Of a stretch of 50,332 nt of DNA, positions 1 through 50,332 are shown one piece after another (position 1 is the first letter of the stretch; the number at the start of each line of letters is the position of its first letter). Origin of the DNA: Phycisphaerales bacterium (GTDB taxonomy: Bacteria > Planctomycetota > Phycisphaerae > UBA1845 > PWPN01); NCBI GenBank assembly GCA_012729595.1, contig JAAYCU010000208.1, positions 1 through 50,332 on the forward strand, read 5' to 3'. The notes beneath the pieces are model-generated. The model was not told the DNA's origin. It did not search any database and worked only from the letters and a program-made list of their open reading frames with translations. A program made the position numbers and the translations under genes.

Positions 1-1187
1 AGGAAGGATTCCTGTTCGACAACACGCCCGAGGCTGTCTTCACCGGCTGTCTTCTGCTATTTTTGGCGATGATGACCTTGGTAACGGTCAGCGCCCACCT
101 GGGCTTGCTCTGGGTCGCGGTCGAGGCTACGACCTTAAGCAGCGCACCTTTGATCTTCTACCATCGACATCACCGCTCCTTGGAGGCCACCTGGAAATAT
201 CTGCTGATCTGCTCGGTAGGTATTGCCTTGGCTCTGATGGGCAATTTCGCGCTGGCGGCCGGCTTCAGCGAAGGTACGGCTATTTCTCTTCATCTGGAAG
301 ATTTACTTACTCAGGCTTCGTCCCTGAATCCTCGCTGGTTGCAGGCGGCATTCATCCTCATGCTGGTAGGCTATGGCACAAAAATGGGACTGGCCCCTAT
401 GCATACCTGGTTACCTGATGCGCATAGCGAGGCCCCCTCGGTGGTTTCCGCCCTGTTGTCCGGGGCCCTGTTGAATTGCGCTTTCCTGGCGGTTCTACGA
501 ATACTTCAGGTTTGCGCCCATGCCGGATGCGCAGCGTTCGGCCAGGAATTGCTCCTCGGATTCGGACTCTTGTCAATTGCCCTGGCCACGATTTTCATCG
601 TCGGCCAACTGGATTACAAGCGTCTGTTGGCCTATTCCAGTGTCGAGCACGTAGGCATTCTGGCTCTGGGTGTCGGCTTGGGCGGAATCGGATCATTCGG
701 GGCCATGTTGCATGCGGTCAATCATTCGTTGACCAAAGCCATGCTGTTCCTGCTCTCAGGCAACATACTAGCAGTCTACCGGTCGAAAGCCTGCGGGGAC
801 GTGCGTGGTTTGGCCCGTCTGCTTCCGGCAACCGGCTTGTTCTGGATCGCCGGTCTGCTGGCAATCACCGGTTCGCCGCCGTTCGGCGTGTTTCTTAGTG
901 AATTTACGATTCTGAAAGCGGCTATCGATCAAGGGCATGCGTGGGTTGCGGTAGTGTTTCTTGTACTGCTTGCCATTATCTTCATAGCCATGTCGACGAG
1001 CTTCCTGTCCATGAGCCAAGGTGTCGCCCCCCCGGTGCTGGCCAATCGAACCGAAAGGGATACGGTATGGTCCATTCTGCCCCCCGCTGCCCTGGGGACA
1101 GCGGTCCTGGTTCTCGGAATCTATATCCCTCCCTTTGTCCGCGAACTTCTTGAAGAAGCGGCTCACCTGATGGAGGGCGGGTCATGA
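1..1187 (+). CDS. Antiporter-like polytopic membrane subunit of a group-4 hydrogenase/complex-I-type module (HyfF/HycC/NuoN family); 5' end lies off-window
   Basis: The reading frame is open from base 3, with no stop before the listed TTG at 63. The product is hydrophobic and multi-helix, with the family motif GYGTKMGLAPMHTWLPDAHSEAPS...SALLSG. The stop overlaps the next start (ATGA at 1184-1187). Confidence 0.8.
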   Translation, partial: EGFLFDNTPEAVFTGCLLLFLAMMTLVTVSAHLGLLWVAVEATTLSSAPLIFYHRHHRSLEATWKYLLICSVGIALALMGNFALAAGFSEGTAISLHLEDLLTQASSLNPRWLQAAFILMLVGYGTKMGLAPMHTWLPDAHSEAPSVVSALLSGALLNCAFLAVLRILQVCAHAGCAAFGQELLLGFGLLSIALATIFIVGQLDYKRLLAYSSVEHVGILALGVGLGGIGSFGAMLHAVNHSLTKAMLFLLSGNILAVYRSKACGDVRGLARLLPATGLFWIAGLLAITGSPPFGVFLSEFTILKAAIDQGHAWVAVVFLVLLAIIFIAMSTSFLSMSQGVAPPVLANRTERDTVWSILPPAALGTAVLVLGIYIPPFVRELLEEAAHLMEGGS

Positions 1188-2707
1188 GCAAAACCGGATT
1201 ACTCGCCATCTCCAATGGACAGGCCACGGACCTGGCCAACGTGCCCCTCCTGGACATCGCCACCTTCAGGACAACGGTCATAACCGAAGTATCGCATGGG
1301 TCTCGCTTGGCTGCCTTTTTCGGATATGCCGCAGATCCGGACAAAGTGGAACTGATGGCGGTTTGTGCCGACGGTCGCGAGGGAACCATCGGCTTGTGCC
1401 GCACCAAGGTCCACCAGGCCTATCCCGCCCTTACTACCGAATGTCCGGCTGCCCATTGGTTTGAACGCGAAATCGCCGAACAATGGGCGATACGCCCCGA
1501 GGGCCATCCCTGGCTGAAACCCATTCGTTTCCATTCCGCCTCCCGCCACGGCCACGATGCCTGGGGACGCCCGGAGAACTCGCCAATCGAACCGGCGGTT
1601 ACCGAATATTTTCAGATGGAAGGGGAAGGGATCCACGAAGTAGCCGTCGGCCCGGTGCACGCGGGGATCATCGAACCGGGACATTTTCGTTTTCAATGTC
1701 ATGGGGAGGACGTTTATCATCTGGAAATCTCCCTTGGTTATCAACATCGCGGCGTAGAGCAGGCAATGCTTGGTGGACCAGACAAACGTACAATCCACTA
1801 TCTGGAGACACTGGCCGGAGATACTACCGTGGGGCACACGCTGGCCTACACGCAATTGCTGGAAGCTTTGAACAACTGCCTCGTTCCCCCTCGCGCGCAG
1901 GTTTTGCGTGGCATTGCTCTCGAACTGGAGCGACTGGCGAATCATACCGGGGATCTGGGGGCACTGGCCGGCGATGTGGGCTATCTACCAACGGCCTCCT
2001 ATTGTGGACGCATCCGCGGCGACTTCCTAAACATGACCGCTTTGATCTGTGGCAACCGATTCGGCCGCAGGCTTATTCGGCTGGGTGGAACCGGTTTCGA
2101 TCTGGAAACTTCGCGTTGCACGGAATTACTCAAACGCCTGCATGACGCCCGGCAGGATGTCGAAGTCGCGATCGGGTTGCTCTGGAATACCCAGTCAGTC
2201 CTGGCCCGTTTCGAGGGCACCGGGACAATTTCAAAGAAAATATGCCATGATCTTGGCTTGGTGGGCGTGGCGGCCCGGGCTTGTGGCCTGGAGCAGGACG
2301 CTCGTCAAGAATTTCCGATCGGCATCTATCAATTTGCCCAAATCCCGGTCTCCTCCATGGATAGCGGAGATGTATTCGGCCGGGCCTACGTGCGCTGGCT
2401 CGAAATCCTACGCTCCCTGGAGTTTCTGATTCAGGAACTAAAAGCCATGCCGGACGGGCCGATCCAAGGGTGGCCCGGCTCACTGCCACCGGACAAAGTC
2501 GGTGTGTCCCTCGTGGAAGGCTGGCGCGGAGAGATATGTCACGTCGCGATCACCGATCAGACGGGACGTTTTGCGCGATACAAGGTTGTCGATCCATCTT
2601 TTCACAACTGGATGGGGCTGGCCATGGCTCTGCGCGGACAGCAGATTTCTGATTTTCCCCTGTGCAATAAAAGCTTCAACCTTTCTTATTGCGGGCACGA
2701 TTTGTAG
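1184..2707 (+). CDS. NuoC+NuoD/HycE-like 'large subunit' homologue of group-4 [NiFe] hydrogenases; canonical Ni-Fe cysteine ligands appear to be absent
   Basis: Motifs VGPVHAGIIEPGHFRF and LGYQHRGVE are typical of HycE/EchE/NuoD. An N-terminal extension of about 130 aa resembles NuoC. Translationally coupled to the upstream gene. Confidence 0.85.
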   Translation: MSKTGLLAISNGQATDLANVPLLDIATFRTTVITEVSHGSRLAAFFGYAADPDKVELMAVCADGREGTIGLCRTKVHQAYPALTTECPAAHWFEREIAEQWAIRPEGHPWLKPIRFHSASRHGHDAWGRPENSPIEPAVTEYFQMEGEGIHEVAVGPVHAGIIEPGHFRFQCHGEDVYHLEISLGYQHRGVEQAMLGGPDKRTIHYLETLAGDTTVGHTLAYTQLLEALNNCLVPPRAQVLRGIALELERLANHTGDLGALAGDVGYLPTASYCGRIRGDFLNMTALICGNRFGRRLIRLGGTGFDLETSRCTELLKRLHDARQDVEVAIGLLWNTQSVLARFEGTGTISKKICHDLGLVGVAARACGLEQDARQEFPIGIYQFAQIPVSSMDSGDVFGRAYVRWLEILRSLEFLIQELKAMPDGPIQGWPGSLPPDKVGVSLVEGWRGEICHVAITDQTGRFARYKVVDPSFHNWMGLAMALRGQQISDFPLCNKSFNLSYCGHDL

Positions 2708-2716
2708 GAGTCGGTC

Positions 2717-3517
2717 ATGTTCAACATATTGCTGGCGCGCAAACAACAGAAACATCGAACGATTCCATATCCTAAGGAAGAGCCTACGTTACCTGATCGC
2801 TTCAGGGGCCGACCGGTTCTCCAGCATTCAGCCTGTGTCCAGAACTGTGCCTCCTGCATAGACGCATGTCCAACGAACGCTCTTAATATCCATGATGAAA
2901 CTCTGCATTTGGATATGGGCCGTTGTCTTTTCTGCGGAGCCTGCGAGGAAGTCTGTCCGCAAAAGGCTATTAACTTCACCAACGACTATCGCTTGGCCAC
3001 CCGTCAGCGAGAGGATTTAATATTAAGCCGCGAAGCACTACCTTTGGCCGTGGCATTGGAGAAACGAATACTCCGCTTGTTCGGCCGATCGCTACGTTTG
3101 AGACAGGTCAGTGCGGGGGGATGCAACGCTTGCGAAGCTGATTTGAACGTACTATCGACGGTGGTGTTCGATATCGGCCGATTCGGGATTCAGTTCGTAG
3201 CTTCGCCCCGCCACGCCGACGGAATCGTGCTCACCGGGCCGCTAACTCAGAATATGCTGACCGCATTCATGAAAACCTATGAGGCGATAGCCACTCCTAA
3301 GCTGGTCATAGCCGTAGGGGCCTGTGCCATATCCGGCGGACCATATATAAATCACCCGCAAACCAATAACGGCCTAAGCGGGTTTCCTAATGTGGATCTC
3401 TTTATTCCAGGATGTCCGCCGCATCCGCTGACCATTCTTGATGGTTTTCTTCGGCTTCTTGGCCAACTGGACACCCAACAAAATCATCCCTCCTCGAACA
3501 ACGGCGTGGACAAATAG
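2717..3517 (+). CDS. Fusion of a 2x[4Fe-4S] ferredoxin (HycF/HyfH/NuoI-like) and a NuoB/HycG/HyfI-like small subunit
   Basis: N-terminal half carries [13 protein letters not shown] and [13 protein letters not shown]-terminal half carries [17 protein letters not shown] and IPGCPPHP (NuoB-type cluster ligands). A GGAG lies 8 nt upstream of the ATG. Confidence 0.85.
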
Positions 3518-4431
3518 CGTTCACCCGAGCTGGCCAGAATAACGACAATCATTTTGCCCTCATTTTCCGGTCGCCGGGCCACCTGTGCGGCCGCGTATAG
3601 TGCCGCCCCAGAGGAAATACCGCATAAAATACCTTCCTCCTTGGCCGCCCGCCGAGCCCAGTCGAAAGCATCCTCGCTTGTCACCTGAATCACATCATCG
3701 ATGACATTCATATGCAGCACCTCGGGAATAAATCCCGCCCCGATACCCTGGATTTTGTGCGGACCTGGCAGCAAAGCCTCACCAGCCCTGGCCTGCGTCA
3801 AGACCGGCGAATCCAACGGCTCGACGGCGATACACTGGAACGAAGTTTTGTATTTTTTCAGCGTTTCGCCGATGCCGGTAATCGTTCCCCCGGTCCCCAC
3901 GCCGGCCACCAGAATGTCGGCCTGGCCATCCGTATCCCGCCAGATTTCTTCGGCCGTAGTACACCGATGAATATCAGGATTGGCCTGGTTCGTGAATTGC
4001 TGGAGCATTACCGCGTTCGGTATTTCTTTGACCAGTCGCTCGGCCTTGGCGATCGCACCTTTCATCCCGTCGGCCGCCGAGGTCAGCACCAGTTCCGCCC
4101 CCAAGGCTCGCAACAGGCTGCGTCGCTCGGCTGACATGCTCTCGGGCATGGTCAGAATTAGCCGATATCCCCGGGAAGCACAGACAAACGCCAGGGCAAT
4201 ACCCGTATTACCCGAGGTTGGCTCGACCAGTGTCGTATGGGCATCGATAACACCGGCCGCCTCGCCAGCCTCTATCATGGCCACTCCAATACGATCCTTG
4301 ACGCTGGATAGCGGGTTGAAAAACTCAAGTTTCGCATAGACTAAGGCCGGGACTTTGATCAGCTTATTGATCCGAACCAGGGGGGTGTGGCCGACAGTCT
4401 TGGTAATATCCTCAAAAAGACGACTCATCAT
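3484..4431 (-). CDS. cysK: Cysteine synthase A (O-acetylserine sulfhydrylase)
   Basis: Full-length match by eye to the CysK pattern: [44 protein letters not shown]. The 3' end overlaps the convergent upstream gene by 34 nt. Confidence 0.95.
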
Positions 4432-4659
4432 TTTTCTCCAACAACAAGGGCCGCCATTATAATCACAGGACCAATTTCACCCGAAAAAACATCCAAATTC
4501 CTTATCAGCCATACCTTCCCTTGTACGAGGCCATCGGGCGTCAAGTATAATCAATCACCGAATCCAGCACTACAAATACGCTTGATTCTATAATATATGA
4601 AATCCTTTCACCCTACAGGATTATATATACTATGCAAATATCGCTCATTCGTAATAGTG

Positions 4660-4688
4660 TTGCTTGGTGCGTCAAATTGTTGTACGAT
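4660..4688 (+). promoter_or_regulatory. Candidate sigma70-type promoter for the MarR gene (TTGCTT-17-TACGAT)
   Basis: -35/-10-like hexamers with a 17-nt spacer, in the AT-rich divergent cysK/marR intergenic region. Confidence 0.3.
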
Positions 4689-4737
4689 ATATTTGCAGAG
4701 TATAAGCCTTTATGGATAGTACGTTCATTTCAGGCCT

Positions 4738-5247
4738 TTGCGGCCGGATAAAAAGGACCGTCTCGTGCCAACCCTTCAGCTAGCTCAACAACTCAAACAG
4801 TTTGCCGAGGAAGTATTGGAAGTGTCCAAGGATTTCTGGGTAATCCAAAGCCAATCCAAGGGCAAGAAGCAGCCGGAAATTACCGAAACCGAGTTCCTTA
4901 CCTTGGACGTATTGACCCGCCAATGCCCACAATCCGTAGGCGATATTCAGCGTTATATCGGGGTATTACCCGCTCAAATGTCGCGAATAGTTCGCTCTCT
5001 GGAGAACAAAGGCGAAGAGCCACTCATACAGTGCAAGATAAACCCACAAGATAAGAGGAAAATTAACGTAGAGCTGACCGACGCCGGTCGAAAGATGCAT
5101 CAAGTCTACCGGGAAATCAAGCTTGGCAACATCGAGAAAATGCTCGCGGCAATGAGTGAGAAAGATCGTAACGAACTCATGCGCATACTGCGAGGTATAC
5201 GCGAATCATTTCGTAAGTCATTACCAAAGAACGCTTTATCTCAATAA
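4738..5247 (+). CDS. MarR-family transcriptional regulator
   Basis: Winged-helix region FLTLDVLTRQCPQSVGDIQRYIGVLPAQMSRIVRSLENKG...DKRKINVELTDAGRK. The start is uncertain: TTG at 4738, or GTG at 4765 preceded by AAAGGA. Confidence 0.85.
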   Translation: MRPDKKDRLVPTLQLAQQLKQFAEEVLEVSKDFWVIQSQSKGKKQPEITETEFLTLDVLTRQCPQSVGDIQRYIGVLPAQMSRIVRSLENKGEEPLIQCKINPQDKRKINVELTDAGRKMHQVYREIKLGNIEKMLAAMSEKDRNELMRILRGIRESFRKSLPKNALSQ

Positions 5248-5376
5248 ACGAGATCGCTCCAAAAATATTATCCATAAGCTAACTTTTTCCCTGTCGGTAT
5301 TGTCTAGAATCATGAAGCGTTCAGGAACAGAATCGTCAAACCGAACGCATGGGACAAACGTATAAGGAGCAGTGCC

Positions 5377-5703
5377 ATGAAAGCTTCTAACAAACAAATG
5401 ACTGTATGTGGCGTAGTTCTTGCGGGGTTGTTTTTTGGGGCCTTGGCGGATAGGGCGGAGGCACAGTACTTTTTCGCGCCGGCACCGGTAGTCTACCGGG
5501 CTCCGGTTTACGTGGCCCCGGCTCCTGTCTACGTGTCCCCCCCACCGGTTTATTATGCCCAGCCGGTATATGTGGCCCCCCAGCCGGTAGGTTACTACCC
5601 GCGGAGCTTTGGTTTTAATTTTGCTTATGCTTCCTCCGGCAGATATCGTAATTGGTACAGGCCCAGCCGAGGCTTTGCCTTCTCATTCGGCCACGGCCGT
5701 TGA
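5377..5703 (+). CDS. Small secreted protein with a Pro/Val/Tyr-rich repeat region; function unknown
   Basis: AAGGAG lies 7-8 nt upstream of the ATG. The N-terminus is a signal peptide ending in AEA. Iterated (A/P)P(V/P)VY(V) units follow. A strong terminator lies directly downstream. Confidence 0.6.
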   Translation: MKASNKQMTVCGVVLAGLFFGALADRAEAQYFFAPAPVVYRAPVYVAPAPVYVSPPPVYYAQPVYVAPQPVGYYPRSFGFNFAYASSGRYRNWYRPSRGFAFSFGHGR

Positions 5704-5754
5704 AACCGAGTCTCGGAAATCATAAAAGTTTTGTAGGCGGTGGAGTCTACGCGG

Positions 5755-5790
5755 CACCAAGCCGGGCGCGGCGCCCGGCTTGGTTATTTT
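5755..5790 (+). terminator. Rho-independent terminator after the small secreted-protein gene
   Basis: 12-bp GC-rich stem (5755-5766 / 5772-5783), 5-nt loop, then TATTTTT. Confidence 0.7.
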
Positions 5791-5842
5791 TACAGATATG
5801 CTCAATGCCAAACCACAGGTAACACACCCTCCCCCGAAACAC

Positions 5843-7702
5843 TCATTCAACCGGGGTACCCCGCAAAGCACAGGCAGCGATCCGGGGGCCCGGGGCTTCG
5901 GGGGTGCCGGGGAGAGCGTGACTGGCTAAGGATCCGTTGGCTCCCCGCATGGGAATCCGGCTGATAGGCGGAGCAGTCTGACGCTCAACTTTTCCGAACA
6001 TCAGGCGTAAGGCCCAGCCAAAGGTCCGCCGGACGGTACAGGCCAAACCCAACATGCCCACACACTGCATCACCGAATCCAGCAGATACATTCGACTTAC
6101 AGGCTTAACCAACGAAATTGCGAATCGCACAGGATTATAAAAATACAGATAGGCCGCCATGATATTGAACTGCTTACGCCAGGGTTTTTTATGATTGGTA
6201 GCCACGACATAGTTGCCGTCGAGCATATGCGTCTCGACCCGTTTTCCGCCGACCCGGGCATAGACCATGCCGGAGTTATAGGTTTCCTCGTACGACTTTG
6301 ACCCGGTCGCCGGCGTAATCATCAGTACCTGCAAACTGGCTGCCCCGGCTTTGCGCAACATTTTGACCTGATTAATCAATCCCAAAGGGCGACCCGGCGT
6401 ATATAAAGGTTGCGTATCGTGATGCATCATCATAGGCATCGGCGATATACCGCGTTCGCGCAGCATGCGGAAAGCTTCAATGGTCTTATCCACGGTCTGG
6501 CCCTTCTTGACCAGCGCACCGGTCATATCCTCGACGCCCAACCATAGCGTACGAATCCCCGCCTTACGCACGAGAGCCAAGTGTTCCTTCATTTTCAGAG
6601 CATCGTGCACCGTCACCTCTGTACCCCAGCGAAAATGATGGCGACACTCCGTTCCTTCAACTCTGACCCGGGCAAGTTTCTCCATGATGTCGAGCGTACG
6701 TTCCTGTTCGTTGAAGAAATTGTCATCCGCACCGAAGAAATACCTGATTCCATACTCGCGGTAAAGCCGCAGCATTTCGTCGGCAATACGCTCGCCGCTC
6801 TTGACGCGGTATTGACGCTGGTTATACGCGGGGATAGGGCAATAGGGACAACCGAATTTACATCCGAACGTCAGAACCAGGGAACCGATTGGGCTATGCT
6901 TACGCACCCGGCCGATGGAAAGCGCCTGCGAGGCAAGAGTCGGCAGGCGGCTGGGCGGTTCAAGGAGGCTATAGCCCGGAACAGGATGGGGCAACTCGTC
7001 CAGGTCGCCGAGCAGGCGTTGTATCCCAGTATCGACCAGCTCCTCTGCCACGCCCTCGCGTTCTCCACGGGCATAAACCAGCCCGGGGATTTCATCGAGC
7101 ATACCGCTGTTACGGGCCCTAATAAAAGTCTGTCGCAACGGCTCGGAGCCAGCCCGGATCGAGAGCAACAATTCGAGCAAACTCAACAGGATATACTCTT
7201 CGCCGGTGACGGCCACATCCGCAGCCCAGGGATCATGCGGATCGGCACTGAAAACGTCCCATGGTTCGTAAATGGTCTTCGGCCCGCCGGCGATTATCAG
7301 CGGCCGATGGGCCGGATCAATCCGACAGGCATCGCGGATCAGGGCTCGGCATTGCTCCGAATGGATCTGCATGCTCGAAACCATGAATAAATCCGGGATA
7401 CGACCATCCAAACGCATCCGGCTTGGTCGAAAATTGCGATTCCATTGCTGTAGAACGATACGGGTCTTGCTGAACCCCGCATCGAACATAGCGGCCCCCA
7501 CGGCTCGAACGCCGGCCGGCACCATGCGCATATCTGCGAAGATGAATGGCAGCATCCGCGTACGATGATCAAACGCGCAGGCGATTACGGTAGACAGATC
7601 ATGTTTGCAGGCAATGTTGCGCAGACGCTTGCGAACACCGAGCAATTCGCCCGGCCGCAAAAGTTCATCGCCTCGTTCACGGCGTGCCAATTCCATATAC
7701 AC
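5843..7702 (-). CDS. B12-binding-domain radical SAM enzyme (class B rSAM); substrate unknown
   Basis: CxxxCxxC motif in FGCKFGCPYCPIP. The N-terminal region resembles a B12-binding Rossmann-like domain. Possible starts are GTG at 7702 or ATG at 7696. Confidence 0.85.
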   Translation of the reverse strand: MYMELARRERGDELLRPGELLGVRKRLRNIACKHDLSTVIACAFDHRTRMLPFIFADMRMVPAGVRAVGAAMFDAGFSKTRIVLQQWNRNFRPSRMRLDGRIPDLFMVSSMQIHSEQCRALIRDACRIDPAHRPLIIAGGPKTIYEPWDVFSADPHDPWAADVAVTGEEYILLSLLELLLSIRAGSEPLRQTFIRARNSGMLDEIPGLVYARGEREGVAEELVDTGIQRLLGDLDELPHPVPGYSLLEPPSRLPTLASQALSIGRVRKHSPIGSLVLTFGCKFGCPYCPIPAYNQRQYRVKSGERIADEMLRLYREYGIRYFFGADDNFFNEQERTLDIMEKLARVRVEGTECRHHFRWGTEVTVHDALKMKEHLALVRKAGIRTLWLGVEDMTGALVKKGQTVDKTIEAFRMLRERGISPMPMMMHHDTQPLYTPGRPLGLINQVKMLRKAGAASLQVLMITPATGSKSYEETYNSGMVYARVGGKRVETHMLDGNYVVATNHKKPWRKQFNIMAAYLYFYNPVRFAISLVKPVSRMYLLDSVMQCVGMLGLACTVRRTFGWALRLMFGKVERQTAPPISRIPMRGANGSLASHALPGTPEAPGPRIAACALRGTPVE

Positions 7703-7879
7703 GAAAATCCAAAAAGGTTAACCAGCGGCTGACGTCCACCCGCCATCCATATTAGCCCGGCATACGTGGGTGTCAAATCCGCCCCCCATCGGCCAACACG
7801 AGTTCGACATGATGCGCGGCCTTGCGGATCGACAGCAAGCAGAAATCCTCAACACGGACAAAGGCAGGATCAGGCTCTA

Positions 7880-8260
7880 CTATGGGCTCTCGGAGCCACC
7901 GGGGAAAAACAGATCGTCCTCGCCAAGAGTTGGAATGCCAATTACCAGAACGCGCATCCGCCCTTTCGCTCCATGCACGACGCCGGGCGGGATATGCACC
8001 ATGCTGCCCTGGCGGATGGCGTGTTCCACGCCGTCCAGGACAATCGTGCCTTCGCCCTCGAGAATATAATAGATTTCCGTTCCTTGCCGGTGATAATGGG
8101 GTTTGGCGTCGCCTATATCCACCATGTGAGCCCAGGCAGCCACGCCCTTAACCGCATCCTCGCGACTAATCAGCCGATAACGCCATCCGCACGTACTCTG
8201 TTCCCGCAGCGCCTCATCCTCGTGGCGCACAACAACGGCCTTTGAGGCAGATTCGTCCAT
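7880..8260 (-). CDS. Cupin-domain protein
   Basis: Cupin motifs HYHRQGTEIYYILEGEG and HIPPGVVHGA. Confidence 0.8.
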   Translation of the reverse strand: MDESASKAVVVRHEDEALREQSTCGWRYRLISREDAVKGVAAWAHMVDIGDAKPHYHRQGTEIYYILEGEGTIVLDGVEHAIRQGSMVHIPPGVVHGAKGRMRVLVIGIPTLGEDDLFFPGGSESP

Positions 8261-8351
8261 CGCCGCTCTCCACCGACCGACACCATCGCTTCCCGGGCGA
8301 ACATACGCTTATCAACGAAAGAATACTGAAGGTGAAAGCATATACCGCCGA

Positions 8352-9359
8352 TTACCGTTGACCGGCCTCCTGCTCCCTCAGCCAGGCCATGGTTTTCTTG
8401 ACCCCTTCCTGATAGGAAACGGTGGATTTCCAACCAAGTTCACGACGAGCCTTCTCTGCGCTGAAATAACACCGTCGCCCCATCAGCCATACGGCGTAAC
8501 GGGTAACCATCGGTGGCTTCTTGGTCCGGAACAGATGCCCGAAACATTCCATCAGAAACGCCGCGTTATATGCCACCTTGTAAGGCACGTGCCTGGCCAC
8601 CGGAGGAGCGCCAAGCTCGGCCGCCAGCAGGTTCATCCATTCTTTCTGACGCATCTCGCCATCGTTACAACAGTTGTAGGCTTGCCCGAGGGCTTTGGGG
8701 GAGTCAACCGCCAGGATTGTCGCCTCGGCCACGTTGCCGGCGTAAACCACATTAAGCCGGTTCATTCCATCACCGAGAATCTTGCACTTACCAGCACGCA
8801 ACATGCGGGCCAACCTGAAAATCGTTGCCCGGTCTCGCGGGCCGTACAACCAGCTCGGCCTGATCACCGTTAACGGAAGCCTCCCCGCCTTGTGCATAGC
8901 CCACAAAGCATGCTCTGCCTGCACCTTGGCCCGGCTGTAATAGCTCCAGTGATGTAGATTCTCGCCCAGCGGCGCCGTTTCATCGAGCACCAGTCCCTCG
9001 CCATCCGGATGCCCATAAGCGCTGATCGAGCTGATGTGCAGGAAACGCGAGCAACCGGCCTCGGCCGCGGCCTCGGACAGATTGCGCGTACCGTCGATCG
9101 TAATACGGACAAAATCCGGCCACGGCCCCCAGTCGCCTACCCGCGCCGCACTGTGATAAACCGTCTGCACCCCAGAGCAGGCCGAGACCAGCGAGGCCCG
9201 GTCAGTAATATCCCCTTCGGCGAATTCGACACCCTGCGTTTGCAGCCAGCTCGTATCGCTGCCCGCCCGTACCAGCACCCGAACCGGGCGATTACGCAGG
9301 CGAAGCTGTTCCACGATATGACTGCCCAACAGACCTGAGGCACCCGTTACCAGATTCAT
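8352..9359 (-). CDS. NAD-dependent epimerase/dehydratase (extended SDR; HpnA/dihydroflavonol-reductase-like)
   Basis: N-terminal VTGASGLLGSHIV Rossmann motif, a YSRAK catalytic YxxxK, and a length of about 335 aa. Confidence 0.9.
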   Translation of the reverse strand: MNLVTGASGLLGSHIVEQLRLRNRPVRVLVRAGSDTSWLQTQGVEFAEGDITDRASLVSACSGVQTVYHSAARVGDWGPWPDFVRITIDGTRNLSEAAAEAGCSRFLHISSISAYGHPDGEGLVLDETAPLGENLHHWSYYSRAKVQAEHALWAMHKAGRLPLTVIRPSWLYGPRDRATIFRLARMLRAGKCKILGDGMNRLNVVYAGNVAEATILAVDSPKALGQAYNCCNDGEMRQKEWMNLLAAELGAPPVARHVPYKVAYNAAFLMECFGHLFRTKKPPMVTRYAVWLMGRRCYFSAEKARRELGWKSTVSYQEGVKKTMAWLREQEAGQR

Positions 9360-9746
9360 TGCAACTCCTTACACAAGCATTACCAGCAAGTAACATAAGA
9401 ACAACTGGGTAGATGCGTCAAGACTATCAGGGCCCGAGCCCGCTTACAGGCATAGGCGGGCCAACGGAGGTACTCTGCTCGCTACCGATCGCAAATAACA
9501 AGTTGGGAGACGATTCAATCATCCCGGGCTCCGCCAGCCGTGGGACGGACATGGAAAGCCTCTGGAAAGCGCTGGCAGTCCTTGATCGTCCATTATCACC
9601 TTAAAACCAATTTGAAAGGTTGCGCCCGACACGATATGCGCCAGGGCTGTTTTCTCTCTGGTCACCACCGCATCTTCGCCCCTTTCCATTAACCGTCTCG
9701 GGGAAGTCGTTGCCGAGTTTGCGCTGTCTTGGTTATATTAGCGGCC

Positions 9747-10655
9747 ATGACTGAAACAGGAACACCACTGAATACCTGGACCGTTGGTCGCCTGCTGCAA
9801 TGGACGACTCAATGGTTTAGTGAGCGGCAGGTCGAGGGCGGGCGGCTGACGGCCGAACTGCTTCTGGCCCGCGCGTGCGGTTGCAAAAAGATCGAGCTTT
9901 ATACCCGATGGGATATCGAACCGAACGACGCGCAGAAGGCGACGTTTCGCGAGTTTGTTCGCCAGGCCGGCGAGCATGCCCCAATCGCATACCTCCTTGG
10001 AGAAAGAGAATTCTACGCACTGGATTTTGCCGTTACCCCGGCCGTCCTGATCCCTCGACCGGAAACCGAAGCCCTGGTTCAACGGGTGATCGAGTTGTGC
10101 CGGGGCGAGCCGTTGCGAGAATGGAACGTTCTGGATCTCGGCACGGGCAGCGGATGCGTGAGCATTTCCATCGCGAAATACGCGAGCAATGCCCGGGTAA
10201 TAGGTAGCGACATTTCCGCCGAGGCCCTGGCGGTCGCGTCCGTCAATATGGAACGACACGGGGTAGGCGATCGCGTGCGGCTGGTACAGGCCGATGGTGT
10301 TGCCCTGACGGACGATATTATTCCACCCGAAGGCTTCCACGTTCTGGCTACCAACCCGCCGTATATCAGCGAGCGGCAGTGGCCTACGCTTCCGCCCAAT
10401 GTGCGCGACCATGAACCACGTATTGCCCTGGTCCCGCCCGGCGAAGATGGGCTGGGGATGTACCGTCGGCTGGCGAACGAATCGCCGGCCGTCTTGGCCG
10501 ATGGTGGTCTTCTGCTGGCGGAGATCGGTTACGATCAGCACGCGGCCGTACTGCATATTTTCCAGGACACCGGGCGATGGGATTACATCAAGGCCCATCG
10601 CAATTGCAATGACCCATATGATCGGGTGATGGAGTTCCGGCTCCGGAACATATGA
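9747..10655 (+). CDS. prmC: Peptide chain release factor N5-glutamine methyltransferase
   Basis: NPPY motif (LATNPPYISE), SAM-binding DLGTGSGCV, and IPRPETE. I prefer ATG at 9747 over the listed TTG at 9729. Confidence 0.9.
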   Translation: MTETGTPLNTWTVGRLLQWTTQWFSERQVEGGRLTAELLLARACGCKKIELYTRWDIEPNDAQKATFREFVRQAGEHAPIAYLLGEREFYALDFAVTPAVLIPRPETEALVQRVIELCRGEPLREWNVLDLGTGSGCVSISIAKYASNARVIGSDISAEALAVASVNMERHGVGDRVRLVQADGVALTDDIIPPEGFHVLATNPPYISERQWPTLPPNVRDHEPRIALVPPGEDGLGMYRRLANESPAVLADGGLLLAEIGYDQHAAVLHIFQDTGRWDYIKAHRNCNDPYDRVMEFRLRNI

Positions 10656-11232
10656 CCACGGATGAAGGCTGGCCTACAGGGAACAATAACGCGTACTCAG
10701 TCTCGTGGCCTTGTCTTCGCTCCCATAGCTCTAGAAGGAGGCGAGGGAACACCCCGCCTCCATAACCAGCAGCCTCCACTGGAGCCGCCAGGAGCGGCCC
10801 TGTATCGGTCACCCGGCAGAAACATGGTTCGGGGCATCCTGCCTCTACATCTAAGGGGACATTTCGCACAGATCCACCGGAACGGCCGCTCCGACTTGTC
10901 CTGGCAAGCTCGGATGATACAATAACCGGCCGGCAATACAGGGGTAGCGAAATAGCGGCGAAAAGGAATCGGGGCAAGCCAGCCGGCAACCTCACCCGGC
11001 ACTGACTACCGCATACACCGCCGTAACCGGACAACACCCAGTTTACTAGACCGGAGCCCGCCCAGTGAGAATTAAGCACAAACGCGACCATCGGAGCGTT
11101 ATCAGGCTCATGACTCCCATGCGTTCTACCGAAACATCGGCCCACCATCTGGACCGTGCGACTTCAAGAGAAACGGAAGAAGGCCCGGAATTGATCCGGG
11201 GGCAATGTTTTACAAGAAAAGGAGCGTAATCC

Positions 11233-12585
11233 GTGAACCAACAAAAACCTATCGCCCGCAGGGAGCTGCTCAAGTATTCCGCAGGCAGTCTGGCGGCGGT
11301 CACCACCCTGTCCAGTTGTCCCCAGGTCTTTAATAGCACCGCCTCATCAGTCATGGCCGACGTGAACAAGCCCAAACCGCCCAGTGAAAAAGTCGTCGTC
11401 GGATTTATCGGCACCGGCGATTTGGGCCGCTGGCATCATCTGCATCACCATTGCCTTGACCGGTTACCCAGCCAAATCGACGTAGCCGCCGTCTGCGATG
11501 TCGACAGCAACCATGTGAATGAGGCCGCTCAACTGTGTCTGGCCAAGTCCGGCCGTCGGGTCGGAGTATATAAGGATTTTCGTCGATTGCTCGATCGCAA
11601 GGATATCGACGCCGTCTTTATCGTCACCCCCGACCACTGGCACGCCCTGCCCGCCATCGCGGCCATGGAGGCCGGCAAGGACGTCTATTGCGAAAAACCG
11701 CTAACCCTGACAATCGAGGAAGGCAAGGCCATGGTGGCTGCGGCCAGGCGGTACGGCACCGTCTTTCAAACCGGCAGTCAGCAGAGGTCGGATCCACAAT
11801 ACCGCCAGGCATGCGAATTGGTTCGTAACGGCAAGATCGGAAAAATCAAACGTATCGATACCGTCTTGCACGGCGTAAGACCTGGTCAGTGGCAATCCCC
11901 CGCCACCCCGCCGCCTAATTTGGATTGGAATTTTTGGCTCGGGCCGGCACCCTACGTGGATTATCGTTCCAACCAGGTGCATTATCAATTTCGTTGGTTT
12001 TACGATTACTCCGGCGGCGTGCTGACCGACTGGGGCGCACATCATAACGACATAGCTCAGTGGGCCCTCGGCACCGACGAAAGCGGACCGGTCTACATCG
12101 ACGCCACCAACGCAACCTTCGATGCTCAGGGACCACATACCGTACCCCGCGATTTCGACATTCATTACAAGTATGCCGACGGCACCGATCTGTTCTGCCA
12201 TACTCAAGGACAATCCTACGAAGACGGCACCTCCTTTGGCAACGGCGTCAAGTTTACCGGAACCGACGGCTGGATCTTCGTCAGCCGCCAAGAAATCCAG
12301 GCCTCTGATCCCGAGTTGCTCAAAATCGAGCTGGGAACTAACGACATCCACCTATACAAGAGCGACGATCACCATCAGAACTGGCTGGACTGTATTAAAA
12401 CCCGTGAGAAATGCATCTGCGACGTCAGTATCGGCCATCGATCGGCGTCCATCTGCCACCTGGGCAATATTTCCGCCCGGCTACGCAGACCGTTGCAATG
12501 GGATCCGCAAAAGGAGGGATTCGTCGCCGACTCCGAGGCTGACCGGATGATATCTCGGCCCATGCGAGCACCGTGGCATCTGTAA
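11233..12585 (+). CDS. Gfo/Idh/MocA-family oxidoreductase with a twin-arginine (TAT) signal
   Basis: ARRELLKYSAGSLAAV TAT-like N-terminus, a GFIGTGDLG Rossmann motif, and EKP. AAGGAG lies 8 nt upstream of the GTG. Confidence 0.9.
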   Translation: MNQQKPIARRELLKYSAGSLAAVTTLSSCPQVFNSTASSVMADVNKPKPPSEKVVVGFIGTGDLGRWHHLHHHCLDRLPSQIDVAAVCDVDSNHVNEAAQLCLAKSGRRVGVYKDFRRLLDRKDIDAVFIVTPDHWHALPAIAAMEAGKDVYCEKPLTLTIEEGKAMVAAARRYGTVFQTGSQQRSDPQYRQACELVRNGKIGKIKRIDTVLHGVRPGQWQSPATPPPNLDWNFWLGPAPYVDYRSNQVHYQFRWFYDYSGGVLTDWGAHHNDIAQWALGTDESGPVYIDATNATFDAQGPHTVPRDFDIHYKYADGTDLFCHTQGQSYEDGTSFGNGVKFTGTDGWIFVSRQEIQASDPELLKIELGTNDIHLYKSDDHHQNWLDCIKTREKCICDVSIGHRSASICHLGNISARLRRPLQWDPQKEGFVADSEADRMISRPMRAPWHL

Positions 12586-12648
12586 TGAGACGTATGGTGG
12601 ACTAAACGGAAATTAACCGAACCGATCCCATGAATGAGGACAACAATA

Positions 12649-13401
12649 ATGCAATCCTTTGAAGAACTGCTAAACCAACTGCGCGGGGCGGACGATCCGA
12701 CCGCTTATAACATCTTGCTTCAACTTACCGAGTCGGCCATGAAGGCCACTCGACCAGGCGCCGAAAGCGAACGGCAGGCCCTGGCCGCCACCATTCGAAC
12801 CGAGCTGTCTCGCACGCCCGAGACCCCAGCCGACCAGCCGGCCAAGGCCGGGACGCTATACCCCCTTACGCTTCAACAAACGATCATAACCCGATTGCTG
12901 TGTTACGTGGCCGGAGACGAGGAAATCCCCTTCCTCGCCGGAGCAATGACTAATCTCGATATCCGCGAAGCCGCACGCTGCGCGTTGGCTTGCAATCCCT
13001 CGCCGGCAGCCACCAAGGCTTTAATCGATGCCCTTAACGCAATCGGACCGGAATTCCTGACCGGCGTGGTGAGCTCGCTGGGCCAGCGGCAGTGCCCGGA
13101 AGCAATGACCGCCCTGCAAAAACTGGCCGTCGACGAAACCTACGATATGCAGGTACGCTTGGCGGCCGTGGATATGCTGGCCAATTACCCCGAACCGGCC
13201 AACGACGAGATTATCCTCGCCATCGCCCAGAGCCCATGCTCGAAGGCCAAGGCCGCCGCGGCCCGCGTGCGACTGGCCGAAACTCTTAACAAGGTCGGCA
13301 ATAAGAATGCCGCCAGGAATATCTACCAAGCGATCAAGGCCTGCAAATGCGATCACCCCGCCCAGAAAAAAGCGGCCGAGCTGGCTTTGCAAAACATGTA
13401 A
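12649..13401 (+). CDS. HEAT/PBS-lyase-like repeat protein; function unknown
   Basis: All-helical, Ala/Leu-rich repeats such as AARCALACNPSPAATKALIDAL and VRLAAVDMLANYPEP. ATG at 12649 has a GAGGA 8 nt upstream; an alternative ATG lies at 12634. Confidence 0.5.
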   Translation: MQSFEELLNQLRGADDPTAYNILLQLTESAMKATRPGAESERQALAATIRTELSRTPETPADQPAKAGTLYPLTLQQTIITRLLCYVAGDEEIPFLAGAMTNLDIREAARCALACNPSPAATKALIDALNAIGPEFLTGVVSSLGQRQCPEAMTALQKLAVDETYDMQVRLAAVDMLANYPEPANDEIILAIAQSPCSKAKAAAARVRLAETLNKVGNKNAARNIYQAIKACKCDHPAQKKAAELALQNM

Positions 13402-13418
13402 CCCGGAACATGACCACT

Positions 13419-13465
13419 GGTTACCCGCGGATGGGATGGCCATTACGCACCATCCGCGGGTAACC
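13419..13465 (+). terminator. Perfect 16-bp inverted repeat (hairpin) 18 nt after the HEAT-protein stop; terminator-like but without a T-tract
   Basis: GGTTACCCGCGGATGG, a 15-nt loop, then CCATCCGCGGGTAACC. Confidence 0.5.
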
Positions 13466-13631
13466 CGGTGGGGACCAATCCAATTCATAAAACAGTCTAG
13501 GCCCTCCGGCACACCAAGACCGGGTCGAAAGCATGCCACATTTTTTCTATACCCCCGCTTGCTCTATGCTTGGCAATCAGAGCGAACGACCTTAAATTAC
13601 TGAGTTATACGAGCGCAGGAGGAACGGGGTC

Positions 13632-14405
13632 ATGGAAAAACAACCTGTAGCCTTGGTGACGGGCGGTTCACGAGGGGTTGGTCGGGCAATTAGTCTGTCC
13701 CTGGCCCGCTCGGGGTTCACCGTGCTGGTCAATTACATCAATAACTACGCCGCGGCCGAGGAGGTCGTAGACCTGATAGTCAAGGCGGGCGGCCGGGCCG
13801 ATACCTGCCAGGCCGACGTAGCCGTTCGCGAACACCGCCATGCCTTGCTTGATTATTGCATGGAGCATCTCGGCCGTCTGGACCTGCTGGTCAATAATGC
13901 CGGATTTACACCTCCGCTCCCAACGGACCTGCTCGACGAAGAAGAATCTGCGTATGAGCAGACGATGGATGTGAACCTCAAAGGCCCGTACTTTCTGACC
14001 CAGGCAACGGCCCGGCTGATGATTGCCCAGCTTAAGGAAAAAGTAATTCAACGCGCGACGATTATCACCATCAACCCTGCGCAAGCATACGCTCCTCACA
14101 TCGGGCGCGGCCCGTACGGCCTGAGCAAAGCCGGACTGTCCATGATGACCACCCTGTTCGCCGTTCGGCTGGCGGAATTCAGGATCGGCGTGTATGAAGT
14201 ACGGCCGGCGGCGGTCGAAATTGATATGCCTGACGATATGCATACGGAATACGAACAGCGGATCAAGGACGGGCGGCTACCCGGCAAACAATGGGGACGG
14301 CCGGAAGATGTCGGCAATGCCGTAGCCTTGCTCGCCAGAGGCGAGCTGTCCTTCTCGACGGGCAACGTACTCCATATCGACGGCGGGCTGCATCTTGGAC
14401 GCTGA
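13632..14405 (+). CDS. Short-chain dehydrogenase/reductase (FabG-like)
   Basis: TGGSRGVGRAI, NNAG, YGLSK (YxxxK). AGGAGG lies upstream of the ATG. Confidence 0.9.
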   Translation: MEKQPVALVTGGSRGVGRAISLSLARSGFTVLVNYINNYAAAEEVVDLIVKAGGRADTCQADVAVREHRHALLDYCMEHLGRLDLLVNNAGFTPPLPTDLLDEEESAYEQTMDVNLKGPYFLTQATARLMIAQLKEKVIQRATIITINPAQAYAPHIGRGPYGLSKAGLSMMTTLFAVRLAEFRIGVYEVRPAAVEIDMPDDMHTEYEQRIKDGRLPGKQWGRPEDVGNAVALLARGELSFSTGNVLHIDGGLHLGR

Positions 14406-14463
14406 CAATAGTCCGTCGCTCCCGCATTTATCCATAGGCAAGGAACGGTTAAGGAATATCGAC

Positions 14464-15255
14464 ATGCATGATAAACCGGTAGCGCTGGTCACCGGATCAG
14501 CTCGCGGGATCGGCCGTGGCATCGCCATCCGGCTGGCCAGGGAAGGCTTTACCGTGGCGATCAATGGTGTAACGGTCGACCCAGGGGACACGACTCAGGG
14601 GGCCTACGAGGTCAAGACAAGCATCGAACTGGCCGGCGGACAGGCCGATGTCTTCCCGGCGGACATTTCCTCGGTCGAACAGCGTCAGGCCATGATCGAC
14701 GCCATCGAGAAACGCTGGGGGCGGATCGATCTGCTGGTCAACAACGCCGGCGTGGCCCCCAAGGTGCGGCTCGACATCCTCGAATCTACAGAGGATAGTT
14801 TCGAACGAGTAATTAACATCAATTTACAGGGGCCGTATTTTCTCACCCAACTGGTAGCCAACAAAATGATCGCCTGGAAACAAGTCGGCAAGATTCCCAA
14901 CCCGCGTATCTTGTTCGTAACCTCGATATCCGCATACACTTCCTCGCCGTCGCGTGGGGAGTATTGCGTATCCAAGGCGGGATTGAGTATGGTTGCCAAG
15001 CTTTTCGCTCACCGATTGGGCGAATACGGCATCCCTGTCTTGGAAGTTTGCCCGGGTATTATCAAGACCCGCATGACCGCCGGAGTTACGGACAAATACG
15101 ACAAGCTGATCGCCGAAGGCCTGCTGATCGACAAGCGCTGGGGGCAACCCGAGGACGTAGCCGGCGTGGTTTCGGCGTTCGCCCGTGGCAATCTCGATTA
15201 TTCGACCGGCGAAAGAATCGAGGTCGGGGGCGGTTTCGGCGTGCGTCGACTATAG
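14464..15255 (+). CDS. Short-chain dehydrogenase/reductase (3-ketoacyl-ACP-reductase-like)
   Basis: TGSARGIGRGIA, NNAG, YCVSK. ATG at 14464 has an AAGGAA upstream; the listed start at 14395 would overlap the previous gene. Confidence 0.9.
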   Translation: MHDKPVALVTGSARGIGRGIAIRLAREGFTVAINGVTVDPGDTTQGAYEVKTSIELAGGQADVFPADISSVEQRQAMIDAIEKRWGRIDLLVNNAGVAPKVRLDILESTEDSFERVININLQGPYFLTQLVANKMIAWKQVGKIPNPRILFVTSISAYTSSPSRGEYCVSKAGLSMVAKLFAHRLGEYGIPVLEVCPGIIKTRMTAGVTDKYDKLIAEGLLIDKRWGQPEDVAGVVSAFARGNLDYSTGERIEVGGGFGVRRL

Positions 15256-15331
15256 CTGGCAAGAGCATGGCCATGAGGGCGTCTCCAATCGGTGGGCACG
15301 GGATCCTGAAGAAACCCTGGAGTAACCAGGC

Positions 15332-17404
15332 ATGATTCATCGTACAGAATTGGACCTGAACAGGCTGAAGATTCCCGTGTATACCCTGAACACCGTGGTG
15401 GTCGGCAGCGGGGCCGCGGGCCTCAACTGCATCAATCGGCTCTTCCGCGAGATGGAGGAATGCGGGGTCGAGAATCCGCGCGATCAGGTGGCCTTGCTCA
15501 CCCGCGGGATCGGGATGGGTACGAGCTACAATTCCGGCTCGGACAAACAGACCTATTACAAACTCGGGACGCACAGTGAAAGCGCCGACCTGCCCGCCGA
15601 TTTCGCGGATACTCTCACCGCCGGCGGCTGCACCCATGCGGACGTGGCCATGATCGAGGGGGCGAATTCGCTGCGTTCGTTCTACCGCCTCGCCGATCTC
15701 GGCGTGCCGTTCCCCCACGACGGTAACGGCAGCTTCGTCGGCTACAAAACCGATCACGACCCCCGCCAGCGCGGCACCAGTGCCGGGCCATGGACCAGCC
15801 GCTTCATGGTTCAGAAGCTATTGGCCGAACTTCAGCGCCTCGGTATCGAGGTCTTCAACCGCCACTACATGCTGGCAGTCGTCACCACCGGACAGGGCGC
15901 CGACAAATCCGCCCGCGGCCTGCTCGCCGTGGACATGAGCAAGCAGAACGAGCCGAATCACGGCCTGGTGTTATTCGCCTGCCGCAATGTAGTCGTCGCC
16001 ACCGGCGGGCCGGGCGAATTGTACGAAATCTCCGTTTATCCCAAAGGCCAGATGGGCTCCTACGCCGCCCTGTTCGAGGCCGGGGCCGAGGCCCATAATC
16101 TGACCGAATCGCAGTTCGGCCTAGCCTCGATCAACCCGCGATGGAACCTTTCGGGCACATACCAACAGGTGATCCCGCGCTATTACAGCACCGACCAGGA
16201 GGGCAAGGACGAACAGGAGTTTCTCAATCCGTGGTTTGACTCCATGCCCACCCTGGCCACCGACGTTTTTCTCAAGGGGTATCAGTGGCCTTTCGATCAC
16301 GACAAGGTGGCCGACTACGGTTCCTCGCTGATCGACATCCTCGTGCAGAACGAAATGATCAACCGCGGCCGACGGGTCTTCATGGACTTCCGCGAGAACC
16401 CGCGAGCGACCGACGGCCTGCAACCGTTCAAGCTGGAAGACCTCAAACCCGAGGCCCTCGACTACCTGAAAAAATCCGGGGCCATGCAGGCGACCCCCAT
16501 CGAACGCCTCGCCCACATGAACCAGCCAAGCATTGACCTGTACAAGCAGATGGGCGTGGACTTGTGGAAGCAGCCGCTGGAGATCGGCGTGTGCAGCCAG
16601 CATTGTAACGGCGGGTTCGCGGTGGATGCCTGGTGGGAATCGACCGTACCGCATTTGTTCGTGCTCGGCGAGCTGGCCGGCACCCATGGCGTCAAACGGC
16701 CCGGCGGCTCGGCGCTCAACTCCGGCCAGGTCGGCGGGTTGCGCGCCGCCCAGCGCATCGCCCACGTTTACCATCAAAATGACATGGCGATCGAGCAGTT
16801 CAAAAACGACGCCGTACCCGTCGTGCGGCGTATCACCGCGACCATCGCCCAAATCCGCGGGAGCGATGCCCCGGCCCCGGACGCCGCCGCGGTTAAAAAG
16901 GAAATCCAGCACCGCATGAGCGCCTCGGCCGGAATGGTCCGTTCGCTGACCGGCGTGGAGCAGGCCTTGTCCGCCGCCCGTACGCAATGGCAACAGATTC
17001 GCGGGCAGGGCCTCCGTCAGCCGGGCGACGGCTGGCTGGCGGCCATGGAAATCCGTGAAATGGCCCTGGCCCAACTGGCGTACCTTGAGGCCGTCCTCGC
17101 TCTGCTTAAACGCGGCAGCGGCTCGCGCGGCTCGCATCTGGTGACCGACCCGTCCGGCAAGCTGCCCCATCCGAAAATCGGCGCCGAGTGGCGGTACATC
17201 CCCGAAAACCTCGATTTGCGCAAGGAAATCCTCGGCCTGGCCTATGACCTTGAAAAAGATACGTTTGCGATCAAAATAAAGGCCCCCAACCCCCGCGGGA
17301 GATTCGAGGGTTGGTTCGAGAATACCTGGGCCGAGTATCGCCGGGCCGAGGTGTTCGCCGGAAAACAGGATAAGGACTTTAAACCGTACAAGATTTACCA
17401 GTAG
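15332..17404 (+). CDS. FAD-dependent oxidoreductase of the fumarate reductase/succinate dehydrogenase/L-aspartate oxidase flavoprotein superfamily (690 aa); substrate unknown
   Basis: N-terminal dinucleotide fold VVVGSGAAGLNCINRL, and C-terminal FAD contact LFVLGELAGTHGVKRPGGSALNSGQV. Confidence 0.8.
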   Translation: MIHRTELDLNRLKIPVYTLNTVVVGSGAAGLNCINRLFREMEECGVENPRDQVALLTRGIGMGTSYNSGSDKQTYYKLGTHSESADLPADFADTLTAGGCTHADVAMIEGANSLRSFYRLADLGVPFPHDGNGSFVGYKTDHDPRQRGTSAGPWTSRFMVQKLLAELQRLGIEVFNRHYMLAVVTTGQGADKSARGLLAVDMSKQNEPNHGLVLFACRNVVVATGGPGELYEISVYPKGQMGSYAALFEAGAEAHNLTESQFGLASINPRWNLSGTYQQVIPRYYSTDQEGKDEQEFLNPWFDSMPTLATDVFLKGYQWPFDHDKVADYGSSLIDILVQNEMINRGRRVFMDFRENPRATDGLQPFKLEDLKPEALDYLKKSGAMQATPIERLAHMNQPSIDLYKQMGVDLWKQPLEIGVCSQHCNGGFAVDAWWESTVPHLFVLGELAGTHGVKRPGGSALNSGQVGGLRAAQRIAHVYHQNDMAIEQFKNDAVPVVRRITATIAQIRGSDAPAPDAAAVKKEIQHRMSASAGMVRSLTGVEQALSAARTQWQQIRGQGLRQPGDGWLAAMEIREMALAQLAYLEAVLALLKRGSGSRGSHLVTDPSGKLPHPKIGAEWRYIPENLDLRKEILGLAYDLEKDTFAIKIKAPNPRGRFEGWFENTWAEYRRAEVFAGKQDKDFKPYKIYQ

Positions 17405-17426
17405 AAGGAGAACTGCCATTTCCACG

Positions 17427-18521
17427 TTGAACGTGAAACCGAAAGAATCGTGCCGCTGGGACGCCGTCTCGCTTGGTGAAGTCATGATCCGCCTCGATCC
17501 GGGCGTTGGACGCATCCGGACCGCCCGCGAGTTCAAGGCTTGGGAAGGCGGCGGGGAATACAACGTAACCCGCGGCCTGCGCCGTTGCTTCAACATGCGA
17601 TCCACCTTGGTTACCGCCATCGTGGATAACGAGGTCGGCCGCCTGCTCGAGGATCTCATCCTCCAGGGCGGCGTGGATATGTCCCATGTCAAATGGGTAC
17701 CCTTCGACGGCCTCGGACGCAAATGCCGCAACGGCCTGAACTTCACCGAACGCGGCTTCGGCGTGCGGGCGGCCAAAGGCTGCTCCGACCGCGGGCATAC
17801 GGCCGTCTCCCAGCTCAAGAAAGGCGACATCGACTGGAAAAAGCTCTTCCACGAGGAGGGGGCCCGCTGGTTCCACTGTGGGGGCATCTTCTGCGCTTTA
17901 TCCGAGACGACTCCGGAAGTCGCCATCGAGGCCATGACCGCCGCGAAGGAGACGGGCACGATTATTTCCTACGACCTCAACTATCGCCCCTCGCTGTGGC
18001 AGGATATCGGCGGCCAGAAGCGGGCCCAGGAAGTCAACAAAACCATTGCCCCTTACGTTGACGTGATGATCGGCAACGAGGAGGATTTTAGCGCCGCCCT
18101 CGGCTTCGAGGTCGAGGGTGTCGATCTGCACGCGGCTTCGTCGCTCGATTCGGCCCCGTTCAAGGCCATGATCAAAAAAGCCGTCGCCAAGTATCCGAAT
18201 TTCAAGGCCGTCGCCACCACCCTGCGGAACGCCAAGACCGCCTCGATCAACGATTGGGGCGCGGTGCTGTATTACGACGGCCAGTTTTACGAGGCCATCC
18301 AGCGCGAAAACCTGGAGATATGGGACCGCGTCGGCGGCGGCGACAGCTTCGCCTCCGGCTTGGCCTACGGCTTCCTGGCCGGTAAGCCCGCGCAGCAGTG
18401 CGTCGATTACGGCGCTGCCCATGGAGCCCTGGCCATGACCACCCCCGGCGATACGACCATGGCCACTCTTTCGGAAGTCGAGAAAGTCATGAAAGGCGGA
18501 TCCGCTCGCGTGGCGAGATAG
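17427..18521 (+). CDS. PfkB-family sugar kinase (2-keto-3-deoxygluconate-kinase-like)
   Basis: N-terminal SLGEVMIRLDPG and the C-terminal PfkB signature DRVGGGDSFASGLAYGFL. The start is TTG at 17427 or GTG at 17433. Confidence 0.85.
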   Translation: MNVKPKESCRWDAVSLGEVMIRLDPGVGRIRTAREFKAWEGGGEYNVTRGLRRCFNMRSTLVTAIVDNEVGRLLEDLILQGGVDMSHVKWVPFDGLGRKCRNGLNFTERGFGVRAAKGCSDRGHTAVSQLKKGDIDWKKLFHEEGARWFHCGGIFCALSETTPEVAIEAMTAAKETGTIISYDLNYRPSLWQDIGGQKRAQEVNKTIAPYVDVMIGNEEDFSAALGFEVEGVDLHAASSLDSAPFKAMIKKAVAKYPNFKAVATTLRNAKTASINDWGAVLYYDGQFYEAIQRENLEIWDRVGGGDSFASGLAYGFLAGKPAQQCVDYGAAHGALAMTTPGDTTMATLSEVEKVMKGGSARVAR

Positions 18522-18550
18522 AGCGTACAGAGAGACCGTGGATATACCGA

Positions 18551-18589
18551 GACCAACTTCTCGCCTCAAGGGGAAGTTGGTCTTTTTTT
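18551..18589 (+). terminator. Rho-independent terminator closing the SDR-SDR-FAD-kinase operon
   Basis: GACCAACTTC, a 12-nt loop, GAAGTTGGTC, then TTTTTTT. Confidence 0.8.
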
Positions 18590-18842
18590 CTATCCCTGCC
18601 CCACTCGCGATACATTTGCGTACGGCAGGTGCCGCCAAGCCACCCGTCTAACTCCACCTCTACACTCGCTGATCGCCAATCGCACCGAATGCCATGCCTC
18701 TCCCGGCGCCCGGCAGGCGTAGCGCTCATCCCATATACGAGTTTCCGTGTATCACCGACACCATAACCGTGCGGACAAATTACGGAATACGAACAGAAGC
18801 AGAGAATACCCGTAATTACACCCAGTGACAGTCATCACTTGG

Positions 18843-18870
18843 TTGACTAGTCCGGGTTAAAGGTTATACT
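18843..18870 (+). promoter_or_regulatory. Near-consensus sigma70-type promoter (TTGACT-16-TATACT)
   Basis: Hexamers read directly from the sequence, in an AT-richer intergenic region about 260 nt upstream of a terminator. Confidence 0.45.
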
Positions 18871-18876
18871 AACAAG

Positions 18877-19169
18877 TGATAGTTGACGCAGGGTTGTCGG
18901 TTTGGAAACTCTGCCAGGAGAGGAATCGTAGGCGGCTGTTCTTTCCCCCCTTTCCCTCTTGCACTTTCTGGAAGAAACGCCATCTTCGATTGCTTTCCAG
19001 CGGGTCGCTCGTTCATGGTCATTTGATGATGAGCGACAGGATCGGTCATTTGCACTTAATACGAATCTAGAGAAGAGTGAAAGGAGGTCGTGCGCAAGAC
19101 ACGTACGAAAGAAGCTTGTTATGTTATGCGCTGAGGGGTTGGCCTAACCCAACCCCTCAATCTTTTTTT
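18877..19169 (+). ncRNA. Candidate small RNA or leader transcript of about 290 nt, running from the 18843 promoter to the 19133 terminator; no family assigned
   Basis: Bounded by a promoter-like site and an intrinsic terminator. It contains no convincing ORF. A CU-rich tract (18941-18960) is complementary to the purine tract AGAGAAGAGTGAAAGGAGG (19069-19087). An internal hairpin sits at about 19003-19036. Confidence 0.3.
19133..19169 (+). terminator. Rho-independent terminator upstream of uvrA
   Basis: GAGGGGTTGG, a 6-nt loop, CCAACCCCTC, then AATC and seven T. Confidence 0.75.
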
Positions 19170-19298
19170 CACAGCCGACTCGCTTTATCAACGATTAGTG
19201 GGGGAGCGATTCGGATATACTGTCATCATTTCATATTCCGTAACGTAGGACTTGCCTGACCATGCTACCTCGCTTAGTCTGAATAATTGCGCACCATC

Positions 19299-22160
<2,862 letters not shown>

Positions 22161-22164
22161 TGTC

Positions 22165-22192
22165 GTGCCGAGAAAGGATTCTCGGCACAGCG
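22165..22192 (+). repeat. Palindromic repeat copy A (GTGCCGAGAAAGGATTCTCGGCAC+AGCG)
   Basis: 10-bp perfect stem with a 4-nt loop, 5 nt after the uvrA stop. A degenerate extra right arm (AATCCTCGGAC) follows. Confidence 0.9.
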
Positions 22193-22378
22193 GTCCTTAT
22201 CTTGAAATCCTCGGACCATCGTTCCAAGGAAGGTTCACCTCCGAAACATCGGTAGCGAACAGCACGTGATAACCCGGCCTTCGTATTGACTATAAACCAG
22301 GTAACTGGGCAAATACTTGTCATCGGGACAGGGTTTGATGACGTGATATCCATGCGCTGACTCGCCAGGAACCGGCCG

Positions 22379-22627
22379 TCACGAAACCGCCAGCAGGCTT
22401 TCCACGGAGATGTCCTCATCGACTTCAGGCCAATGAATACCAACGCCCCCGCCGATCAATCGCCATTTATTTCTTTGCCGACTCGTCGCTTGCAGCAAAC
22501 GGGGAAACCATTCCAGGGGAACTAATATCTCCCGCCCATCGGTCAAAACCACGTGCAGGGTATCGTCCCGAACGGAAACCCCGATCGCCAACGGCTCCAC
22601 CCTGGGTTTACTCGCCAAAATACTCAT
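22379..22627 (-). CDS. DUF2442-domain protein (partner of DUF4160)
   Basis: Pattern VSVRDDTLHVVLTDGREILVPLEWFPRL...HWPEVDEDISVESLL is typical of DUF2442. It overlaps the upstream gene by 20 nt. Confidence 0.85.
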   Translation of the reverse strand: MSILASKPRVEPLAIGVSVRDDTLHVVLTDGREILVPLEWFPRLLQATSRQRNKWRLIGGGVGIHWPEVDEDISVESLLAVS

Positions 22628-22844
22628 GCCATTTCTCCTCGATTGTCATGCCATGCCGTTCGATCAATTTCCGTATCTCGTGAAGTTCCCGTTTTTGAAA
22701 TCCGCGCGACCTAGCCAAAGCCAAGGGCCGCATCCAGAATTTGGCATAGCCCTCGCCCTTTTCGACATGCACATGAATCGGTTCCTCTCGATCCAGGCTG
22801 AAGAAAAAGAATCGATAACCTTTGATGCGCAATATAGTTGGCAT
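22608..22844 (-). CDS. DUF4160-domain protein
   Basis: MPTILRIKGYRFFFFSLDREEPIHVHVEKGEGYAKFW is the DUF4160 signature. Start taken at the internal ATG (22844). Confidence 0.85.
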   Translation of the reverse strand: MPTILRIKGYRFFFFSLDREEPIHVHVEKGEGYAKFWMRPLALARSRGFQKRELHEIRKLIERHGMTIEEKWHEYFGE

Positions 22845-22921
22845 TATTTCACCCCGACCATTGTAATCATCTCCGGACAATCAGGCAACAACGCGAACAA
22901 TATCCAGCTTGATAACGCGTC

Positions 22922-22935
22922 GTGCCGAGAATCCC
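22922..22935 (-). repeat. Palindromic repeat copy B (half element, inverted orientation)
   Basis: GTGCCGAGAATCCC equals the left 14 nt of the reverse complement of copies D/E. The right arm is missing. Confidence 0.6.
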
Positions 22936-23003
22936 GACGTGCGCTCGTCAGGGCGGAGCCCGTCGCCGCCCGGCCGGAATCGGCCCGGCAAGATATACCC
23001 GGG

Positions 23004-23186
23004 TTAATCGATCCCGGCGGATTTCAAAATGCCGTGCAACGTTCCACGGGGAAGGTCTCGTCCGTGAACCGGTACGACCGCCCGGCGGCGGGTTTCCGGA
23101 TGATAGAAAATGCAATGGGTTCCGGTATGATGGTCCTCGACAAAGCCGTGCTTTTTCAGCAGACGAATGACCTGACGGTACGTCAT
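23004..23186 (-). CDS. hicA: HicA-family mRNA interferase toxin
   Basis: MTYRQVIRLLKKHGFVEDHHTGTHCIFYHP...LPRGTLHGILKSAG (YcfA/HicA pattern with the conserved GxH). An alternative ATG lies at 23204. Confidence 0.85.
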   Translation of the reverse strand: MTYRQVIRLLKKHGFVEDHHTGTHCIFYHPETRRRAVVPVHGRDLPRGTLHGILKSAGID

Positions 23187-23196
23187 GGCCCCGCGT

Positions 23197-23436
23197 TTAG
23201 ACATGAAGGGCCTCGGGATCCACGGGGACGTCCACGGACGCGGTCAGAAGGTCGTCGTCATCGGGGATCGGTTCCCCGTGTTTGGCCAGGCTTACCAGGT
23301 AGCCGCTGATCGCGTCGCGGACCATCCGTTTGGCCTGGCGAATGGTTTTGCCCCAGGTAATGCAACCGGGCAACGCCGGGACCATCACGGTGTATCCGCC
23401 CTCCGGCTCCGCCCGCAGGATTATTTGATACCGCAT
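23197..23436 (-). CDS. hicB: HicB-family antitoxin (short, UPF0150-type)
   Basis: MRYQIILRAEPEGGYTVMVPALPGCITWGKTIRQAKRMVRDAI. It lies immediately upstream of hicA. Confidence 0.85.
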   Translation of the reverse strand: MRYQIILRAEPEGGYTVMVPALPGCITWGKTIRQAKRMVRDAISGYLVSLAKHGEPIPDDDDLLTASVDVPVDPEALHV

Positions 23437-23525
23437 TGCTCTGCACTCCGTATGCCTACATCATAGCATGAATACAAGCAAAAACAACGCCGATCACTCC
23501 CGCGTATCGCGGCCACCCCGACGCG

Positions 23526-23596
23526 AGCGAGGGGACGGAGTGACGGAGGGCGGGAGGGGGAGACGGAGGGATGGAGAGACGGAGAGAGGGAGACGC
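23526..23596. repeat. Polypurine/polypyrimidine tract of about 70 nt with iterated GACGGAG motifs, closed by a 7-bp inverted repeat
   Basis: GAGCGAGGGGACGGAGTGACGGAGGGCGGGAGGGGGAGACGGAGGGATGGAGAGACGGAGAGAGGGAGACG. The flanks GCGAGCG (23524-30) and CGCTCGC (23595-601) are complementary. Confidence 0.85.
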
Positions 23597-23601
23597 TCGC
23601 A

Positions 23602-23617
23602 CGAGAATCCCTTCTCG
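23602..23617 (-). repeat. Palindromic repeat copy F (core only, inverted orientation)
   Basis: CGAGAATCCCTTCTCG is the reverse complement of the D/E core CGAGAAGGGATTCTCG. Its edge (23617) lies 4 nt below the stop codon of the DUF4926 gene at 23622-23624, i.e. just downstream of it. Confidence 0.7.
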
Positions 23618-23621
23618 CGGG

Positions 23622-23831
23622 TCATGCCGAAAGGGAAACGAGATTCAGCCGCATCACCTGTTGCCCGGTTAATGTCGCCACGCACTTATGCCGTCCCTGT
23701 TCATCAAGGAAATCCACTTCGTAGACATCCCCTTCGGGATAGCAATGCACGACGGCCCCAACGTCCCCGGCCAACAAACCTTCCGCCGGCACATTCACGA
23801 TCGCCGTTACCACATCATGTTCCTTTAACAT
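23622..23831 (-). CDS. DUF4926-domain protein
   Basis: MLKEHDVVTAIVNVPAEGLLAGDVGAVVHCYPEGDVYEVDF matches the DUF4926 pattern as I recall it. Confidence 0.8.
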   Translation of the reverse strand: MLKEHDVVTAIVNVPAEGLLAGDVGAVVHCYPEGDVYEVDFLDEQGRHKCVATLTGQQVMRLNLVSLSA

Positions 23832-23834
23832 GGC

Positions 23835-24167
23835 TTACTCCACGAAACAGGTAATCAGTCTTGGACGGTCGCCGGCCTCGTCAATCATCCAAACCGCTCG
23901 TATTATTTTGCTCCCAACCGGTCCGCACAACTGAAAACTCATTTCATACTTGTGGCCAAAGACCGTGGCCGTGTCCCTGCTTACACTTTCGCTCACCGCC
24001 GCCGTAAGCAATGCTTTCCTGAGTATCTCCAGATTGGCGATATGAATCCCCAGCAACTTTTGAAACAAGAATGCATGATGCCTCCCAACCGGATGCATCG
24101 GATTGAGGACATAGTTTCGTAGCTTGCCATCCTCGACAATAGCCTGATCGCCATTCGGAAGCTTCAT
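23835..24167 (-). CDS. DUF6883-domain protein (usual partner of DUF4926)
   Basis: MKLPNGDQAIVEDGKLRNYVLNPMHPVGRHHAFLF...WMIDEAGDRPRLITCFV matches the DUF6883 pattern. Start taken at the internal ATG 24167. Confidence 0.7.
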   Translation of the reverse strand: MKLPNGDQAIVEDGKLRNYVLNPMHPVGRHHAFLFQKLLGIHIANLEILRKALLTAAVSESVSRDTATVFGHKYEMSFQLCGPVGSKIIRAVWMIDEAGDRPRLITCFVE

Positions 24168-24352
24168 ATCTTTATTGTAGCATATCTTCCGATAGCCGCC
24201 CAACCCGGTCAGGGCAGCATCACATTACCATCCGCCGGCGCGGAACAAGGCCCGGCGGAACAACGCGGCCGCGCGCACGCCTCCGCCTTTGGCGGAGGCG
24301 GGAATCCTTTCCCGCGGCCCGCGGGGTGTGGGATGGGAATCCCACGGCCGTT

Positions 24353-24434
24353 GTGCCGAGAAAGGATTCTCGGCACAGCGGGAAAGGATTCTCGGCACAG
24401 CGGTTCTCGGCACAGCACTACAGCGGCACAGCGG
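24353..24434 (+). repeat. Palindromic repeat copy C plus about 3 degenerate tandem right arms
   Basis: GTGCCGAGAAAGGATTCTCGGCACAGCG is followed by GGAAAGGATTCTCGGCACAGCG, GTTCTCGGCACAGC and ACTACAGCGGCACAGCGG. Confidence 0.9.
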
Positions 24435-24504
24435 AACGGGGCCGTAGCCGTGTCGGGACCGGGCTGGCCGTAACCTCTGTGGGTAGCCCGAACACCTGGC
24501 GCGC

Positions 24505-24539
24505 AAAAACGAGGCCCGGCGAATAACTCACCGGGCCTC
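24505..24539 (-). terminator. Second (distal) Rho-independent terminator after the surface-protein gene
   Basis: On the minus strand: GAGGCCCGG, an 11-nt loop, CCGGGCCTC, then GTTTTTG. Confidence 0.65.
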
Positions 24540-24598
24540 CGTGTTGTATATTCCGAATATCCGTACGAGCGCCGCCAGTTCCCGATTAGTCCAGCGCG

Positions 24599-24632
24599 AA
24601 AAAAGGGCCCGGTGGATGATTCCACCGGGCCC
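24599..24632 (-). terminator. Proximal Rho-independent terminator after the surface-protein gene
   Basis: On the minus strand: GGGCCCGGTGG, a 6-nt loop, CCACCGGGCCC, then TTTTTT. Confidence 0.8.
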
Positions 24633-24698
24633 TCGATTCAGCATCCGTTCTCGCACCGTCAACCGATCCTTGCGGGCCGATTGGGGTACGATTGGGAA

Positions 24699-26906
24699 CT
24701 ATTTGACAATCGTGCCGTTGGACAGGGCGTTAATTCCAGCCAACGTAGTGATATTGGGCAGGTCGATAATATGCCGACCGCCAGCATCATTCCAATCGGC
24801 ATCGGCAATAATCACCGCATGACCTTTTGTGCTGTCGATTGCCAGAACGACAATATTGGTCGTCCCTGCTGCGGCAGCAGCGGCCAGTTCTGCCGTCGTT
24901 TGCGTCTGAGACAGACGTACAATCTGACCGGCATTGCCTGCAACTAAAGCAGCAATGGTAGTCCCGGCCGTAAACGTATCAGCCGCAGCACCATAGAGAC
25001 CCGTCAGATCAACCACATCGCCATCAGTAAGATCGGTGATGGTGTCACCGTTCATGTCGGCAGCGGCATTGTAGACAAACACGTCATCGCCCGGACCACC
25101 TGTCAGGGTATCTGCTAGAGCGGCACCCTCAATCTCGTCGTCGCCATCGCCGCCGATGATGAGGTTGTTTTGCGCGCTACCGGTGACGGTTAGGTCACCC
25201 GCAAAGCCTGTGGCATTGACCGTGTTCGCAGTGACGACACCCAGATCGAGATTCTGATCGCCACTGACATTGACCACCTTCGGCGCGGCCGGGAATGCGG
25301 TATAGCCGAGATTAACATCGGCGACCGCATTGTCCGTCGTTCCCGTGGATACGATACTGAGGATATCCACGCCAGCGGTGCCAGTAATCAGACCCGTTCC
25401 GTCGCCATCGCCGCCGAGGGTCAGATTGATGGTATCGTTGTTGTTGCTGCCATCGAAGGCAAACGTCAAGGCATTGAGAACTTCGCCTTCAGCAAGCGAA
25501 GCAACCTCAACGGTGATCGGCCCGTCGGTACGATCAAATGTGTAATTGCCGGCTGCGCCCAAAGCCTCGTCCGTGATGACCAGACCGGTGATACCCAGCA
25601 CCTGCTCGGTCCCGCCGTCCTTGAAATCGAAGGCGCCAGCAAGGCCCCACAGGATCAGATCGCCATCCAGCTCCGACGCGTCGATTGGCGCAGCGCCGAT
25701 CGCGGCCGGAGTAACCTCCGCCAGGTTCAGGCTGCTGCCACCGGTGATGACCACCTCGGCCACGTCGCCGAAGAAGCCGGCGCCGCCCGAGTTGGTCAGG
25801 AAGTTGTCGCCGGCCACGTCGATATTCAGCAAGGCCAGATCGGCGGCATCACGAGCGTATTCAAAAATGGCGCCAAGAGCGGTGCCGCCCAGGGCCAGAT
25901 TGACCTCGGTCAGGTCGGTGGATTCCGGAGCACCCTGAGCAACCAACAACCGCTTGGCATAATCGGCGGGCATACCCAATCCGATCTCGTCATCCTGAAC
26001 GTTCGACAAGGTCAGATTCCCGCTGCTGCCCGCGGCGACATTGAAGGCCCCGATCGCGGCCGTATTGCGGGCATCGAAAACAGCGCTATTGAACGTCACC
26101 TGGAAGTTTACCTCGGACATCTGGATAAGCGTGGCCAAGCTCGCGGTATTGCCCGCGACGACCGCATTGACAACATCAAACCCGCCGTTACTGACGGCGA
26201 TATCGACGGCCTGGAGAGTACCGACCGAGCCGGTGAACACGTCATCGCCGGGGGTACCGGTGAAGGTGTCCTGCTCGAGCGTAAAGACGAACTCGCCACC
26301 TTCGGGGGTGCAAGCGCCTGTATCCGGATCGCAGAACTCGCCCTCGGGGCACTCGACCGGCACGATTACGCACTCGCCATCCACGCACACATTGGGATTG
26401 CACAGGTCGCCGGAATCCTCACAAGGATTCTCGTCATCGCACTCGACGGGCGCGGGGACGCATGCGCCATCCTCGCAAACCTCGCCCTCTTCACAATCCT
26501 CGTCAACGACACACTCGACGCACTCGCCCGTATCCGAATCACAGAACAGGCCTTCGTCGCATACGACCACGGCGGTCACTTCGCATACGCCATCGATGCA
26601 GGCGTCCGTCGTGCACATATCGCCGTCATCGCAATCCTCATCTCCCACGCAAACGATAAGGCATGTGCCCGTATCCGGGTCACAGACTTCGCCTTCGCCG
26701 CACTTGTCCGTCGTCACACACTGGCCGTCCTCGCCGCAGGTGTTGATCGTACAAAGATTGCCGTCATCGCAATCCGAGTCGCTTTCGCACTGCTGGCCGG
26801 GGCAGCCACTGCCCATGAGAAACAGGGTCATTCCCAACATGCCCGCGATCATCGCGAACCTGCGGATAATGGACCCACCACTGACGTTCTGGTTTCTACC
26901 TGTCAT
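24699..26906 (-). CDS. Secreted, lipoprotein-like protein with an N-terminal Cys-rich repeat region, a long Cys-free beta-rich region carrying RTX-like GGxGxD repeats, and a C-terminal tail
   Basis: GGAGG lies 8 nt upstream of ATG 26906. The signal peptide ends in LMGSGC. There are 29 Cys between residues encoded at about 26310-26804 (CxDxxDC/DGxC units) and none afterwards. RTX-like motifs GGDGDDEIEG and GGPGDDVFV are present. The listed ORF extends upstream to 27050. Confidence 0.85.
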   Translation of the reverse strand: MTGRNQNVSGGSIIRRFAMIAGMLGMTLFLMGSGCPGQQCESDSDCDDGNLCTINTCGEDGQCVTTDKCGEGEVCDPDTGTCLIVCVGDEDCDDGDMCTTDACIDGVCEVTAVVVCDEGLFCDSDTGECVECVVDEDCEEGEVCEDGACVPAPVECDDENPCEDSGDLCNPNVCVDGECVIVPVECPEGEFCDPDTGACTPEGGEFVFTLEQDTFTGTPGDDVFTGSVGTLQAVDIAVSNGGFDVVNAVVAGNTASLATLIQMSEVNFQVTFNSAVFDARNTAAIGAFNVAAGSSGNLTLSNVQDDEIGLGMPADYAKRLLVAQGAPESTDLTEVNLALGGTALGAIFEYARDAADLALLNIDVAGDNFLTNSGGAGFFGDVAEVVITGGSSLNLAEVTPAAIGAAPIDASELDGDLILWGLAGAFDFKDGGTEQVLGITGLVITDEALGAAGNYTFDRTDGPITVEVASLAEGEVLNALTFAFDGSNNNDTINLTLGGDGDGTGLITGTAGVDILSIVSTGTTDNAVADVNLGYTAFPAAPKVVNVSGDQNLDLGVVTANTVNATGFAGDLTVTGSAQNNLIIGGDGDDEIEGAALADTLTGGPGDDVFVYNAAADMNGDTITDLTDGDVVDLTGLYGAAADTFTAGTTIAALVAGNAGQIVRLSQTQTTAELAAAAAAGTTNIVVLAIDSTKGHAVIIADADWNDAGGRHIIDLPNITTLAGINALSNGTIVK

Positions 26907-27460
26907 TCTACTAGCCTCCATAAAACAAGAATTTCTGGCGTTCAATGCCTGAACTACTACGATGGAATTTCGACACGCGAACCTACGGTTCACTCCGACC
27001 GTGCTGCAGCCCACCCTGGGACGCGCTTCCGGACGGGATCCCCGATCCATCGGCCGACGAAAAGGCGGCCGATCGATCGGATCTCCCGATCAACGGCACA
27101 GCCCAAGAAAACGCCCGAGGCAGGATGCATGACAACATGTCGAAGCTCGTGTCCCAACTCCATCGAAAACAACTTACGAACCGAACCGGCAAACCAACAC
27201 CGGTTCCACCCACCGCCGCACTTATGTCCCGTCGTCTGGTCACCTCCCCCGGCCCGAAACCGGTAATGGCAGACTCGATAACTGGTATACTCGACAATGT
27301 TCGCAACCTTGTACGATTTGCACCATATTCATGAGTTAACGCGATCCGCGCCATGGACCACCGCCAACCCGCGCCCTGACAATCACAATACCTATCGCCC
27401 AAGCTCCCTTCACGGAAGCAACGCCGCAAGTACCACAGGGCTACTCTTTTCGACACGCCA

Positions 27461-27488
27461 ATCTTACGTCCGCCCTAAACGCTGTCAA
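27461..27488 (-). promoter_or_regulatory. Candidate sigma70-type promoter on the minus strand (TTGACA-16-TAAGAT), about 550 nt upstream of the surface-protein start
   Basis: Hexamers read from the reverse complement. No competing ORF lies between this site and 26906. Confidence 0.25.
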
Positions 27489-27813
27489 CCCCGCCATACA
27501 ATTTTTTTCATTCCCAAGGGGTTTTCTCGGCCCATGGCGTCACTGCAAACTTCGCTATTACGCACCCTGTAGTCCTTAGCGATAACGATAGCATACCCAT
27601 TCCAGCAGGCCAATATGCCTACCTAGTTACCGCATTTATCGAACGAAAGTCACGTTTACAGCAGCATTTCCAGCAAATAATACCACAAAACATCCGGTCC
27701 GCGCCTATTCAACCCCCTTGAACGCTAAAATACCCAACCATCGGACGAAATGCCGTCACTGTGGCGAAAAAATAGGGGGAGAGAGGAAGATACGTAGGGG
27801 AAGGTAGAACGGC

Positions 27814-27861
27814 GCGCCGAGAAGGGATTCTCGGCACAGCGGCACGGCGGTCTCGGCACGG
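27814..27861 (+). repeat. Palindromic repeat copy D plus a degenerate extra arm
   Basis: GCGCCGAGAAGGGATTCTCGGCACAGCG (one stem mismatch) is followed by GCACGGCGGTCTCGGCACGGC. It ends 18 nt from the hicB stop. Confidence 0.85.
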
Positions 27862-27878
27862 CAACAACCCGGCCTTTA

Positions 27879-28088
27879 TCAGGCTTCCACGTACTCGCAC
27901 ATGCTGCTCGGTTCGGGGATGGGCAGGCCGTCCGCCTTGAGCCCATCGATATGAAAGGCTACGGCCTCTTGAATCTCATGCTTGACGTCCTCAAACGTCT
28001 GTCCGGTGGCCACGCAACCGGGCAGATCGGGTACGTAGGCGGAATAATTGCTCCCGGCTTTCTCGATAACAATAGCGTAGCGCATCAT
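27879..28088 (-). CDS. hicB: HicB-family antitoxin (short, UPF0150-type)
   Basis: MMRYAIVIEKAGSNYSAYVPDLPGCVATGQTFEDVKHEIQEAVAFHIDGL. Shows ATGA-type overlap with the upstream hicA. Confidence 0.85.
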   Translation of the reverse strand: MMRYAIVIEKAGSNYSAYVPDLPGCVATGQTFEDVKHEIQEAVAFHIDGLKADGLPIPEPSSMCEYVEA

Positions 28089-28279
28089 TGCTCCCCTTTA
28101 TGGCCGGACTGTTTCAGGATACTGTTCAAGGTTCCGGGGGCCAGATCGTCGCTCGGTTTGCCGGGAACGGTCACCCGGCCTTGCTTCCGCGAATGCTTGT
28201 ATTGGCGATGACTTCCCCGCGTGGCCACCTGATCCCACCCATCTTTTTCCAGAATCGCTATAACTTCGCGGACCTTCAT
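28085..28279 (-). CDS. hicA: HicA-family mRNA interferase toxin
   Basis: MKVREVIAILEKDGWDQVATRGSHRQYKH...LAPGTLNSILKQSG. Start taken at the internal ATG 28279. Confidence 0.85.
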   Translation of the reverse strand: MKVREVIAILEKDGWDQVATRGSHRQYKHSRKQGRVTVPGKPSDDLAPGTLNSILKQSGHKGEQ

Positions 28280-28376
28280 TATCGTTCGATTATAGGGTCT
28301 CCAGGTAGGCCATCGCAAATAACCTGCGATCAGCTCCCAAAGCTCGACGTCACCAGCCGGGATCAAGGATATCGTC

Positions 28377-28418
28377 GTGCCGAGAAGGGATTCTCGGCAC
28401 AGCGATTCTCGGCACAGC
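28377..28418 (+). repeat. Palindromic repeat copy E plus one extra right arm
   Basis: GTGCCGAGAAGGGATTCTCGGCACAGCG is followed by ATTCTCGGCACAGC. It lies 39 nt from the GH57 stop. Confidence 0.9.
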
Positions 28419-28456
28419 CAACATACCCCAGGATGCGGACGGCATGCCCGGCTTCG

Positions 28457-29680
28457 CTAGGCGGGCATTTTCTGGAGTTGCGGGCGGTTGCGTCGGATTC
28501 GCAGGCGGCCGCGGACGTTGTCCAGCACGTTCATGAAATTGATATACGAATCGTAGGGCGAATCGTAAGGGTTGAAATACTTGTGTACGTCGCCGTCGGC
28601 GAAATATTTGGTACACATGTAATAAAAATGATCGGAGGTCTGCAGCTTGCGCCAATCCTCGATCAGGCCCGGATCGCCACTGTTCTTGATTTCGCTCTCC
28701 ATCCGGTACAACTCATGAAGGGCGTTGGACTGCATCGCGTTGCCCAACCAAGCGGACAAGTCGCGCTCGGTGTCCGCCCAACTGATCATGTGCGGCACAT
28801 CGTATTCGCCGGCCACCGGATAGCGGTCGATCACCTCGCTCGGGGTAAGGAAATCGTTGTCCGAATAGCGGAACACCTCCTCCGGCAGATGGCGGAAGAA
28901 GTCAAAGATACCCGTATCCTCCCACTGGTGCTCGCCCAGGGTTTCGTAGTCCATGAACAGGTTTACCGTGTAACCGTTCCCGTTCACCTGGTTCACCCAG
29001 TAGGCGAATTTTTCGGCGGTCAGCGGCCACTCCTTCCAACCTCGGTTGGAAAACCGGAAGGCGATATCATCGCTCAGCCGGTAATTCTTGAGTAAAAGCA
29101 CGATGTCCCGCGTATTGGGCGCCCGATAGCTAAAATTCGGCGAGCGGTATCCGAGAATATGGTCCACGCCCTCGCAGATTACACCCCGGAAGCCGAGCGA
29201 TTCGATAAAATGGGACAGATCGTTGTTGTAGATCAATTCCGTATCGCGGAAGACCGTGGGACGCTGCCCGAAAAGTTGCTGAATCTTGTCACCGTGCAGT
29301 CGAATCTGCTCGGCGAACTCGTTGCGCGAGTAGAGAAAACTCAGCGAATGGTAATACGTCTCGGCCAGAAATTCGACGCAACCGGTCGCGTTCAGTTCGT
29401 GCAGCGAGTCCAGCACCTCCGGGGCGTAGCGCTCGAACTGGTCGAGCACCACGCCAGTCAGCGAGTAGGAAACGCGGAAACGCCCCCCATGCCGCCGAAT
29501 CATATCCAGAATCATACGATTGGCCGGCAGGTAACACTTCCGTGATACCTTGCGGCAGATTTCCGCGTTCTTTACCTCGTCGAAATAATCGGTACTGGTG
29601 TCAAAGACACTGTAACGCCGCAGCCGAAAAGGCTGATGGACCTGAAAGTAAAAACAGACCGAAGCCACGATGCACCCCAC
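28457..29680 (-). CDS. Glycoside hydrolase family 57 protein (alpha-amylase/branching-enzyme-like)
   Basis: N-terminal FYFQVHQPFRLRRY, and the MDYETLGEHQWE region typical of GH57. GTG start. Confidence 0.9.
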   Translation of the reverse strand: MGCIVASVCFYFQVHQPFRLRRYSVFDTSTDYFDEVKNAEICRKVSRKCYLPANRMILDMIRRHGGRFRVSYSLTGVVLDQFERYAPEVLDSLHELNATGCVEFLAETYYHSLSFLYSRNEFAEQIRLHGDKIQQLFGQRPTVFRDTELIYNNDLSHFIESLGFRGVICEGVDHILGYRSPNFSYRAPNTRDIVLLLKNYRLSDDIAFRFSNRGWKEWPLTAEKFAYWVNQVNGNGYTVNLFMDYETLGEHQWEDTGIFDFFRHLPEEVFRYSDNDFLTPSEVIDRYPVAGEYDVPHMISWADTERDLSAWLGNAMQSNALHELYRMESEIKNSGDPGLIEDWRKLQTSDHFYYMCTKYFADGDVHKYFNPYDSPYDSYINFMNVLDNVRGRLRIRRNRPQLQKMPA

Positions 29681-29852
29681 TTCATGAATGGTGAATACCG
29701 AACACGATGCCTGCCTCCGATCCCCGACGCATCTCCACGATAACTATAACATCTTTTATGCCGTCCGCAAACCCATGAAAATCTTAGGCACGGTGACAAC
29801 CTTGTGGGATGGGCCAAGGGGAGGCACCAGGAGGAAGCGTTCACGTGTTCCA

Positions 29853-31025
29853 TCAATCCCGACCCGCGTCGGATACTCGCGGCCCGGGCGAGGCGGAGTT
29901 CGCATTCAGTACCGCTTCATCGTTCCTAGATTTCCCCTCGCGGGCTCCGACGTTCATCGTGATAAGCTCTTTTCGGGCTGGTAAGTTGTCGCCGACGGCT
30001 GCCAGGTATTCATCAAAAAAGGCCACGGTCCGGGCTGCGTAGTACTCCGGCTTGACTACTACGGATTGATTATGCTTGGCTCCGGGGACTATCCATAGTG
30101 ATTTCGGGCCGGGGGCCAGATCGTACAGCAACTGGGACTGTTCCACGGGAATATAACTGTCCCGCTCGCCGTGGATGAACAAGATCGCCTTGCCGGGGGC
30201 CATATTTTTCAAGGCTTTGCGGACCGACGGGAAGGTGCAGTTGAGTTTCCGCCGACATTCGCGGAACAGAAGCCAGCGAAGGAACCGCCAGAACTGCGGC
30301 GGGTGATTTTCATAAACGAACCGTACCTTCGCAAAAATGTACGCCCAACGTCGCATGAGATATTCAAGCGTGGTGTCCGAGCTGAAGGCCCCGTCGCTGA
30401 TGATGGCCTTGATCGCCGGGTTGTTCTGGGCGGCCAGGATCGCCGCTCCCGCCCCGCGGGAAATACCGAACAGCCCGATCTCCACCGGCCGTCCGTGCCG
30501 TTCCAGCCAGTCCTCCACGTAGGCGATCGCCCCCAGCATGTCGTTGACTTCCCGGTCGCTCGGCCACTGCCGGGCCTGGTAGCCCGGCTCGCCGCTGGAT
30601 TCGCCGTGCCCGCGAAAATCGAAACTGAACACGTCGTAGCCGGCCGTCAGCAACGGGCGACAATAACGCGCGCAACTGTACATATCGCTCGAGAATTCAT
30701 GGGCAAAAAGGACCATCCCCCGCGCCGGAGCCTGCCGACTGAACAGGAACATCCCGCGTAAATTCAAATTATCGAAGGCCCGGAAAACCACCTTCTTGCC
30801 GTCTATCCGCTGAAAATCGCAGGGGCCCATCGCCAAGGGCGGCGGCGTGTCCCGAATAATGTTCAACATCAGCTTGACGTATTTGCGCAGGATAAGCCAT
30901 ATCGTGACCACGATGAACAGCACGGTTATCAGCATGGACACCAAGGCCCAGTTCGGGGCGAGGTACTCCCACACGCTTTGCAGCATGGGAAGCAGTTTCT
31001 GTATCGGATCTGCGTTCGCCTGCAA
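29853..31025 (-). CDS. Membrane-anchored alpha/beta-fold hydrolase
   Basis: N-terminal TM helix, nucleophile elbow GISRGAG, and Asp/His candidates in GERDSY and GAKHNQ. The start is uncertain (TTG 31025 or ATG 30986). Confidence 0.8.
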   Translation of the reverse strand: MQANADPIQKLLPMLQSVWEYLAPNWALVSMLITVLFIVVTIWLILRKYVKLMLNIIRDTPPPLAMGPCDFQRIDGKKVVFRAFDNLNLRGMFLFSRQAPARGMVLFAHEFSSDMYSCARYCRPLLTAGYDVFSFDFRGHGESSGEPGYQARQWPSDREVNDMLGAIAYVEDWLERHGRPVEIGLFGISRGAGAAILAAQNNPAIKAIISDGAFSSDTTLEYLMRRWAYIFAKVRFVYENHPPQFWRFLRWLLFRECRRKLNCTFPSVRKALKNMAPGKAILFIHGERDSYIPVEQSQLLYDLAPGPKSLWIVPGAKHNQSVVVKPEYYAARTVAFFDEYLAAVGDNLPARKELITMNVGAREGKSRNDEAVLNANSASPGPRVSDAGRD

Positions 31026-31149
31026 AAGAAATCTTCCTGTTCAGGTTTCCACACCTCCCCCGCCGCGCCGCTGATATGTTAGAGGAAAAACATCATGTCA
31101 GGCAAGTTCCCTTGCCCGAACGGGCCAGACGTGGTACCAGTTAGCGGAT

Positions 31150-32538
31150 ATGTGGTATGTGATTTTAATGATCATCGGGCTGGCGGCCGGCGGATTGGTC
31201 GGCTGGTTGTGGACCACGATCCGGGCCCGGACGGCCGCGGCGGACACGCTGGCCGCCTTGCAGGAACGGGCGGCATCGGCCGAGGCCGGCAATACCGAAC
31301 TCCGCGGCCAGATCGCCAAATACGAGCAGACCATCACCACCCTTGGCGCGCAACTGGACGCCGAACGCCAGCTTCGGGTCACCAGCGAAACCCGCCAGGA
31401 GGAAATGGCCCACCGCTTCGAGGAGCAGAAACGGCTCCTGGACGAGGCGGAGAAGAAGCTGAAGGAGTCTTTCGACGCCCTATCGGCCAAGGCCCTGCAG
31501 ACCAACGCCGAACAGTTCCTGCTCTCGGCCCGCAAGACGCTCGAAACCCTGCTGGGCGAGGCTCGCGGCGATCTGGCCAAACGGCAACAGGCCATCGACC
31601 TGATGATCAAGCCGCTCGGCGAATCGCTCAAAAGCTACGAGGAACATCTCCGCGGGTTGGAACAAAACCGCCAGAAGGCTTACGGCTCGCTGGAGGAACA
31701 GGTCAAGCTGCTGGCCGAGACCAGTCGGCAGTTGCAGCAGGAAACCGGCAAGCTGGTCACCTCGCTGCGCGACCCGAAGGTGCGCGGGCAGTGGGGCGAA
31801 ATCGCCCTGCGGCGGGCGGCGGAACTGGCCGGCATGTCCGCCCATTGCGATTTTTCCGAGCAGGTGACGATTTCCGGGCCGGAGGATGCCCGCTATCGGC
31901 CGGACATGATCGTACATTTGCCCGGCGGGCGGACGGTCGTGGTCGACGCCAAGGCCGTCCTCGACGCCTATCTGGACGCGGTGGCGGCCACTGACGAGCC
32001 GCAGCGTATCCAGCACCTCACCCGACATTCGGCCCAGATTCGCAACCGGATCCGCGAACTATCGAGTAAGAGCTATTGGGACAAGCTGCCGGCGGCGCCG
32101 GAATTCGTGGTGTTGTTTCTGCCGGCCGAGTCGTTTTTCAGCGCGGCCGTCGAGATGGACCGCACGCTGATCGAGGACGCCATCGCCAGTCGCGTGGTGC
32201 TGGCCTCGCCGACTACCCTGATCGCCCTGCTGCGGGCCATCGCTTTCGGCTGGCGGCAGGAGCAGTTGGCCGAGAACGCCGAACGCATCAGCCAACTCGG
32301 CCGCGACCTGTTCGAGCGAATCCGCACCCTGGTCGAGCACTGGTCCAAGGTCGGGCGCGAGCTGGAAGGGGCGGTCAAGGCCTACAACCAGTCGGTCGGC
32401 TCGCTCGAAAGCCGGGTTCTGCCCGCCGCCCGCCGGTTCCAGGAACTCGGTGCCGCCGGCGGCGAGCCCATCCCAGAAATATCCCCGATCGAACATTCCC
32501 TCCGCCGCCTGGACGACGAACGGATGAATAACGCATAG
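31150..32538 (+). CDS. rmuC: DNA recombination protein RmuC
   Basis: N-terminal TM helix, a long coiled-coil, and a C-terminal RmuC nuclease-like region (QWGEIALRRAAELAGM..., VVDAKA). Confidence 0.9.
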   Translation: MWYVILMIIGLAAGGLVGWLWTTIRARTAAADTLAALQERAASAEAGNTELRGQIAKYEQTITTLGAQLDAERQLRVTSETRQEEMAHRFEEQKRLLDEAEKKLKESFDALSAKALQTNAEQFLLSARKTLETLLGEARGDLAKRQQAIDLMIKPLGESLKSYEEHLRGLEQNRQKAYGSLEEQVKLLAETSRQLQQETGKLVTSLRDPKVRGQWGEIALRRAAELAGMSAHCDFSEQVTISGPEDARYRPDMIVHLPGGRTVVVDAKAVLDAYLDAVAATDEPQRIQHLTRHSAQIRNRIRELSSKSYWDKLPAAPEFVVLFLPAESFFSAAVEMDRTLIEDAIASRVVLASPTTLIALLRAIAFGWRQEQLAENAERISQLGRDLFERIRTLVEHWSKVGRELEGAVKAYNQSVGSLESRVLPAARRFQELGAAGGEPIPEISPIEHSLRRLDDERMNNA

Positions 32539-32567
32539 ACCGCCAATCCTCCACGATCCCCAAATGG

Positions 32568-32891
32568 TCAATGCATATCCAACTGAATCTTGATCGCTTC
32601 CTCGATCTTACGCATGTCTTCCTCCGAAACCGTACCGGCGCGGCGCAGGAGCCTCGCCTTGCTGACCGTTGCGAGTTGGTCCGCCATGGCCTTGCTTTCT
32701 CTGCCCCGAATAACCACCCGCGCCTCGCTGGGATACAGACGCTCGGTATTACCGGTAAGGGGAACAACCTGAACACGATTAAGAAACTTGTTGGATGCGT
32801 TGTTGCTGACGATCACCGCCGGGCGTTTCTTCTTGATTTCTCCTCCGATCGAAGGATCAAAACAAACCCACCAGACCTCACGCCTTTTCAT
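32568..32891 (-). CDS. mazF: MazF/PemK-family endoribonuclease toxin
   Basis: MKRREVWWVCFDPSIGGEIKKKRPAVIVSNN...VVPLT is the classic PemK pattern. Confidence 0.9.
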   Translation of the reverse strand: MKRREVWWVCFDPSIGGEIKKKRPAVIVSNNASNKFLNRVQVVPLTGNTERLYPSEARVVIRGRESKAMADQLATVSKARLLRRAGTVSEEDMRKIEEAIKIQLDMH

Positions 32892-33108
32892 GGGTCACAT
32901 CCTTGAAGGTCGATTCCGCCCACTCCAGAGCTTCCTTTTCGCGTCTGGTGTCGTCGGCCATCTCGGCGTAGGCCGACTCAAGATCGGGATGTACAACGTG
33001 CGGGCGAACCAGATCCTCCACGAATCGGCTTATTTTGCGGGCGCCGATCGTCCTGTGCAGCCCTTCGTACACTTTTTCGTCAAGCGTGATGGTCAGTTTC
33101 TTCTGCAT
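32878..33108 (-). CDS. Cognate antitoxin (RHH/MazE-like)
   Basis: A 76-aa ORF (MQKKLTITLDEKVYEGL...) overlapping mazF by 14 nt. AGGAG lies 7 nt upstream of ATG 33108. Confidence 0.7.
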   Translation of the reverse strand: MQKKLTITLDEKVYEGLHRTIGARKISRFVEDLVRPHVVHPDLESAYAEMADDTRREKEALEWAESTFKDVTHEKA

Positions 33109-33120
33109 CGTGCGACTCCT

Positions 33121-33313
33121 TATACGTATAGGTATGTGTTTAGCGGCCAAGCTATCAGAACCCGGAACGGAAGTGACGGGCCGATGTAGTATGGCGCACC
33201 GACTGCCGAAAAATCACCCTCATTCGGCCCCACGCAGCCGCTTGGGGTTCAGATGGGCCATACTGACGGGGTTTGCATGGTCGCTAAACACCTACACGTA
33301 TAGTATACGTATA
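33121..33313. promoter_or_regulatory. Paired operator-like sites upstream of mazE: the TATACGTATA palindrome occurs twice within a longer inverted repeat
   Basis: TATACGTATAGGTATGTGTTTAGCG (33121-33145) against CGCTAAACACCTACACGTATAGTATACGTATA (33282-33313). Confidence 0.35.
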
Positions 33314-33437
33314 ACCCGTCTATCGTTCAAGAACCAGGCGGTGTTTGCATTTTGCCCGCGCTCCGGTTTTATGGGTGAATATCTCGTCGGGCCGGATTCT
33401 TGTTGTTCCGATGCGCGTCATCCGGTCACAGGGATGG

Positions 33438-34403
33438 TCACGTCCGGCTGATGTGGTCCGGGTGCTTGGCCAGTTGCTCGGCGTTATTGTCGGCGTACTT
33501 CTTGATAATCTCCTGGTGCGTCTCGGGGGTGTCGGTGGCGGTGCGCGGATCGACCAGCGGCCCCAGAAACAGAAGATCAAAATAGAAATCCCTGAGGGAA
33601 AACATGAAAATTTGATAGATCGGAACGCCGCATCGCAGCGCGATCTGTATCGGCCCGACGAGGAACTTGCGCGGCTGGCCGAAGACATCGGCGGTCACGG
33701 TGCGAAGATGCGGGGCGCGCTCCCGGCCGATGTCCAGGGAGCTACCGAGGACAAAGCCCTCCTGCAAGCAGCGATAGATATCCCGCGGGTAGGCGTCGGA
33801 ATAAAGTATCCGCATGGTGCTGAACTCCGAGAAGGTCTTCTCGTACTTGCACTGGATGTAGCGGCGGATGGCCCCCTCCTTGGGGTCGCGAACACCGGCC
33901 ACGCGGAAGCCTTTCAGAGCCAGGATCAGACCAACGAGGTGCATTGATCCGATATGGCTTGTGCAGACATAAACACCCTTGCCGCCTTGCATCGCCTCGG
34001 CCAGTTCGGTTTCGCGGGGAAAGCGGACCCGGGAGAGAATCTGCTCCTTGGGGATTTTGTCAAAGATCAGATAGAATATCTTGTCGCAGCGAATGCGGAT
34101 GAATTGCTGGAGGCAGGCGCGGCGTGCGGTCTTCCTGTCAAACTTTTTAACGGCTTCGCCGAAGCCGGCCTTGAGATTCTTGCGAAAACGCCGCCTTCGT
34201 TTGCCGTTAATCAGCCACTCGCAAACCGCAAAACCGGCGCCCAGCAGGTAGAGCCCGCGAAGCGAGAAGCATTTGGCCCACCCCCAAAGGAACCCGCGCA
34301 CCAGTTCGAACTTCAGTTGACTCAGCCATCCAAGTTCATCCTGCTTCTCGGCCGCCTGTCCGGGCAAGGTGTTGTCGATAGCCTTCGCGTTGGCGGAGCA
34401 CAT
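33438..34403 (-). CDS. Lysophospholipid/lipid A acyltransferase-family protein (LpxL/HtrB-like)
   Basis: N-terminal TM segment and overall resemblance to late lipid A acyltransferases (VCTSHIGSMHL region). Motif support is weak. Confidence 0.55.
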   Translation of the reverse strand: MCSANAKAIDNTLPGQAAEKQDELGWLSQLKFELVRGFLWGWAKCFSLRGLYLLGAGFAVCEWLINGKRRRRFRKNLKAGFGEAVKKFDRKTARRACLQQFIRIRCDKIFYLIFDKIPKEQILSRVRFPRETELAEAMQGGKGVYVCTSHIGSMHLVGLILALKGFRVAGVRDPKEGAIRRYIQCKYEKTFSEFSTMRILYSDAYPRDIYRCLQEGFVLGSSLDIGRERAPHLRTVTADVFGQPRKFLVGPIQIALRCGVPIYQIFMFSLRDFYFDLLFLGPLVDPRTATDTPETHQEIIKKYADNNAEQLAKHPDHISRT

Positions 34404-34750
34404 AAACCGAGATCCCCAGATAACCTTGTCCGACTACGCCGTCGGGTACGATCGGCCATTGTACGCGCCCCCTCGCATTGCGCCAATCATCTTGCGGGCT
34501 GTTCGCCGAACCGGGGATGTCGAGGACGTTTGTCCGGAAACCAAAGTCTCGCAACGACCTTCGAAATGCCCCGTGGGGGGGGATGGGTGCATAGCTTTCC
34601 CTGTAGCTATCCCGACGGGGGGGCAGTTTGAATGTTGTCGAGTCATCCTGAAGCTGGGCTAATCCCTGCCGGTAACTGTAAAACGGTTACATGCGAAAAG
34701 GTGCGGCTCCACGATTGAGAAACCGCCGGCAATCCCATACATTCAGGGTT

Positions 34751-37540
34751 ATGCCAAAAAGCGGTTCAACGGCCAGTTCGATTCCAAGCCTCGATCAGCT
34801 CACCCCCGCCATGCGCCAATATCACGAGCAGAAGGCGGCCGCCCCGGACGCCCTGCTTCTGTTCCGCATGGGCGACTTCTACGAAACCTTTTACGAGGAC
34901 GCCCAGACCGCCGCCCGCGTCCTCGGCATCGCTCTGACCACCCGCGGCAAGGACCGCAACGGGCAAGCCGTCCCCCTGGCCGGCATCCCCTATCACGCCC
35001 TCGATTCGTACCTGACGAAACTGGTCCGGGCCGGGCTCAAGGTGGCCATCAGCGAGCAGGTCGAAGACCCCCGCCAAGCCAAGGGCGTGGTCAAGCGCGC
35101 GGTCGTCCGCATCGTCACCCCCGGCACGTTGACCGACGACGCCCTGCTGGACAAGAGCGCGGATAACTACCTGGCCTGCGTCTGCCGTCGCCAACTGCAG
35201 ATCGGATTAGCCTTCGTCGAACTGAGCACGGGAGCGTTCTGGGTGCAGAACGTCTCCGAGGCGGAACTGCTCGACGAGATGACCCGGCTCGGCCCGGCGG
35301 AAATTCTGCTGCCGGAAATATCCATTGATGCCGACGACACATTGGGGAAAATGTTACGTGCCTCGGCCGCTGAGAATTACGACAAGCGGGCCATCTCCCG
35401 CCGGCCGGCGCACCTGTTCGACCCCTATCAGGCCGAGCAGATTCTGCTGCGGCATTTCGGGGTAGCCAGCCTGCAGGGCTTCGGTTTCGAGGGGGTGGAC
35501 GCCTCACTCTGCGCGGCCGCGGTCATCATCGACTATCTGGCCGAGACCCAGAAAACCTCGCTCAAGCATATCCTCAAGCTGACTCGGCGATATCCTCACG
35601 ATTTCGTATGGATCGATCAATCGACCTGGCGGTCATTGGAGATCGAGCGCGGTTTGCGCAGCGGGACGACGGCCGGTACGCTGCTGCGGGCAGTCGACCG
35701 CACGTGCAGTTCGATGGGTGGCCGTTGTCTACGCCGCTGGTTGATGGCGCCGTTACGAGATGCGAAAGCGATCCGCACCCGCCAGCAGGCCGTCGCCGAT
35801 CTACGCGACGACCCGGCCCGACTCGACGCCATCCGCGCGGAACTCAAGCAGTTGGCCGACATCGAGCGTATCACCGCCCGGCTCGGCGTGGGGCGGGCCT
35901 CGCCGCGCGATCTGGTCGCCCTCGGCAAGACCCTACGGGCCGTCGCCCGCATAGCCGAGCTGTTCGAGCAGTTCAAGCCTTCCGTCCACATCGCCGGCGA
36001 CTGCCTCTGTCCCTTCCTGGCCGAACGGCGCGACGCAGCCCGCGGCCAGACCGAACTGGCCGAATTTCTCGGCCAGGCCCTCCGCGAGGACGCCCCTATC
36101 ACCCTCAACGAAGGCGGGATCATCGCCCCCGGCTTCGACGCCGAGCTCGACCGTCTGCACTCTATCGGGGCCGACGGCCGCGACTGGCTCGCCCGCTATC
36201 AGGCCAGGGAAATCGAACGTAGCGGCATCAGCTCGCTCAAGGTCGGGTATAATCAGGTCTTCGGCTACTATCTCGAAATCACCAACACCCACCGCGACCG
36301 CGTGCCAGCCGACTACGTGCGCAAGCAGACCCTCAAAAACGCCGAGCGCTACATCACCGACGAGCTGAAACAATACGAAACCCAGGTACTCACCGCCCGC
36401 GAGCAGGCCAACGCCCGCGAGGTCGAGCTATTCGAGATCGTGCGGCAGCGGGCGGTCGAGCATATCCCCGCCTTGCAGAATCTCGCCGCCGCCGTGTCCG
36501 AGATTGACGCGGTCGCCGGGCTGGCCCAACTGGCCGATGAACGCCGCTACGTCCGCCCGGAAATCGTCGAGGGGCCGGTACTCGAAATCGTTGACGGCCG
36601 CCATCCGGTGCTCGAGCAGACCCTCGGCGAGAATTTCGTCCCCAACGACGCCCGCCTCGGCGTCGGCATCGAGCAACCTGCAACGTCCGCCGACAACGAC
36701 CGTCCAAAACGCAAGCGCGGAGCGATGATCTCCGAGGAATTGATCAATGTCGGTGCCGGATCGAACGACGGCCACAATACGCTGGTCATACTCACCGGCC
36801 CGAACATGGCCGGTAAAAGTACTTACATACGGCAGGTGGCCTTGCTGACCCTGCTGGCCCAGACCGGCAGCTACGTGCCCGCGGCCGCCATGCGTTTTTC
36901 GCCGGTCGATCGCATCTTCGCCCGGGTCGGGGCTTCCGACGAGATCGCCCGGGGGCAGTCCACCTTCATGGTGGAAATGACCGAGGCGGCCAACATCCTC
37001 AACAACGCCACCCCGAACAGTCTGGTCATCATCGACGAACTCGGCCGCGGCACGAGCACCTTCGACGGGCTGGCCCTGGCCTGGGCCATCGCCGAACAAC
37101 TGGCCGGCCGGATCAAATGTCTGGCCTTCTTCGCGACGCATTACCATGAGCTGACGGAATTGGAGCATTACCTGGCCGGATCAGTCAATTACAACGTGGC
37201 CGTCCGCGAGTGGGAGGACGAGGTGGTTTTTCTGCACCGCATCGCACGCGGGCCGGCGGACAAGAGTTACGGCGTACATGTGGCCAAGTTGGCCGGCGTC
37301 GGCCGCGAGGTCGTCACCCGCAGCCAGGAACTCTTGGCTGAACTGGAAGCCAATTTCTCCTCGACCAGCCGGGCACCCAAACGCGCCGCCCGGCGGACCC
37401 GCCCAGCCGATCAGCTTCTGCTCTTCAAGGAGCCGACCGATGAAATCATCGAGGAAATCCGCCGCTGCGATCCGGAGCGGCTGACGCCCATTGAGGCCCT
37501 TCAGACTCTCGCCCGCTGGAAGAAGACGCTTGAATCATAG
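34751..37540 (+). CDS. mutS: DNA mismatch repair protein MutS
   Basis: TPAMRQYHEQK, FRMGDFYETF, Walker A TGPNMAGKST, STFMVEM, DELGRGTST. ATG at 34751 preferred over 34691. Confidence 0.97.
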   Translation: MPKSGSTASSIPSLDQLTPAMRQYHEQKAAAPDALLLFRMGDFYETFYEDAQTAARVLGIALTTRGKDRNGQAVPLAGIPYHALDSYLTKLVRAGLKVAISEQVEDPRQAKGVVKRAVVRIVTPGTLTDDALLDKSADNYLACVCRRQLQIGLAFVELSTGAFWVQNVSEAELLDEMTRLGPAEILLPEISIDADDTLGKMLRASAAENYDKRAISRRPAHLFDPYQAEQILLRHFGVASLQGFGFEGVDASLCAAAVIIDYLAETQKTSLKHILKLTRRYPHDFVWIDQSTWRSLEIERGLRSGTTAGTLLRAVDRTCSSMGGRCLRRWLMAPLRDAKAIRTRQQAVADLRDDPARLDAIRAELKQLADIERITARLGVGRASPRDLVALGKTLRAVARIAELFEQFKPSVHIAGDCLCPFLAERRDAARGQTELAEFLGQALREDAPITLNEGGIIAPGFDAELDRLHSIGADGRDWLARYQAREIERSGISSLKVGYNQVFGYYLEITNTHRDRVPADYVRKQTLKNAERYITDELKQYETQVLTAREQANAREVELFEIVRQRAVEHIPALQNLAAAVSEIDAVAGLAQLADERRYVRPEIVEGPVLEIVDGRHPVLEQTLGENFVPNDARLGVGIEQPATSADNDRPKRKRGAMISEELINVGAGSNDGHNTLVILTGPNMAGKSTYIRQVALLTLLAQTGSYVPAAAMRFSPVDRIFARVGASDEIARGQSTFMVEMTEAANILNNATPNSLVIIDELGRGTSTFDGLALAWAIAEQLAGRIKCLAFFATHYHELTELEHYLAGSVNYNVAVREWEDEVVFLHRIARGPADKSYGVHVAKLAGVGREVVTRSQELLAELEANFSSTSRAPKRAARRTRPADQLLLFKEPTDEIIEEIRRCDPERLTPIEALQTLARWKKTLES

Positions 37541-37620
37541 CCTTGATAAGTCACGACGGTCTTAAGACTGTGCATGCGATATGCCGAATAGACCGCCCCA
37601 ACAAAACACCTTCCGGCCAA

Positions 37621-38739
37621 TTATGGACCAAGGGGATCCACCTCCGGCTCGACGACGGGTTCCTCGCTATTCAATACGTCCGAGCGATCGATTGCCGGTT
37701 GCGTTTCCGCGGGTCGGGTGGCCAGTGCCTGGCGCATGAATTCCGGCATGCGCGGTGGTTGTACCCCGATAATCGGCGCTTTGGACAATACCGAATCAAT
37801 CGCTTGTTGCTTGGCCCGGTTCTGTAAGTAAGCCATAATCTGCGACTTGACCTGTGGGTTGGGCAACCGATTCGTACCTTGCTTTCGATGAGTGATTTGC
37901 ATCAGGTGGAAACCCAGGCGGGTCTCCAATACCGGGCTGTATTGCCCGGGCTCCAACTCGAAAGCCACCTTGGCCAGCTCCTCGGAGATTTCATACCGCT
38001 TGAAACTATTCATTCGTCCGCCGTTGGGCAACTTGATGTCGCTCTCGGCCATGCACTCATCCCAGGTGCGAGCGCCGCTGACCAGGTCCATGCGTATCTT
38101 TTCCAATTTCTGTTTCTTCTCTTCCTTCTGTTGAGGAGTGTCCCACCAGGGAGACCGAATGATAATCTGCCGAGCCGAGACCAGAGTACTGTTGAAGTGA
38201 TCCGGATTCGCGTCGTAGATAGCTTGCAAATCCTCGTCATTTTTACCTTGATCCATACCGCCTTGCCCAATACGGCTGAACGCCAACCGTCTCCGTAATC
38301 GCTGACGATGCTCATCCAGGGTAATACCCCCACGCTCCCGTAACATTGTTTCCAAGTCCGCAACCGTCTTCAAGCGTAGCCTCGTAAGCTGGTTTTGAAT
38401 CTGACGCTCGATGTCCTCATCATTAACTAAATCCGGATGGTCCAATAGATACAAGTCCCAAATCCGATCGTCGACCAGCCGATTTACCACACTTTCCTTG
38501 ATATTGTCGAAACGCTCCGGACGATCATTTATCAATGCCAAGTCGACATCGGCCTGTCTTATGACTGCCCGATCACCCAGACGTACCAGAACTGTCGTAT
38601 CGGCGGGTTGAGTAGTCGGCTGGCTGGTACTTGCTATTTGGCCATCCAAAGGACCAGAGGATTCCGCCAGTCCTACTCCGACACACAGGAGTACCGTTGC
38701 TAGCGAAGCTATTATCTGATTCGCGGTATTCCTTCTCAT
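37621..38739 (-). CDS. SurA/PpiD-like periplasmic chaperone with a parvulin PPIase domain
   Basis: Signal peptide, and a PPIC-type domain (VSARQIIIRSPWW...GFHLMQITHRK). Start ATG 38739 has a GAGGA 10 nt upstream. Confidence 0.8.
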   Translation of the reverse strand: MRRNTANQIIASLATVLLCVGVGLAESSGPLDGQIASTSQPTTQPADTTVLVRLGDRAVIRQADVDLALINDRPERFDNIKESVVNRLVDDRIWDLYLLDHPDLVNDEDIERQIQNQLTRLRLKTVADLETMLRERGGITLDEHRQRLRRRLAFSRIGQGGMDQGKNDEDLQAIYDANPDHFNSTLVSARQIIIRSPWWDTPQQKEEKKQKLEKIRMDLVSGARTWDECMAESDIKLPNGGRMNSFKRYEISEELAKVAFELEPGQYSPVLETRLGFHLMQITHRKQGTNRLPNPQVKSQIMAYLQNRAKQQAIDSVLSKAPIIGVQPPRMPEFMRQALATRPAETQPAIDRSDVLNSEEPVVEPEVDPLGP

Positions 38740-39124
38740 GACAACCATGATCCTCATCTTCCCAAAACCTCCCCACATCGCGTCCCAATATACACAAAAA
38801 GAGCCGACCCACAGCTCCAACCCCATATACTACGTATTGTACCCTGATGGTTCATCGGTCACACCCCCATGGCCTGTGAGATTATTAATGCTTCGTAGGC
38901 AGTGTCGGCCTGATAAGGATACGACTCGATCACACCGCGGCCACCGCCCAGACATAAACACGTAAGCTAATATGGATATTAAGCTTACAAAGCCACAACA
39001 ATACAATCTCCTGACCTCGCAATATACTCGATGAAAAATATTTTACGACCAGGGAACCGCACGGCAGCGGAGGTGTCCAAGTAAGGGATGACTAATCAAT
39101 AACACGCTTTCGGAGAACATTCCC

Positions 39125-42100
39125 ATGACTTCCGGCATTTTTCGCAAACGGTTTATCGTTGTTTGTATATGTGTCGCCCTCCTTGCCCTGCTCGGCGCGA
39201 AAACATTGGCAAAAAAAGCCACCTCGCGTGACCTTGGCGGACCTGAAAGGTATCTCACCCATGTCAGCACGGACAAACCCATATATCGCCTCGGCGAACT
39301 TGTATATGTCCGGGCGGTGGTCCTTAAGGCCGATGACCATACCCCCCTGCCAGCGGATCAAAACCTCTTCATGATGATACAGATCAAGGGGCCCAAGGGG
39401 GACATTGTCGCCACCGGACATGTCAACACGGAATACAGCGTCGGTGGCTTCGCCTGGCAAATCCCGGCAGATACCGCCGGCGGCCAATACACAGTACAAA
39501 TCAACTATCCCGCCGAGGGATTCGCCCCGGCCGAACGCAAGTTCGACATACGGGCATACCGCGTCCCCCGCCTCAGAACCCAGATCGTTTTTCTGCGCGA
39601 CGGCTACGGCCCGGGCGATCAGGTCCAGGCCTCGCTGCACGTCGAGCGGGCCGAGGGCGGCATCCCCGCCGGCGCGAAAGTGAGCGTGACCGCTCGCGTG
39701 GACGGTGAGGAAATTGACGCCGGACGGACCACCGTGGACGAGGCCGGCAACTGCACGGCCTCCTTCAAGCTGCCCGAGCAGATCGAACGCGGCGAAGGCA
39801 CGCTGGTCATGGTCATCGAGGACGGCGGCGTGGTGGAGACGGCCGCCAAGACCATCCCCATCCTGCTGAACACGGTTGACCTTCAGATATACCCCGAAAG
39901 CGGCGACCTGGTGGCCGACCTGCCCACCCGCGTTTACCTCGAAGCCCGCACCCCCGCCCGCAAGCCGGCCGACATCGCCGGGATCGTAGTCGATGCCGCG
40001 GGCCACACCGTCATCGCCTTCCGCACCGAACACGAAGGCCGTGGGCGCTTTGAATTCACCCCGAGGAAGGGTGGTCAATACACGCTCAAAATCACCGAGC
40101 CGGCCGGTATTGACGCCACCTATACGCTGCCGGAGGTGAACAACAGCGGCGCGGTCATTCGCCCCTTCGAGGATCAAGCCCCCGCCGGCGACGCCCTGCG
40201 CCTGCGAATCGGCGGCACTAATGTGGGTCCGTTGACCGTAACCCTGGCCAAGCGCGAACGGGAAATCGGGCTGGTCAAAATCGATCCCAAGCCTGGACAA
40301 CTCAGCGAGGTTGTTTTCACGCCACCCTCGACGGCCGACGGCGTATTGATCGCGACCGTGTGGGACGCAAACGGCAAACCCCTGGCCGAGCGCTTACTCT
40401 ATCGCCAACCCATGCAGCAACTGCACGTCAAGGTGCATCTTGAGGACAAGCCGTATATCCCCGGCCAGAAGGTGAACCTGATCATCGAAACCAGCGACGG
40501 ACAGGGTCAACCCGTGGCGGCCGTCGTAGGGCTGACGGTCACGGATGACAGCGTGCTCGAGATGATCGAGAAACGCGAGCAAGCCCCTCGGCTGCCGGTG
40601 ATGGTGTTTCTGGAACCGGAAGTACGCGAGCTGGCCGATGCGCATGTTTATCTGGACCCGGACGATCCAAAAGCTCCGCTGGCTCTTGACCTGCTCTTGG
40701 GCACGCAGGGCTGGCGGCGATTCGCCTTTTACGATGCAAGCAAGTTTCTGACCGAGTTCGGCGATCAGGCCAGACGCGTGCTGGCCATGCGCACGCCGAG
40801 CTATAAGCTCGATCGGCGGATGCGCGCGCTCAATATGATAGGCGGTGCCGTTCAGCAAGAAGAGGGGCTTATAGAACGCGATGCGGTGGCAGAGCAAATG
40901 GTTTTTGCCATGGCGGAACCGGCGGCTATGCCGGATAGAGACATGCCGGCGGCAGAACCTGCGCCACTTGCTCCAGCCCCTCCCCGGGAAAGACCAATAC
41001 CGCTCCAGGACCGACCGGCCGACGAACGTGTCGCCCCGCCGGATTTCGTCGCCGTCCGCGTTTATGCTCACCAAGCCCGTCCGGATCGCAAACCCGGAGA
41101 ACGCATCGACTTTACGGAAACGCTCTACTGGAACGCCGGCGTCAAGACGGCTGAAACCACCGGCAAGGCTGAGGTGTCTTTCGCCCTTAGCGATTCGATC
41201 ACCACCTTCCGCGTTTTCGCCGACGGGTTTAATGCCCACGGCGCTCTCGGCCAGGCCACCAGCGCGATCGAAGCGGTCGAACCGTTCTATATCGAACCGA
41301 AGCTGCCGCTGGAGGTAACCGCCGGTGACGTGATTGAATTGCCCGTCGCCTTGATCAACGGCACCGATGACGAACTGCAAGCCAAGGTCACGATCAAGAC
41401 CCATGAACGTATTACCATTACCGGCTTCGATACGATCACCCTACCGCCGCACGGGCGCGGACGCGGGATCGTTAACCTGCAAATCGGCGACATCAGCGGA
41501 CCTATCGATCTAACGATCACCGCATCGGCCGGCGCGTATTCCGATTCAGTAATCCGCAAACTGGAAGTCAAACCCGCCGGGTTTCCTATCGAAACGGCTT
41601 TCGGAGGAATGTTGACCGCTAATTCCAGTATCGAGCATACCATAGTGATCCCCGCGGATGTCGTGCTCGCCAGCCTGACCGCTGGCGCAGTGGTCTATCC
41701 CACACCGCTGGCCAACTTAACCGAGGCCCTGGAACGACTGATCCGGGAACCTACCGGTTGCTTCGAGCAAACCAGTTCTACCCTCTATCCGATAGTAATG
41801 GCGATTCACTATTTTGAGACACACGCAGGCATATCTCCCGCGCTGATCGAGCGGAGCAAGGCCATGCTCGACAAGGGTTACGCACGACTGATTAGCTACG
41901 AATGCCAGAACAAAGGGTATGAATGGTTCGGCGCCGACCCCGGCCACGAGGCGTTAACGGCATACGGCCTGCTGCAATTCAACGACATGGCCGCCATCTA
42001 TCCGGTCGATGCGGCCATGGTCCAGAGAACACGCAACTGGCTACTGGCTCGACGCGACGGACAAGGCGGGTTCACGCTGGATGCCAAAGCTCTCGACAGC

Positions 42101-43177
42101 TTCGGCCGGGCTCCGCGAGAAACCACCTATGCCTACATCGTATGGGCCTTGCTGGAATCCGGCGCACAAGGGTTCGACAAGGAAATCGCGATGGTCCAGC
42201 AGATGGCCAGTGAATCCCAGGACAGCTACCTCGTAGCCCTGGCGGCCAACATAGCCCTGCTGGCCAACGACTCCCTCAAGGCTAAAACCCTGATGGATCG
42301 ACTTGCCGCCAAACAGACCAAGGAAGGTTACGTCGACGGCGCGGTCACCAGTATCACCCGCAGCGGCGGAGACGCCCTTCGCATTGAAACCACCGCCCTG
42401 GCCACCTTGGCATGGTTGAAGGAGCCGGCCTACGCGGCAACAGTAGAGCGTTCCATGCACTGGCTGGCGGAAAGATGTAAGGCCGGCCGCTTCGGATCTA
42501 CGCAATCGACCATCCTGGCTCTTCGAGCGATTGTCGAATACGACAAAGTCCGCGGAAAACCAAAGACCCCTGGCCGGGTGCAAATCCTGGTAGACGGCCA
42601 CCCCGTAGGCGAATCCATCGCCTTCGACGCCAACACGCGGGAAGCCCTGAAGCTACCGGATATCGGCAAGCACCTGACCGCGGGCGAACATACCATCGCC
42701 CTGAAGATGATCGATGGATCGGACATGCCCTATGCGATAACCGTCAATTATCATGCGGTCACACCGTCATCATCTCCGGAATGTCCGCTGACCTTGACCG
42801 TAGCTCTTACGGATTCGCAAATTAAGGAGGGTTCGGGTATCGAAGCGAACGTCACCGTCACCAACCGTACCGGCGACGGTTTGCCCATGCCGCTGGCCAT
42901 CGTCGGCATTCCCGGCGGGCTGGAACCACGCCACGATCAGCTCAAGGAACTGGTCAAGGCGGAGCGCATCGCCGCGTACGAGGTGCGCGGCCGCGACGTG
43001 GTCCTCTACTGGCGGGAAATGAAGCCGAACCAGCGGATCGAGCTGCCCCTGAGCCTGGTGGCGGCCGTCCCCGGCACTTATACCGCTCCGGCCGGGCGAA
43101 CCTATCTCTATTACACCGACGAACACAAACACTGGCTCGGCGGGCCAGAGATAACGATCGTTCCGCGAAATCCATGA
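39125..43177 (+). CDS. Bacterial alpha-2-macroglobulin-family protein with an intact thioester motif
   Basis: Size of 1350 aa, N-terminal signal/anchor, MG-domain-like beta-rich repeats, the thioester GCFEQ (CFEQ at 41759-41770), and a downstream alpha/alpha-toroid-like region. Confidence 0.9.
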   Translation: MTSGIFRKRFIVVCICVALLALLGAKTLAKKATSRDLGGPERYLTHVSTDKPIYRLGELVYVRAVVLKADDHTPLPADQNLFMMIQIKGPKGDIVATGHVNTEYSVGGFAWQIPADTAGGQYTVQINYPAEGFAPAERKFDIRAYRVPRLRTQIVFLRDGYGPGDQVQASLHVERAEGGIPAGAKVSVTARVDGEEIDAGRTTVDEAGNCTASFKLPEQIERGEGTLVMVIEDGGVVETAAKTIPILLNTVDLQIYPESGDLVADLPTRVYLEARTPARKPADIAGIVVDAAGHTVIAFRTEHEGRGRFEFTPRKGGQYTLKITEPAGIDATYTLPEVNNSGAVIRPFEDQAPAGDALRLRIGGTNVGPLTVTLAKREREIGLVKIDPKPGQLSEVVFTPPSTADGVLIATVWDANGKPLAERLLYRQPMQQLHVKVHLEDKPYIPGQKVNLIIETSDGQGQPVAAVVGLTVTDDSVLEMIEKREQAPRLPVMVFLEPEVRELADAHVYLDPDDPKAPLALDLLLGTQGWRRFAFYDASKFLTEFGDQARRVLAMRTPSYKLDRRMRALNMIGGAVQQEEGLIERDAVAEQMVFAMAEPAAMPDRDMPAAEPAPLAPAPPRERPIPLQDRPADERVAPPDFVAVRVYAHQARPDRKPGERIDFTETLYWNAGVKTAETTGKAEVSFALSDSITTFRVFADGFNAHGALGQATSAIEAVEPFYIEPKLPLEVTAGDVIELPVALINGTDDELQAKVTIKTHERITITGFDTITLPPHGRGRGIVNLQIGDISGPIDLTITASAGAYSDSVIRKLEVKPAGFPIETAFGGMLTANSSIEHTIVIPADVVLASLTAGAVVYPTPLANLTEALERLIREPTGCFEQTSSTLYPIVMAIHYFETHAGISPALIERSKAMLDKGYARLISYECQNKGYEWFGADPGHEALTAYGLLQFNDMAAIYPVDAAMVQRTRNWLLARRDGQGGFTLDAKALDSFGRAPRETTYAYIVWALLESGAQGFDKEIAMVQQMASESQDSYLVALAANIALLANDSLKAKTLMDRLAAKQTKEGYVDGAVTSITRSGGDALRIETTALATLAWLKEPAYAATVERSMHWLAERCKAGRFGSTQSTILALRAIVEYDKVRGKPKTPGRVQILVDGHPVGESIAFDANTREALKLPDIGKHLTAGEHTIALKMIDGSDMPYAITVNYHAVTPSSSPECPLTLTVALTDSQIKEGSGIEANVTVTNRTGDGLPMPLAIVGIPGGLEPRHDQLKELVKAERIAAYEVRGRDVVLYWREMKPNQRIELPLSLVAAVPGTYTAPAGRTYLYYTDEHKHWLGGPEITIVPRNP

Positions 43178-43223
43178 CGCAATCACCATACGCAGGCGCC
43201 GCCTTGGGGGGGGTGGCACCTTC

Positions 43224-43257
43224 AAACGGAGCCCCGGGAAACACGGGGCTCCGTTTT
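43224..43257 (+). terminator. Rho-independent terminator after the A2M gene
   Basis: AAACGGAGCCCCG, a 7-nt loop, then CGGGGCTCCGTTTT. Confidence 0.75.
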
Positions 43258-43385
43258 AAGGTGCGTGTGCGTATGGAGAGACTTCTCGCTGATGTCACCC
43301 GCTCAAACAAACATACCGCGACGTTTGCCTCTACGCGGACAACGAATACAATCATCGCACGGGTAATGCGCTTCGTGTTTCGTGG

Positions 43386-44441
43386 ATGATCATCGAATGG
43401 GAATCTGATATGCATCTGACCTGGCAGCGTCGTAATCTTCACCTGCGGCATCCGTTCAACATCGCCCGCGCGCAAACCAGCCATACGGTTGACAAACAGG
43501 TATTGCTCGTACGGATCATGCACGATGACAGGGTCGGCTGGGGCGAGGCCGCGCCGTCCACTTATTACCGGCAGTCGCTGGACTCGGCCGAGTCGGTCTT
43601 CGCGGCCGCCGGCGAAATCATCGGCGACGACCCGTTCGCTTTGGATCGTATATTGGACACCCTGTGGGCGCGTTTCCCCGACCAATCCGCCGCCATAGCC
43701 GCTATCGACGGCGCCCTGCACGATCTGATCGGCAAGTTGCTCGACATTCCCATCTGGAAAATGCTTGGTCTGGACCGCTCCCGCTGTCCTTTAACGTCTT
43801 TCACTATCGGGCTGGACGATCCGGAAGCCATCGCCGGCAAATTGCGCGAGGCGGTGGACTACCCCATTCTTAAAATCAAGGTCGGCACGGCCCAGGACGC
43901 GGCCATCCTCAAGGCGATCCGCCGGGTAGCCCCGGACAAACCGCTCCGGGTTGACGCCAACTGCGGATGGTCGTCGGCCGACGTATTAGAGCGTTGCCGG
44001 AGGATGGCGGACTTCGGCGTCGAGTTGATCGAACAGCCGACGCCGCGCGGCGAACATGCCGGCCTACCGGCCGTCCGCGCCGCCGGCTTGCCCCCCCTGC
44101 TGGCCGATGAAAGTTGCATCAATCTAGATGAGGTACTGCCCTGCGCGGAAGCCTTCGACGGGATCAATATCAAACTTTGCAAATGCGGCGGGATCCGCCG
44201 GGCGCTGCCCATGATTCACGCGGCCCAGGCCACCGGCTTGAAGGTGATGCTCGGCTGCATGGTGGAAACCAGCGTGGGGATCGCGGCGGCCGCTCAATTG
44301 GCCCCGCTGGCCGATTATATAGATCTCGACGGCCACCTGCTCCTGGCGGACGACCCGTTCGAGGGGATCGGCGGTACGGCCGGAAGACTGACCTTGAACG
44401 ACGAGCCGGGGTTGGGAATCCGCGAGCGTCAGTCTGTCTGA
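43386..44441 (+). CDS. Dipeptide epimerase (L-Ala-D/L-Glu-epimerase-like; enolase superfamily, MLE subgroup)
   Basis: LKIKVG (KxK), RVDANCGW, IEQP, LLADES, NIKLCKCGG. An alternative ATG lies at 43410. Confidence 0.8.
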   Translation: MIIEWESDMHLTWQRRNLHLRHPFNIARAQTSHTVDKQVLLVRIMHDDRVGWGEAAPSTYYRQSLDSAESVFAAAGEIIGDDPFALDRILDTLWARFPDQSAAIAAIDGALHDLIGKLLDIPIWKMLGLDRSRCPLTSFTIGLDDPEAIAGKLREAVDYPILKIKVGTAQDAAILKAIRRVAPDKPLRVDANCGWSSADVLERCRRMADFGVELIEQPTPRGEHAGLPAVRAAGLPPLLADESCINLDEVLPCAEAFDGINIKLCKCGGIRRALPMIHAAQATGLKVMLGCMVETSVGIAAAAQLAPLADYIDLDGHLLLADDPFEGIGGTAGRLTLNDEPGLGIRERQSV

Positions 44442-45460
44442 GTAGTGGCGACGGCCCTAACCACACCGGACACCATGCTGTCGACAAGATGCCGGCACCC
44501 GTCAGGATTGCTGACACATACTCGATTACGCCCCTCGTGCTTGGCCTGGTAAAGTGCCCGGTCGGCGCTTTTCAGCAGATCGTCCTTGCTGCATATATCA
44601 GCGGTGCGTTGAGCTACGCCGAGGCTGATGGTTATTTTTAATTGTTTACCACCGATGGTAATCGGCACGGATTCGACATTTTGCCGCAGACGTTCGGCCA
44701 CAATACGACCGGCCTCGACGGTGCTGTGCGGGCAGAGAACCAAAAATTCCTCGCCCCCCAGGCGGCAAGCCAGATCCCCAAGGCGTGTGTACCTAGTCAG
44801 TAGTTGCCCCATCTGCCGTAAAACCACGTCTCCGGCATCATGGCCATAGGTATCGTTAACCTGCTTGAAATGATCCAGGTCGATCATGATACAAGCGATG
44901 GGTTGCTGATAGCGCTGGGAGGTTTCCCAATACTCCGTCAACCGGTCCATGGCCTGTCGGCGATTGGCCAGACCGGTCAGTTCGTCCGTAGTAGCAATCT
45001 GCTCCAATTTATCGTTGAGGATGGCCAACTCCGCGTTGATCTTATGGATTTCCAGATTACGCCGGGCCAGGTCCGCCTCCGCCTCGACTACGCGCATTCC
45101 CGCCTTGACCCTCGCCAGCAGTTCCCCCCGATCGAAAGGCTTGGCGACATAATCATCGGCGCCAGCCTCGAAAGCCTCCACTACCCGCTTCTTATCCGAA
45201 TGGGAGGTAAGGATGATGAGATATGTCAGGCCCACGCCTTCCGCCGACCGTACCGCTCGGCATAACTCGATACCGTTCATTTGCGGCATTTCCCAATCGG
45301 TAATGACCAGGCTCGGACCTTTGTCCGTCACCAGTTGCAGGGCATCGGCCCCGTTGCTCGCCTTGAGCAGAGAATATCCAGCCGATACAAGATGCTTCTC
45401 CAGCAACCGGATCATGATCGGGTCGTCATCTACAATGAGAATCTTCTGCGTTTCCGACAT
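44429..45460 (-). CDS. Response-regulator receiver plus GGDEF diguanylate cyclase (PleD-like)
   Basis: KILIVDDDP...ITDWEMPQMNG receiver domain, and a GGEEF active site (RLGGEEFLVL). ATG at 45460 preferred. Overlaps the convergent epimerase gene by 13 nt. Confidence 0.9.
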   Translation of the reverse strand: MSETQKILIVDDDPIMIRLLEKHLVSAGYSLLKASNGADALQLVTDKGPSLVITDWEMPQMNGIELCRAVRSAEGVGLTYLIILTSHSDKKRVVEAFEAGADDYVAKPFDRGELLARVKAGMRVVEAEADLARRNLEIHKINAELAILNDKLEQIATTDELTGLANRRQAMDRLTEYWETSQRYQQPIACIMIDLDHFKQVNDTYGHDAGDVVLRQMGQLLTRYTRLGDLACRLGGEEFLVLCPHSTVEAGRIVAERLRQNVESVPITIGGKQLKITISLGVAQRTADICSKDDLLKSADRALYQAKHEGRNRVCVSNPDGCRHLVDSMVSGVVRAVATTQTD

Positions 45461-45686
45461 GCCGCCTTTCCCTTTCCCCTTCAATACTAATAAAAAAAAT
45501 ACGTGCCCCCAACCACGGATACCCAGACACGCACAGACCCCAGGCGGAGCCATCAACATCGCACCTTGGGAAGCCGCGTGTTAACAGAATATCGTTATTT
45601 GCACATCGCAACTTATGGTATTTTAGGGGTGTTTACCCACCATTTCGCCGTGTCCCATAATCATGGGTATAGAGTCAAGAAACAAC

Positions 45687-47057
45687 TCAACTCAGACCAT
45701 CGGCAAAGGCCTCGGCCAAGGCGCTAACACCATCGATGACCGCCTCCCGGGTAATACACAACGGCGGGCAGATCTTAACCGTCGCACCGCCGAACCCAAC
45801 GGGGGCAAACAACATGAGGCCGCGACCGACCGCATGCCAGACGACATTGCGGGCCAGTGCGGCATCCGGCTGAGCGCTGTTCGGCTTGGTGACCTGGATG
45901 CCGGCGACCAATCCCTTGCCTTGAATAGCTCCGATCCGCTCGTCGTAGGGTTTGAGTTGTTTCCAGAGTTCCTGGTGGAGCACCTCGCCGACCAGGGCGG
46001 CGTTTTCCACCAGTTTCTCCCTGAGGATAAGTTCGAGGTTGGCAACCGCGGCGGCACAGCAAATCGGATTGCCCGAATGCGTGCTGGTCATGGACCCGGG
46101 CGGATACAGGTCCATCAGTTCGGTCGAGCCGATCACGGCCGCAATGGGCAGGCTGCTGCTGATGCCTTTGCCGAGGCACATCAGGTCGGGCACGACGCCG
46201 TAATGCTCGAAACCCCACATGCGGCCGCACCGCCCGAAACCCGCCTGTACCTCGTCAAAGGTGAGGACGACGTTCCACTTATCGCACCAATTACGCATTT
46301 CCTGAAAATACTCGCGCGGACCGAAACTGGCCCCACCACCCTGGTAGGTTTCGGCCACCACCCCGCAGACGTTTTTCGGATCGACTCCGGCGCTTTCGAG
46401 AGCCTTCTCGAAAAATGCGAAACTGGTATCTCCACACCGAAATCCGTCAGGGAAAGGTACCTGGATCATGTCCGGATCTAGGTTGCCGATCCATTCCTTG
46501 AGGGCCGGAATACCCCCTATTTGCTGAGCCCCGAGGGTGCGACCGTGAAACGCATGGTGATAACTGATAACGATCTTCTTGGCGGGATTGAGGTTCTGCC
46601 CATGGGTACGGCTCAACTTAATGGCGCATTCGACGGCTTCGCTGCCCGTGGAAACCAGAAAGACTTTTTTTAATGGTGCGGGAGCCAGATCGCTAATCAT
46701 CTGAACCAGGCGAACACGCGGCTCGTTCAAAAAGACGTAGCTGGTTAACAGGCCGTGCTCCGCCTGCCGGATTATGGCCTCGGCGATTTCCTTGCGGCCG
46801 TGGCCGGCGTTGGTAATCAGCACGCCGCTGGAAAAATCGAGCCATTGGTTGCCGTAAGCATCATATACGAAGAAACCCTCGGCCCGATCCCAGACCACCG
46901 GAGGCTGGCCTAGCATGGCCCGCGGCTCGTAATGGGCGGACATATCCATCAAGGGCCGGACCTGCGGCGGAGGCAACTCCTGGGTGACAATCTTGCGATA
47001 CGCGGTCTGGACCGGGTGAACAGGAATAGTCTGGGATACGGATTCTGCGCCAATCAT
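45687..47057 (-). CDS. Class III PLP-dependent aminotransferase (acetylornithine/GABA-aminotransferase-like)
   Basis: TNAGHGR, FDEVQAGFGRCGRMWGFEH, and LGKG (the PLP lysine). ATG 47057 chosen; the listed N-terminal extension to 47195 runs into a non-coding tandem repeat. Confidence 0.9.
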   Translation of the reverse strand: MIGAESVSQTIPVHPVQTAYRKIVTQELPPPQVRPLMDMSAHYEPRAMLGQPPVVWDRAEGFFVYDAYGNQWLDFSSGVLITNAGHGRKEIAEAIIRQAEHGLLTSYVFLNEPRVRLVQMISDLAPAPLKKVFLVSTGSEAVECAIKLSRTHGQNLNPAKKIVISYHHAFHGRTLGAQQIGGIPALKEWIGNLDPDMIQVPFPDGFRCGDTSFAFFEKALESAGVDPKNVCGVVAETYQGGGASFGPREYFQEMRNWCDKWNVVLTFDEVQAGFGRCGRMWGFEHYGVVPDLMCLGKGISSSLPIAAVIGSTELMDLYPPGSMTSTHSGNPICCAAAVANLELILREKLVENAALVGEVLHQELWKQLKPYDERIGAIQGKGLVAGIQVTKPNSAQPDAALARNVVWHAVGRGLMLFAPVGFGGATVKICPPLCITREAVIDGVSALAEAFADGLS

Positions 47058-47185
47058 AAAAAACCTCGCTCTGGATATCCTGGCCGACCGATCCGAACGT
47101 AGCGGAATTGCCGCGAACAGTATACAACTGGGTGTCGGTTGGGCCGGCGAACGGCAACACGCATCTGGAAAGCGAGCAGTATACA

Positions 47186-47236
47186 ACATTATCACGGGCA
47201 GTACATTATCACGGGCAGTACATTATCACGGGCAGT
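47186..47236. repeat. Perfect 17-bp direct repeat (ACATTATCACGGGCAGT) x3, with partial copies on both flanks
   Basis: Read directly from the sequence: 47186-47202, 47203-47219, 47220-47236. Partial units extend the span to about 47174-47240. Confidence 0.95.
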
Positions 47237-47526
47237 ACATAAGCCGTCGGACGCCGGAAATCGGCATCGTCACAACGTAAAACCCGATACCGCATAATGT
47301 TAGGCACAGATGCAAAGAGCATAAAGTTAACGCTAATTGAGTGCTCGATGGACACAAACCACGAGAATTCGGCGAGCCGGACAATCGGCGTTATACAGAT
47401 ACCAGACTGACTCGTGTCCTTGGAGGACAAGCGTCAGTTATCGGACCATGAATTATGGGAAATGTTGCGGGCTAGCTCCGGAAACATATGAACTGGTCAG
47501 CGGTCATGACCGATTATATAGGCGGT

Positions 47527-48006
47527 ATGAATAAGCACCCTAACGAATACCTGAACAATGCGGTGATGACCGCAAGCCCGGAGCAGTTACAGCTCATGCT
47601 CTATGACGGCGCCATCCGTTTCGCCCGTCAGGGTATCGAGGGGCTGAACGCCAAGGACTATGAAAAAACCTACAACGGGTTCAGCCGGGCCCAGAAAATC
47701 GTCTTGGAATTGATAAATGCCCTGAACTACGACATCGACCGGGATATGTGTTCGCGCATGGCGGGTTTGTACAGTTTTATCTATCGCAAACTGGTTGAGG
47801 CCAGTGCTCAGCGTGACGCGAGTATCGCGGGCGAGGCCGTCAAGCTTCTGGAATATCAGCGAGAAACCTGGGTCATGCTTCTGGATAAACTGCGCGAGGA
47901 ACGGGCCGCGGCCGAGCCCGCCGGCAACGCCGCGCGGGGAGCATGGGCCTCCGACCAGGAAGATACGGTCGACACATGTTATGGCACGCTCAGTGTTCAG
48001 GGATAG
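47527..48006 (+). CDS. fliS: Flagellar export chaperone FliS
   Basis: AVMTASPEQLQLMLYDGAIRFARQG...AQKIVLELINALNYD...LYSFIYRKLVEA. The start is uncertain (ATG 47488, 47506 or 47527). Confidence 0.8.
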   Translation: MNKHPNEYLNNAVMTASPEQLQLMLYDGAIRFARQGIEGLNAKDYEKTYNGFSRAQKIVLELINALNYDIDRDMCSRMAGLYSFIYRKLVEASAQRDASIAGEAVKLLEYQRETWVMLLDKLREERAAAEPAGNAARGAWASDQEDTVDTCYGTLSVQG

Positions 48007-48197
48007 TTTTGCCTTTCGCTTGACCCTCCGATACGCTCAATCTATCATGACCCGGCGACGATTTCCCTTTTCGCATGAACAGCGATGACTTCAATGCGTA
48101 GAATCAAAAAGCCAGGCCGCTTAAGCTTCCTCGACATGTGGCATAGGTATCCGTGGGACATGAATAGAAAAAGCTTGTTCGTGCCAGGAGAATAAGT

Positions 48198-49538
48198 ATG
48201 AAACCGCGACGATGGATCGGACAGGAACGCTTCAGCGGCAAGCCGCGAGGCAGTGCCATCGGGCTGTGTATTCTGCTGAGCCTGGCTATGCTTGCTCCGG
48301 TTACCGCCCAGTCGGAAACCGCCTCTCCGGCCTCGCCGGCAATCCCCGCCGAACTGGCCGGCATCGCGGGTGTGACCGGCGACATGAGCAACGAGGATCT
48401 GGTAGCCTTGGCTACCGAGGTAACCGATCAGCAGCGGCTGGATGATGCCGCGACAATACTGATACACGTGGCCAGGAAAGACCCGAAAAACTATCGCGCT
48501 TTGGAGCAGTTGGGGGTGGTTTACGAGCGACAGATGGCCAGAGCCCGGGCCAATACCGCGGACCCTAACGCAAAAACCCAAGCCGAAACATACGAAACCT
48601 ACGCGGTGAACGCTTATCTGGACGCCGCCCAACAGGCCTATGAAGCGGAAAACTACGCCAAGGCAGAGCGTCTATGCGACCGCATATTCATTCTGCAGCC
48701 GGCCAATACCAGGGTACAATTGATCCTAGCCAGAATATTCGCCAGCACCGAGCGATCCGTTCAGGCCTCCCAACATTACCAGAACTACATAAAAAGCCGC
48801 GACGGGCGTCAGGATACCAGCGCTCGTCTGGAACTGGCTCGCATTTACCGGGCCATGCGGCAGAATTATCAAGCCTTGGCTATTCTGACCGAAGCTCGAG
48901 ACCTCGATTCGGAAAATATCGAAGTATTACTAGAGTTATCCCAGGCCTATTACGAACGCCGCATGTTCCAGCAGGCCATGCAAACGGCCGAGGACGTATT
49001 GAGGAAAGCCTCCAATGACCCGCGCTGTTACGACAATATGGCCTTCCTCCTGATCCAGCAGAATCAAGTAAGGGAAGCCGCCGAGTACAGTCGCAGAGCT
49101 ATCGAGTTGGCCCGAACCCGCGTGTTCAATAATCCCGAAAATACTCGAGAAATTACATCATTATATGGCTATTACGATCGGTATCGGCGCACTCTAGCCC
49201 GGCTGTTAGACGCCAAGCAGGACGATCTTGCTTTGCGTATCGATCTGGCCCGGGTCGTCGTGGAGCAAGCTGACATAAATAATTCCATGACTCTCCGAAA
49301 CGCCCTTAGTCTGCTGGATCAGGCCGGCCCGGAAGCCCGGGACAATATAAAACTGCTGGAAACCAAGGCTAATATTCAGCACTTACTCAAACTCCCCCAG
49401 ACCGCTGAAACCGCTCGGCGACTGCTCCGCCTCGATCCGAACAACGTTGTCGCCCGGCGAATCCTGCAGGCCGGACCAATACTGGAGGAAACTCCGACAA
49501 CCGGTGCAGGCGGTTCCGGCCAGGATCCCGAAAAATAA
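48198..49538 (+). CDS. Secreted tetratricopeptide (TPR) repeat protein
   Basis: GGAGA lies upstream of the ATG. Signal peptide ends in ...APVTAQSE. Multiple TPR-like helical pairs follow. Confidence 0.75.
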   Translation: MKPRRWIGQERFSGKPRGSAIGLCILLSLAMLAPVTAQSETASPASPAIPAELAGIAGVTGDMSNEDLVALATEVTDQQRLDDAATILIHVARKDPKNYRALEQLGVVYERQMARARANTADPNAKTQAETYETYAVNAYLDAAQQAYEAENYAKAERLCDRIFILQPANTRVQLILARIFASTERSVQASQHYQNYIKSRDGRQDTSARLELARIYRAMRQNYQALAILTEARDLDSENIEVLLELSQAYYERRMFQQAMQTAEDVLRKASNDPRCYDNMAFLLIQQNQVREAAEYSRRAIELARTRVFNNPENTREITSLYGYYDRYRRTLARLLDAKQDDLALRIDLARVVVEQADINNSMTLRNALSLLDQAGPEARDNIKLLETKANIQHLLKLPQTAETARRLLRLDPNNVVARRILQAGPILEETPTTGAGGSGQDPEK

Positions 49539-49651
49539 ACCCCCTGGATTCGCTACTTTCTGTCGCCGGCAAGGCTCGTAATGCGATTCCCGCCTGAAAA
49601 ATCCAGGGCTTGACCATTATATTTTCCCCTTGTTTTGGTTATAATTCGGCC

Positions 49652-50332
49652 ATGAGTGATTTCAAAATACAACCTTCTCAACGGATAACCCGTCTGCCCC
49701 CCTACCTTTTCGGGCGATTGAACGCCCTCAAGCACACTAAGCGGCAGGAGGGCATAGATATTATCGATCTGGGCATGGGGAACCCGACCGACCCTACCCC
49801 CAAGCCGATCGTGGATAAGCTTTGCGAGGCCGTCCAGGATCCACGCAACCACCGTTACAGCCTGACCACCCGCGGCGTGCTCAACCTGCGCAAGGATGTC
49901 GCCCGTCACTACCGGCAGCGCTACGGAGTCGAGCTGGACCCGGAAACCGAGGTAATCGCAACCATTGGCAGCAAGGAGGGCCTGAGCCACATGTTCCTGG
50001 CTATGCTGGGGCCGGGCGACACGGTCGTCGTTGGCGACCCGGCGTTCCCGGTACACGTGTACAGCGTGGCCTTGGCCGGAGCTAACGTGATATCCGTTCC
50101 TTTGGGTAATGACGAAGCCTTCCTGGAGCGGATTCGCTACGTGTGCGAGCATCTGTATCCCCGCCCGAAGCTGATCCTCCTTAATTATCCGCATAACCCG
50201 ACGGCCATGACCGTCGACGCCCCGTTTTTCGACAAGGTAGTCTCTTTGGCCAATGAATACGGCGTCGCGGTCATTCATGACTTCGCCTATGGCGAGACCT
50301 GTTACGACGGCTACCAAGCGCCGAGCTTCCTG
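49652..50332 (+). CDS. Class I/II PLP-dependent aminotransferase (AlaC/LL-DAP-aminotransferase-like); 3' end off-window
   Basis: Translated by hand: MSDFKIQPSQRITRLPPYLFGRLNALKHTKRQEGIDIIDLGMGNPTDPTP...LLNYPHNPTAMTV...VIHDFAYGE. The frame is open to the window end. It is absent from the ORF track because there is no stop codon. Confidence 0.9.
   Translation, partial: MSDFKIQPSQRITRLPPYLFGRLNALKHTKRQEGIDIIDLGMGNPTDPTPKPIVDKLCEAVQDPRNHRYSLTTRGVLNLRKDVARHYRQRYGVELDPETEVIATIGSKEGLSHMFLAMLGPGDTVVVGDPAFPVHVYSVALAGANVISVPLGNDEAFLERIRYVCEHLYPRPKLILLNYPHNPTAMTVDAPFFDKVVSLANEYGVAVIHDFAYGETCYDGYQAPSFL

Follow-up and report, generated by a model that had tools for sequence, protein, structure and literature searches.

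The short palindromic repeats closest to the one described here are the REP, BIME and REPIN sequences of Proteobacteria, such as the REPs of E. coli and the REPINs of Pseudomonas, which are mobilised by RAYT (Y1 HUH) transposases (PMC3116915, PMC2817692, PMC3733652). A second group is formed by the CGTC-tagged REPs (Di Nocera et al. 2013, PMC3733652), including dRS3 of Neisseria and RPE of Rickettsia; some of these families occur in large clusters, and the Planctomycetes entries of that survey are Planctomyces species with GTAG repeats (PMC3733652). The class 3 TnpA(Y1) “REPtron-like” elements, in turn, occur chiefly among Planctomycetes and Acidobacteria (Quentin et al. 2018, PMC6006769). Interspersed repeats of Phycisphaerae are not described in the literature searched, and a literature search by repeat sequence gave only unrelated matches.

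The repeat studied here is, with a probability of about 60%, an undescribed family of the REP/BIME/REPIN kind: short tagged palindromes carried by many Phycisphaerae, probably selfish, that mark recombination-prone DNA. The unit is a stem–loop whose core, GAGAA-RGGA-TTCTC, is constant and whose 5-bp outer stem covaries; it carries an unpaired 3′ AGCR tag, which reads 5′ YGCT on the opposite strand. The resulting 10-bp stem and 4-nt loop give a DNA fold of −12 to −16 kcal/mol (z about −5). The loop sequence is RGGA without exception, with the tag on the RGGA-loop side in 196 of 222 units; the outer stem is perfectly paired in 190/222, falls into seven covarying types and keeps its pairing through compensatory changes. 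This same pattern of variation ruled out a DNA uptake sequence, that is, a functional word of 10–14 nt. Units stand alone, in inverted doublets whose tags face outward (77 of the 129 sites), or in mosaics of four hairpins, which are present in CAYNYK01, CAZZFA01 and the window (the whole stretch of 50,332 nt analysed; e.g., 24298–24433) and fold as single structures (z −7.4 and −8.0). Tandem partial copies of the outer arm and tag often follow or precede the units. Seventy doublets have sharply defined ends, TCGCT...AGCRTA; these outer ends are inverted, as examined for a MITE-type terminal inverted repeat, and no target-site duplication is visible at them beyond a single T on each side. GCAG/GTAG is met only within the doublet spacer.

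The features shared with REP, BIME and REPIN sequences are a palindrome of 20–40 nt that has a conserved, unpaired tag on one side (PMC3116915, PMC2817692, PMC3733652), tens to hundreds of extragenic copies, inverted doublets and mosaics able to fold into larger hairpins, and persistence across related species. The differences lie in the tag, 3′ AGCR in place of 5′ GTAG, in the perfect stem and conserved 4-nt loop, in the common tandem partial outer arms, and in that no RAYT flanked by Phycisphaerae units was found in the window or the repeat-bearing loci. Stems of 8–10 bp, loops of 4–5 nt, a short unpaired tail, a mostly inverted dimeric arrangement and, within the loci searched, the lack of a dedicated transposase are all shared with the CGTC-tagged REPs (PMC3733652), but in Phycisphaerae the conserved AGCR tag is on the other side of the hairpin and the stem does not start with the A/T pairs described for that group. 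In the window, three units have CGTC or TGTC ahead of them; CGTC is not conserved family-wide. With the class 3 TnpA(Y1) elements the repeat has in common the host phylum and atypical hairpins able to reach high copy number, whereas those hairpins have a 5′ CnGA foot and a flanking transposase gene. The likeness to integron attC sites and CALIN arrays is one of placement: imperfect-palindrome sites stand between small same-strand, often toxin–antitoxin modules, and one window module is polymorphic between strains. Unlike attC (55–141 nt), however, the repeat is a perfect 24-nt palindrome without GTTRRRY/RYYYAAC cores, extrahelical bases or integrase, and it is dispersed genome-wide beside housekeeping genes instead of being confined to promoterless accessory cassettes.

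Within the window, the motif GTGCCGAGAARGGATTCTCGGCAC-AGCG (28 nt, at most three mismatches) has four matches, all on the + strand, at 22165, 24353, 27814 and 28377, as the earlier note had it; 100 shuffles of the window gave none. Its observation that the full motif is absent from the rest of the 50 kb also stands, and a search for hairpins with a perfect stem of at least 6 bp round an RGGA/TCCY loop found seven, all within 22165–28400 (chance expectation 0.3). Unit A (22165–22192, + strand, no mismatch to the motif) is a GTGCCGAGAA-AGGA-TTCTCGGCAC hairpin with an AGCG tag, which lies in a convergent gap, begins 4 nt past the stop codon of uvrA and has a DNA fold of −12.1 kcal/mol (z −5.2). 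The two inverted partial copies described before are indeed present, both on the − strand: site E (22918–22935), between DUF4160 and hicA, is truncated to tag, left arm and loop (CGTC-GTGCCGAGAA-TCCC), while hairpin d′ (23594–23619; CGCT-CG-CACGAGAA-TCCC-TTCTCGCG), which lies 2 nt past the stop codon of DUF4926, combines a CGCT tag with a variant outer stem and matches the “d” hairpin of the mosaic in CAYNYK01 and CAZZFA01.

Between hairpin d′ and the other three hairpins of the mosaic lies the DUF6883–DUF4926 gene pair (23622–24203, − strand, assigned by Pfam). Hairpin a (GCGGGAA-TCCT-TTCCCGC, 24298–24315, − strand) is followed by hairpin b (GTGGGAT-GGGA-ATCCCAC, 24328–24345, + strand) and by hairpin c, which is unit C of the motif search with its AGCG tag (24353–24380, + strand). 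The region 24285–24432 forms a single branched fold (−47.6 kcal/mol, z −8.0), and unit C is followed by the tandem partial arms GGAAAGGATTCTCGGCACAGCG, GTTCTCGGCACAGC and ACTACAGCGGCACAGCG (24381–24433, + strand). The other two full units, C′ and D, are also from the motif search and have AGCG tags. Unit C′ (27814–27841, + strand), with a GCGCC left arm and one mismatch to the 28-nt motif, lies 38 nt past the stop codon of hicB; unit D (28377–28404, + strand; −15.9 kcal/mol, z −5.1) lies in the stretch from the stop codon of GH57 to the hicAB promoter region. Unit C′ is followed by the degenerate partial arms GCACGGCG and GTCTCGGCACGGC (27842–27862, + strand), and a single perfect extra right arm, ATTCTCGGCACAGC, follows unit D (28405–28418, + strand). 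Extra right arms of the form TTCTCGGCACAGC thus stand at 24389, 24404 and 28406, with a degenerate one at 27850; one to three such arms had been claimed for every copy, which is correct for three of the four and fails for unit A, after which no convincing arm was found.

The gene identities reported for the island were all confirmed by Pfam: DUF2442, DUF4160, HicA, HicB, DUF4926, DUF6883, a large secreted protein, HicB, HicA and GH57. All six of its gaps of at least 50 nt have a site, compared with none of the 20 gaps of this size in the rest of the window (Fisher p = 4e-6), in agreement with the reported one copy per gap. The repeats are no assembly artefact, since contigs spanning them at 100% identity are present in independent public runs. 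The window is an unusually dense cluster, with six sites in 6.3 kb against a maximum of three per 8 kb in at least 118 other blocks, and a general REP-like model does not by itself explain this density.

Outside the window, the exact 22-mer of the repeat is found in at least 118 blocks of 8 kb from 18 species-level assemblies, all Phycisphaerae/Planctomycetota among the matches listed, where by our own arithmetic about 0.14 matches would be expected by chance in the whole 596-Gb collection. A single MAG contributes at least 41 of these blocks, and 100 of the 118 among the matches listed have one site only; such evidence on copies per genome comes from the other assemblies, the source genome being represented by the 50-kb contig alone. 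The sites are nearly always extragenic: 108 of 136 are outside called genes, compared with a non-coding fraction of 18%, and nearly all of the other 28 are within 140 nt of a predicted start, so that most of these probably reflect over-extension of the start by the gene caller. Genes were called by codon log-likelihood, which reproduces the window's genes; stop-to-stop open frames are uninformative for “extragenic” in such high-GC DNA. A scan of viral contigs gave no matches.

The neighbours in these genomes are normal-size genes of housekeeping function. No homologue of HicA, HicB, DUF4160, DUF2442, DUF4926 or DUF6883 is present among 742 neighbouring proteins, and no toxin–antitoxin Pfam family among the 44 small flanking ones, so the enrichment for which a check had been proposed is not seen. 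Because the family adjoins ordinary genes across many Phycisphaerae genomes, the repeat is not supported as a dedicated cassette boundary. The earlier note had named scattering over generic intergenic sites as evidence against its “REP/attC-like cassette boundary”, and this is largely what the 18 assemblies have. The REP-like half of that description (dispersed, extragenic, tagged palindromes in doublets and mosaics) holds; the attC and cassette-boundary half does not.

As a family of the REP kind, the units would most likely persist as non-coding DNA that is selfish or near-neutral. A protein supplied in trans may recognise the folded single strand by its stem, asymmetric loop and tag, and the same protein would then copy or re-join the unit. 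The partial arms, whose number differs between closely related strains, could arise as by-products when the unit is processed in this way or when replication slips at the hairpin. In the window, units appear to have built up, without defining cassettes, in all gaps of a 6.3-kb run of small accessory operons.

A different reading, which we consider unlikely though it deserves some weight, is that the hairpin is not mobile DNA at all but a structural motif kept by selection for the host, as a binding site or structure: for example a nucleoid protein or gyrase site, a domain boundary, an RNA 3′ stabiliser or a protein-binding hairpin with a GGA loop. The invariant RGGA loop and the compensatory stem changes speak for this, and the 22-mer does not differ between genomes with orthologous genes only 65–75% identical (18 assemblies among the matches listed; syntenic coding DNA overall 65–89%), a constancy which would also fit a host function. 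Sites are furthermore kept at orthologous positions in the closest genome pairs, where the DNA is ≈88–89% identical (L024/L116, L021/L109). In the more diverged syntenic pairs (L069/L094, L012/L078, L057/L117), however, the site is present in one genome and missing in the other, and the unit sequence is identical across these pairs all the same. There is also no bias in orientation (sense versus antisense 21:34, not significant) or in gap class: of the 85 classified sites, 55 are in tandem, 18 in convergent and 12 in divergent gaps, which is the distribution that all gaps in these loci would give. Also against a host function, the units, C and C′ among them, are outside the region's only strongly transcribed unit, truncated units and tandem half-arms vary between strains, and Rfam has no match to the unit at E values up to 1.

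The REP-like reading also accommodates the strain variation at the repeats, where arm number, unit completeness and one gene pair differ. A related strain is without the DUF6883–DUF4926 pair (joint 23518→24270, with zero depth in runs X8, X11, X16, X18, X19 and X20) and has an unbroken mosaic in its place, with d′ and a–b–c contiguous. One module thus does sit inside a repeat element, but the junction in this strain comparison is not one clean event, since the difference needs at least two: a segment of ≈676 nt and a separate 36-nt hairpin indel. The gap of site E is 159 nt in the related strain, including a full unit, versus 66 nt in the window; the window's tandem arms at 24381–24433 are missing there (joint 24378→24481, with 31 other letters); and an extra 15-nt arm is found near unit C′, with insertions after 27822 and 27838. 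An apparent large deletion in run X11 (joint 22195→24481) was rejected as an ambiguity of mapping, units A and C being identical. Since the endpoints of module gain or loss and of allele replacement lie in or beside units, these do mark recombination-prone DNA.

Could the units nevertheless be attC-like sites at which some undescribed recombinase inserts and excises small modules, and so built the island? The filled gaps of the island, the four full units in one orientation, and the gene pair absent from the related strain between hairpins contiguous there all point this way, as does a 2.7-kb extra segment between L024 and L116, which begins with a doublet. We nonetheless regard it as quite improbable: besides the ordinary neighbours in other genomes, the missing attC features and the two or more events at the one polymorphic module, d′ and site E run opposite to the other units, and therefore the modules share no single “genes plus site” layout. 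The window moreover has a MazF toxin–antitoxin pair (32568–33150) without a unit, its 50 kb have no integrase or transposase, and DUF6883–DUF4926 pairs elsewhere do without the repeat: homologues of DUF6883 are at most 64% identical and on short contigs, and the two contexts read (L199 and L200) both have no hairpin. Even less credence is given to the AGCR-tagged hairpins being the recombination sites of a hairpin-directed module-capture system, integron-like in its outcome but with an enzyme of another kind and without attC or IntI, that would have built the island of toxin–antitoxin and surface-protein genes between uvrA and GH57, a module at each site. Among relatives of the flanking genes, a metagenome scan for UvrA found at most 60% identity and none with the repeat or an adjacent GH57 gene; exact-protein look-ups of the window GH57 and HicB matched no record.

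That the repeat is a bidirectional transcription terminator reused for small operons can be set aside almost entirely: a stable G+C-rich hairpin 17–190 nt downstream of several stop codons in the window would suit one, but a T-run is missing on both strands, 12 of the 85 classified sites are in divergent gaps, and the organism uses canonical hairpin-plus-T terminators, at one of which RNA contigs end. The surface-protein gene has two such terminators, as previously described, one at 24599–24632 (− strand), seen in the sequence and outside the repeat family, and one at 24511–24539, found by a scan for terminator-like hairpins whose matches do not include the window units. Its RNA contigs end at 24629–24639 in four metatranscriptomes, short of the repeat. 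Together with the presence of sites in convergent as well as divergent gaps, this upholds the earlier view that the element is not merely a terminator.

The REP-like family is new to a poorly studied class, the Phycisphaerae being almost entirely uncultured. Its conserved, easily recognised unit aids annotation and accounts, in MAGs, for contig breaks, spurious small ORFs and what look like “cassette” patterns. With no RAYT found beside it in the loci searched and unusual conservation across species, the family can be used to ask whether such repeats are selfish, host-serving or both. Since module loss, allele replacement and changes of arm number between strains occur there, the repeats mark plastic DNA, even without being dedicated cassette sites.

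The search for a mobilising enzyme, whether RAYT, integrase or HUH, linked none to the repeat in the window or in ≈0.8 Mb of repeat-bearing loci. When all 40 genes of the window were scanned with Pfam, no integrase or recombinase and no Y1/HUH or other transposase was found, and no class 3 TnpA(Y1) gene (NHVH...YVxxEQ) is present in the window or the repeat-bearing loci. These loci do have three Y1_Tnp-like genes, none flanked by an AGCR-tagged unit; the one in L034 is instead bordered by another repeat, a classical REP of the GTAG type.

Within the window, the 28-nt motif GTGCCGAGAARGGATTCTCGGCACAGCG has four matches (≤3 mismatches), all on the + strand, at 22165, 24353, 27814 (one mismatch) and 28377 (units A, C, C′ and D, respectively), and 100 shuffles of the window contained none. 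The four full, same-orientation copies described in the earlier note are therefore all present, as are the two partial copies in opposite orientation, which are truncated or variant forms with an inverted loop (site E, 22918–22935, and d′, 23594–23619). The extra right arms said to follow each copy are found after three of the four, as isolated occurrences of TTCTCGGCACAGC at 24389, 24404, 27850 (degenerate) and 28406; unit A has no convincing arm. When the pattern was generalised to any perfect stem of ≥6 bp enclosing an RGGA or TCCY loop, the window yielded seven hairpins, all between 22165 and 28400, against 0.3 expected by chance. Since contigs from independent public sequencing runs are identical to the window across the repeats, the repeats are not an assembly artefact.

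We compared 222 units with the core GAGAA-RGGA-TTCTC from the window and related loci. The 5-bp outer stem is perfectly paired in 190 of them and occurs in seven types interrelated by compensatory changes (GTGCC/GGCAC, GGACC/GGTCC, GGTGC/GCACC, CGCAC/GTGCG, GGAGC/GCTCC, CGTGC/GCACG and GGGCC/GGCCC), while AGCR directly follows the stem on its 3′ side in 196, the side always being set by the RGGA loop. The covarying outer stem and the loop-determined position of AGCR make the repeat unit an asymmetric, tagged stem-loop. About a fifth of the units carry at least one extra arm. In most other genomes two units are joined as an inverted doublet, (A)TCGCT-GGACCGAGAATCCCTTCTCGGTCC-TCTGGCAG-GTGCCGAGAAAGGATTCTCGGCAC-AGCRTA, with sharply bounded ends in 70 such cases; partial arms are found on both of the outer sides. 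The “non-palindromic AGCG tail” noticed at first thus serves as the terminal inverted repeat on the outside of a larger element. The window and the assemblies CAYNYK01 and CAZZFA01 have, instead of the doublet, a four-hairpin mosaic: “d,” a variant outer-stem hairpin (CGCT-CGCACGAGAA-TCCC-TTCTCGTGCG; d′ in the window); “a” (GCGGGAA-TCCT-TTCCCGC, 24298–24315); “b” (GTGGGAT-RGGA-ATCCCAC, 24328–24345); and “c,” the originally described hairpin (unit C), followed by partial arms. The mosaic folds into a single branched structure both in the window (24285–24432; −47.6 kcal/mol, z −8.0) and in a locus of another genome (L022; −48.8 kcal/mol, z −7.4).

Scanning GCCGAGAARGGATTCTCGGCAC against one genome per species (GTDB) gave matches in at least 118 8-kb blocks; those listed all come from 18 Phycisphaerae/Planctomycetota assemblies, with at least 41 blocks from one MAG and at least 20 from another, where by our own arithmetic chance would give about 0.14 matches in the whole 596-Gb collection. 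The repeat had no match in the viral contigs scanned and no family in Rfam. Although 82% of the DNA around the matches listed is coding, called genes contain only 28 of the 136 sites and leave 108 outside; all but about two of the 28 apparently intragenic sites are within 140 nt of a predicted start, which suggests over-extension of starts by the gene caller. The gaps occupied (55 tandem, 18 convergent and 12 divergent) follow the proportions of all gaps in the loci, the sense-to-antisense ratio in tandem gaps (21:34) is not significantly skewed, and flanking genes have the size distribution of all genes (Mann–Whitney p = 0.31). Neighbors that recur are ABC transporters, histidine kinases, CysRS, glycine-cleavage P protein, HlyD and large secreted proteins.

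Sites turn over between genomes. Where syntenic DNA is about 88–89% identical, the doublet occupies the same gap (loci L024/L116), or the same gap but flipped relative to the flanking genes (L021/L109); at 65–77% identity (L069/L094, L012/L078, L057/L117), it is found in one genome only or in a different gap. A 2.7-kb segment of L024 (2375–5090, in CP070827), with a second doublet at its start and only short, low-scoring ORFs, is missing at the orthologous site of JAUWWQ01 (L116).

Alongside the tagged stem-loop, its doublets and mosaics, its extragenic and unbiased dispersal, this turnover, and the strain variation described below, we infer, with a probability of roughly 0.6 for the joint reading, that the units are REP/REPIN-like non-coding elements. 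In folded single-stranded form, they would be recognized by a trans-acting protein that reads stem, loop and tag; the partial arms may be by-products of their processing by this protein, or of slippage; and deletions, insertions and allele exchange could be favored nearby by the hairpins and their mutual homology. The element seems to work like REP/BIME/REPIN sequences, with AGCR in place of the GTAG tag of REP/REPIN. It resembles CGTC-tagged REPs, which are reported to lack a dedicated transposase (PMC3733652), in being of similar size, in forming dimers and in having no transposase next to it. REP families are on record for two Planctomyces species; our literature searches returned no REP-type family for Phycisphaerae and nothing on this sequence, making it, in the literature searched, a new tagged palindromic interspersed repeat for this group. 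The extreme sequence conservation of the unit, identical throughout all syntenic pairs compared, is the main support for a motif serving the host, a reading that we consider unlikely. Fixed sequence with shifting positions is the pattern that would be expected of an element still being copied or homogenized, not of ancient fixed sites.

No cognate RAYT, integrase or HUH enzyme, for which a search had been suggested, appeared. Integrase, transposase and Y1/HUH genes are all missing from the window, and none of the three Y1_Tnp-like genes in about 0.8 Mb of repeat-bearing loci (L060, L092 and, weakly, L034) is flanked by an AGCR-tagged unit. The RAYT-like gene of L034 (4750–5650) has a classical GTAG REP, GTAGGGCGGGCTATTGCCCGCC, on its flanks in both direct and inverted orientation, and seems to be a REPtron of another repeat family, in a genome bearing the AGCR-tagged unit as well. 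Just 3′ of the minus-strand Y1_Tnp gene of L092 is a tandem array (1–108) of about eight copies of a 14-nt unit, CCTTGTGGGTGGCG. Other repeats accompany these loci: a third hairpin family, CGCGGGCTAAAGCCCGCGG, often adjoins doublets just downstream (L047, L072, L085, L094, L097, L111); many doublets of JAUWWQ01 form part of a longer conserved element, CATAAAAAACGCGACTATCA ... TATAGTCGTATTACTTGTGAAACACGGTACTAG; and two different assemblies share, at 92–95% identity, a dispersed repeat some 125 nt long that has no relation to the hairpin unit (L043 3559–3684; L073 502–625 and 5791–5916). Upstream of fliS in the window (47186–47240) is a perfect tandem repeat of 17-nt period with three overlapping 21-nt copies of ACATTATCACGGGCAGTACAT.

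The island between uvrA and GH57 (22165–28418), in which Pfam confirmed every gene name first given, is where a true cassette recombination site finds its main support, in the occupied gaps and in one polymorphic module. With genes from a codon-based caller that reproduces the window genes, a site is present in all six island gaps of ≥50 nt, as had been claimed, and in none of the 20 gaps of that size in the rest of the window (Fisher p = 4e-6). A related strain, seen in DNA runs X8, X11, X16, X18, X19 and X20 from at least three further studies, is about 98–100% identical to the window at the island ends and 90.7% over hicBA (22961–23518), a divergence amid such flanks that suggests allele replacement of the module. 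Identity is about 90% over 24270–24539; the 3′ half of the surface-protein gene cannot be aligned, and by 26770 identity has recovered to 99.5%. Site E is 159 nt with a full unit in this strain versus 66 nt with a half unit in the window; the tandem arms after unit C are missing, and unit C′ has an extra 15-nt arm. The DUF6883–DUF4926 pair is wholly missing: past a G/A-rich tract come 24270–24296, hairpin d as a 36-nt insert (TCAGCTCGCACGTGAATCCCTTCTCGTGCGTCCTCC), and hairpins a, b and c. The mosaic is thus unbroken in this strain, whereas in the window the gene pair separates d′ from a–b–c. This position inside the mosaic gives real support to a link between repeats and module gain or loss, but no single event accounts for the difference: a minimum of two is required, one involving about 676 nt (23594–24269) and the other, separately, an indel of 36 nt at 24296/24297. 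Moreover, d′ and site E point the opposite way from the remaining units, which leaves the modules without a common “genes plus site” layout. In the window, the G/A-rich tract (23519–23597) lies between d′ and the hicB promoter region, and its 33-nt piece 23560–23592, matching short contigs at 25–92× depth in several runs, far above the organism's depth, is probably shared low-complexity sequence.

Beyond the island, the dedicated cassette boundary proposed earlier fares poorly, and we regard it as quite improbable. Across the listed loci, the sites are scattered through generic intergenic DNA, largely the pattern named beforehand as telling against it: none of 742 proteins resembles the window HicA, HicB, DUF4160, DUF2442, DUF4926 or DUF6883, none of 44 small flanking proteins matches a toxin–antitoxin family in Pfam, and the unit departs from attC in sequence (no GTTRRRY core, no extrahelical bases) and in context (no IntI-type recombinase beside the array, no confinement to cassette arrays). 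What looks like a further toxin–antitoxin pair in the window (32568–33150), a MazF/PemK toxin gene (107 aa) overlapped by that of a 90-aa partner lacking a Pfam hit, serves as an internal control, with no repeat in either flanking gap. The 118 blocks listed reach at most three sites per 8 kb, and the density in the island is only partly explained.

Finally, that the unit is a reused terminator is very improbable, and the earlier view that it is no simple terminator is supported by the lack of a T-run, by units in divergent gaps and by RNA contig ends. In four bioreactor metatranscriptomes, the surface-protein gene is spanned by contigs with full identity to the window, which run from about 27300–27617 down to 24629–24639 and stop at the foot of the canonical terminator hairpin (24599–24632), on its upstream side; units C (24353) and C′ (27814) lie outside them, although zero contig depth is not proof of no RNA. 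The small operons have almost no contigs in the same data. Of the transcripts in the region, only that of the surface-protein gene (within 24699–27617) is strongly represented; the gene encodes a 783-aa secreted cysteine-repeat protein with weak hits to RTX and DUF7107, and its RNA contigs extend about 560 nt upstream of the start codon.
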